Below, piece by piece: positions 1-64,000 of a DNA stretch of 64,000 bases. The stretch covers positions 28,924,293 to 28,988,292 of the forward strand of contig JAHRHZ010000019.1 in NCBI GenBank assembly GCA_024137785.1, given 5' to 3'. The position numbers were made by a program, and so were the translations under genes. The first letter of the stretch is position 1. Each line of letters opens with the position of its first letter. The stretch comes from Ginglymostoma cirratum. Lineage: Eukaryota. The notes beneath the pieces are model-generated. The model was not told the DNA's origin and searched no databases. It saw nothing but the letters and a program-made list of their open reading frames with translations.

Positions 1-329
1 TTCCTTATAATTGCCACACCTTTGCTTTAAGCCTTAGTTCACTCCCTAATACTCAGACTGGTGCGGTGTATAATCTTGTTGCAACACCAAATTAAAACCG
101 GAATGCAAGATGTAATTTAAGCATATCAAGTCATTGTCAGCTGTTGTAAATTGACTTGAGCAACCCTTCATGTACGTCACAGATGTGTTAAGGACTAGGA
201 AACTATTAATTAATTTGTTTTATAAAATGTCAGTTGTTAAATCCTAAAGCCATTCAGCAAGCTTTAACCCTTTTGCAATTGCAATTCAAAAAGACACACC
301 CACGATCACAGATGCAAAAGAAACATGGC

Positions 330-590
330 AAGGCTGGGGGAGTATCACAGCTGAGTCAAATCCTGTTCTCACCTGTCTTCTACAGACATGTGCTTTCCAT
401 TAAGCCCGCAAACCAGCAACCAGTAAGAAATGTGGCTAAATTTACCCTTGCTAACTCTGCGATACCGAAACCACTTCTACCACTGAGATCAGTAAATTGA
501 ACACTGAACACGGAACAGGGAACGAATATATGATCTTGCAGACCTCCAACTCAGGTTCACATCAGGTGTTATAGCCATCCACTAACCGAT
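330..590 (-). mobile_element. Old tRNA-derived SINE remnant
   Basis: Reverse complement contains ggtgagaacaggatttgactcagctgtgatactccccc, resembling a common elasmobranch SINE body; strongly diverged. Confidence 0.45.
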
Positions 591-689
591 GTGAAAATTT
601 CTGCTGGACAGGAATTTGGATTAAATTTCAAAAGAGGAGTAAAAACTGCCTTCAGCAGAGAGTTTTACCTTTAACAAGCATGTTAGTAA

Positions 690-1060
690 TACCAAGACCT
701 GTATCTACAGCACCTATGATGCCGCATGATGGATAAGAACCTATAATATACGGAAAGATGAGAGATAGAAAGAGGAAGATAATTATAGGTGTTTCGGTAG
801 AAATAATTGATGTAGCATGAGTGGATATTGGACACGCGGATAGTTTATGGAGCAACTTTGGTGAATTAAAGAAGAAAAACAAGAGATGCAGATAAAAAAG
901 GGTTAAAATAAGGGACTGTTCAGTTAGCCAGCAGTAAATTATAAAAGTCAAAGATTTATGAAGCTTAAGATAATTTGCTCAGCAATAAATTATTTGAGAA
1001 TTGTGGTTGATCAGAGTCATAGGTAGCTAAGTTATTGGGGCAAAGTAAAGCAACTTCACC
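690..1060 (-). mobile_element. Possible highly decayed L2-like LINE RT remnant
   Basis: Minus-strand peptide KLLHKLSAC...IIIF loosely resembles the L2 RT region after YADD. Confidence 0.25.
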
Positions 1061-1574
1061 CACTTAATGTTAAAACAAGGAGTCATGAGACCAGATGGGA
1101 GATAGTGGTCACTATCTTTTACTAACAAACCACCTTTCATTACGTTATGGGTTCTTATCTACATCCATTTCAAATCCCGACCATCAGGGAAAGCAACTGT
1201 CAACGATCTCCTTCTATCGAGCCAACTCCTTATCCTACACCACACAGCAACAGTTGACTGAAACCACAGTTCCCTGTTTCATCTGCACAAATAGGACTTA
1301 CAAACTATAACCCTTCACTCAATCCACAGCACCATGAAACAGCAAAAATCAACTCACATAACAGCTTGCACAAAACTCCAACAGTGCCAACAAGTGTAAC
1401 AATACAGCCCACCCTCACACCTGTAAATCAACATCTGACAAACACCATTCTATCAGCAATGTAACTTCGAACTTCAAAAAAAGGTTAAAATTATTCAAGT
1501 TCAATACTTTCCACTGTGTAAATAGACCTGCTGCTCATTCTTCCCACACTTTACCACAAACACTAACTTAAACT

Positions 1575-1690
1575 TGACATAGAAACATAGAAAATAGGAG
1601 CAAGAGTAAGCCATTTGATCCTTCGAACCTTCTCCTGCTCATTACAATCATGATTAAGTATCTAACTCAATAGCTTGTTGCCTGTTCATG
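1575..1690 (-). mobile_element. CR1-type LINE 3' tail fragment
   Basis: catagaaacatagaaaataggagcaagagtaagccatt is the reverse complement of a CR1 3' end with terminal microsatellite. Confidence 0.65.
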
Positions 1691-2974
1691 GCCTGGGATG
1701 CTACTAGAGACTTCTTCTCTATCTATGAGGACAGGATTAAAAGCAAAATCTTTTGGATTGGAAAGATCTAAGGCAGTTGGTGATGATGAGAACAGAGACA
1801 TGTGGCTGGATGAAGGAAGAGTCAAAGCCCAATAAGTAAGGGTGTAAGAGTGTTTAAGTATGACAGGTAAGGATGATGGGGGTGGTAACCGAGATTTAAT
1901 GGAGCTACCCAGAGTGGCTTTGGTGTCAGAATGACTTGCGTAATCATTTGGTGACTGTGCAGACCACTCCCACCATTAGGAAAACTGACCCATCCCTTTT
2001 AATCAGTGGTGGTAATGGACGGACATGAGGCTCTGACCCACTGAGGCTAGATGCTCTCAATATTGAGCTACTTAAAGACGATTATCTCTGATCCCACTGG
2101 AATTCAGTGGTGATTTAGGGACTTTGCTGAATTTATGTATGTCATCTGACCAGTGAAGAGGAGCCTGTGTGCAACGTGCCCCCTTTCAAAAGTATTTAGC
2201 GCTCAATTGAGTATGTTGACATCAAGAAAGGAGTGTCCACTAAGAACCAAACCCCTCCCCTTGCCTTGAACTCTCCTTGCCAGTAACCTTCTCCCTTTGG
2301 CCCTCAAACTACCCTCACTCACCTGTCTCTGGGGATTTAGCAATAATCCTTGGAGAAGGTAACTGGGGCAGGGGTTTTAATTCTGATCTAGCCCATTGCC
2401 GCTTACTCATTTACCTGTTTGCACTGAAATTGTGTCAAGTGCCCCTTGGAGCAGGTTTTTTTGCCGGGGGGCTAAAGCTGACATTGAATTCCACCTGGTA
2501 TGTCATTCTTATTGTAGAAAATATGAATAATGCAGAAGTGAAGCGTGGTGATATAAATTTGCATCTTAAAAGTTGCTGGGATATGTTTTAATCCATCATA
2601 TTTAGATTGAGCTTCACTGTTTGCCCACATTGAGTATCTCACAAGAGTCATTATTTACAAAGTGATTGATCAAATAACAACATATTAGGCACAGCAGTGC
2701 CTCTGATAGCCCTTTTATTAAAGGCACCATAGTAGTACCAATAAAGCTTTAAATAACATAAGTTCCAGGATCAAGAAATGGACAGTGGTTACTAAATATT
2801 TCTGGATATTAGAGCTGGAATACAACTTTCTCCTCATCGAGGCTCTGAGAGGCATATGGGGACAATGTAATGGAGTCAGAGGTTGTGGACTGGAATGTCA
2901 CCTTCCCATCTCTCCCCTTGACAACTAAGGGTTGGAAGGGTCAGTTGAGAGGAGGATAATGACAGACTTCAAAA

Positions 2975-3770
2975 GTCCAAAATAAGATTGGCGCACAGAT
3001 ACGTGACAGATGAAATTAAATGCAGAGAAGTGTGAAGTGATAGGTTTTGATGGAAAGAAGGAGGGAGGATAATGCACAGTAACAAGTATAACTCTAGAGG
3101 TGGCACAGAAATGGAGAGATCTTGGATGTAGAGCATGTACACAAATAGTTGAAATTGATAAAGCAGGCGGAGAAACTGGCTCAAAATGACAAATGGAATT
3201 CTGAATTTTATAAACAGAGGCATGAAATACTCAACAAAGAAGTTAAGGAGATTATGTCAATTCTGGGCATCCCATTTTTGGAAGTATGTGAAGACTTTAT
3301 AAAACCTGCAATAAAGACTTGAGAATGGTTCCCAAAATTAAGGACTCCAGTCACCTCGGTAGATTGTAAATGTTGGGGTTGTTCTTGGAGAAGAGAAGGT
3401 TAAGAGGCGATTTTCTCAAGCTGTTCAAACATTACAGGGGTCTAGATAATGTAGATAGAGACAAACTGTTCCTGATGGCAGAATGCTTGAGAACCAAAGG
3501 ACAGAGCTCTAAGGGGATTGACAAAATAAAACAAAAGTGCCATATGGTAGTCTTCTTACACACCAAATGGTTATGAATGTGAATACACTGCCTTAAAGGA
3601 GCTGCAGGCCAATTCAATCATTGCTTTTAAATGTGGTTTGGATAAGTACTAGAAGGGAAAGAATTTGCAGGGCTATGGCGAAAGGATGGGTAGAAGGACC
3701 AATTGAGTTACTCTCGCAGAGTGTCAGCATGGACCTGATGGGTTGAATAGTTACCTTCTGTGTTGTGCTC
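2975..3770 (+). mobile_element. 5'-truncated CR1/HER1-like LINE (RT C-terminus plus 3' UTR)
   Basis: Decayed QMKLNAEKCEVI and LEKRRLRGD motifs; typical tail ending ccttctgtgttgtg. Confidence 0.85.
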
Positions 3771-3950
3771 ATAGAGTCATACAGCATGGAAACAGACCCC
3801 TTGGTCTAACTCGTCTGCACACACCAGACATCCCAATCTGACCGAGATGCATTTGCCAGCATTTGGCCCATATCCCTCTAAACCTTTCCTATTGATATAC
3901 CCATCCAAGTGCCTTTTAAATGTTGTAATTGTACCAGCCTCTACCACTTT
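3770..3950 (-). mobile_element. CR1 3' tail, tail-to-tail with the previous copy
   Basis: catagagtcatacagcatggaaacag...ttttaaatgttgtaattgtaccagcctc matches the reverse complement of the tail at 24280-24470. Confidence 0.85.
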
Positions 3951-5199
3951 ATTGCCTATTACAAGTTACTCAGATGTGAATTCTAGAAATACTAGGTGTC
4001 AACTCAATCCCCCTGGAGTACGGGATAAAGTCAGTATAATCACTCTTGTTCACTATTCTGAAGTTCCTGAAGGGAAGTACATGTGTGGACATTAGCTGAA
4101 AATAAGGGATTGCAGAGCTTTGTGAAAGCTGTAATGGTGAAGATGAAAAAAATTGCAGCTTAACGTCTCAGAGAACTGCCAGTGCCAGTGGAACCTTTGG
4201 TTAAAAAGCCCATGCTGTTCAAAAATTGAGGAGAGATAACAGAAAAGGACTGGTTTCCTTGTTTAGAATATTGACAATGATGTGGTGCCAGGGGTTGTGA
4301 TCAGCTCCTGTCGAGTTGGTGAAGTTGTGACTGATGGGGGTACTCGATTTAAAAGGCTTGAAATTAGATGCTGGGTGAATGGGCCTAACTAGCTTGACTG
4401 CACTGCAAAAGTACTTCATTGACTTTAGGATCTTCCGAAGTCAGTGATAGTGTGATATGAAAATGCAGGTTCTCCTTTTCCCTGCTTATTTCCATTCTTC
4501 TTCAAATTTCACTCATAATTTGGACTTTTTCTAGAAATAAATGATCAAAGATTAATTTCTGACTTTTCCAGATGTTTAGAACGCATTTGTCGAAAATAAC
4601 AGATGTTGGCAGGAAATAGAAAAAAGATCAAACACTCAGAGCTGGAATTGTTGAATAATTTGCTCGTATATTTCATTCATGTGATTTTGTCATAGTGGTC
4701 AGGTCAAGTAATCCAGTGAGGCAAATAGGTGAGGCAATAAAATCTTGCTGAACAGTGTTATTCCTGAAGCAGACTGTCTCCAGTTTCTTGCTGGAGCTGC
4801 TTCTCCCCTCCCCCACCTGGAGGCAAAGTACCACTTTGTGCTGTTCAAATTGCAGCACACAGCAGCTGTTTATCCTTGAGAACACCTGTGAACCACTTGT
4901 AGCCCATGGGCAGACAGCCTAATATTAACTGTCCGTCCAAATGAACAGGACTCCCCTTGTGTGTCAGACACATTCATATCAGATTAGATGCAGCCTGCGC
5001 AGCTTTCTGCTGGGTTTTAGTTTCCCTCAGTTGGCCAGTATTTGTCAAAAACATTCTACTTTGTTTTAATGCATTTCCACTGGGAAAAACTATGTTTAGC
5101 TTTGGACAGATTGCACTGAGCATTAACCTTGATAAATTTTGACAGTTTCATTTTTTTGTTATTGTTTGTTTAAAGGAATGCAACAGTGCCAAAAAAAAA

Positions 5200-5530
5200 A
5201 GGCTTTTTTTAATTTGTTCATGGGATGTGGGTGTCGCTTGCTGGGCCAGCATGTATTGTTTGTCCTTAATTGCCCCTTGCACTGAGTGGCTTGTTAGGCC
5301 ATTTCAAAGGATGGTTGAGAGTCGACCACATTGCTGTGGGTCTGAAGTCACATGTAAACCAGACCAGTTACAGACAATAGAGTTCCTTCCTGAAAGGACA
5401 TTAGTGCAACAGATGTGTCTTTACAATAATGTGTTAATGTGGTCATCATTAGACTAACTTTTAAAAAATATATTGAACATTAGGCTGGGTTTCCTAATTT
5501 AGAAACTTTACCACAACACCAGTGATCCAA
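5200..5530 (-). mobile_element. tRNA-derived SINE sharing its 3' tail with LINE family B
   Basis: Reverse complement ends gcccagcaagcgacacccacatcccatgaacaaattaaaaaaa; same body at 21500, 33845 and 50770. Confidence 0.75.
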
Positions 5531-5934
5531 AAACTGTAGTGGCTGCAACATAGATTCCTTTTGATATCTTGAGATTATTAAAAACAAGCTTGGATTTTTA
5601 GAATGAAAGGAGAGTATGTTGGTGCTCTCCTATGGTCATTTGACTGAGGGATTGCAGATTTATGTAATAGTAGGGGGGTGGGAGAATGATTTATAGAAAT
5701 AGTGACAAAGGCAGATCATAGTCAATGGATCAGAATGCCAGTATCAAAACTGAACAGGGACTCTGAGCACACAATTTCGAGCAATGAGACTGGTATTGCT
5801 ATTTTCCTAGGAGGTGGCACCTTACTGTCTGCTGAAGGATGATGATTGGGTTCCTGATGCTGCAGGATGAGAGAGCTGGCACCCCTGGGTGTTTGGCACC
5901 TGAACTGGGAGATTATGGATGCCGCTGAGGCTGC

Positions 5935-6281
5935 ATAATCAAAGAATTCCCTACAGTGTGGGATCAGGCCATTTGGACAATCATCAACCCTCCGAAGAGC
6001 ATCCCACCCAGACCCACCACATCCTTGTAACCCTGCATTTCCCATGGCTAAACCACCTAGCTTGCACATCCCTGGACACCATGGGACAATTTAGCGTGAC
6101 CAATCCACCTAACCTGCATATATTTGGACTGTAGAAGGAAAGCGGAGCACCCGGAGGAAATGCACACAGACACAGGGAGATTGTACAAACTCCACACAGG
6201 CAATCGCTCGAGGGTGGAATCAGACCCAGATCCCAGGTGCTGTGAGGTAACAGTGTTAAGCACTGAGCCACCGTGCCGCCC
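5935..6281 (-). mobile_element. HE1-type V-SINE, near full length
   Basis: Reverse complement starts gggcggcacggtggctcagtg (tRNA A box), then V domain gtgtggagtttg...tttcctccgggtgctccg and a CR1-derived tail. Confidence 0.88.
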
Positions 6282-6859
6282 CTTGCCACGAGGCACCTCA
6301 ACATAAACCTCTTCAGCCAAACATTTTAGTCCATGAGTGAGGTCTTTCTTGTTTGTGGGCCCCTCTTTGGGAGATGGAACCTCTTTCACTACTGAACTAC
6401 CAGCTGCTTCATAACGGCTGCCTCTGTGAAGCCTCCAGTTGTTGGGCAGCCAGTCTGCTTCCAAGCACATCATTGGGAAAGGTCCTCCATGTTATGAATG
6501 CAAGAATGCCCTTAAGTGGAAATTTAATACCCACTTAAGATTTCTGTTCATCGCCGCTGATACTCAAAATCAAGTGGAGGAGTCAAAATGTAGGAAACTC
6601 CAAAAAGCAAATCCTTTGGTGATTCTGAGCCTTAGGTGGGTACAATGCTGACAGCTACCACTATTCCCCCACTCGTGGTGGTCTCCATGGCAGCTGCTGC
6701 CCTTTGGCCAGGTGCCATCTTACCTGACAGAATTCCCAGAGTACACTCCAGCCAGCAGGTAAGACTCCAATTGTTGCATTAAAACCCACTGACTTGAATT
6801 AGAGGCTCTGTGGGCCTTAATCAGGCTAATTACTAAAATTCGAGCACATCAGTTAGACC

Positions 6860-7135
6860 TTGAATCCCTGCAGAGAAGATAGACACCATTCAGCCAATTG
6901 AGTCTGCACTAACAGTCTGAATAGCACCCCACCTGCACCCCCACCCCCACAGGCCCATAATCCCACATTTACCATGGCTAATCCACCTAAGATGCACACC
7001 TTTGGGAAGAAATTGGAACATGCTGCAGAAACTCACACAGATAAAGGGAGAATATACAAACTCCATATAGTCACCCGATGCTAGAATCCGGGTCCCTGGT
7101 GCTGAGAGGCAGCAGTGCTAACCACTGAGTCACCT
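6860..7135 (-). mobile_element. HE1-type V-SINE, diverged
   Basis: Colinear with 5935-6281 (catggctaatccacctaa; gaggcagcagtgctaaccactgag). Confidence 0.8.
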
Positions 7136-9044
7136 GACTGCTATTTAAATTAGACCCCCAACTCCTCTCAGGAACGGAAACATTTTTCTGACCGAATTTC
7201 AGTGAGTGAAAGAGTGAAGATCAGGGTAGCAAGTGTACTGGGAGCACAGCAATGCTCTCCTGCCAGTTTAATCACTATCCATACCAACTATATGACATCT
7301 TGTGATTGCTGTTCAATGTGTTCAATTGCTGCATCAGTGTGCTGAAGAATTGTTCTCTGCTGGATCACCTTATCCATCTTGTACCTACTCCCTTGCAATT
7401 TCCTGCCTCATATGAGCATAATTTTGTCTGTTTATGATAAAAAGCTGTGCTACAAAGGAAGTCCCAGTTGTTGTACAGAAAGATCCACCCGTACTGAAAC
7501 TGGCTATTGGATTTACTCCTCAAGGCCCTCTCTCACCTGATGTCAACACAGCATGTTCCTTTGATTGAATTATCTATATTCTTATCTCTCAGGGGAAGCC
7601 CGTTGCACATAAGGCTCTCTATTCAAAATAAGAATGCTTATAAGAAAACAATGAAAAACAAACAAATGGTTAAAGATGTTAAATTGAAAGTACCTCCTCC
7701 TATAGTTGACTTCCCCCTTAAGTAAATAATGAGCTGAACCGGACAAGGACTGTAACAGTAAACATTGCTGTATTGGTACAAGGTCCCAGAAATAATAGAA
7801 GACTTGAAAGATGGTGTGTCCTAACATTATTTAAAGGGAGTAAGCATCCTGCATTTGTTTTCTTTTCTTTGATGTGTTGGAGGGAAATGAGCCATAGAAA
7901 TGATGAAAACAGTCAGCCATTGTTTATATGGAAGCATAGCCTTGATGGTCTTCATCCTGTTCTCTCTTTTTACTTCTGGGTCTTCTCTTCCTTAAAAGTA
8001 GAACAAAATGAAATATTTGCCAGCTGAAGCAAGTCTCAACCATCAATATAAGAATTCTGGAATGAATATTGGCAATCTGTGTTAACTCCTTTCTGGAGAA
8101 TAATGGCAGATGTCTGGGGGAAGAAGTCTTTTAGACAGCACCACTCATTGCAGATTACAAATGAATAGGTCAAACCCCTGGGGGGGGCATGACCTTTAAC
8201 TTCTGGGTCAATTTTGCCTCATCTTTTGCCTATTATCTTAAGTAAGACTGAATGTCTGAGGATTAACTAGCTGACTTGTGCCCAGGATTGCTTGACAGCT
8301 ACAACAAGGAGTTGCTTAATCAGCATTTTATTGTTGAAAACTTCTGAATCTCATCAAAAATGGCAGTTTGAAGACTTTAGTAATGCTAACTTTTTTTGAG
8401 TGTGGATGGTTTGTGAACATGGTTATACAATATGTGCTGATCTGAAGCTTCCTTGAGTGATGAGGCAAAAGCATTTTGTTTTCCATTGGTCATTTTTATT
8501 ACCATGGTATTTTAATCAGCAGCCAGTTAAATTTTAATATCACCAAACAGTTGTTCAAAGTTAGTATTCACTAACCATAAAAAGGTAAAAGAATGAAATT
8601 TGGCAATTTTTAAAATGCTGCTGTGCACCAGTTGTGCTTATATTGCAGTGGGTGTGAAGCTGAAACAGTTGGAGGCTATCATCTGGAAGTATTCTCAGAC
8701 CAAAAGCCTGACTATGCTTCTGGAGTTTTCAAACCTGAGTTAAATCACACAGCTCTACTTTAATATAAAAAGAACTGTGTGGCATAAATATTAATGACTT
8801 TTAAACTTCTTTCGTTCTTTTACGACTTTTTCTATTACCTTCCCTCTCCTCTGCAGGGTTTAATCCTTCGGATCTACATTTCTGTCTTCAGTCAGAACAT
8901 CACCAAACTCAGCCTCAGATTTCCACAGAAATTAGTTAACACTGCTCTTTGATCAACCATGGGGAGGCACATTTGATTGATGTTACCGGTTCTCATGTTT
9001 TCCTAAGTGGCCAATTTTCCTCAATTTACCTACCTGAATAGGGA

Positions 9045-9130
9045 AGGTGGCAGCATATTGGTAACGTCAATGCAATAGTTATCCAAAAACCTAAACTAAA
9101 GGTCTGGGAACAGGGGCTCAAGTCCCACCT
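9045..9130 (+). mobile_element. tRNA-SINE head fragment
   Basis: B-box-like ggctcaagtcccacc after an A-box-like segment. Confidence 0.4.
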
Positions 9131-10562
9131 AGTTCTCTTGAAATTTTACTAACCAGTTCAAACACTTCCACTTATGGTTCATCCTTTTAGAAACGTTCTT
9201 CCTGTAGTTGTAATTCTCTCCCTTTTTCTGGTAGATTACAGAACTAAGTTTTCGGTTTCTACCAGATAGCAATAGACTCCAGCTGTTCGAAAGCAGTTGA
9301 AGGAGCACTGCCTCAATTGTTAAGGAAGCAGAAAAGCTAGGACAGGACACACACAGGGACAGTGACATGTTTGCAATGCACTGAAGTGTTTCAATGCAAA
9401 ATGTATTTAGCGAACACAGAAAAGATTTGTTAAATATTTTTCAACAAAACTGGTGCCTCTTTGAACTTGTGTTCATTCTGAATGGATAAACATCAACTTC
9501 CAGTTATCTTATCCATACCATATTGTCACTGATGAATGTGCGAATCAAATTTTATTTTCTTTTTTGGTTATATTTAACACATTGCCTATTTTAAAAAAAA
9601 ATTGCATTCAGTGTGGAGAAAGGACATGACCATGGCCTCGTGTGGGTTTTGAGCAGTGAACATCACATCCATTGTTATCCTGAAGCATTGATACAAACAA
9701 TAACCCCTTGGGATGGATGATATCCTTCCAGGATTTCCTGATCATTTGTTTTCACCGATAGACTTGTGTCAAGGAGCAAAAATAAACTAAGCTAACTGTG
9801 TTATAAGCAGGCCACTGGCTTGTGTGCAAGAAAAAGTAAGAAATCTGATTGGAATAAATAAAACTTTTATTACCTTTGTGGTCAACATTCTCCTATTGTA
9901 AATGGTGACTTTTTATTGTAAATATTTGCAACAGGTCCACTCTGACATCATTGTACAAAATTGAAAGATAGCTCCAAACACCATGGACACCATTTAATGT
10001 TACCCCGACCATATCATGGGGCAGAAAGATGCAAAGTGGGGGAGCCTTTTTTTCCGACTTCATCCAATTATATCAAGAAGTGCCTTCCTGCCTGGAGGCC
10101 AATTGAAGTATTTAAGTGACTAATTATGGGCCTCTGAAGGGTTTCATTCTGCTATCGCTGGTACACAGGGACTATACTATGTGCACAAGATTACAGGTGT
10201 ATTCTGGCAGAGCATGGAGGGTTGTGGAGGGGGTGTTCGGGCGAGGGTATGGTCACTCTCTTGGGCTCCTTGCACTCAGCATAAGGATGCACTGGTGGTA
10301 GAAATCGCCCTGCATTTTACACCAAAACCCCTGGCTGAGGCTGGAAAATATCATAGCAGAATTATCAGCGACTGTGCAGCCAATGGATGGGCCCACTGTT
10401 GCGACCACTAAGTTCTTCTCCCTGTGTCAATTTATAATTATTCTCATGATATAATTTGAGACTCATACTTTAGAAAATATAGACAGTTGAAGACATGATG
10501 TTAGCTGTGTTTCTCTCATTCAACTTCATAGCCACATGTAAAATCGAAGTTAATTGTCTACT

Positions 10563-10647
10563 ATAACAAAGTGTAGAGCTGGATGAACACAGCAGGCCAA
10601 GCAGCATCAGAGGAGCAGGAAGGCTGACGTTTCCGGCCTAGACCCTT
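10563..10647 (-). mobile_element. PLE (Neptune-type) terminal repeat fragment with partial hammerhead
   Basis: Reverse complement aagggtctaggccggaaacgtcagcc...tcatccagctctacac matches 38051-38135. Confidence 0.85.
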
Positions 10648-11344
10648 AACTTTCCGAACCGTGCAGACTCCCGCAGACAGAATGAGCTCCACTGCCATCT
10701 CTGTTGTGGTTTATCAAAGAATCCTTTGTATCCTTTCAAGGCATTGACATGATTCATTGGTTCAAGTGTTGTCACATAAGCCTTCTAAATACATCCATAT
10801 AAGACATCCAAGTCCCATTACTGTCAAACAATAACATAACTTATTTGTAATTTATGCTATTATCCTTTCCCACAAGAGAAAGGCAGGCTGCCTTTGAGGG
10901 ACAGAGAGGAATTTGTCCACCACAGATATTCATTTGAAATGGAATTTTCATTTCCATGAACAATCTGTAATACATCATGATCATCGTGTTGTCACTCCAG
11001 AGGAACTGCAGATGTTCTCTGGTACAATTGCACAGGTGTTGACCAGCTCTGGAACTTTTGCACCAGTGTCATTTTTCATTTGTACACCAGTACAGTGCAT
11101 ATTAAACTGTGATGTGATCACGGCAGGAGGTGGTGGTGGTCACATCAAGCATTCACAAACTCGAGCGATTAGGAATTAAATTGTGACAGAGTGGAAACTT
11201 ACTTTGTTTTTTTTTTCACTCCAGGGCATTGAAGCCGATTGTTGACCCAACTAAGATCAGCAAACTCAGCAAAGACCAGGGATTGTGCCTGACCTTTGTC
11301 AGTAAGTGCTGCTTGGTCAGCCGTGTCGCAGTTATTTGTCCTTT

Positions 11345-11515
11345 CAGATCTGTGCCAAAGATTGTGTGCTCAAATCCCACTGTAAAACTTGAGCAAAAAA
11401 ATCAAGATTGATCAAAGTGTTGCTCTGTCAGAGTTGATGCCTTTGGATGAAATGTTGAATTGAGGCCTGTCCTCTCAATTGGATATGAAAGATTTCTTAG
11501 AACAGTTTTGAAGCT
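11345..11515 (+). mobile_element. SacSINE1-type DeuSINE, 5' half
   Basis: tcaaatcccac B box followed by a Deu-domain-like ctttggatgaaatgttgaattgaggcc...aaagat. Confidence 0.65.
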
Positions 11516-13328
11516 AAGCCCTTTGGATTTGATAGGATGGATTCTAGGATATGAAAAGAAGTAGTTATAGAGATAATGGATGCGATGGCAGCAATGGTAT
11601 GTGATCCAAGATGGCGGCAGAATAGGGCTCCTGAGCCGACTGCTTTTCTTTTTCTTTTTTTCAGTTTCTTTTCTATCTTACTTACCTCTTGAGCTTGGAT
11701 GGCATTGGAGGTGGACATTGAACAAGCCCAGTGCAGACCTTGAGTGAGCCTCGCGTGGAGGAGAGTAGTTCCAGCATGTGGAGGCAGCAGCAGCAGTGAT
11801 GGAGTCTGGCAGTGGGTGGGGCTCACGCGTGGAGACATGGTCAGCAATGGGCAACGATGGCGAAGGATGGCAGCAGTGGCGATGCGGTGATCAGGCAGAG
11901 CTTTCCTTACCCGGACAGATCTTAGCCCAGTTAAGATGGAAGCATGCCCAGCGTGGGGAAGAGTGAGCCCTCTTGGGGAAACCCTGCTTGGAGAATCTGC
12001 AAGCCCATGGCTCAAGAAAGGACTGTGATGTTTAACTTGTTAACTTTCTTTCTTTATTTTTCTGCTTTTATACTGAGAAGACTGCAATCCTGAACATTTT
12101 AACTCATTTCTTTATTTATTTACTTCTGGAACTAAGATTTTGAACCCAGGCACTTCATACCTAAAATGGTGCCATGTGTGATGATATATATACTTTTCAC
12201 TGTACTCTTGTACCCTGTACTTGAGTACATGTGATAATGAAACCCAAATATAAATTTAATCTAAACCTAATCTTCTAAGAATCATTACATTCTGGAACAG
12301 CCCCAAATTATTGGAAAACTGACAATGTGACACCTTTATTTAACAGGGAAAGAGATAAAAACAGGTAACTGTAGGCCAGTTAGCTCAACAATTACTTTTG
12401 GGAAAATGTTACAGAATACTACACAGGATGTAATGACAGACCACTTCGAAATACATATCATGATCAAGAGAATCAGCATAGCTTCATGAAAGGGAAATCA
12501 TGCCCGACAAATTTATTAGACTTCTTTGAGGAAGTGACAAGCAGTATAGGTAAAGAAGAAGCAGAGGGTGTAATATATTTGGATTTTGAGAAACTGTTTA
12601 GTAAGGTACCTTATGTTAGACTGCTTAATAAGTTAAGAGCCCATTGTGTTGGAGGTAGTACATCAACATGGACAGAGGATTGGCTAACTAATAGAAGACA
12701 GTTGGGATGAGGGGGGCATTTTGAGGAAGGCAACTAATAAATAGTGGAGTGCCACTGGAATCAGTATTGAAACCATACTTATTTATAATATATATGTTAT
12801 ATATATATATGTTAATGACTTGGATGAGGAAAATGAATGTACAATACTCGTGTTTGTGGATGAAACAAAAATAGAATAGAAAAGAATATCCTTTGGCAAG
12901 TAGTGAGAATGATAAATGGAGTCTACAGCGAGATCTAGACAGGTTAAGTGCATGGGCAAAAACTTATCAATTGGAACATAATGTGGGGAAAGGTGAGGTT
13001 ATACACTTTGGCAGGAATGATAGAGGACCTGAACTTTTTTTTAAGTGGAAAGAGACTTCAGAAAGCTACAGCAAAGAAGGATTTGGAAGTCCTCGTTCAT
13101 AAATCACTAAAAGCTAATACACAAGTTCAACAAGTGATAGGGAAGACAAATAGAATGTTGGTTTTATACAATAGGAAGGGGAATATAAAATAGGAAAGTC
13201 TATGCAGCAAAGTCAAGAAAGTGGAGTTGAGGATAATCGGATCAGCCATGATATCATTGAATGGAGAAGCAGACTTAATAGGCTGAAAAGTCTACTTCTC
13301 CTCTTACATCTTATAGTCTTGTGATCTT
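11516..13328 (+). mobile_element. CR1 LINE RT region plus tail, interrupted at 11596-12271
   Basis: MKGKSCPTNLLDFFEEVT, VIYLDFEKLFSKVP, LQRDLDRLSAWAK motifs with frameshifts and stops. Confidence 0.92.
11596..12271 (+). mobile_element. Non-coding retroposon with GC-rich head and Rex1/Babar-like tail
   Basis: Begins near ccaagatggcggc; ends cttttcactgtac...gtacatgtgataatgaaa plus a short-repeat tail; CR1 sequence continues on both sides. Confidence 0.65.
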
Positions 13329-13334
13329 AAAATT

Positions 13335-13540
13335 AAGAAAGTTATCCCTGGAATCCAGGCCATCTTAACCAACATGACAAAAACAGTTATTATGTTGTTG
13401 TTGGTCAGAGCTTGTCTTCTGATTGGCTGCTATGACCCTTCATAGCAATGTTACCCACATTTCACTAAATTGGCTGTAATGCACTTTGGAGCATTTTCTG
13501 GTCATGGAAGCGCTGAATGCAAAAGTAATCTTTTCCTTTC
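13335..13540 (+). mobile_element. SacSINE1-type DeuSINE, 3' half
   Basis: aaccaacatgacaaaaacag...attggctgtaatgcactttgg...tgcaaaagtaatctttt tail. Confidence 0.6.
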
Positions 13541-13724
13541 ATCACCGGCCAACCCGAATAGGATCTGTTCAAAATTTCTGGTGAGGATCCTGCTTTGGAA
13601 GGAAGCAGCCATGTAGAATGGGGTTTGCTGTTGGAACTGTGTCGTCATAGACATCATTGGAGTCATGAAGATCTAATGAATAGACAGGTGTAGGTTATTA
13701 TGTAGAAGCAAATAATCAGAACAG

Positions 13725-13975
13725 AGGGGCTGTTGTGGTACAGTGGTTGTATCCCTACCTCTGAGGCAGGAGCGTTGGATTCAACTCCCACTTGCTCTAA
13801 TAGTGTGTAATATTATTTCTGAATAGGTTAATTAGAAACTATCTAATCAGCACAGACTTGGAATCTTGTGGTAAAGAAGCAGTGTTCCTACTTCTGAGCT
13901 AGGAGGCCTGGGTTCAAGTCCCAACTGCTCCAGAGCTGTGTCGCAACATGTCTGAGCAGATTGATTAGGAAATAA
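13725..13975 (+). mobile_element. Two tandem ~125-bp short tRNA-derived SINE copies
   Basis: Both copies read tgtggta...cctac(c/t)tctgag...ttcaa(c/g)tccca...tgctc...tctga...attag. Confidence 0.65.
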
Positions 13976-15604
13976 CCAAAGAGAAGATTTGGCAGTTATT
14001 TTTTCTCTCTCCTGTTTTGTAATCAGAGTTTCTAGAGAAGCCCAGTTCATATGTCCCAAATCCCACTACAATTTGCTGATCAGATGTGAGATTAATGCAA
14101 CACACTTGCTATTCCTGTCCATTTAAGTATTTAAATGAAGCATGGCTTCAGCATAAGGTTCTCTGCATTTGTTTATTCCTTCCTTTTTGAGACTGCATTC
14201 AGGCAAACCATTCTCCATTGAGAGGTACTGATTTAACCAGTTGTAATTGATTACTTCTGTCACAACTTGCACACTTTGCTCCTGGGGCCTTGATTTTTCT
14301 TTTCCGTAAATGCCACTCCTGCCTGCTTAATTTGATGCTTTGGTGAAGCAGACAGTTGAATTAAAAGCGGAATATTAATTGGCTTATCTGAAGATTTGAG
14401 TGAGCACTTAGTGTTGCTGATACAGGGGAAAAAGATAAAACTCCTGTCGCCAACTGCCAGGAAGACAAGCTGAGGCTGGCCAGCTGCTGAGTCTCTTTCA
14501 GGAATCTGATAAGGGCCTTCATCTCTTTGCCTGGTTGTTTTCATTCTGCAATATATCTATCGGTCACTGGTTTGATTGTTGATAATGTATCACCGTGGTC
14601 TTGATGAGCTCTTATTTGCTTAACCTTAAATCACTTGTGAAAGCAAAGTCAAACTCTTTGAACTTCTTTTGCTTAATGACCATTTTGCAGTGGTTACATT
14701 TTACTGTGCTTAAACAAGTGCTGTTAAAATCTGTTCTCAAACATTCAAACAGATATTGAGCAATTTGAGTGTGATGAGATCAAGGTGATATTAAATGACC
14801 CAGGGCTGTCTTGATGTACCTTCACAGAATAAGTAATACATTACATGGAAATACCCTCATATGTCTTTAAAATCTCCTTGATTGCCTCTGGTTTTATTTA
14901 CAATTTAGTTTGATTGGTTTTATTACTCAGAGTGCTCTGCCAATGCTTTAATTCCTGCGCATATTCAATGTTCTCCTTGTGATTTTTGATGATGCAATTT
15001 GAATGTTTGACTCTGACTTGGAGCCTTGGACTGATCAAAACTAGACGCATCTCTCTTAGGTAATACAGGGAGTTTTAGACAACAGAAAGGATTTTTGTAA
15101 CGAACTTTTGAGGGTGAGAGAAGAGCTTTCCATGAAAATAGTAACCATTTTTTCTCTGATGCCTGCTGTTTTCTCTGCTCTCTGGACTGGCAAATGAGTG
15201 GGTCACACAAAAATCTCCCTGAATGACCTTCCTACCACACTACCGATGAAATGAAATATCATACAGCTACTTCACACAAACTAGTTTTATACCGTTACAC
15301 TCAACCACTCTAGGTTGTGGTCTTGAACTCCCTACTTTAACATTTTGCTTTTTAAGTGTTGTCTGTATAGGCTCAACACCATTACACATTCACCAACGAC
15401 TGGCAGTAGGAAGCAGTCTCCTCATGCGTTGTACCAGTGCCTCTCTTTAATGCAGCTGTTGGCAGAAGGTGGGTAATAATTGCTGTCATGACGAGGCCTT
15501 GTACATTTTCAATTTCCATCGCACCAACATGGGCCATGATCTCTCAGCACAGGCCTCAGCTCTGAGATTCTTTCCCGAAGTCTCACCACCTCGCTACCTT
15601 TCTG

Positions 15605-15975
15605 TCATAGAGTCATAGACATCTACATGACAGGAAAAGGCCCTTCTATCCATCGAGACTGTGCCAGTCAAAAACAAGCACCTAACATATCGAATCCCAT
15701 TTTCCAGCACCTGGTCAATAACCTACTGAGCCTTGGCATCGCAAGTACATATCTAAATGCTTCTTAAATGTTATGAGGGTTTCTGCCTCTACCAGCCTTA
15801 CAGGCAGTGAGTTCCAGATCCCCACCACCCTCTGAGTGAAAAACTTTTTCTTCACATCCCCTCTAAACCTAATGTCCCTTACCTTTAATCTATGTTACCT
15901 GGTCATTGATCCGTCTATCAAGGGGAAAGGTTATTTGTTGTCTACCCTATTTATGCCTCTTATATTTTATACATT
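15605..15975 (-). mobile_element. CR1 3' end fragment
   Basis: gtcatagagtcataga terminal repeat; accctctgagtgaaaaac is the reverse complement of the FFTQRVV motif. Confidence 0.85.
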
Positions 15976-16039
15976 TTAATGTGCCATTAAGACATTGCTG
16001 AAAAACTGACCAGGCTTTTGACCACGTGTTGTGAATTGT

Positions 16040-16287
16040 CAGATATTGAAACTTGCTCGCTGAGCTGGTGTGTTTGTTTGCAGATGTTTCGTCACCCTGG
16101 TAGGTAACATCGTCAGTGTGCCTCCGATGAAGTGTTGATGTTCTGTCCCGCTGGTTATTTATATGCCTCGGTTTGCTGGGTGGTTGGTATTACTTCCAGT
16201 TTTGTTCTTCAGTGGTTTGTAAATTGGATCCAGTTCAATGTGTTTGTTGATGGAGTGCCAGTTGGAATGCCAGGCCTCCAGGAATGA
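16040..16287 (-). mobile_element. PLE (Penelope/Poseidon-type) 3' end
   Basis: Minus strand encodes FLEAWHSNWHSINKHIELDPIYKPL (GIY-YIG C-terminus), followed by a hammerhead-bearing terminus. Confidence 0.85.
16083..16116 (-). ncRNA. Minimal type-I hammerhead ribozyme core
   Basis: CUGACGA-U-GUUACC[UACCAG]GGUGAC-GAAAC-AUC. Confidence 0.75.
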
Positions 16288-17819
16288 TGATTAACCTTTG
16301 TCAAAGTCACTTAGGATGTCTTTTGTGACTTTGGTAAGAACTGTTTGTGGCAGGGGAGGAAATCCAATTGGAAGAATGCAAACGTGGAGTTCTGGGAAAG
16401 ATGGGTACGGATTTGGGAGGTGACAACACATTCAAGCACACTGGAGAGGGAAAAAAGAGATCGGAGATGGCTTGGAAAATCCAGGTCTCTGTTGGAGACA
16501 TTTCTGGATGCACCATGAAAAGCTGTTGTATTTGGTGCAAAACCAACCTGTTTACCTGACTCTAACCATACTGTTGTTCAGTCAACCACTTGGAGGACTG
16601 CACACTGACTCATTTCTTTTCTTTTTTCTAACTGTGCAAAATGAATTTGCATCTACTTGGCATCTTCCCCTTGGCATAAGGCTGTGAACTTATTATGCCA
16701 GGAATTATAGGCAGGATCCCAATATTTGCCAACGCTATTTTCAAAGCCAACATAGTTTCAGGGTATCATTGAAACAAAATGAGTGAGCCTGATGTGGTCA
16801 TGTGACATTAAAGTTTTGCATGCAGTTCCTGGTTCTGTCTGAAGTTCCATCAGGCAACTTACATCCTCGCACAGAATAGTACCCACACATTCAAACTGAA
16901 ATTGTAATTTCATGCAAAGTTTATTTTGTGCCCAAGGCTGTTGCATTTATTTTTATAATTATTTTTTAATGTTGCTTAATGATGGTATCCATTACATTTG
17001 AAATTGCGCAGCTGGAACTTACGATGCCTCTCTAAAAAGTATAATAAGTTATCATTACTTAACACATGGTATTATATGTTAAGGTAGAACATATTCCATT
17101 TTAACTGTGTTTCAATTTATTGGATACTCATCGTTATCTATGCAAACAGGTAATCTACTGTACAGGCCGTCCTATGCTCCAATAAATACATGGAGGTGTG
17201 ATATTACCTAGAACTAGAATTAAACAAAGGTGGAGCCACCTGCAACAACCTCTAACAGAAAGTTGGGAAGATTATTATGGTGAAATTGTAATATTCTATT
17301 TTAAGAACGCACTATATTTATGAATAAATATTGGAAGAGTAATTTTTATGTTTTACACCTATTGATACAGTGATATATATCATGCACCACTGTTTCATAA
17401 AAAGGTACTGCATAGATCTTAAGCATGATTTCTTTGGTGATACATGGTTGTTTCTGTGCTTTCCCTCCCCAAGAAAGGGGACTGTTGTGGAGGTGGGGGT
17501 GCTGGGATATGAGGACATCGAAATTATATAGCTGCTAGAAAGGGCACAAGAGTCAAGATGTATCATTATCAAACACTCTTCCCCCAACTCCTCCATCCAT
17601 TCAAGCAGCACAGACAGCATTTCATCCTGTCTAATTGCAATGACCATTTCATGCCCCTAATGCTCATTGGCTATATGCATCAGTAGAATCACAATATTGT
17701 TATTTGCCAGTTGTATTTAAAGTTGTCCCGGAGGGAAATGAGTATTCTGGCTGCTGGAGCTGCCAATATCATTCAGAAAAGTGTTATACAGTGAAGAAAA
17801 AGAGGTTGACCACGGGAGA

Positions 17820-17937
17820 GTCAAAGATAGTAAGAACTGCTGATGCTGGAGTCGAGACAAGGGTCCCGACCAGAAACGTCAACTTTGCTACTCCCCTGAT
17901 GCTGCCTGACCTGCTGTGTTCCTCCAGCTCCACATTG
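17820..17937. mobile_element. 118-bp inverted PLE-terminus mini-element with a 13-bp TSD
   Basis: tgaccacgggaga at 17807-17819 and 17938-17950; the insert is a minus piece plus a plus piece of the PLE terminus. Confidence 0.85.
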
Positions 17938-18574
17938 TGACCACGGGAGAAGGTTTTGAGATCAGGCAATGGCCACCAGTGGCATCATGTTGTATGATGA
18001 ATTCTCCTGCTGCTGTTCATGTTGTATGCGTTGTACTCTTGGTCATCATTTAGTTTGGCTTGTACAGAGTTTAATTTATATAATGTAGTGTGGGGAAAGC
18101 CTCTAGTATCAAATGAGAAAAGGCATTTGTAGTTTATTTCATAATAACAATCAAGTACAAGTTACATTGGTATGATTGACATTGTTACTAAGACTTTGAG
18201 GAGACCTAAATGGAAGGTCAATATTCTTTGAGAACTAGGTCTCTTCTCCCACCCATAAATCTTATGACATCATCACTTTGGTTAAACTCGATACATTAAC
18301 CCTTTCAGAATCAAGCACCTTGTACAGCAGACTACTCAAGCAAAAACATTTCCCATTGTCCCACAAGGGATCTTGGTGAAGGAGGTGGAAGGCCTATTGA
18401 AACATCCATATCTGACAACAATTCATTTTTGCTGAGGGCTTATCAATGTCCATTAAATCTGAATTTTAAGGGATTGATTTTATCTGAACACCATCAATAA
18501 ATGATCAAAAACTATTCTAACTTTGAAGAATGAAGTTAGGTCAAACTCTGTGAATTTGGTTTTGGCTAGTATGT

Positions 18575-19480
18575 CGCAGAATCAAAGAAGTCTTAAGGCA
18601 CACAGGAGGTTATTTGTCCCATTGTGCTTGCACCAGCTCTTTGAAGAGAGCATCATTATTTTAAGCAAATCTGCTTTTCTTCTCTGTATCCTCAAACATT
18701 ATTTCATCCAAATAATTGTCCAATCCCCTCTTGAATGGCTCAAGTGCCTCCACTATATTTCCAGGCAATGTATTTCACACCATAACCATTTGTTGAGTGT
18801 AAAAAGCTTTTCTTTCCATCCTTGCTTCTTTTGCAAATCACTTTAAATATATGCCCTCTCATTCTTGTTCATTTTACAAGCAGGAATAGTTTCTCCCTTT
18901 CTACTGTATCCATGATTTTGAAAACTCTTCTCTCCGAGGACAGCAGTCCCAGCTTCTCCAATCTATGCTCATAACAGAATCATTCTTGTAAACTGCTTCT
19001 GTACTCTCTGCAATGCATTCACATCCTTCCTGTAATGTGGTGCAGAGAGCTCAACACACAGTACACAATAGTCCAAATGAGGTCTGACAAGTATCTTATA
19101 CAAGTTCAGTATTGCCTCCTAGCTCTTATAATCTTTCCTTTATTAATAAAGCTGAATTTTTTGTTTGCTTTACTTACTGTTCTCTACACCTGTCCTATCA
19201 TCTTCAATCATCAGTACGCATATATACCCAGGTCCATCTACTCCTGCACTCCATTTAGAGCTGTGTCCTCCATTTTTTGTTGTCTTTCAATACCTTCTTA
19301 CCAAAATACATCACCTCATACTTCTCTCTTTGAACCTCATCTGCCTAATCCATCAAATTGTCTATGTCCTTTTTGAGTTCCACACTATCCTCCTAAGTTT
19401 ACAAATTCGTCCAAGTTTTGTATCATGTGCAAACATTGAAATTGTCCCCTGTACACCAAGATTTGCATCATTAATATACA
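18575..19480 (-). mobile_element. Decayed CR1 LINE 3' portion
   Basis: Reverse complement of ERVQKQFTRM, FAHDTKLG and tail motifs. Confidence 0.8.
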
Positions 19481-19593
19481 TCTTAATTGTTTCAGTGTGA
19501 GTTTTCAGAGCTTGCAGGTCTGCGTGATAAGTATGGGGTAAGAATACACTAGAACAGTCATGTCAACATTCACTGTACTTTGACAGTAACTCA

Positions 19594-20103
19594 GGGGAAT
19601 GGATTTTACCATACCGTTGTCTATGTGTTGGGAGACAGCGGTGCTGTAAAATGACACAGGAAGGCAGGGGGAAGAGTGCCCATTGCCTTCTCACCACCAT
19701 ACCATTTTGCAGTAGCTGCATCCACAAGCCACTTAAGTGACTCGTGACCAATTAATGGCTAGTTCCTACCACTGCTAGCATTTAATCAGCAGCGAGTAAA
19801 CTCTTAGAGGGAGATTGACAAGTAAACCCTGGTGGTGTCTCAATGGACTTAGGCCTGGTACTGTCCAGTCTCTTTAGCCCGTGGAGGAGTCTCACTTCTG
19901 CACCTGGTAGCACAAGTGAGACTGCTAAGCTGCTGGCCTTTCAACTGACCTACAGCTCTTGGGTTGGGTGACTATCCTTAACAGAGTGGCAGCCTCGATA
20001 ACAACTAATTAGTTAACTGCCCACTGCCCTCCAGTAAATTTACCATGGATTCTGCAGACAGCCTGCTGATGAAACCCTTGACATAAAAATAGAATCCTGG
20101 CCA
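19594..20103. repeat. Unclassified repeat, possible non-autonomous DNA transposon
   Basis: GC-richer block bounded by weak inverted ends (tggattttac ... tagaatcctggcca). Confidence 0.3.
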
Positions 20104-21499
20104 GTGAATGCAATAATTTGAAATGTCAAACATGATATTGTGTTCTACCCATGCAAGTACCAATTTTTTAAACCTTTAACCTTCTTGCTTCTGGAGGGCA
20201 AAGCCCTTAAGCACACCACTCACATTCTCCACATGAATGCAGGATCATAGTTAATACATGAGCCTTTGCTCACAGAAGCTCTGTTTCCCTCTGTTGTAAC
20301 AGTTGCTGGCTATTTGGACAATTTAAACTTATGTCTTAATCTTGGGCAAACATTACAAATGACTTTATTTACAGAGCACAACTCAAATAAGCGCTTATTT
20401 GTGGCTGGAAGAACCTTCCTACTAAGTTGCTCAGGGTTGTGTCAGCTTGCGGAAAAAAGTACTATTCTCCTGGATTCTCCCATGCCATTTCATACCAGTT
20501 CAAACTAATTCTATCAGATCGGAACAATGTGGAGGGTGGGCAAAATTTTACTAGATGTGAATGGTTCACTGGCTAATCGGTCCCATTGTCTAAATATGCA
20601 TAATAATGTTTTTAATAAAAAAAACTTTCAGTTTCTGTGATGTTGTAATGTTGATGTTGTAATCTTTCTGTTATACAAATATTTGATGTTGGTTTGATAT
20701 ATTAAAGATTCTTTTTGGTACATGACATGTCATAACTTGTACTATAAAATACACATTACATTCTTATTTGCTAGTCAAGTATAACTTATGCTAATGCTTA
20801 TGAAAATATTATTGTATACAATTCTCCTGATTATTTAGCTACCATCGCTGGAGCAGGTTTACAAAACAAGATGACTATCTAGTTCTTGGTGCACTGTCAG
20901 GTTTGCCGACCTCTCAGTGGTTGGTTGTTAGTATTGTTAGTATTTTGACTGTTTTTATTACATAATATCTTCATTGTCTATATGTTGTTAAATACTGAAG
21001 AACTTCACAGATTCTCTTGCCAAAAATACATGACTCTGGATACGAATGATTCCACCCAGGTTTTTGCCTATAGGAACACTCAATATGATGTTTTAAGATC
21101 TGGACATCATGTCCTCATCATGGCCATAAATGCATTTGAGTACTAACTGGTTTGTCTAATTTGAAGAGGTACTTGATCTGATCAAATTCATACAAAATTT
21201 CAAAGCTGGCACTTGCAATTTCTTTTCAGTTAGTTTTATTTGCATTGACTCTGGATTGTCAGGGGTATCACGTTACTTTCTAGTTTCCACATTTACTTCC
21301 TTCCTTGCTAACCTCTTTATTTCCCTTATATTTGTCTCCCATTTTTAGCTTGATTCCAACTCCCTACCATTCTTAATCATTTGGAGATGTTGTTGACCTT
21401 GACAGCCATCTGACTGGTTGTTCTTGCCTTACAGGGAGGTAATTATTGTGATGCTGTCGGGTTTTTTGCAACAATTTTGATGAAGTGGAAATGCCTGCT

Positions 21500-21720
21500 A
21501 GGTAAGGCAAAGATCAACTACATTGTTGTGGGTCTGGAGTCACATGTAGATGAGAAAGGATATTAATGAATCAACAATGGCTTCACAGCCACCTTTACTG
21601 AGACCGGCTTTTAATTCTAGATTGATTGGCTCAATTAATGGTAGAATTTGAACCCATAATCCTAGAATATTAGCCTGGATTTTTTGGATTGCTGGCCCAG
21701 TGGTATTGTCTTTACGTCAC
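21500..21720 (-). mobile_element. tRNA SINE (same family as 5200-5530)
   Basis: cattgttgtgggtctggagtcacatgta...gaatttgaaccca. Confidence 0.7.
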
Positions 21721-21729
21721 TGTTTCCTA

Positions 21730-21885
21730 AGCAGCCTTCCTGCCAGCACTATGGTGTATATACACCACATGATTTGCAGCACAGTCAGAAAAGCTCGCTA
21801 CCAACTTATTTCTAGGGCAATTGGGGATTGGCAATACATGATGGTCTATCTAGAGATTACCACTCTGTGAAAGAATAAATAAATA
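21730..21885 (+). mobile_element. LINE family B 3' tail
   Basis: tagggcaattggggattggcaata...aagaataaataaa matches 31620-31690. Confidence 0.6.
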
Positions 21886-21889
21886 TAAC

Positions 21890-22405
21890 ATCATGGTCTG
21901 AGGTAGTTATGACAGCCTACAACAGTGAAACTACATTCTTCCTGGAAACTCTATGCTCACATTACTTCAAGTGGGGTCTAACTGCAGCACAATTTCTGCA
22001 TCTTCGTACTCCGGTTCTCTAAATATAAAGACCAGCATTCCATTTGTTTTCTTGATTATTTTTTGCACCTATTAGTGACATTTTAAAGATCTATGCACCT
22101 GAATCCCCCCAAAGTCATTTTGGAAATTCATTGTATTTAACTTCACACTATCTAGAATCTACCCTGACCTATCCTTTCTTAGTCCAAAATTGATAGCATC
22201 AAACTTGCATTCAACTCCACCTGCTACAGTTTTGTTCATTCACTTAGTCTGTCAATAGCCCTTTGTAATTTTATGCTATCATCAGAACTGTCTAAAATTC
22301 AGCCTAACTTTGTGTCATCAGCAAATTTTGATATACGACTTTCTATACCATTTATCCAAGTTGTTAAAAAATAATATGAATAATTAAGGCCCTAACAAAG
22401 ATCCT
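21890..22405 (-). mobile_element. CR1 RT fragment
   Basis: Reverse complement of ISKFADDTKL (aactttgtgtcatcagcaaatt). Confidence 0.75.
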
Positions 22406-22409
22406 TTTG

Positions 22410-23040
22410 ATGCGAATTGAGGAGTTGGAGTATGAACTGCAAACGTTGCAGCACACCAGAGGAGGGGAACGTCACCTGAACACTAGCTCTGAGACGTAGC
22501 CACTCTAGTTTGATTTGTGATCAGGGAAAGGAGGGCATGACTACAACTGTGGCAGGTATAGGGACCTAGAGATAATGTTCGAGGAGTACCAGCCCCTGCA
22601 ATTGTTCAACAGGTACAAGGTGCTTGCAGAGGGTGTGGACAAGAGTGGGCATTGCAGGGAGGATGAGTGAACTGATAGGACACTGTGGTATAGACAGCCA
22701 ATTAAGTTGTCCGCGGAAATTGGAGTAGTAATAGTAATGATAGAGGACAGTATAATTAGGATGATAGATGCTGTTCTTTAACACGTCAACATGAGTTCCA
22801 AAGGCTATGTTATCTGCCCAGTGCCAAGGATTAAGGACATTACTTCATGACTGGAGATGAACTTGAAACAGGAGAGTAGGGATCTAGTCAGCATCATTCA
22901 CGTTAGCACTAGACTGGAGGTTTTACTGAAAGAGTGTGAACAGTTAGGTACTAAATTCAAAAGGAGAACCTCTAAGGTAGTAATTTTGAGATTATACCTG
23001 AGCCACAGGTAAACTATCATAGCAAGAATAAAGTCAAGTA
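22410..23040 (+). mobile_element. CR1 ORF1 (SGNH esterase-type) remnant
   Basis: RIEELEYELQTLQH; VMIEDSIIR (GDS block); RLCYLPSA..KDI. Confidence 0.75.
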
Positions 23041-23240
23041 CAAGCTGCCAGAGGAAGTGGTTGTGGCGGGTACAATTAACATTTACAAGGCATTTGGACA
23101 GATACAGGAATAGGAAAGTTATAGAGAGATATGGACCAAACATAGGTAAATGGGACTAGTTCAGTTTGGGTAACCTATTTGGCGTGGATGAGTTAGGCCA
23201 AAGGACGTACTTCCATGCTGTATGATTCTATGACTCTCTT
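23041..23240 (+). mobile_element. CR1 3' tail
   Basis: agctgccagaggaagtggt...tgtatgattctatgactct. Confidence 0.85.
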
Positions 23241-23534
23241 TGCTGATTGTTTGCCACTAAAGTATCACTGCCCCATGTACTGTTGTTTTGAATGAGTCAA
23301 ATTCAAATAAATACGTGCGTTGCTAAACATAGTTCCAAATTACCAACTTCTTAAACACTTCTATTGTACAATATTCCTGATTAAGACACGAAGCTCAAAT
23401 ACACATCCTTGTTCCATACATTAGAAATCAATTGGTAGAGAGGCAGATTCCTTATGAAACATGAGATAAATATATATTTTATTAATTTCAAGGTCATGGA
23501 TGTCCTAGGTCCAATATGTCAAATGTGTGAACAT

Positions 23535-24470
23535 AGGCAGTATGGTTAGTAAGTTGGAAGATGACACCAAAATTGGAGGTGTAGCAGACAGCTAAGAATG
23601 TTACCTTAGAGTACAATGGGATCTTGATCAGATGGCCCAATGGGCCAAGGAGTGGCAGATGGAGTTTAATTTGGATAAATGTGAGGTGCTGCATTTCAGA
23701 AAGGCGAATCAGAGCAGGACTTAAACACTTAATGGTAAGTTCCTGGGGAGGGTTGCTGAACAAAGAGACCTTGGAGTGCAGGTTCATAGTTCCTTGAAAG
23801 TGGCGTTGCAGGTAGATGGGATAGTAAAGAAAGCATTTAATATGCTTGTCTTTATTGGTCAGTACATTTAGTATAGTAGTTGGGAGGTCATGTTGCAGCT
23901 GTACAGGACATTGGTTAGGCTACTTTGAAATACTGCGGGCAATTCTCATCTCCCTGCTATAGGAAGGATATTGTGAAACTCGAAAGGGTTCAGAACAGAT
24001 TTACAAGAATATTGCCAGGATTGGAGTGTTTGAGCTACTGGGAGAGGCCGGGGCTATTTTCCCTGAGCATCAGAGGCTGAGGGGTGACCTTATAATGATT
24101 TATAAAATCAGGAGGGGCATGGATAGTGTGAAAAGCCAGGTCTTTTTCCCAGCGTGAGGGAGTCCAAAACTAGAGGGCATAGGTTTAAGGTGAGAGAGGA
24201 AGGATTTAAAAGGGACCTAAGGGGTAACTTTTTCACGCAGAGGATGGTGCAAGTTGGAATGAGCTGCCAGATGAAGTAGTGGAGGCTGGTACAATTACAA
24301 CATTTAAAAGGCACCTTGATAGTTACGCAAAAAGGAAGGGTTTAGAGGGATACGGGCCAAATGCTGGCAAATGGGACTAGATTTATTTAGGATATCTGGA
24401 TGGCATGGATGAGTTGGACCAAAGGATTTGTTTCTGCGCTGTATATCTCTGTGAGTCTGTGAGTCTATGC
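23535..24470 (+). mobile_element. Relatively young 5'-truncated CR1/HER1-like LINE
   Basis: DDTKIGG, WQMEFNLDKCEVLHF and FFTQRMV motifs; tail ending (ctgtgagt)n. Confidence 0.95.
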
Positions 24471-25789
24471 TTCGCAGACAGTGCAGACATATGGCCTGTG
24501 GTCACAAGTCAGCTTCATGTTGAGAGCGTGCAATCCCTTACAATCAGTAGAGATACCACATTGGTAATAGGAAACAAATAAGGCAAATTATGTACAGTCT
24601 ATGGCACCTTCTATCCAGCGACAGACTGACATGTGAAGGCATGATGTTTCTTGTATCGTTCTCTCTATAGGAAAGGAAATTAGGATATTTCTCCTATTTT
24701 GGAGAGCCTCAGTGACTTCCTTGAGAATTGATCACATACTGTAGCCTGGAAGAGATCTGCAGCATAAAGGCTAAAGTTCTCAGGTACGCGGTGTGAAGCG
24801 CATGTTGTGAGAGCAGCAAATGGCATAGTTTGGTGGTAGTCTCATTCGTGCGGCGGAGATACCTCATTCATTGCTCTGGCACATCTGGCTCTGGAGCATA
24901 ACAAATCTGAAAATGATCCTGTAATAAACACAGGAGACGATTTGACAAATTTATTTAGCACTGTCCACATTTCTGACATAGAATTCCACAAGTAATCCCA
25001 ATTCAATGTGGTGGACAGTGCAGCTCTGACTAGAAATATACATTTGCTGTCAGCTTGTTGTACTTGAAACTTGGATGTCAGTTTAGCAACCAAATAAATG
25101 ATTGATGCCATCAGATATCTCAGCCTAGAACTTTCAAACCTGTATTTTTTTTGATGCTTTCTGAAGGTAAAAGCTTTATAATATATTAAACTAACTAATG
25201 TCAGGAGTAATGAATTAATGACTACTAATTCAAATTAGTTGGATAATAATGAGATTGTTGATCACCCTAGCCTTTAGGTGTCCAGTTGGATCATGAATTC
25301 AGTTTTATATAAAACTGTCGAGTTGCAGTTCAGTCACCTCTGATAATGATGTGTTAGGAGAAGCCATACAAATTAAAACATTTTCTTTTCTACCAGTTTT
25401 TACACGTCCTGCTCATGAATTCTCTTTATTCTTTGAAGCAGGATTAACCTGGTCATCATTTACATGTTTAAACATTATACGAATGCAGAGTCGATTGCAT
25501 TAGTGCCTAATCTACTATGTAACTTAGTTATTAGTCAAGAAGTAAAGACCTTCAGCATGCTTGTTGTGAGATTTGGGGTTATGTCTCAGTCATCCTTGAT
25601 CCCATTTATAGAAGTATTTAAATTAGTTTCAGTCTGCTAGTTTAGGAATCACTGAATCTCTCACAATTTTCTTATATAAGCTGGGTACCTTACGATCTGA
25701 ACGCATTGAATTAGACTGACACTCCAAAATGCAACAGTAGTCGATTAGTTTTTAGGTCTCTCTCCCTACATTTGCGCACATGGCAACAC

Positions 25790-25870
25790 ATCAAAAGTCA
25801 TCTGTTGCACTGCACTTAAGAGCATCCTGAGGATGTGAAAGGTGATATAAAAATGCAAGCCATGTTTTTC
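25790..25870 (+). mobile_element. SacSINE1/L2-type tail remnant
   Basis: catcctgaggatgtgaaaggtgatataaaaatgcaag. Confidence 0.55.
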
Positions 25871-28039
25871 CTTCAATTTCAGCATGTTGTGTCTATGATT
25901 CTTTCTGATGTAGGAGTGGCCAAGTTACTTTGTAAGTTCCAAATAAGAAATGTTTGAAATAAATTCAACTTTCTGACCCAGTACTGAATGAACAGCATTC
26001 AGGCCTCTGGCGTGAAAACCGGTCAGTCCATTAAGACCCAAAATTGCTAGTGTTCAATGTAACTCATGGTTTTAAATTCCATTTATAATGATGCCTTCAT
26101 TTGTTTTTCTGATTTACTATTGTCCTTAGTTCCTTTGAGCCCCTTACATTTAGGAAATGTTCTTACGCACATGGAAAGTTTTATTCAATAATTGTAACTT
26201 CCTTTCTTCTGCTGTATTCAAGGAACACAAGCAGGAAGTGAGCAAATTTCTTTCAAAACAGGAATGAGGAAGATCAACAGTTTCGCTGGTGAAAGTTATG
26301 CAGAAGCAGGAAAATATCAGCAAATCAGTTCAGTTTGCAAAGTAAAAATAGCAGGAGTGGGACAAGTATGTTACAAATTAACCCTGATGTTACTGAAATC
26401 CAATTATTCTTTCAAGGGCTGAAAAGATTCAAATAAAAATGTTAAGTCGCATTTAAATTTGGGGTCAAGATTGTTAAAAATGCCTTTAATCTTCAGCCAC
26501 AGTTGGAGGAATGTTGGTATTGGAATAATATAGACAATTTAGAGTTGGTTTTAGTTTATGTAACATTCTTCCATAGCTGAGTTGATTCATTTCCATAAAG
26601 CCAGTACCATTAATGTTTTTAATACAGTTGACAAGTTTGAGACTAGTGAAAGCTTACATCAGTGAAGATGGCTCTATGGTAACTCTTTGTTCTTCTTGCA
26701 ATTGTCAACTGTTACAATAATCGTCATGGCATACATTCCTGAGACTGCTGTCAAGAGAAAGATTCCACTCACCTCTTGAGTTGTAATTTCGGTTTAATAC
26801 AATTTTAGAATTACATTGACAATCATTTTGTTCACAAATAGAATAGTACCCTGCTTTGATTCATAAGATCAAATTCTTCTCAGCTAAATGCATATTTCAA
26901 CCAAATATAGAATTTTAAATTCTCTAATTCAACAAGGCAGTCAAAACGTTTCCATATATGAGACTATTATCAAAATGAAAGCACAAGGCATTAGAAGCAA
27001 CCTATAGCTATAGCAGGAAGTTGGTTAAGATGTAAGAGAGAGTGCGAGAATGGATTTGTACTCCAGTTGGCTGGGTATGATTAGTGATAACTTGCACTGG
27101 GAACTCAACTTTTGCTGATATTTCAGCTGACATCATTGATCAAAATATAGGATGTCATTCCATATTATCTGTATGGAGAAGCAGATGATGACATCAAAAG
27201 CACAACTTCTTTGACTGTCTCATCTCATCTAAAGTAATAATCGTAAAAGCTTGCATTGCCTTTCAGATATGTGACAACAATTCCCAGCTCATGCTTTCAG
27301 AATAGCTTGTTCACCTAGGCCTTAATGGTTCGTTGTCAAGTAAAGGCACCCGTTTGATGACAACATTCATCATGTTACGGGACAGTATTTTGGTTTTAAG
27401 ATATCTACATGCATGCTCGGGTAAACAGAAGCCTGCCTTGCATGAGTAACCAATTTCTAACAGCTTGTGACTGTGTTAAGGGAGGGGAACTTGTTAAAGT
27501 GAGATAACGTGTCATGACAGTTATTATTCTATCAAAACACAGATTAAAAAACTAGTGCATAATTAATAAAACACGATTGCAAAACACCACTACTTTTTCT
27601 TTAATTTCTTCACTCATCTTTTCTTGATCTCCTGGTTTAATTGCCTTCTGTACAGCACCTCTCTTATCCTGGAACTTTGGCAAAGTATATTCCCTCAGTA
27701 ATATTCAGCACTTTATTTTTGTCTTTCCTTTTCTTTTACGGTGAAGCAACTATTTTCGACTTAGCTGCCATTCTACGACAGGGATGAGGAGAGTTGGGGG
27801 GTTGTGGGAGCAGTGCATAGTGATGGGAGGAGGTGGTGGCCGGGGTGGTAGTGGGATGGTGGGATTTGGCGAATTCAGGAAACAATGCCTCACTATAACA
27901 TTCTCGGTTGCTGCTCTGACACACCCTGCATGTCCAAAATTAAGTTTAATGAAAGGGATAAAACTAGAATCTTAATCCATCTGTTATGATTTTTGATAGA
28001 CAGAAAGAAAATTCTGCTCCATTGTCTTCCTGGTTTTTG

Positions 28040-28400
28040 ACAAAAACACAGCGCAGCACAGAAGGGTGATAAGCTCCTGAATGATGTAGGTACCTTGCCA
28101 AAGTAATCTGATATAGAGTAGTTAAAGGACAATGCACCCGACTATTTAGCCTTGCTGAGGGTGTCATTACCTCACCTGATAATGTGCAATTGACACCAAA
28201 GTATTATTGAATTGTACTATTAATTTACATATTAATTTACACATTAAAGAAAACTGGAAGCAAGGTGTGAAATTGTAATCAATGTTTAAAATAACCTGTC
28301 ATTGTAAATGATTGATGCAAACCCTCAATACAAAGTCTTTGCTTCTTGTCGGTTTTGTACAGAATGCAAAGTAATTGGATATTTTAATCTGTTACATCAT
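28040..28400. promoter_or_regulatory. Candidate conserved developmental enhancer
   Basis: No recognisable repeat; T-box AGGTGTGAAA 28263, Meis CTGTCA 28296, Pbx-Hox TGATTGAT 28309, many TAAT cores. Confidence 0.5.
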
Positions 28401-28803
28401 GTCTGACCACTTATGCCCTAGAGGGTGAGTGGGAAGACTGGGTATAATAGTATTGCTTTTTCTGACTATTTCTATTCTCTCCTGAGGTTCTTCCCCGTGG
28501 TGGTATAGTTCCATGAATATTGGCTGCCTTTTTACAGCTGGCCAAAGTCAGTTCAAACAGACTTCTTAAAGAGTACAACCATGCATGAATTTAAAAAAAA
28601 GATACTTTTCAGTTATAACTATTTTTAACATAATTTCAGTTTGATTGATCTTTATTCATTGTAAACAGGGCGTGCTGATGTTGAGAAGTGATATGAAAAT
28701 GTCATTGAATCCAATGCATGAGAAGTGAATTAATATAGCCACGGCCGTTAACCCGAAATGCTTTGCAATCCTCTCAGTTGGACCCTGTGTTTTAATTCAG
28801 AAG

Positions 28804-29418
28804 CAGATAGCATGTCTCAAATCCGGCACTCCAAAAACTGGAATTGTCCAAAAAGTAGACAGTGGTCTTCTGGGCAGTGCTCCTGGAACAGAGTAAGCGT
28901 GGAAACGAAGGGACCATTGTTAGATTGACCCCAGAGAGATGGATTTGATGAAGGTTGTGCACATACAGGACCTGTATCCATTCCAGCACTTTAAGATATG
29001 GTTCCCCAAACCATCCTTACTTTTCAACACTAAACTGTTCTTTTCCACTGATGGGAATATTCAGGTTGTAACATTTCTAGCCACTTGTGAGGAGAAGATT
29101 TTAAATCAGCTGTTTCTGTCCAGGCAAATGCTCTTTTCTTAAAGGAATCACTAAACTGGAAGAGTTCTTAAATGTTTACCTTATCAAAACTTTTAAATCT
29201 TCAATGTTTCTGACCATAATGATTGAGGACGTTTTGTACGCAAGCATTCCTTGTTCCATGAACCACAGCTGAGTTATTTATACTGACATTAATGATCAAT
29301 ACAGAATGTGCTATAGAGACAGCCTGTGTGAAGGAATTGATAACAAAATCTCTGGGAAAATGCAAAATTGGGCAAAGCCTTGGGTCCTAAGATTTCTGGA
29401 TTTGGGACACTGTACCTG
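28804..29418. mobile_element. Tigger/pogo-like non-autonomous DNA transposon (MITE)
   Basis: Left end cagatagcatgtctcaaatccgg vs right-end reverse complement caggtacagtgtcccaaatccag; TA follows the right end. Confidence 0.65.
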
Positions 29419-29719
29419 TATCACTTTTCCAAGAAATTGACCCATTATTTCCCTTGAAGCAAACAGAGTGACTTGGTCTGAGGCAGTAATTTCTGTATCT
29501 TACACAAAATATAGGACAAGGGAAGACATCTTGTATACCATGCTGATTCTCCCATCACAGCATTGAACAGTGTTTCAGATGACTCCAAAGTTTGTAAAGG
29601 TTGACACATCTCCGTAGAAGGGTTTCTTGATGCTCCAGTGACCCAAAGTAAAAATGTTTTCTTTATTGTGTTCTTACTAAATTATAATCCATCTTTTGTG
29701 TGACTGCTTTGGATTTAGT

Positions 29720-29930
29720 AAAGTTAAAGTTACCATGGTCTTACCGTAGCATAGGGCTGCTCTCCCATTAGAGAGAGAGATGACTGGTGGTGGTTTAACT
29801 TGAGGGTCACACCTCAGGTGAAGGGGAAGGTTAAGAAGGAGAGTCTTGCATGATAACATCAGCTGCTGTGGGAATTGAACCCACACTGTTGGTATCACTC
29901 TGCATCACAAACCAGCCATCTAACTTAAAC
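29720..29930 (-). mobile_element. Short tRNA-derived SINE
   Basis: Reverse complement has B box gggttcaattccc and a (ctttaa)n-like tail. Confidence 0.7.
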
Positions 29931-31104
29931 CGACCTCCTTTGGGGTGGATTTGATTCTTGTTAATTTTAATCTAATTACATCACAGAGATGCCTCAGGAC
30001 CTTTCCTACCCTGATGGTGCCACATAAATGCAAGCTACTGATTTCATTTTTTTTGGCAATATAAACAATAATTTGAAAATAATAATAAAAATGTTCCCTG
30101 TTGTATGTAAAACAGATAGAACTCACATACAGATTTCCAGCAGCTTTGAACTTTAATTTGAAGCAAACAATCTATTTCTGAAAATGCAAGAAGTCCACCA
30201 ATCTGATGGCAGAGAAATACAATAACTCTGTGAAATATTGGTTGCTGTTACAACCCAGTATTGTATAACATAGAAATTAGTTGTTAGTGATGTTGATGGA
30301 AGAATGTTTAAATATATATGAATGCTTCTTTACATGTATCACAAACAATGATGTCTAGGTTTATATTGTTCATAGTCTGTTTTCCATGTAAGGCAACATT
30401 TACAACTAATTAGCATTAACTAAATGAATGTGAATTTGATTTTGGTAGTTCAGGGAACAGGTACAAAAAACTCTTCAGCTGTCAGGACCAGAAACCATTA
30501 AGTGGAAGCAGAAGTAAGCCATTCGGCCCATCGGGTCTGTGCCACGATTCTATAAACCACAGGTGATCTGATAATCTACCACAGCATTTTCCTACTTTAT
30601 CCCCAAAATCTTGATTCCCTTACTGATTAAATCTGTTTATCTTTGCCTTGAGTGTATTAAATGACCTAGCCATTAAGAGAGATGAAATTCCTCCTCAACT
30701 CTATTTTAAATGTATGACCCTTTATGCTGAGATTAAGCCCTCGGACTCTAGATTCTATCACAAGGAAAATCAATTTCTTAGTATCTATGCTGTTAAGCTG
30801 CTAAGAATTTTATATGTTTTAATAAGGTTGCCTCTCATTCTTCTACACTGTAATGAGTACAGATGCATCCTACTCGACCTCTCTTCACAAGAAAATCCTT
30901 CCATGCCTGGGATGAAACTAGTGAACCTTTGTTAGACTGTCTCTACGTGTATATTTCCTTACATAAGAGGACCAAAACTATTCATAGTATTCCACGTGTG
31001 CTTTAACTAGTACCTTGTATACTTTCAGCAAGGCTTCCCTGTTTATATATTTCATTCCCTTCAAAATAATTTCATTTATAATCCCTGTCATCTGCTAAAC
31101 ATGG

Positions 31105-31690
31105 TCAGAGACTAGGAATACTGGAGTGAGGAATTCACCTCCTGACTCCCCAAAGCCTGTTTGTCATCTACAAGGCACGAGTAAGGACTGTGATGGAATA
31201 CTCTCCGCTTGCCTGGATGAGTGCAGCCCCAACAACACTCAGGAGGCTTAACACCATTAGAACAAAGTAGCCTGCCTGATTGGCACAACATCCACAAGAA
31301 CCACTGCCTCCACAACTGATGCTCGGTAACAGTGTGTACTATCTACAAAATGCACTGTAGAAATTTACCAAAGATCCTCAGACAGCACCTTCCAAACCCA
31401 CGACCACTTCCACCTAGAAGGACAAGGGTATCAGACATCTGGGAACACCAACACCTCTAAGTTCCCCTCCAAGTCACTCACCATCCTGACTTGGAAATAT
31501 ATTGCTGTTCCTTCACTGCTGCTGGGTCAAAATGCTGGAATCCCCTCCCTAATTGAATTGTAGGTCTAGCCACAGCAAGTGGACTACAGCGGTTCAAGAA
31601 GGCAGCTCACTATTACCTTCCCAAGGGCAACTAGGGATGGGCAATAAATGCTACCTAGCCAGCGATGCCCACATCCCACATAAAAAAGCT
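31105..31690 (+). mobile_element. LINE family B 3' portion (second CR1-group RT family)
   Basis: HLLTPQSLFVIYKARVRTVMEYSPLAWMSAAPTTL; tail gatgcccacatcccacataaaaaa. Confidence 0.85.
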
Positions 31691-32511
31691 TTTTGTGAAT
31701 TGAGCATGAAAACCTCCAAATCCCTGTGCATTTCTCCTTTGTACTGTCATTCTCCATTTAAATAATATCCAGCTCCCTTATTCTTCCTAACAAAGTGCAT
31801 TTCTTCGTATTTTTCCACGTTATATTCCATCTGCCAAGATATTGTCAACTCATTTAACCTGTCTGTATGTGTCTGCAGACTCTTTTTGTTGTCCTCACCA
31901 CTCGGCCTCCCATCTACTTTTGCGTCATTCTTAAAATTGGCAATAGAATATTCATTCCCTCATCCAAATCATTAACATACAGTAAGTATCTGATCACTAT
32001 GGAACTCCACAAGATATAAATTGCCAATCTGAAAATCTGTATATATTCCATTAATTTGCCAATCTTCTATCCATGCTAATATGTTACACACAACTGCATG
32101 GGCTCTTCTCTAAGTAAGTAGCCTTATGCACAGTACCTTGCCAACTGCTTTTTGGAAATCCAAGTATATTACATCTACGGTTCCCTTTTATCTATCTGGC
32201 TTGTTACCTCCTCAATGAATTCCAATAAATTTGGTAGGCATGACTTTTCCTTAATGAAGCTATGCTGCCTCTGCTCAATTATGTTATGAATTCCTAATTT
32301 TTCTGCTATTACATCCTTTATAAAGTACTGTAACATATTCCCAATGACAGATGTTAACTGGCCTTTGGTTGCCTAGTTTTTGTCTTCCTCCCTTTTTGGA
32401 TAAAATTGTTACAGTGGCAGTTTTCCAATCCTCTGACATTTTTCCAGAATCTAAGCATTCTTGGAATATTGTTAACAGTAGATGCTTCCTTTAATATCTT
32501 AGGATATAGAC

Positions 32512-33706
32512 AAACAGACAAGTTGGCAGAGTGGGCAGACAGGTGATAGATGAAGTTCGTTGTGGAGAGGTGTGAGTTATGTACAAGAAACAAAGAACAT
32601 GGAGAGAGGGTATAAAATAAAGAGGACTATTCTAAATGGTGTGCAAGACTAATAAGATCTGGATGTGTACGTAAGTCATTAACAGTGGCGGTACAGGGAG
32701 AGACAGATGTTAATAAAACATGCCTTTTAATAGGGGCAAAGAGTACAAGAGCAGGGAGGTTATGTTGAACCCGTATAGCACACTGTTTAGACCTCAGTTG
32801 GAATATTGCATACAGTTCATAGAATTCCTACAGTGCAGGAAGAGGCCATTCAGCCCATTGAGTCTACAGCAACCGTCTGAAGGACATCCCACCCAGACCC
32901 AGCCCCAGCCCCCTATGCTATCCTATCCCTGTAACCCCTCATTTACCATGGCTAAACCACCTGGGCACTACAGACAATTTAGCATGGCCAATTCACCTAA
33001 CCTGTACATCTTTGGACTGTGGGAGGAAACCAGAGCATGTGAAGGAAACCCATGCAGACAAGGGGATGGGAGAAAGGAAATCATGCAAACTTCACACAGA
33101 CAGTCAGCTGGAATTTAAACCCAGTCCCTGGCACTATGAAGCAGCAGAGCTAACCACTGAGCTACCATGCTGCCCTTATTTTATGGGCACAACATGACAG
33201 TTCTGGGCGCAACATTTTAGGAAGGCTATAAAACGCATTGGAGAGAGTGCAGAAGAGATTTATAAGAATAGTTCCAGGGATAGGAAATTTCAGTTGTGAG
33301 GAATATTTGAAGAAATCGGTACTGTTTTCATCAGAGTGGAGAATGCTGAGGAGATGTTTGCTACAAGTTTCCAGAATCATGAGAGAGTTTGAGCACAGCA
33401 GATCGAGACAAATTGTTCTCAACTGTAAAGAGTTGAGAACCAGCCAGCATTGTTTAAAATGTTTTGCAAAAGAAGCAACTGCAGGGAAGGGAAGAAAAGA
33501 ACTTTCACAATGCCAGCGATCAGGGTTTGGAATGCACTGTCTGGAAGTTTGGTAGAGGCAGGTTATGAAGCACTTGAGTACATTGAAACTGAAACAATGT
33601 GCAAAAGGCAGGAATTTAGCATGAAGTCAAAATGTTCAGACAGCTGATGTAGACATGATGAGCTGAAAGGCCTTCTTCAGCACTTTAACAATTCTGTGAT
33701 TCTGTG
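32512..33706 (+). mobile_element. CR1 3' portion inserted antisense into the older CR1
   Basis: EYKSREVML..RPQLEYCIQF and ERVQKRFIRIVPG; TSD-like aggatata(g/a)ac at 32501 and 33707. Confidence 0.85.
32819..33196 (-). mobile_element. HE1-type V-SINE with a 7-bp TSD
   Basis: Colinear with 5935-6281; acagttc at 32812-32818 and 33197-33203. Confidence 0.88.
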
Positions 33707-33844
33707 AGGATATAAACCATTCAGGTCTAGGGGTCTTATCAGTAAGTTTTCCTAATGCTTTCTATCTGGTGATAATTATTGGATTCATTGTCCTCCACAT
33801 CCACATTTTTGTTCCTTGATTATTCAGTGTTTTTGGGATTTCTT

Positions 33845-34195
33845 TTATTAATTCACAGGATGAATGGTTTCTATGGCTAGGCCAGCATTTATTGCACATC
33901 ACTAAATGACCAGAGGGCAGTTAAGATTCAACCACATTGCTGGAGTCTGGAGTCACATGTAGGCCAAGACAGGTAAAGGTGACAGTTTCCTTCCCTAAAG
34001 GACATTCGTGAACCAGGTGGGTTTTTCCCAACAATTGACAATGGTTTCATGATCGTTATTAGACGCATAATTCTACATTTTTGTGGAATTCAATTCTACC
34101 ATCTACCATGGCAGGATTTGAATCCAGGTCTCCAGGACATTACCTGGGTCTCTGGAATAATAACCTAGTAATAATACCACAAGGCTATTGCCTCC
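33845..34195 (-). mobile_element. tRNA SINE with family-B tail
   Basis: ggccagcatttattgc...gtctggagtcacatgtaggcc...ggatttgaatccagg. Confidence 0.8.
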
Positions 34196-34634
34196 CATAT
34201 ATTTTCGTATTTGTGAAGACTGGTGGAAATGATTTATTCAACTTTTGTGCCATTTTCTGGTTCACCATTATCATTTACCTGGCTTTATTCTCTAAGGGGG
34301 CCTACCTTCACTTTAGCTTCTTTTCTATTTTACAGATTTTTAGATACTATTACAATCCTTTTTGTATTACTTGTTAGTTTATTCCCAAAGTTTATTTTCT
34401 TACACTTTTGTTATTATTTTGGTCACGTTTTGTTGATTTTTAAAACTTTCATAATCCTTTGGTTTACCACTAAATTTTGCCATACTGTATGGTTTTCTTT
34501 CAATTCATTACTTAGCTTTCTTGGTTAACCATAGTTGGTTTTTCCCCTTCCAAGAGTCCTTCTTACTCACCGGGATATGTCTTTGTTTTGAGTCATGAGC
34601 TTCTTTTTAAACATCTCCCACTGTTCATCAACAT

Positions 34635-36175
34635 CTGCCACTGGTCTGGCAACATCTGTGAAGAGAGAAACTGAATGAACATTTTGAGTCCGGTATGACT
34701 TTTCTTCCAAGCTGAAACTGGCTGGAAAATAGTGCGTTTTATGCTTTTGACACAGCGGGAGGAGGAGTGAGTGGAACAGATGGTAAGGATGCCCACAACA
34801 AAAGGTAGTGCTAAGAGAGATAGAAACTTAAAAGAAAATGATAGGAGTGGAAAGAGTGCAAAACCAGTAAGGCACAAGAAAGGCATGGTTAGGGAATGGG
34901 GCTGGGGGTGCGGACTTAATCAAAATTGATGTCAGAATTAATGCTTGAAGTAGTTTAACTCAATGTCCTAGAGGCTATAAACTGGCTTAATGTAAAATAA
35001 GGTGTTGTTTCTCCAGAGATTACACAGTGTGGAGCTGGAGGAGCACAGCCAGGCCAGGCCAGGCAGCATCAGAGGAGCAGGAAAGTTAGTGTTTCGGGTT
35101 TGGATCGTTCTTTAGAAATGATTTCTGAAGAAGGGTTCTGACCTGAAATGTCAACTTTCCTGCTGTTCTGATGCTGCCTAGCCTGCTGTGCTCCTCCAGC
35201 TCCACACTGTGTTATCTCTGACTCCAACATCGGCAGTTCTTACTATCCCTGTTGTTTGTCCAGCTTGCATTGAGCTTCATTGGAATACTGCTACAGCCCC
35301 AGGATGGAAATGTTAGCATGGGAACAAGTTGGTAACAGGAAGATTATTCTTATGGACGGAGCAGAGAGTGTTCTGTAAAAACAGTCGTCCGGTATAGTCT
35401 TGACAACGTAGAGGAGACCACATTGTATCAGTGTATACTGTAGATTAGATTGGAAGAATTACAAATGAAACAGCACTTCATTTAGAAGATGTGAACCTTG
35501 GACAGTGAGGAGAAAAGAGATAAAAGGGAAGTTGTTAGTCTTCTGTGATTGCATAAGAAGGTTCCATGGATGTTGGAGAAAAGTAAGGAGTGATGGAAGA
35601 GTGGAGCGGGATGCAGAGAGGGCATGGTCCCTATGGGGTATTGACAGTGGTTGGGAAGGAAAGATGTGTTGGTGGTTGGCACTCTGTTGGAGGTGGCAGA
35701 AATGATGGAAGATGATTCTTTGAATGTGAAAATCTTGAATCTGAAAACTAGTGAGGTGGCAATTGAGGGGAAAGGGAAACCCTATCATTGCTCTGGCCAA
35801 GATGGAGCCGGAAATGCAGGTTCTAACTGGATACATCTGATGGTCCAGTCAATCATGATGGGGAGAGTGGCACCCGGTGGAAGATAGCTTCATAAGAACA
35901 TGTGTAATGGAAATGGAGAAACTGGAAGGATGAAATGAGTCTTTGGGGAAGCAGGATGTGAGGAAGTGTAGTCAAGGTAACACTGGGAGTCAGTGCTTGT
36001 AATAAATAATGGTGGGCAGCATATTGCTAGAAGTGGAAACAGCAAAGGCAAGTAAAAGGGAAATATCAGCAATGGATCAGGGGAAAGTGAGTGATAGATG
36101 GAAATTGGAAGCAAAATTGATTATTTTTTCCAGTTCGAAACAAGAGCAGGAAATAGCACCAATAACATCATCAGT
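34635..36175 (-). mobile_element. Old Neptune-type PLE (RT end, GIY-YIG and terminus), interrupted
   Basis: Minus-strand HIQRIIFHHFCHLQ and GTFLCN homologous to the 36966-38172 element. Confidence 0.75.
35017..35249. mobile_element. Fold-back (palindromic) PLE-terminus mini-element with a 14-bp TSD
   Basis: Two head-to-head ~100-bp arms centred near 35120; tgttgttt(c/g)tccag at 35003-35016 and 35250-35263. Confidence 0.85.
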
Positions 36176-36986
36176 GCGGGTGGGAGCTACAGTAGGACTG
36201 GAACAAAAGCTATAGCAGACACTGCATGTTCCTTCTTCAAGACTACGTGAGCATTGACATGACCATGGAAAAGAGGCAGGCAGTTAGGGTGCCCAAACAC
36301 ACACCCTGAACTTATAATTGCTCACCTTACCTACTGATCCAGGAGAAAACCTATTAGAAATTTCCACAATTCATCTGCACCTTCTTTGCACCAGGACGAA
36401 AAACCAGAAGTGTGCAGCTAAAGTGGAGCCAGAAACTTTGGAGCAGGCATAATTTTATGGCGTCAAAAGACACTGAATGCTTTCCACTTGCACTCATTCC
36501 TTCCTCTTACCGATTGAAAATGAACATATTTTATACTTCTATTTTTCTCATGGCGATTGTGTTGTGACTAATTAGGATTTTACTACAGCTGGTATTTTCA
36601 ATGAGGTGAAAGAGGCATGGATGAATTAATGAACTGATGGAATTAGGAATGAGACACTGCTGTTAATGTTAGGTCATTATATTGTTTGAATCTTGTGTGT
36701 TAATTCAGCTTTCTATTCAAGACACCACCTACTTAAATTTTCAAACATACATCATTCCCACATTTGAAGGTAAACTTCCCTCATGTCAACTGGACAAACA
36801 GAAACATGCAAGTCATGGGAAAATAAACTCTCTGGTTTTACAAAGTTTTCCACCTAAAGGTCTGGATGGGAAATATTAGACTTCGATGTGAACTAAAGCT
36901 GCCATTTGAGTTTGGGGCCTTTAGTCAAGCTACAGAAGTAACATTACTTCATTTGAAGCAAGTAATTCCACTCCCGTACATCTCAG

Positions 36987-37778
36987 ATGTCCTCATTCTT
37001 CAAGGACCGCAACTTCCCCCCCGCAGTGGTCGAGAACGCCCTCGACTGTGTCTCCCGCATTTCCCGCAACTCATCCATCACACCCCGTCCCCGCAATAAT
37101 AACCAGAAAAGAATCCCCCTTGTCCTCACGTACCACCCCACCAACCTCCGGATCCAACGCATCATCCTCTGACACTTCCGCCATCTGCAATCCGACCCCA
37201 CCACCAAAGACATTTTTCCCTCCCCACCCTTGACTGCTTTCCGGAGGGACCACTCCCTCCATGACTCCCTTGTCCGCTCCACACTCCCCTCCAGCCCCAC
37301 CACACCCGGCACTTTTCCCTGCAACCGTAGGAAGTGCTACACCTGCCCCCACACCTCCTCCCTCACCACAATCCCAGGCCCCAAGAAGACTTTCCACATC
37401 AAGCAGATGTTCACCTGCACATCTGCCAATGTGGTATACTGCATCTGCTGTACCCGTTGTGGCTTCCTCTACATCGGGGAAACCAAGCGGATGCTTGGGG
37501 ACCGCTTTGCAGAACACCTGCGCTCAGTTCGCAACAAACAACTGCACCTCCCATTTGCAAACCATTTCAACTCCCCCTCCCATTCCTCAGACGACATGTC
37601 CATCCTGGGCCTCCTACAATGCCACAATGATGCCACCCGAAGGCTGCAGGAACAGCAAATCATATTCAGCCTGGGAACCCTGCAGCCCAATGGTATCAAT
37701 GTGGATTTCACAAGCTTCAAAATCTCCCCTCCCCCAACCGCAACCCAAAACCAGCTCAGCTCGTCCCCGCCTCCCTAA
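36987..37778 (+). pseudogene. PLE polyprotein C-terminus: GIY-YIG endonuclease (in-frame stop at 37170-37172)
   Basis: FPCNRRKCYTC...NVVYCICCTRCGFLYIGETKR...RFAEH...LQPNGIN. Confidence 0.9.
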
Positions 37779-38044
37779 CCTGTTCTTCCTCTCACCTATC
37801 CCCTCCTCCCACCTCAAGCCCCATCTCCTATCTACTAACCTCATCCCGCCCCCCTGACTTGTCCGTCCTCCCTGGACTGACCTATCTCCTCCCTACCCCC
37901 CCACCTACACTCACCTTTACTGGCTCCATCCCCGCCTCTTCGACTTGTCTGCCTCTTCTCCACCTATCCTCTCCTCTATCCATCCTCTATCCGCCTCCCC
38001 CTCTCTCCCTATTTATTTCAGAACCCTCTTTCCCTCCCCCATTT

Positions 38045-38072
38045 CTGATGAAGGGTCTAGGCCCTAAACGTC
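38045..38072 (+). ncRNA. Minimal hammerhead motif, core mutated (GAAA to UAAA)
   Basis: CUGAUGA-AGGGUCUAGGCCC-UAAAC-GUC. Confidence 0.6.
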
Positions 38073-40789
38073 AAGCTTTCCTGCCCCTGTGATGCTGCTT
38101 GGCCTGCTGTGTTCATCCAGCTTCACACCTTGTTATCTCGGATTCTCCAGCATCTGCAGTACTTATCATCTCTAATACTTCTTCTTTAGCATTTTTCCTT
38201 TCACATGACTATATGCTTCAGTTGGCTACATTGCCCTTACCCAGATTTCTATAATGCTGACCATTTGTGCTGTGAAGTGGGAAACAAACAGCCCTGGAAA
38301 GTTTCATCAAAGCATTAAACATCAAGATGTTGATGCCTTGCATTGTTAGCTTAAGATCTTGTACAATTAACTATCTACTACATTATTAGCGCCATCACTA
38401 AGCTGCAAGAACACATATATCTGTTTTTGTCTATTTTCTGACAGACATTGAGATTTTTTTTCCTGAGTATCACTGGAGGCTTTGAAAATGTATCTGAAAT
38501 TGACAAAGTATTTGTACAGATGTGCATTTTGGTGATGGGGGAGGGTGGGAGAAGTGGGGTGATAAGTACAGTCAGGTACAGAGCAGGATATCAATTGAAT
38601 AATGATTACAAGTGAACTCACTGTGGTGCAAGCACCTGTTGTTTAACTGAAGGAATGTCCTTACTAGGCCTTGAAGCCCAGCTTTGTTTCTTTTTTGTCT
38701 TCGTTCTTTAGCTGGTGTACAGATTACACTGAGGGCACAGGGGAACAGCCGTTTATATGCTTTGTGGTCAGTACTCTGGGGATTATCTCCAAGTCAATGT
38801 TTATGGAGTGCCGCAGCTAACACTGCCCAGATGCTCTATCTGTGGGAAACCCTGAAACCACACTACACTAGGCTTGCGGTGTTGTCAGGGATAAATACTC
38901 TTTCCTATTCAGGCCGTTTGTATATACTCAAGTTTTTTTCACACCAACTGAGTGAGCGTAGTGGCAGTTAAGGCAGATGCAAACATAGCACTACCGGTGA
39001 AATGCCTTACAGATGTTTGAGGTTACCAGTTCTTCAGGTTATTAGAATCCAGAATTGGGATTTGAAGCCCTGATGGGAGGTGTATTTTTGCCCCTGTTAT
39101 TTGCTGTCATGTGGGTTTACAGAATGCAGTGGAGGTGCAGGGAATTGCTTCAACCACATAAGGCAAAGTTTCACACAGAAGTCTAGACCACAACAGGATC
39201 TGGAAAAAGAGACCAGTCATTCTTAGCTCACACACAAAAAAACCTAACTGTTTACTTCCCTTTCAGGAGCTATAATTAAGATCACCAAAGCTTCAGTAAA
39301 GGCATCAAGACCCTACCTGAAAGCTACTTTCTCTTCGTACTTGCAGCAGCATTAGTATTTTAGCAGAAGTTGATCTTTCTCATTTGATTGTCCTTGAAAT
39401 TTTAATGTTACCAACTACCTAGGCATCTGCACAAATTTAAAGGCTAATCTCCATGATTCTGTTGAGAACAATCCTACACAACAATCAGAAGGGTGGTGAA
39501 CTATTGACACAATTCTTCAAATACAGGGAGCAACGAATGGTTCATTTTAAGTTGCCAATGTGCATTGGAACCCTGAGCAAGCCTTGGTCCATGTTCATTC
39601 ATAGAATTTTCAAGGAAGTTCAAACTTTCGACTTCCAGTTTAGTCAGCTCGGACTGCTGCCTGATTCTTTATGGCAATGGGATCAGCTGGCCACAAACCA
39701 CGGAGACTTGGGCTGTTTGCCCTGAACTTATCCTGGTTTTTAAGTGAATTTCCTAAAGAGATTTTGCCAGTAGTTAAGGCCTGTTCACAGACGGAGCTCG
39801 AAGCAATTCAGCTGGAGTGTCAAAACACATCAACAACCATGGCAACCCCTGGCTATGGTCATCTCACCACCTAGCAATATTCATTCACCACCTGCCTGTC
39901 TTCCAAACAATGCTCATCCCTTCCCAACAATGTTCGGCCCTTATCCCAGCTTCTCAACAATGTTCATTACCCTCTTGAAATTTTATTCTTGGCATTATTT
40001 GGCTAATGCATAATATTTACAGAATCTGTTGAGGTAAGGAAAACACTAACGCTAATAGGAAAATCTTACCACAAGGTTGTCTTGGGTAGTTGCAATGTTG
40101 TGAAGTCTAAGCACAGTTGATCCTTGCTGGGTCTTGACTCAGGCCTGTAATACTCTGGATGTCATGTATTGACTTAAGTTTAGTCATATTAATCCCTGCC
40201 ATACTGCTGTGCCCTCCGTTTGGTTATGCCCTGGTATAGCCTCTGGTTGCACCTTTGGAGCCAAATTTCTTGGGGCAGTGGATCAGCTTCCTTTTGTACT
40301 GCATGTCTTGCACTGAAATTGGAATTTGGAGTGTCTTTGCAGTGGGTGTATTGGACTGCACTTGCCACAACTTGCTTTCTTTTTATATCCTGGCTACAGT
40401 GTCTAAATTGTTTACTCACCTTATGCTTACAAGTGCTGTTAGACTTGTATTTTCAGCCATTAGCTAACAGTGAATCAATGCCATGCAAGAGAGAAGTCAG
40501 GTGGTGTGGTGTAGTGATCTTAGTGAAGTTATGAATAGTTAGTCTGAGACTCTTCTGGGCACTAAGAGATTGCAAAAAGTCTTGGTTCAGCTCAGACATT
40601 TGCCAGGAAGAAGAATGAAGTCGGTGGTTAGGAAGTAAATTTTATAGTTGCCAGCACAGCATTTCAGAATCTGGGACCAGATATCTGGGCTGTCCCATCA
40701 TGCACTTAGTTTAGTGATGTTATAATCCATAGCCTTGCTCTTTGTTCCTGTGTCAGCTGTACCGAGTTTACAGAAATCCTGGCTTCATG

Positions 40790-42295
40790 AACCTTACTGA
40801 TAAAAATGGCTGCCGGCCCTATCAATTTTTGGTCTGAGTGCTGAATTGGGATTTCGGCCAAGCAACCGAGGAAGCCTAGGGGGAAAATATGCCCCAGGAC
40901 TCTATTGTTATGGTCAAAGCCTAAAAATAAAGAAGAAAACATAAAACATTTTTCCCCCTTGCTCCTCTTCATCTCCCCATATTTCCCATGTCCAATCAAA
41001 GCTACCCTGTGTCCCTTTGCCTATTTTCATGGCCCCCTCTCATACACCCTATGCAAGTCTACCCATCTCTGATATCCCCTAAAATACCCTGTGCAACTAA
41101 ACACATCCGTCATGGGCCATCATAGCCCCTGAGGTACTCTATGCCAATCTATCTTTCCTCTGTGCCACCCAAAGTCCATCCACCTAACCCCAATTATGAG
41201 AAAAGATATTCAATATATTCAAAAACATTTAAATAAACTGAATTTTCTTCAAATAATCTCTTACAAGAATGAACATTTTACTTAAATATTTAATCTCTCA
41301 AATAAGTAATCCTTCACATAAACAAACATTTCCATTAAAAAAGCAATTGGACCTGTCCATCAAAAAGCTCTCCTGCTAGTCCCCAAAAAGCGAGAAATAG
41401 AAATCATTCCTCCAGTTCTCACCCCTCACATTGCCCTTACTTCACACACTCCCCATTCTTCAGCCATGTCAACTTATGCAGCCTATGCCTTAGGCCCATC
41501 CCCACATAACTCCCCACATCCCACTTACCCTATACAGGGCTCCTCTACCTATCCCCATGACACCCTATACCCTATTACAACTTCATGCGTACTCCACTCA
41601 TCACACAATTTCCCCTTCTTGACAACTCATTGAATATCCACAAGTACCCATGCACGTAGGACATACATAGTTCTAATAGCTAAAGTCCTATATTGCGGAC
41701 TACACTCTTTTAGGGACAAGGTCTCTCATTCATAAAAGAAAAAAACATTTGACACTTCCTGGCAGTTCTTTACTGGTCAACACTTGTTGATACTTCTTGA
41801 CACCTTTTGACAGTTCATTACAGGTCTTCACAATTTGAACAATTGCATGGGGTTTATGTACATTTACACACAATCTTTTGCACAATTAACAGTCCCAAAA
41901 GGGACCCTAACCTCGCCCCAAAACCTCCTTGAACTCCACCCCAAATTGTTCTGTAATCATATCTGCATGGATATCTCAGTCTTCCTGGTAGTATCCTGGC
42001 TATCCAAAAACAAAAAGCACTGAGAGCAGGTCTGCTCCTACCTGGTCTTATCGCCACACATTGGGTTCCAGTGACCAACATTTGATCTCAGTGGAAGTAG
42101 CTGGTCACTGAAGTAGCTGTGCCTGAGAACTGTGCATGTTTGAACGATGGCCTGTAACCATCACCACCCCTTCAGCAAATGCCACCCTGCAGAATTGAGG
42201 GATGCTGGGTTTGGGAGCAAGACTTGAAATTCCTCAATTCTTGTGGCATTTTTGCTGTGGCAGAGACACTTGGCCATGGTAAAAACCTAGATCTA
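40790..42295. repeat. Unclassified repeat with C-rich strand-biased blocks
   Basis: Two C-rich low-complexity blocks (about 40950-41190 and 41410-41650) alternating with A-rich blocks. Confidence 0.3.
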
Positions 42296-43399
42296 TATGT
42301 TTGCTACAAAATTTGAGGAAAAATGTTAAAGTAAACTTTGTAGGGAATTACCCTGTGAAAACATTTGTTACTCACAGATATGGCCATAATGCTGCTCTGA
42401 AGGGGAATTGCAGCTTGTAAAATGTCTTCCAATGATTTTTTTTTATAAGCAACTTGTATGATGCATCCTACTGCTTTTAAAATTTATGACATGCCAGATG
42501 TTCACATTTTTGCAGTAGAGGTCAGTCACTGAAAGGTTGGATTTGTGTATCTCTGTTTACCACCACTTTTCACCCTTTTAGTTCGAGTCCAGAGTGCAGC
42601 GTATTGTATATAAACAAGTCTTTCTACATTACTGTAAGCACATCTGCCTCCTGCATTCCTTTCTCAGACGGGTGAGCTGGCTCCAATGATCTGCAAATGT
42701 TTTTCTTATCTAACTTCCAGGTATACTCCAAGAAAATTTTACCTTTGGTTTTTCTCCTTTCCTGATGGGTAACAACTTCCTCTTTAAAGAAACTGCAAGA
42801 GAGTGCTGAATGCGCAGACAAACAAATCACCTAACACAGTAATTGGGCAAGTGGATGTTCAGCACCAGCAAACTTGCCACTGTTCTAATCACCAAAAGCC
42901 TACTCTGAAGTTTTGTACAACAACTGGACTTTTCGATCCTGAGTCAATACCCACTGCCTCTTAATAAAATTATCTATGGTTTGTCATCTGAAATTTCTGC
43001 GCCAATGTGCGCAGTTTGTCTCAAGACACTTTCTTGGTGTAACATTTTGCAGATGTGAATATTTTTGCAGTTCTATCACCATGTAAAGTGTATCAACAAT
43101 GATGAAATGATCAAAATAGCTAAATTAGCAGAGGTATCTGAGCAGAACTCTAAGTATTGAACATGGGAAGCTAGCTCAGTTATCACTGTGTAAATTTGTT
43201 GCAATTCGTCATTTTCTACTGTTTCTGTATTTTTGGCAGGGATTCTTCTGAAAATCTTACAAATTGCAAATTATTTAGACCCAATTAAAATGTAGAATCT
43301 AATTTCAAAGCACAGAACAAGGAAATGTCTTGTCATCCTGCAGCAGAAGAGTTGAACTCAAAACTGTGTGTAGGTTTCAAATATTCTTAAACAATACAT

Positions 43400-43458
43400 T
43401 GCCCGAACGTCAGCCTTCCAGCTCCTCTGATGCTGCTTGGCCTGCAGTGTTCATCCAG
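43400..43458 (+). mobile_element. PLE terminal fragment
   Basis: gcccgaacgtcagccttccagctcctctgatgctgcttggcctg...ttatctc. Confidence 0.8.
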
Positions 43459-45394
43459 CTCTACACCTTGTTATCTCATTTGATATTGGGTGCAGGTTTA
43501 GAGAGGAAATCCACATATAGCTTAGATGGCTGAAGGTTTGCCAATCTGGAGGCTGGATTCTGGTTGGGAGGGATGGGGTGTAGTATTGGTGGAGGTCACA
43601 GATATCCACTTAAAAGGAACAAGGCTTTGGATATTTATCGTGAGGGTGATAACTTTAAATCACAGGCACTGTGGGAAGAGGAGTCAGTGTGGTTTGCAAG
43701 GGCAAGTGTTAGTTCAATTGGTTACCAAAGTAACAAGTCAACTGTAGGCAAAATATTCAGACAGAGCCCTGATCATTATGTGGTGATCCTTGAGCAAAAA
43801 TTCTTGATGAGGGATATCAGATTAATTTAGTATTTAACTTAACCATGATTTGCTTCCATTGCCGGATGGCTGACCATCATTTACTGTTTAGGATTACACA
43901 TAAATTTTAGCAATTTGAATAAAGTACTAAGAAGTTTTATAAAGACTGTGGCACCATATCCAGAAAAGTTCCATTAAGAGGGTAACGGAGAACGATGAAG
44001 TGAAAACTGGAAAGAAAAAGTATAATCTCTTTTCCAACAAATAAAATGTGACAGATGTGCTAAAGTAACCCAAGTGACTTTGAAGATTTAACAAGCAACA
44101 TGGTGCAATGTGACCTCTGCTGCTTTCCACCAGCCAAAAATTCAAAGATGAAATTCTATTTGACCCAAAACAGCAGGTAAATCCTCAAAGAAAAACAGCA
44201 ATGATTTTAAAAGCTGCAGCACAATGGCAATAAACTGGGCAAAGCCTGCACACAAAAAAGCCCTCCTACTTGCCAATAAATTCTTCACAATTTATTCAAT
44301 GTGTGGGAGCAATTTATTGGCTTGTAAAGCAAGGATCTGTTTGGTTATCACTTCAATGTTCTTTCTAACATCCAAAATATATATGTTAGCTATTACAATG
44401 CTTTTCTGGAAATGGATAATGATAGATATTAGTGCGCAGATTCTGGCAAGTGCAAGAAATAACTTTTTAAAACTCTTATTTATAAAAGATTTTGTCATTT
44501 TAACATGAATGTATTGATGCACTGTTCATTTTAAATCTAAAAACAGTTTTACCGAAGTCATACCTTCAATCTGGATAAACCATTCTAGTCTTTACAAACT
44601 ACTCGAATATGCAAAAGTCAGTAATAAATTGACTCAACTTTTAGTAAATAAAATCATCAGCCAAAGTCAGTGCAATTAATTTTTTAGCTAATTATGTTGA
44701 GCTATGGTCTTTGCATTATTATGGAGCATTCTGTATTTCATTAACGTGGCTCACAATATTCTTCAAATAATCTGATATTTAAGTTTGAAGGGTGGAATGT
44801 TACTGGAAGAATGGTAACTTCAAGATTTTGTATTTTGATGGATATTTTAAGTAGCAACAAAACTACTTTAGAAGTCTTTTTTTTAATTGAGCATTCCACG
44901 TTAAGGTTCAAATACTCTTACATTTATTAACATAACAATTCAAATCAAGTGACTGAAAAGAGAAAAAATGGCCTTGTCAAACAAATGCTCAAAAACACAA
45001 AGTCCAAGTGGCAGTTGTGTGTTGCTGGTCTATCAATAACTTCACTACCACTCTCTGCAACATTTAGGAGAGCAACCGCAACTAATCAGTTTTCACTGCC
45101 TGAAGAGTATCAATTGCTTCTTTGTTCTATCAAGTGATTGAAAGCATATTCCTTTGAAAGAAGAAATGATTCAACAAAATGATCTAAAAAATCCAGGAGA
45201 AACTTTGTACAGTCTAGCCATTCTGAACACTCCACTTCCACACTAGTTCAGTGGGGAGGGTCAGGCTAAATGTAGTGTTAATATAGACCTTATTAGCACT
45301 CAGTACTATTGACAATACCAGGTACTTAAATATATATGTTGTCATAACTGGTGTAATGATTGTGAGAAACTTGTGTAGTATTGTGTTCCAGAAA

Positions 45395-45735
45395 CATGGC
45401 AAAACTTCCTTTTGTAAAGTACCTTGAACATATTCACTACTATATTGGCAAATTCAGTAATTACACATTAGCAAGATCACAAAAAAGCAATGAAATGAAC
45501 AGTTGATCTGTTTTGGTGTTGGCTGAGAGAAAAGATATGGTCAGGATACTGAGATAACTCTTTATCATCCTTCATTTGCTTGCATATTGTTGTAGAGTTC
45601 ATTATTCTTTGATAATTGTCTGCTCTTTAGCCCAAGACAGTGGAGCACCTCAAATCATGAGACTGGCTAACTCAGTATAGTCTGGGAATGGGACTTTCTG
45701 ATCTGTATTGCTTACATCATTACAATCTGAGCCAT
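45395..45735 (-). mobile_element. Decayed SacSINE1-type SINE
   Basis: agcaagatcacaaaaaagcaatg...tctgttttggtgttggctgag is the reverse complement of the Deu-SINE 3' body. Confidence 0.55.
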
Positions 45736-46599
45736 CAAGGAAGTAACCTTTGAGCATCGTAAGAGCCATAGGCACATAACTGGAACATAAGGAAGCACAG
45801 AGCAAAACAATTTTTTGACTCACCACCAAGTCTATGCATAGCTTAGTTACAATCACTCTATCAAAGGGCCACTTAGCTACTAAGGGAATGGGTTAGCAAG
45901 GGTTAGCAATCAGGAACTTTATTGTTGGATATTAACTTCTAGTAGTGTGATGCAGCCAAGATAATCCTCAATAAAAAAAATTGCGTCAGGGACTGCTGCA
46001 GATTATGCTGATTGATACTAGCAGGCAAATGAAGTGTTAATAAAGTTTGTTTTTTTTATTGCACCAATTGCTATTCCTGCTGTCTCATAGTTCTGCACAC
46101 ATGTCACTGCTGATACTAAAACCACACACTGATACACCACGTCTCTTTGAGTAAGACTGTTATTGAGCACCAGTGACTCATGGTCACATGAGCAGCTGTT
46201 GTCAATAGCAGCCTTGGGCTCTGTGACTGAGTGTCTTAGAAATGGTACTTCCTGCAGTAACACTACACAAATTATATTAGTGAATACTTTATTCACAAAA
46301 TATTTCCCTTTGAGATGACAGGTAGCCTAAAGAAGTGACAGAAGAATTATTTTGTTAGACTGATGCACTGTTGCCAAAAATGGTTATTAGCAAAAAAAGT
46401 AACATAAAATTGCTGCAGACATATATCAATCTTTTCAGAACACATGCTAGTATCACACTTATTGCTTACGTCTGGCACTCCTTCTCAATTCTTTCCATTT
46501 TGGTTATGTGGTAGCAAGGATGTTTTTCCTAGTTATTCTCTTAGGATTTGATGCCTGTATCAACAATGAAAAATGTTTGATTTTTTCACTGCATGTCAG

Positions 46600-46760
46600 C
46601 ATCAAACAGTGATTGAAGAGAATAGCATAGATGCCAGTAAGGGGAAGCTAAGTACAAGAGGGAGAAAGGAATAGAAGGACATGGAGACATGGCATAATGA
46701 GGAATGAGACTTTTTGGAGCATAAACACGGTATGGACCAATTGAGTTGAATAGTCTGTAA
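46600..46760 (+). mobile_element. CR1 tail remnant
   Basis: taaggggaagcta...ggagcataaacac...ggaccaattgagttgaatagtctgt. Confidence 0.6.
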
Positions 46761-47059
46761 ATAAAACTTCAATTTAGGTCATTTGGAGTTAAATTTGCTG
46801 ACATGGACCTCTGCCTACCAGTGTAATTTCCTTACACAAATGCATGTTAGAGAGAGGAAACTATAATACTGTCAAGTCAGGAGAGTATCTTGGGATATTA
46901 GGTTCATCTCAAAGCCAGCCTCCAGAAGTGAAGGAATTGTTCCAATTCACTGGAATGTTCAGAACCATTGTCTCACTTTTTAAAGGAAAGCACCATTTTG
47001 TTCTAATATCTGTATCTCTTTTGTTTTTATTAGTTTTTCATGTTTTAGTCTGCTGAAAG

Positions 47060-47450
47060 TGCTGGCTCTTCCCGTTATGCAGTCCCACAATGCCAGCAGT
47101 CCACTGTTACTTTGTCTGAGTGGCAATTTCTCATGCTTGTGTCTTCGCAATGAGTCTATTTGGGCTATGGGGGGCATTACAACAGAGCCCAAAGCAGTCA
47201 TTGAGGGAACTCTGCTTAATCACATTTATCAACTGATTATTACTTAACAGTGAGTAGATTGATTTTCCCCTCTGGAGGCTTGAGTTACATCTATTGTTCC
47301 CACACCAGTAATGCCATTGCACATCAAGGGGAGATGGTTAGATTCTCTATCGTTTAAGGAGCCATTACCTGACACTTGTGTAACACAAATATTACTTGCC
47401 AATTATCAGCCCAAGCTTGGATGTTGTCCACGTGTGGTTGCACTTGGATT
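47060..47450 (-). mobile_element. LINE family B RT fragment
   Basis: Reverse complement encodes DNIQAWADNWQV. Confidence 0.7.
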
Positions 47451-47829
47451 GGGGCTGATTGGACTTTCCCTTCTGGAGGACTGTGCTATATTTAATGTTC
47501 CTACAACAGCCTGGAAAAATTTAACTAAGCAAAGACTGATCACCTTTGTGGTCAGATTGCAGTTCAGTTCCATTCAATAACATTCAGTTAACCATTGAGT
47601 CATGACTAGTTCAAACAATTTGATTTTTGATTTTTCTGTTTGGATCATGTTGAAAATGGAAATATTAATTCTAAAGAACAACCATTTGCAGCACAGAAGA
47701 GAGCCTTTTGGCTTTTTGTTAGAACAAGCTAAAACACAGTTTACCACTTCCAATCACATTGTCTTTTCCACTGTTTCAAATATTAGTCCAATTCATCCAT
47801 TTGTTAAGCAAATTATTCAGTTGTTCTTG

Positions 47830-48530
47830 GAATCAATTGTTAAGCAAATAACAGCAGAACCTTTGGAAAATCATAATTTAATCAAACTCAGTCAGCTTGA
47901 CTTCATGTGGGAGTAATCATGTCTGACTAATTTAGTCGAGATTCTCATGGAAGTCTCAACCAGAGTGGATAGAGGGGAACCTGTAGATGTATTGTATTTG
48001 GACTTCCAGATTGTGTTCAACAAGGTACCTCATAAAAGGTTAATTATTTAGAGCCCACAGTGTTAGAGGTAACATACTGGCATGGATAGAAAACTGGCTC
48101 ATGGGCAGGAAACAGCGAGTGGGGTAAGGATTCTTTTTCAGGTTAGTAATCCTGTGGGGTTCCACTATGATCAATACTGGTACTACAACCATTTACAATC
48201 AATGCCTTAGAGGAAGGAAGTGAATGTACTGTAGCCAAATTTGCAGATGACATAAAAATAAGGGGAAATGCAGGCGGCAAGAGGGATATGCACAGTTTAC
48301 AGAGACATACTGATTGGTTAAGTAAGTGAGCAAAAAGTTGGAAAATCGAGTATAATGTGGGAAAATATGAAGTTGTTCATTTTTGAAGAGAGAGTAAAAG
48401 AACACTATTATTTAAGTGGAGAGAAACTGCAGAAAGCTGCAACACAAAGGGACTTGGAGTTACTTGTACACGAAACACAAAAAGCTATCAGAGATACAGC
48501 AGGTAATCAGGAAAGCAATGATGGCATACA
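47830..48530 (+). mobile_element. CR1 RT fragment
   Basis: VDVLYLDFQ, VAKFADDIKI and LQKAATQRDL motifs. Confidence 0.88.
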
Positions 48531-48579
48531 GGAACTTATAATCTTTATTTTGATTTCCCTCACGGCAGACATAGTTGAT

Positions 48580-48722
48580 AAACTAAAAAAAGAAAGAACT
48601 GCGGATGCTGTAAATCAGGAACATAAACAAAGTTTCTGGAAAAACTCAACACTGATGGCAGCATCCGTGAAAGAAAAAACAGAGTTAATGTTTTGGGTCT
48701 GGTGACCCTTCCTCAGAACTGA
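48580..48722 (-). mobile_element. Single-arm PLE terminus (family of the 50489 palindrome) with degenerate hammerhead
   Basis: Reverse complement ctgaggaagggtcaccagacccaaaacattaac at 48684-48716. Confidence 0.8.
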
Positions 48723-50088
48723 AGTTACAGATACTTGGGGATGCTCCTTGATAATCAACATGTGAGATGAGCATGAATGGTGTGAGAGAGGGTGTGCAGG
48801 CAGCTGAAGATCAGGCCTCCTGGGCTTAGGTGAAAGTTTGACAATCATGACAAAGGTGACAGAGGTGAAAGAGGTTACAATCAGCAAAGGGGATGCCAGA
48901 GGTGCTCTGGGGAGCATTGCTGCTCCTCTTGGATCACAAGGAGTGCTATAAAAAGCACTTAGAGTCTGAAAGCAGCAGCTGCCACCTCCACCCCCTTGGG
49001 ATCTTCTGAGCCCTGGGCAAGTCATCTCATACCAGTTAATTATAAATCAGACTTTCAATTATACTGTGGGAACCCAATTTAACAATGTTAATGGGGATTC
49101 CCTCCTCTCCAAGATAGGATATTTACATGTCTTTCTGCATGCTGTGTACTAATGACGACAGGGTTTTGGATTTATTCCTCAATTTTTATGGTTCAAGCCT
49201 CCTGTGATGCCTTCTCCTGCTCATTGTGGATGTGGGAATTCATATTCCCTTAACCCCGTGTTTTCTAACAAGCCTCTTGTTTAATGTTTTCTGACCATCC
49301 ACATACTTTACATGTACATACAGGATTCACTAATCAACCACTTCTTCAAAAGATTTCTGCTGAATTTATCAAATGCAAATTACTTTTAACAAATTTGTAA
49401 TTAATATTGGAATAGTTGTCATTGTTGCATCTTTTTCTTCCTTTTGTGAAATTATTATTTTGTTTGAGTTTTTAGACTGCAGGGGAAATATGAATTTTTT
49501 TTATTATTCCTATATTCCGTGGAATTCAAAGCAAAGATAGAATTTAAATGCAGGACATACTGTCCATGATATCACACTGAGCTCTTCTTTACTGCACTAC
49601 CACAACATTTTCTTCATCACACACAATGTAATGATCAGCTACATCACTAAAACATTACAGAAATTCTTCTATTCATGTCCAAACATCACCCCAACAACAC
49701 AAACATAACCTGAATCTAAAATTACAGATCAAATATTTGTAGGAAAAAAAATCAATAAATGACAGTATCAACAGAAAACAGGCCAGAACCTTATTGCATA
49801 TGGCATTTACTGTGCTAACATGTGACCATACTGTTCTTGGGTTGCTGAGTCAGACTCACAGAGTCCACAAATATGACAAACCACACGACTGATTCTGAGA
49901 TCTATCCCTGCAGAAATTGTTGAGGCTCAGCATTATTTTGAAGAAGTTCAAGCCTTTTTATTTTAAATTTCTAAATGGAGCCTTGAATCTGCTTCCAAAA
50001 TAGCGCAACCAATTGCAGGGAAAGCTGCAGGATAGAACCTACACTAGAACAAATTGATTTTGTATTGTAAAAACCAAAAGAACTGCGG

Positions 50089-50488
50089 NNNNNNNNNNNN
50101 NNNNNNNNNNNNNNNNNNNNNNNNNNNNNNNNNNNNNNNNNNNNNNNNNNNNNNNNNNNNNNNNNNNNNNNNNNNNNNNNNNNNNNNNNNNNNNNNNNNN
50201 NNNNNNNNNNNNNNNNNNNNNNNNNNNNNNNNNNNNNNNNNNNNNNNNNNNNNNNNNNNNNNNNNNNNNNNNNNNNNNNNNNNNNNNNNNNNNNNNNNNN
50301 NNNNNNNNNNNNNNNNNNNNNNNNNNNNNNNNNNNNNNNNNNNNNNNNNNNNNNNNNNNNNNNNNNNNNNNNNNNNNNNNNNNNNNNNNNNNNNNNNNNN
50401 NNNNNNNNNNNNNNNNNNNNNNNNNNNNNNNNNNNNNNNNNNNNNNNNNNNNNNNNNNNNNNNNNNNNNNNNNNNNNNNNNNNNNNNN
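50089..50488. other. Assembly gap (400 N)
   Basis: Run of N. Confidence 1.
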
Positions 50489-50684
50489 AATCAGGAACAA
50501 AAACAAAGTTGCTGGAAAAGCTCAGCAGGTCTGGCGGCATCTGTGAAGGGAAAAACAGAGTTAACGTTTTGGGTCCGGTGACTGAGGAAGGGTCACCGGA
50601 CCCGAAACATTAACTCTGTTTTTTCCTTCACAGATGCTGCCAGACCTGCTGAGCTTTTCCAGCAACTTTGTTTTGTTCCTGATT
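50489..50684. mobile_element. Near-perfect fold-back PLE-terminus element
   Basis: Arms 50489-50582 and 50592-50684 are reverse complements with few mismatches. Confidence 0.92.
50582..50612 (+). ncRNA. Minimal hammerhead ribozyme core
   Basis: CUGAGGA-A-GGGUC[ACCG]GACCC-GAAAC-AUUA. Confidence 0.7.
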
Positions 50685-50769
50685 TCATACTCTGTTGCTC
50701 CTGTATAGTTTCTTCACTGAAGCATAGTTGAGTTAGCTTGCCATGGCCTTGGCCCTGTGCCTTTAAGTC

Positions 50770-51120
50770 TTTAAAAATTCTTACATGAGATTTGGGTATC
50801 ACTAGCAAAGTTGGCATTTGTTGCTCATCCCTAATTGCCCCTGAATCGATTGGTTCATTAGGTCATTTCAGTCATCAGTCAACCACATTTCTGTGAGTCT
50901 GGAGTCACGCGTAGGCCAGCCTGTTAAGGATGGCAGATTTCCTTCCTCAAAAGCATTAGTGAACTGGATGTTTTTTATCACAACAATCAACATGTCACCG
51001 TGAAACTTGCTTTTGTAATTTCAGATTTTAAAGAGTTAAAATTTCAACTTTTTTCATAGTGGGATCTATTCCCATGTCCCCAGAGCTTTAACCTGGCCTG
51101 TAAATTACAACTGCCTCCTT
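50770..51120 (-). mobile_element. tRNA SINE with family-B tail
   Basis: gcatttgttgctcatccctaattgccc...gtctggagtcac...gatggcagatttccttcc. Confidence 0.78.
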
Positions 51121-51414
51121 GCAGTCCACAATTCTGAGCAATTTAGCTTATGTGGCTATTTTTAATTGCAGATTAAACTGAGCGTAGACATGACTAATTT
51201 CAGGTTCCAGTCAATTAATGCCTTTTCTCTTCTTGAGAGACCTCTAGGGAAGAGTTAATGGGCCACATTGGTGTTGAGAATGGAAGTGGATAGATCCAAA
51301 ACAAGAGGGACCAACCAACATGCTGGTTTCTTGACCCTATTCCCAAGACAGCTATTTTATATGAAGCAATTTGGGGGTCAGATCCCATGAGGTGGACAAC
51401 CAATTACTTCATTA

Positions 51415-51775
51415 GGGTCCTTCTATGGGCATTGAAGGAATTATGGGTGGAGAACCATGCCTCTAGGAATTCCTGTGCGTGTCTATGTTTGGCTTGGGCT
51501 ACTATGGTTACCTTGTCTGTAATGTAGTCAACAAACATATAGATATGGGCCACACATAAAAACCCATACAGATCAAAACCAGAAATGACATTACTTACCA
51601 TATTGGACCGGACAGTATAAATTCCAAGCGGAGTAAGAAGAACACCGCTTCATCTGAGGCTCCACTGATGATGTCACCTAGCATGGTGAGGAAACGTAGG
51701 AATGAGAACGAGCTAGCTCAGTGAGCAAGTCAGCGACTCACCCACAACCCAAGCTACAAATCTTTGCCAAAATGT
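51415..51775 (+). mobile_element. Penelope/Poseidon-type PLE end with 5' inversion
   Basis: Minus strand VTIVAQAKHRHAQEFLEAW joined to plus strand NKHIDM..; terminus homologous to 16040-16140. Confidence 0.8.
51665..51698 (+). ncRNA. Minimal hammerhead ribozyme core
   Basis: CUGAUGA-U-GUCACC[UAGCAU]GGUGAG-GAAAC-GUA. Confidence 0.65.
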
Positions 51776-52269
51776 TGAGCCCTAAAGGTCCTCCTGCCAG
51801 CCTTGGTGCAAGAACAACCATTTGGAAAGATTCCCTTCTGGATAAAAGACTTGATGAAAGCTCACCTCCATGTTGAATTGTGCACTCAGTTTATTTACCC
51901 TTATTGCAGCTTGCTGGCCTCTCAAACCTGAAGACTTCAGACTGGGCCTCCAGCTTGAAGATCTTGGCTGTCACCCATAAATGTACAAGGAACATGTCTC
52001 CTTGCCAACTGAGGGGATAACACAAGCAATTTCCCAAATGTTTCCCCCTTGGACAGGCCAGGGTCCTGGAAATTGGCCCTGACTCCTGGTTCCTAACTCA
52101 GAAGTAATGAAATCCTTTATCAAGGGTGAACAGACCTGCATGGTATAGCTTAACAGAAGTCAGATGAAGATCAATGCCATAAAACATGGTGCAGATTATA
52201 TTAGTCTGCTGCAAACAAGGAACAATGTCTTTCAACGATGAAATCAAACTGATCTCAAATGGACAAAAA

Positions 52270-52790
52270 CTCATGTGAGTGACTCAACCCTCAACTCCCC
52301 GAAGCCTGGCTCTCATTTATATATGTCAGGAGTGTGATGAGTACTCTCTAGTTGCCTGGAAGATACTAAGCAGTGCTGGCAACCCATCCACCACCTTAAA
52401 AATTGACACACTCAGTAACTGTTTCATAGTGGCAGCAGGATGTTCCATCTGCTAAATCGCCTTAGACAGCACCTTCCAAACACACAACCTCTACCAAATC
52501 GGAGGTAAAAAGCAACAAGTTACTTTATAAAGAGTATTGCTAAGTATTTCTTGAAAACCAGAAACTGCAGATTCTCCTTCAAGCCACACACCATCCTGAC
52601 TTGGAATTACATCGCTGTTCCTTCACTGTCACTAGGTGAACATCCTGGAATGCCGTCTCTTTCAGCACGGTGGGTATCCATGCGCCTTATGAACTGAAAC
52701 AGTTCAAGAAGGGAGTGTATCACCACGTTCTCAAGGGCAATAAAGAACTGGCCTATAGCCAGTGCAAATAAAATCCCATGGGCAAATATA
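52270..52790 (+). mobile_element. LINE family B 3' portion, diverged
   Basis: Colinear with 31105-31690 (agacagcaccttccaaac; ccatcctgacttggaa). Confidence 0.8.
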
Positions 52791-53439
52791 TAAAACATAC
52801 AAAATCAAAGTTACCTCATTGTTTGAAGAGTAAATTTTTTCAAAGCAAAATTTATTTGAAATGTGTTTGTCTGTGTCAGACTGCAACTGTAACAATAAAT
52901 GATATTTAGAGAACCAGATATGGAGCATAATATTAGGAGTGTTACGTCACCATGACATGCTGATATGCTACATTGGAACAGTTTCTGTGCTGCAGGCAGT
53001 TCAGCATGAGAGTATTTTGCTTTCAATGAAACTACATGCCAATATTCTTTAAAAACAATCAAGGTGAACAGTCATCTTTTTTAGCTATTCAGCCTACTGT
53101 TTGGTTCTTTCAATCTTTGGAGCTTAAAGTAACTTTCTTCATAGACAAGCTGTTTTGTGGCTTTGCAAACAGAAGCGTGCGCAGAGTCATCGTAACTCAG
53201 CAACTCTGTATATTAAAAACTACCATTCCTCCGTCCTGCACCTAAAAATAAACATTGTGAAAGTTGACACATCAGTGTCAGGCTGTTTCAAGAGCTTTCC
53301 CAAATGTCTAGTTATTTACCAAATTAATTTTTGTTCGTTCAATTTTTTTGAGTTTCCTCCATCATTGAATGTGTTGAACCCTTGGTCATAATTTCTTCAC
53401 TGGGACTTGATCCTCTTGATAGAGTATAGTGAGGTACAG

Positions 53440-54400
53440 TTCTCTGACTGGGTTAGATTCTCTCATTGGGGTATGATACTTTCATTGCATTATGATGCTT
53501 TCGCGAGTATTCCCTTACTTAGGCATGGTTTTTCTCAGAGGGGCAAGGTTCCCTTACTAGGGGGCATGGCTCCCCTTCTGTGGAATGATTCTGCCATTGG
53601 GGCATGGTTCTGTCACTGGGGCATTGTTCTGTCACTAGGGTATGGCTCCCTCACTGGGGCATGGGTCCCTCACCGGGGCATGGTTCCCTCAGTGGAGTGT
53701 GGTTCCCCCATTAGGATATGGTTCCCTCTATGAGGTATGGCTCCCTCAGTGGGGTATGGCTCCCTCAGTGGGGTATGGTTCCCTCTATGAGGTATGGTTC
53801 CTTCAGTGGGGTATGGCTCCCTCACTGAACTGTGTCTCCCTCAATATGTTATTGCTCCCTCAGTGAGGTATGGTTCCCTCAGTGGGGTATGGTTCCCTCA
53901 ATGGGGCATGGTTCCCTCACTGGCAACTGGCTCCTTCACCAGGGTATGGCTCCCACACTGGGGTATGGTTCCCTCAGTGGGGTATGGTTCTCTCAGTGGG
54001 GTATGGTTCCCTCACTGGCAGCTGGCTCCTTCACCAGGGTATGGCTCCCACACTGGGGTATGGTTCCCTCATTAGTTGCTGGCTCCCTCAATATGTTATT
54101 GATCCCTCAGTAGGGTATGGCTCCCTCAATAGGGTATAGTTCCCTCAAATGGAGTATGTTTCCCTCAGTCGGGTATGGCTCCCTCAATGGAGTGTGTTTT
54201 TATCAATGGGCTACGGTTCCCTCAGTGGGGTATGGTTCCCTCAGTGGGGTAAGGTTCCCTCAGTGGGGTATGGTTCCCTCAGTGGGGTAAGGTTCCCTCT
54301 GTGGGGTGAGGTTCCCTCAGTGGGCTATGGTTCCCTCAGTGGGGTATGGTTCCCTCAATGGGGTATGGTTCCCTCTCGGGCTATGATACTCTCACTGGGT
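53440..54400. repeat. 19-bp minisatellite (TCAGTGGGGTATGGTTCCC)n, about 50 units
   Basis: Period read directly, e.g. tcagtgggg at 54241, 54260 and 54279. Confidence 0.95.
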
Positions 54401-56239
54401 TTGATTCCAGATCCTCAGGGTACTATAGCCAATATTAAAGTCTTTAACATTGATCCTGTTGAGATCAGCTGACAGTAGTGGCTGGTAATGTGTTTGGTTG
54501 GCTCTGAGCTGGATACATTGCCTGAGTCATCAGGGTGAATCTTGGCAATTTTTGAACCAAATTGTTTCTTGGGTTATACTTGAGCAAATGATTGACTGTG
54601 TGCACTTTTTAGAAAATCTGTGAGGTTTAATAAACAACAGTTGATGCCATTGACCCAATTAATGTCATACTAAATCCATTTAAAGCATTATTGCATTTAT
54701 TCCAATTACTGAAAGTAGGTAAAAGCATACACATTAAGTGCCTTTGTATACATGAAATAATTTAGTTAATATTAGTCTAAGTCATGATGGTCCAGTATTG
54801 TGTGTTGGGTAATAAAGGCCTTACCTGTTTTCAAAGCTTTTAAGCGTATCAGACACAGCAGTAGCAAGGTATTCGCAGTCAGTTACATTTCAGTGGGGTA
54901 ATTCCCACCTTCATTGCCCAGGGAGTAAACTGGTGGAATATCTTGCCCCATCTGTTGTAGAACGTCTCTAATTTTAGGCTATTCATTTCAATGAGTAAAT
55001 GGTCTGTTCTTTAAGATTACCATCCTCATGATGGCTACACTTTATAGCAGAGCTCAGTGGCTAACTGCAAGAACCAGAACTCTGCCTGAGGATCAGATGG
55101 CTTCTGCAGCTATTTGTAGTATCACAACTTTTACCCTGGATGAGATCAGTTAACTCAGCATGAACAGGAGTTCAAAGGTATGATGCCCAGTTTTATATTA
55201 TTGTTATATACTAGCTTTACTAAATAAGTGATGGAAGAAGTTCCAAACATAAAAGCAGGTAGGCTGAAAGGATAGTGGCCTTGATATTTAACCCCATCAT
55301 TGTACCCTGATAACAGGCAGGAGAGGGTTGGAGGTTGAACTGTCGAATGCACACAATGCGTCCTTGACCCAGTGCACAGATACGCATTGCTGTTTTGAAG
55401 TGGCAGATAGGGGAGAGGTGAATTCTTTACTACATATTTAAATTGGAATGGTCCACCTCCAGGTCTCAGTCCATGCAGCAGAGGGGAAGAACACCGAGAT
55501 CCACATCCAAGGAGGTAAAATCTCCAACACAGGGTCTACAGGCAGAGGATTAGCTATCTGCGCACATTCTAATGCCTCAGGAGGCTTAGGTTTTCACAGC
55601 AGGTCATTACTGACATCTGCATCTCCTTTCCAAATGGCAGTGTGGTTCCCCCATTTCCTGTAACTAACAAGATGACTGTCACTGGAGGGTTACTCCTACC
55701 CTCTGCCAGGTCTCTGACTCCCCTTATGTTGTGCTTTCTGTTCTCACCAAGGACTGAAAGTAAAGTTCCCCATGATACTATGGCATGCATGGATGGCAGG
55801 GAAAGATAACATTTGTGGAAGGTGACTGTGAGGCATGGATCTTAAAGGCATTAGGATCAACTGACAAGAAAGGATTGGAAGTTCAGATGGAGATATGAGG
55901 TACTTGGAGAAAGAGGTCTGGCAATTCTACTAATGTTTCAGCTCCTGTGGTGACATTTATCCGATATAAGTGATGGGACAATATTCATCCGTTTTCTGGC
56001 TTCCACTTTCTTCAAGGCACCAAGACTCGGCTCAATCCAGTTGCAGAGGTGTTATTGGCTGTTGGTATCTTGTCCATAGACTCATTCATCATATGTAAAT
56101 TTAGAAAGTCACTTTTTGCTGACAATTCTAGTGTGGTAATGACTGAGCCCAATCTTATGCGTACATGCATGCTTTTTCAAGGACAGTCTCCTTAGATAGC
56201 AATCAAATACAGAAATACTGAATGACTCTTCTTTTTCCA

Positions 56240-56395
56240 TAGTTGTGGGAGAAGGCTTATTGTTGCAATCCTACCATTGCTTTGGCTGAGCTCGGCTAAT
56301 CCTACACAGGCAGGAACTGAGCATGACTCTTCAAGCTGTGTATTGGTCCATGTTGTAATTCACTAGGCTAGATCACTCATTAGTCTATAAGGGGA
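56240..56395 (-). mobile_element. Old tRNA-SINE head remnant
   Basis: ggctgagctcggctaatcc...caggaactgagc resembles a reverse-complement SINE head. Confidence 0.35.
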
Positions 56396-56454
56396 GTTTC
56401 CATGTCAATATTAGAGAACGTAAGTTTTGATCTTTGAAGCTAATAGCCTTTCTA

Positions 56455-57005
56455 TAAGACCACAAGCTGCAGAAGCAGAAACAGGTCATTAGCCCATCAA
56501 GTCTGCTCCACCAGTCATTGAAATCGTGGCTGATCTGATAATCCTCAAATCCACTTTTCTCTGTTTTCCTCATAACCCTTGATTTCCTGACTGATTAAAA
56601 ATCTGTCTATCTCAGCCTTGAATTTATTTAATGACCCAAATTCTACAGCCCTCTGCAGTAAAGAATTTCACAGATTCATTATCCTCTGAGAGAACATTTT
56701 GTGGTTTGTGCATGAGAGCTCCCTCTGTACTATAGATTTCTGCAGTCTTTCTTCATTTAAATTATATGTGACTCCTCTAGTCTTCCTGCCAAAGGGCATA
56801 AACTGTCATTTTTCCATGATATATTCCATCTGTCAAGTTTTTGCCCTTACACTTACCTGTCTCTATCCCTCTACAGACTCCGAGTCATCTTCACCATTAG
56901 TCTTCCCACCTATATCTTTTTCATCGTCTGCAAACCTGACTACAGCACATTCACTTTCCTCATCTAAGTCATTAATATATATCATAAACAATTGTCAGAG
57001 GAGTA
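56455..57005 (-). mobile_element. CR1 3' portion with internal deletion
   Basis: Tail cagaaacaggtcattagccc; reverse complement of VRFADDEK. Confidence 0.8.
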
Positions 57006-57471
57006 CTGAACTACAGGTCAAGCATCTTCATGTTCTTTCTCCTTGTCACCTGTTTTAGAATTCTCTACATCAACCAGTCGACTCAGATGGGAGAATTGGC
57101 ACCTTCGGTAAGTTCATGAGGAAATTGGAGACTGTAATTATCCAGGGATGTTCGGTATTTTACATTATCTCTCATGTGGTCTGATCGCCAATGTTGGCAT
57201 TAGACCTCCCAAAATGAACATTTTGTTGTTGCTGCTGTCCCAGATGCTGTTCAATATTGATGTAAGTTTTACAAAGAGAATGGAACTTGATTGTGAAAAA
57301 TGTTAATTGTCCCTGGGTGGCTTTCTTGAATTTGTTAAACACTGTGGTTGTGCTGGAACTCGGGGTCCCTGTTAAACCCGTATTCATTCAGGATTCCATT
57401 TTTAGTATTTCCTGTATGGAAACAGTTTTAAAATTCAAAAACTAATTATGATCTTCTTTAGCTTATTGAAT

Positions 57472-58600
57472 AAGAGTCATAGAGTCCTATAGCACAGAGA
57501 CAGGCCCTTCAGCCCAAACTGGTCCATGCTGACCAAAATGTCCATCCACACTAACCCCATTTCCCTGCACTTGGGTCATATCCTTCCAAACATTTCCTAC
57601 CCATGTATTCATTCAAATGCCTTTTAAATGTTGTTAATGTACCCGCCTCAACCACTTCTACTGGCAGCTCATTCTATATGCGTACCACCCTCAGGTTCCT
57701 ATGTATTCTTTTCCCCTCTTATCTTAAACTGATGCCCTCTAGTCCTCGATTTCCCACCCCTGGGATAAAAACTGAATACATTCACCATGTCCATGTCTCT
57801 CATGATCTTACACACTTCTATAAGATCCCCCTCCATCTCTTACACTCGAAAGAAAAATGTCCTAGCTTGTCCAATCTCTCCCTATAACTCAGCCCCTCGA
57901 GTCCTGGCAACATCCTTGTAAATTTCTTCTGCACTATTTCCAGTTTAATAACATCCTTCCCATAACAAGGTGACAAAAACTGAACACAATGCGGCCTCAC
58001 CAACATCCTGTACAACTGCAACGTAACTTCCCAACTTCTGTACTCGGTGCCCTGACTGATGAAGGCCAGTGTGCCAAAAGCCTTCTTCACTGCCCTGTCT
58101 ACCTGTGACTCCACTTTCTAGAACCGTGCACCTGAACTCCAAGGTCCTCTGTTCCACTACACTCCTTAAGGCCCTACCACTCACCATCAAATTCCTATGT
58201 TGGTTTGACTTTCCAAAATGCAACACCTCACACTTACCTATCTTAAACTCTATTTATCATTTCTCGGCCCACTTCCCCAGCTGATCAAGATCCTGCTGCA
58301 ATTTCTGGTAATCTTCCTCTCTGCCCACTGTACCGCCTATTTTAGTGTCATCTGCAAACTTACTAATCATGCCTTGTACATTCTCATCCAAATCTTTGAT
58401 ATAGATAACGAACAGCAATGGGTGCAGCACCAACCTCTCCACTAGTCACAGGCCTCCAGTATGACAAGCATCCTTCCACTATTACTCTCTGCTTCTTACC
58501 ATCAAGTCAATTGTGTATTCAATCTGAGATAACAAGGTGTAGAGCTGGATGAACACAACAGGCGGAATCTGCCAGCTCTTCCTGGATTCCATGCAATCCC
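57472..58600 (-). mobile_element. Relatively young CR1/HER1-like LINE 3' portion
   Basis: LLFVIYIKDLDENVQGMISKFADDTKIGG; KKAFGTLAFISQGTEYRSWEV. Confidence 0.95.
58527..58565 (-). mobile_element. 39-bp PLE-terminus micro-insertion
   Basis: agataacaaggtgtagagctggatgaacacaacaggc flanked by aatctg at 58521 and 58566. Confidence 0.7.
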
Positions 58601-58779
58601 AATTAAAAATAACCTGAAACATAAATTGTTGATTTTGATCACTTATGACTTTACACTTTTTTTATAAATAGAAAGCGTACACACTCTTATATCCTACAGG
58701 TATTTAAGTTTAGAGTTTAGGAACTTACCAAAACAGTTGACCTTACTGAAACAATCGAATTCTAGGGGGTTTCACAGGG

Positions 58780-59140
58780 TAGCTGCTTAGGGCTTATTTC
58801 CCCTCAAGGAGGAATCTAGAACTAAGGAACACAGTATAAAAATGAGGTATCTCCCATTTAGGATGGAGGTGATGGAAATTCTTTTTCTCTCTGAGTGTCT
58901 TTAGTATTTAGAATTTACTTCTACAGAGAGCTGGGGAGAGTTGGTCTTTGAATATATTCAAAGTTTGAATTAGACAGACTTTGGCTTATAAGGGAGCCAA
59001 GGCTCATTGAAGGGTGGGATGGCATTTGGCAAGAAAGTGGGATTAAGGCTACAATCAGATTAGCCATGATCTTATTGAATGGTGGGGCAGACTCCATGGG
59101 GGCAAACCAGCTCCTAATTCTTATTAGCATTTTATGTGCT
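58780..59140 (+). mobile_element. CR1 3' tail
   Basis: gaatctagaactaagg...cagattagccatgatcttattgaatggtgg. Confidence 0.8.
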
Positions 59141-59447
59141 TCCTTTTGAAGACAGGTATTTAACAATGAGCTGGCATCATTATTTTTCAGCTTTTTGTCT
59201 TTGTATGGTGATCTCAATCCCACAGGAGAAGAAACAAATATAGATGGAAAATTAAAAGCTCTTATTTCATAAGCTGTTGAAGGTGTCATATTGTTGACCA
59301 ATTTGTAACAAATGTCTTTGTATTTTTTTATTTGTTTGATGGAATTTGGAGTTGCTGGCTAGACTAGTTTTATTGCCCATCCTTAATTGCTTTGAAGATG
59401 TTTCATTGTGCTCGGCATTTGATCTGTTAGAATAATTGTAGAACTCA

Positions 59448-60435
59448 TTCTTGGTTGCTGGGTCAGATTGCAGATGGCGGAAATGGTGGAGAATGATACG
59501 TTGAATCCAGAGGTTGGTGGGTCTATGAGTGAGGACAAGAGGGATTCTATCTTTGTTTTTGTTGTGGGGAGCGGTGTGAAGGGAGGGGTGGGGATGATCC
59601 CACAACCAAGGATATATTTCCGTCCCCACCCCATCTGCCTTCTGTAGGGACCGTTCTCTTCACGACTCCCTCATCCGCTCCACACTCCCCACTAGCTCCA
59701 CACCCCCGGCACCTTTCCCTGCAACCGCAGGAGGTGCTACACCTGCCCTACACCTCCCCCCTCACCCCATTCAAGGAACGAAAAAAACCTTCCACATCAC
59801 ACAGAGGTTAACCTGCACATGCACAAATGTGGTCGAATGCATCCCCTGCTCCCAATGTGGCCTCCTCTACATTGGTGAGACCAAGCGGAGGCTTGGAGAC
59901 CGCTTGTAGAGCACCAGCGTTCTGTTTGTGGCAAACGACAACACCTTCCAGTCACAAACCACTTCAACTCCCCCTCCCACTCCCTGGGTGACATGTCCAT
60001 CCTGGGCCTCCTCCAGTGTCAGAATGACGCCACCCAAAAACTGGAGGAGCAGCACCCCATATTCTGCCTTGGGAGCCTAGAACCCAATGGCCTAAATGTG
60101 GATTTTACTAGTTTTAAAATCTCCTGATCCCCGGCCTTATCCCATGACCAACTCTCCTCTTGTCCCCGCCTCCTTGACCTGACACAACCTGTCTATCTTC
60201 TCTGCCACCTATCCACTCCTCCTATCTCACTGACCAATCCCCACCACTGCCTACCTGCACTCGCCTATCACCATTCCACCTACCTTCCCCAGCCCAACAC
60301 CTCCTCTCTCTATTTATTTCCCAGCTTCCTTCCCCCTCCCCATTTCTGAAGAAGGGTTCCGACCCCAAATGTCAACTTACATACTCCTCTGATGCTGCCT
60401 GGCCTGCTGTGTTCTTCCAGCTCCACACTGTGTCA
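59448..60435 (+). mobile_element. Neptune-type PLE with inverted 5' segment
   Basis: 59448-59595 is minus (RIPLVLTH..IQRIILHHFRHLQSDP); 59598 onward is plus with CGLLYIGETKR; degenerate hammerhead at 60346. Confidence 0.9.
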
Positions 60436-60649
60436 TACCTAACCGAGGGTTCAGCTCTGCTCAAAGCTGTGTATTGCACCTGCCAAATGGAGAAAGTTGC
60501 AGGACAAAGTCACACACTGACAAGATGGAACCTGGCAAAGCAACCTGACTCAAACATTTAGAATATAGAAGATCCAAGAATGCATGCCACAAAATATGGG
60601 TTAATCTGTCTGACATTTACTGCTTCTCAGCTGAACACAAGAAATTGGA

Positions 60650-61940
60650 GCATCTGTAGAACATCCAATACCCAAGCTTAGCCTGCCACCCAATTTGATC
60701 ATGCCACACTGCCTGTGATGCCCTCAGAGACCAAAAATATGTTTGTCTCAGCCTTGTACATACACAGTGATGGAATATCTACAACTCTCTGGAATAGAAA
60801 ATTTCAAGATTTGGACGATTTAAGAGATGGATGTCTCCCCATATGTGTCCTAAACAATCAGTTCCTCTTCTTGTGATTGTGGTATCATCTTTTGGGATCC
60901 CCAGACATGGAAACAATCTCTTGGTGTCTACTCTGTCAGACCCCTTCAGAATCCTGTATGTGTCAATGAGATCTTTATTCTTCTGAACTGCAGACAGTAT
61001 AGGTCCAATTTATTAAGTGTTTCATATATTGACAGTCCTTTGATCCTGGAGTCAATCTAATGAATCCTCTATGTACAGCTTTTAAGGAAAGCATAACCTT
61101 CTTTAAAAGGAAATTCAAAACTGCACAAACTAGTCCAGGTGTGGCTCTCTAAAACTCTATATAATTATAATAAATATAAATATAATTATAATAAAACTTC
61201 CTGATTTGTGCACTTTAACCCCTTTGCAATAAAGGCCAACATGTCATTTGCCTTCGTAATTGCATGTTATATCAGCATATTCTTTGTTCCTTGTATGTAC
61301 AACCAAGCCTCTCTGATCATTAACATTGAGGAATTTCACAGCTTTGAAAAAATAGTTTGCTTTTCTTTTGTAACTATTATAGTGAATAGCCTCAACCTCA
61401 TTACATTACACTTAATCTGCATGCTTGGTCACCCTGTCCCTTAACCTGCGCTTGTCTCATCAGTCTCCTTGTGACCTCCTCACAACTTATAGTTCCACCT
61501 CATTTTGCATCATCTCCAAATTTGAATGCTGAACATTGTCCTTGAATTTTTTGTCTAAGTCTTCAAACTAGGTTGCCAATGGCTAAGGTTCCATAACTGA
61601 TACTTGAATCACTTTACTAGTTACAGCCTTCCAATTTGAAACGGTTCACTGATTACTATTCTCTGCTTCCTGTCTGTTAAGTTCCACCCCGGCTTATTAA
61701 TTACCACCAACTCTAAGAGACTTAACTTGCATTCTCACCTTTTGAGTGACACCTCATCAAGAGTCTTTTGAAAATCCAAGTATGCTGTATGTATCAGCTC
61801 CATCTTTAATCTACACTATGAAGTATGTCTTTAAAAGTTCTAAGAATTTGTTGAACACAATTTCCCTTTTGTGAAACCATATTGGCTCTCTTTGATTATA
61901 TAGTGATTTTCCAAATGCATTGTTAAAGCTTTCTTATCTA
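60650..61940 (-). mobile_element. Old decayed CR1 RT plus tail
   Basis: ttttgaaaatccaagta (reverse complement YLDFQK); gcaataaaggccaacat (MLAFIA). Confidence 0.75.
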
Positions 61941-64000
61941 TGAGCACCCTTTCATTTCTTCCCTCGCATTTTGTACGTGAGCAATATTTTGTTAGGGTGC
62001 AATTCATTTTCAATTTTCAAAATTTCAAATATAAATTTTCAAATGAAATCCTTTCCATCTTGACACTTTCTTATTTTCTTCATCCGTGTTAAGTTGGATG
62101 GTGTACTTTTCTCAAGTGCCCAAATTTGTTCTTTGTATTATGTACCAGTTTGTTATGCAAGTGGGGTAACTGTCGTGATATATTGGCAAGAAACATCCCT
62201 GATCCAATGCTGCCATTATAATTATGCCATGTTGGGATTCACCATCCATTGGAAATTGGTCCTTTGAGTCAACAGAAAATAAGAAGGGTGGCAAATAAAA
62301 CTAGCTTTCCATCTAATCCCATTGGATTCTCACTCTGAGAGTTAGGTTAAAATGATCATCTTATTACCTATTTTAGTATTCTTCAGGGTAGATAGCATTT
62401 TATTTTTGCTGGTGCCCTTTGTATTGAAACAGTAGAATTTGGACATTCATTAACTCTTCATCTCCAGATACCGAAAACTTCTTTGGAGCTATTCATTGCT
62501 ATCTTTATATGTCAAACCTCTTGTGGGAAACAGAATTGACTTTACCGTGCATCTTATCAGGACAATTATCAGTGTTTTGAAAATACATTCATATTTTGAC
62601 TTTTAGATTATTTGCCAATCTGTGGTGGAAATTTCAGCTTTCATTCATGAATATATTCTGAACACGTCATGAGAGTATTTTGTACTTACCGAATGGTTAT
62701 TAAAGGGGTGTGATGAGTAATGTTGAAAATGTACTTTATTCAGAAACATTGACCGTAAATGTGTGGGTAATTAGATGTGACTGTATGGGATATTTCACTG
62801 TAAAAGGCATATTTGTTTTCTCATTCATTGCAATGACGTCCACATAATTCTAATGTGGGAAGTTTTCAGAGGGACTGGTAATATTAATGTAAAGAGGTTC
62901 CATGGAGCTCCCCTCTTTGATAACTTTAGTACACATCCATGCTTATAATTCGACCAACATAACTAAATTCAGAATGCTCTTTCTGTTACATCTGTGTCTG
63001 AGATTCTGTTGAGAAGCATATTTCAGAAGCAACTTATTTTTGAATTTCTTAATGACAATGACTATGTGACCTTGAGCTTCTTCGATTTCAGTCAAGGCCA
63101 AATTGTTGATGTCTCAGTGGCTATTGAAGATGTTGTTCTGTAGGAAGTGTCTCACAGGATCAAATATGTTCCCCAATTAATTTAATTCCTTGCTCACCCT
63201 CTGCTCAGCTCAGCTCCAACCTCCATAAACGTAGTTTCCAATCCGGCACATTCAGAATAAATTCTCTCAAATTTAATTTAAATTTAGTGCTACTTGGTTC
63301 TTGAATTCATAACTGGAAACTGATGAATAGATTCCTAAATTCCATTGATGAATTATTGAGGCAACTCTAAGTTGCCGTACTAACAAAAGAGCAATAAACA
63401 ATTGGAATCATGTTAGTAGTTTTGCTGTAAATAACCCACATGGAAAAGGTACATCATCAACTGAGGCATGTAGTGATGCATAACTTTTAGTCAGACACAA
63501 AATAAAAGTACAAATGTATGCCCTTTTATACTGTTTCCATGTGAGTCCAAAAGGTACTATATTGATATCTTTCCACCTTCTGTGTTATCAGATATCATCT
63601 GTCACCACACCAACATTTTTAGCCATAGGTTGATTTGACCTGAGGTCACTTTGTTGTCATGCTGATCAGTTGACTGTGAATGCCCTTCTTGGACAGGAAA
63701 AATGAATTAGATTAAGGATGGTGAATTAATTTATCTATTTTTAACATTCATGATTTGAATTACAGCTCAGAATAATCTGTTAACCATTAGTGAATAGATA
63801 AGTTTGCTGTCCACATGGTGTGTGTTGCCTGAATATGTAGCATAACTTGGATATATTTTATGAAAATTTGCTAACAGAACTGAAATTTTTGTGTTATTTT
63901 AAAATTAAAGGTAGAGATACTTGAAAAATAAGAATTCATATCATGCCAAATCCTATTTGGTAGGAAAGAAATGTGTTTGTTCTGGATATCAATTGAATTG

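Follow-up and report, generated by a model that had tools for sequence, protein, structure and literature searches.

The palindrome at positions 35017–35249 of the window, the 64,000-nucleotide stretch of Ginglymostoma cirratum DNA analysed here, consists of two Penelope-like-element (PLE) termini joined head to head at the predicted start of the PLE RNA. This pair is coding-free and was likely made in a single insertion event, without the ability to copy itself, and we consider it highly probable that such pairs as a whole are dead-end by-products. The first-pass annotation had offered two readings, a self-propagating retroposon centred on a ribozyme and a stereotyped product of PLE integration; fixed ends together with varied joins bear out the latter. 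The relevant features of the window are:

34643–36204, minus strand: older, decayed, 5′-truncated host PLE, running from the RT region to the endonuclease end and then into a family-2-type terminus at about 34643–34807
35003–35016, plus strand: left copy of the 14-bp TSD, whose final 3 nt fit the arm too; single copy in host relatives
35017–35119, minus strand: short (left) arm, parent +1 to about +98, with a 6-nt insertion and without tail
35088–35115, minus strand: broken minimal hammerhead, with G5 lost, stem II disrupted by the loss of two pairs, and the cleavage triplet changed
35120, no strand: centre junction of one base
35121–35249, plus strand: long (right) arm, parent +1 to about +129, also holding the start of the parent reading frame
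35125–35152, plus strand: minimal type I hammerhead as defined in the available text of PMC4209133, with core boxes kept, the stem II closing pair now G-U, and stem I of at most 2 bp
35219–35249, plus strand: PLE tail of about 31 nt, on one arm only
35250–35263, plus strand: right copy of the TSD
36966–38173, plus strand: neighbouring 5′-truncated copy of the parent family, subfamily B, with GIY-YIG domain, C-rich 3′ region and TATA-like box, then an arm with tail
50069–50685, no strand: second head-to-head pair, family 2, with the tail on the left arm and a 400-N run within that arm

Inverted-repeat analysis of the window places the arms at 35014/17–35119 and 35121–35220, meeting across the single base G35120, in agreement with the earlier description of two PLE termini of about 100 bp set head to head. 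The whole forms a hairpin of about 230 bp (−165.7 kcal/mol, z −17.4), and none of 200 shuffles folds equally well. Identity between the arms is 84%, with differences at many positions, and the extra ~31 nt of the right arm make the unit asymmetric. The 14-bp TSD reported before is confirmed, with 1 mismatch in 14, as is the non-coding nature and PLE origin of the unit, which has no protein coding capacity and whose arms are the front of a PLE. The C-rich sequence upstream of +1 may have templated the centre base G35120, or the base may have been added; a copied cap base may also be its source, and would be indistinguishable from a base templated on the other arm.

The palindrome was said to lie inside an older PLE, and this holds on two counts, the match of the host to the parent RT region and the single-copy site in its relatives. 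The host, on the minus strand, shares 59% DNA identity with that region at 35917–36173 (E 1e-11), and in translation the insertion site falls within its C-terminal endonuclease motif. Both flanks of the palindrome belong to one older repeat. In three of the four host relatives aligned in detail, L191, L194 and L195, the match reaches the insertion site and runs through it without a break, the duplicated sequence being present once.

The arm corresponds to the first ~130 nt of a parent unit and comprises the hammerhead, the reading-frame start and the tail; copies that continue past the tail enter the ORF. The parent is best seen in L201, a decayed near-full copy in which an arm is followed by a unit of about 3.4 kb and by the arm again, ending at +97, so that pLTR-like arms stand at both ends. 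RT motifs are visible in L201, and the best ESM Atlas match, at a score of 0.96, is an RT cluster in which 27% of the members carry RVT_1; for the RT domain there was no Pfam match in the parent frames and nothing significant when the RT piece was compared with PDB sequences, and Pfam scans of the whole decayed frames of host and parent gave no match. The GIY-YIG endonuclease of the parent family is recognisable in the neighbouring copy at 36966–38173, which is 78% identical to L201, matches PF01541 at 37197–37790 (E 2.6e-5, above the cut-off) and ends in the same arm. Parent translations also hold a CX4CX2C linker ahead of the endonuclease. The available text of PMC8557442 gives a CX2-5CxxC linker in this position as a Neptune/Nematis feature, and because the CX4CX2C linker fits this definition the parent is, as judged from its translations, a Neptune/Nematis-type PLE.

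Some further observations concern parent copies. In the parent 5′ region (e.g. L167, 1370–1560) the arm appears to be an open frame from end to end, and the family-majority position lacks a clear ATG, most copies reading ACG there; the parent tail ends just before a splice-donor-like hexamer. Another 5′-truncated parent copy, at 59447–60443 of the window, carries at its 5′ end an inverted piece of about 135 nt from the adjacent ORF, overlapping by about 18 nt in parent coordinates; the arrangement resembles a twin-priming inversion.

The head-to-head arrangement recurs throughout the genome with variable centres. A junction pattern of 13-nt arms around a free centre, which detects only junctions with both arms within 30 nt of the CUGA box, matches 2,304 genome sites exactly, a few of them counted twice across N runs, and the control gave 0. 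Among the first 50 sites listed, less one overlapping row and the second site in L151, 47 of the 48 centres are distinct. The exact centre of the 35120 locus is found at 46 of the 2,304 sites (2%); 30 of these were fetched and six rows, representing three junctions appearing twice across an N run, were set aside, and the remaining 24 have a left-hand tail in 13 cases, a right-hand tail in 6 and no assigned side in 5, with arms from several subfamilies. The whole element likewise has many full-length look-alikes whose centres differ (40 places scored of 5,045 candidates). Sequence outside the window, sampled at round coordinates, contains 6 pairs in 177 kb of non-N sequence, or about 1 per 30 kb, which corresponds roughly to the order of 100,000 pairs per genome (Poisson range ~36,000–210,000).

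Assembly gaps bear on these counts. In L070/L071, L081/L082 and L086/L087, and also in pairs on C9 and C12, the same junction is seen twice, 400–600 bp apart; in the three L pairs an N run lies between the two copies, which affects the counts. Junctions doubled across an N run are probably one palindrome assembled from both sides. Palindromes often stand beside N runs in this assembly, and some joins there may be assembly errors. A further palindrome in L028, downstream of the matched one, has a centre with repeated copies of the arm's first 20–40 nt, an extreme templated insert.

While the centres vary, the inner ends are narrowly placed: all 96 arms stop upstream of the CUGA box by 0–7 nt, and in 76 the distance is 2–5 nt, although the pattern allowed more. 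The inverted truncations with random centres that had been named as the outcome contrary to an independently replicating family are therefore found only in part, as the centres do vary but the junctions are not random, being clustered within 7 nt of the predicted RNA 5′ end. In non-inverted (read-through) contexts, a TATA-like hexamer stands at −31 or −32 from +1 in 19 of 35 and at −33 or −36 in 2, the exact hexamer being absent in 14, and the upstream sequence is C-rich. The start itself fits an initiator consensus. From motifs and junction positions only, +1 is predicted to be the transcription start. Among ORF-bearing copies, too, we count 13 of 19 that start between +1 and +11 and have no upstream sequence, and in several copies (e.g. 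L004) the ORF front is joined directly to a second arm at +1.

Outer ends are also restricted. At 38 of 42 N-free sites one arm ends at 125–131, and the other ends at 92–101 in 22, earlier in 14, at 102–124 in 5 and at the tail in 1; 19 of 42 second arms thus miss both the ~98 site and the tail end, which counts against the dual-priming origin proposed below. Tail/tail and no-tail/no-tail pairs occur too. In 241 kb not chosen by junction, family-1 arms end at 94–101 or 128–131 in 30 of 34 cases, and arm ends overall are bimodal, at about 98 and about 129, some 31 nt apart, which is the known PLE tail. A TSD of at least 10 bp is present at 31 of the 42 N-free sites versus 5 of 400 random pairs (mode 14, mostly 12–15 bp); the TSDs of pairs measure 11–19 bp and are of free, variable sequence. 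Microhomology at the priming ends is small and inconsistent.

A search with a single arm (n = 29) found natural upstream sequence in 16 cases, an inverted arm in 7 and another start near +1 in 6; with 7 of 29 inverted, palindromes make up a substantial minority of copies. Joins away from +1 exist as well (L181, L182 and window 17822–17939) and are invisible to the junction pattern, their frequency lying outside its reach. The variant pair at 17822–17939 has an inverted tail only (positions 92–131) joined to arm 13–91, with an apparent 13-bp duplication. A different arrangement is seen in L004 (~1496–1990, query orientation), where a three-part insertion lies within an apparent TSD: an inverted arm; an arm with tail and about 80 nt of ORF front; and a second arm from +1 with tail. 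This three-part insertion fits a jump from the RNA start.

The hammerhead, which had been placed in degenerate form on each strand, is decayed with its boxes kept on the plus strand, but on the minus strand it is broken and not merely degenerate. Across the family the core is intact in 89 of 144 arms, a figure to be read with the junction patterns selecting for part of the motif, and both cores are kept in 27 of 76 pairs; stem II of the arm is kept and its loop is variable. As far as the available text of PMC4209133 (Cervera and de la Pena 2014) describes them, the minimal type I hammerheads of metazoan PLEs share with this family, which fits their type, the CUGANGA box, one extra base before stem II, a G-C closing pair, a palindromic 15.2–16.2 pair and the lack of loop 3; unlike them, stem I here is at most 2 bp, and the present pair has one broken copy and a second that is predicted to be trapped by the hairpin. 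An Rfam scan of the window gave no hammerhead family match. The predicted probability of stem II is 0.5–0.7 in the parent 5′ end, 0.01 in the 35017–35249 arms and 0 in the full hairpin, and in this folding model the hairpin is predicted to block the remaining hammerhead at 35125–35152. The motif stands at the palindrome centre because the parent RNA is predicted to have it at its 5′ end, and we infer that it is a passenger in pair formation.

The origin that we consider probable is dual priming, in which both target strands would prime short cDNAs reaching the RNA 5′ end, which are then end-joined. The PLE endonuclease would cut the two target strands about 14 bp apart, and both cut ends would prime reverse transcription at internal RNA positions, near +129 for one end and near +98 for the other. 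The two cDNAs would run off at the RNA 5′ end, the TATA/initiator start just before the hammerhead, and their ends would be joined with small templated or untemplated inserts. A cDNA jump to an interior or 3′ position of the RNA, instead of a join, would yield longer partial-tandem copies. The arms would usually be of one source and sometimes of two different RNAs. The resulting stub is likely dead on arrival because the 35017–35249 palindrome has neither an upstream TATA-like promoter motif nor the RNA region beyond the tail.

According to the available text of Frangieh et al. 2024 (PMC11167929), the anole PLE protein acts on both strands in vitro, cutting and extending them, starts at two internal sites bounding the tail and needs RNA downstream of these sites; hammerhead cleavage is not needed, and a dimer is predicted. 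Like this Poseidon element, PAc, the present family has two putative start sites that bound the tail, about 100–130 nt into a region beginning at the hammerhead. Unlike it, the parent here has the Neptune/Nematis CX4CX2C linker, and the in vitro support for dual priming thus comes by analogy from another clade than that of the parent. The main text of PMC11167929, in its available portion, gives no account of cDNA–cDNA joining or of ORF-less palindromes. In a broader reading, towards which we lean only slightly, the stubs may be a fossil record of some 100,000 events of PLE integration, in which a dimeric protein with two adjacent priming sites on a TATA-driven RNA makes two short ‘strong-stop’-like cDNAs, sometimes from two RNAs, that are joined head to head; on this view one intermediate would yield inverted pLTRs by a join and direct pLTRs by a jump, with no need for antisense self-priming.

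A fold-back origin is the doubtful but weightier rival, and it too would yield a dead end. One tail-primed cDNA would reach the RNA 5′ end and self-prime, or antisense RNA would do so, and the copy would be joined to the other target end. Self-priming on antisense RNA was proposed by Arkhipova et al. 2013 (PMC3846280, available part of the Discussion), and the likeness of the two arms agrees with such copying as well as with dual priming from one source: after one duplicate row of L070 was left out, 76 insertions comprise 39 A/A, 33 B/B and 4 unclear, with 0 A/B among the 72 clear pairs, and rare variants are common to both arms above chance (11 vs 1.6 expected, and 12 vs 0.7 expected). Of 25 centre inserts of at least 8 nt, 14 match the first 34 nt of the arm (2.95 expected), in keeping with either origin, and some centres are perfect palindromes, which suits fold-back. 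What it fails to explain is the second-arm stop at about 98, an end point of non-palindromic copies too, and the tail/tail and no-tail/no-tail pairs also speak against it. Nor can it make arms of two haplotypes. Two stem II haplotypes differing at two non-CpG sites occur in 590 and 240 matched pairs genome-wide and in 31 mixed ones, where random pairing would give ~750 and mutation alone, by our estimate, ~2 (2 × 830 sites × 0.03 squared, based on ~5% divergence outside CpG sites with 60% transitions assumed, and leaving aside intermediate haplotypes and later conversion). Of 20 mixed loci fetched, 15 are N-free, and 9 of these carry a TSD. Arms thus seem to come mostly from one source and, in a few per cent of pairs, apparently from two, the 31 mixed sites suggesting that two RNAs took part in some events. 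The ~96% of two-haplotype sites that are matched are explained equally well by fold-back copying or by later arm-to-arm conversion.

The remaining explanations fare far worse. A PLE-mobilised, retrozyme-like hairpin retroposon, its RNA cut by two hammerheads and reinserted as a unit, is very improbable, even though the 2,304 exact matches, the uniform size and TSDs, the 46 sites with the exact 35120 centre and the 27 of 76 pairs with both cores would suit it. A copied master element would fix centre and orientation, and as neither is fixed a self-propagating family is not supported: the test set out in the first-pass annotation, a collection of palindromic copies examined for a shared fixed centre, instead gave 47 of 48 centres that differ, and the centre of the 35120 locus, which is the simplest possible join, accounts for 2% of sites, among which both tail positions and several subfamilies occur. 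Moreover, the unit has no upstream TATA-like box or RNA downstream of the tail, the predicted stem II probability is 0 in the full hairpin, and the hammerheads face outward on opposite strands rather than in tandem, so that for the bulk of pairs this reading is largely refuted. Assembly error, or the chance neighbouring of two independent insertions, is hardly credible; many palindromes do adjoin N runs, some with the junction on both sides, but at 35003–35263 the many differences between the arms, the lack of any N, the one TSD around the pair and the continuous host relatives stand against it. A DNA-transposon MITE with terminal inverted repeats would be equally short, non-coding, inverted-repeat-shaped and numerous, yet its probability is practically negligible, as the tail makes the ends asymmetric, the TSDs are 11–19 bp of free sequence, the centre varies and the arms form part of an RT + GIY-YIG element. 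The earlier view that these units only look like MITEs is supported, symmetric ends and a fixed short TSD being absent.

As described in the available text of the sources, pLTRs that are direct or inverted, with an optional 30–40-nt tail, are a feature of endonuclease-bearing PLEs and are seen here; the inverted 5′ copy, one-sided tail of ~31 nt, variable TSD and hammerhead in the pLTR are shared with Adineta Pen2a_Av (PMC3846280), the scheme of PMC8557442 and D. virilis Penelope (PMC2377424). The inverted pLTR, single tail and TSD are thus published PLE features, and the insertion is a minimal form of a known kind. It differs from the PLE insertions in the accessible portions of these three sources in that no ORF lies between the ends, the inverted pair being the whole insertion, in that the inner ends of the two arms lie only a few bases from a single predicted transcription start, and in that such pairs occur about once per 30 kb. 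A literature search, with most subscription journals, supplements and Repbase/Dfam notes outside its scope, turned up no account of PLE pairs that lack an ORF and are anchored at the RNA start, nor of arms from mixed sources. Animal non-LTR retrozymes, as presented in the available parts of PMC7229834 and bioRxiv 10.64898/2026.07.22.740005, are similarly non-coding and PLE-related, with a type I hammerhead and larger TSDs; they consist of direct tandem repeats whose same-strand hammerheads release circular RNA, whereas the palindrome is an inverted pair with one outward-facing motif per strand and no fixed monomer. An identity with these retrozymes was rejected, as direct tandem monomers with same-strand hammerheads are absent.

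As an object the 35017–35249 pair is ordinary, and its class bears on how PLEs finish integration and why inverted pLTRs form. So far as the accessible text goes, PMC3846280 proposes antisense-RNA self-priming, and PMC11167929 deals with initiation only, placing it at two internal start sites and on both strands. With two fixed outer ends, a fixed inner stop, variable joins and a two-haplotype minority, the genome counts provide testable predictions for the existing in vitro system. Additionally, these hairpins of ~230 bp are frequent and can pass for MITEs or microRNA precursors.

Pairs are formed repeatedly, as had been suggested, and in more than one sequence family. The second pair of the window, reported earlier as the same design in another family at 50489–50684, retains this status through its 83-nt arms, which are 95% complementary, but its left arm is interrupted by the N run (50089–50488, with the tail before it at 50069–50088) and its TSD candidate matches at just 10 of 14 positions. 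Family 2 contributes 4 head-to-head pairs to the 241-kb sample. An Rfam mir-3202 match at 50537–50637, on both strands, was rejected as a generic hairpin-shape match (53 bits vs a cut-off of 90). Hammerhead-like cores with a longer stem II are present at 51665–51694 (plus strand) and 16087–16116 (minus strand), and apparently represent a third repeat family.
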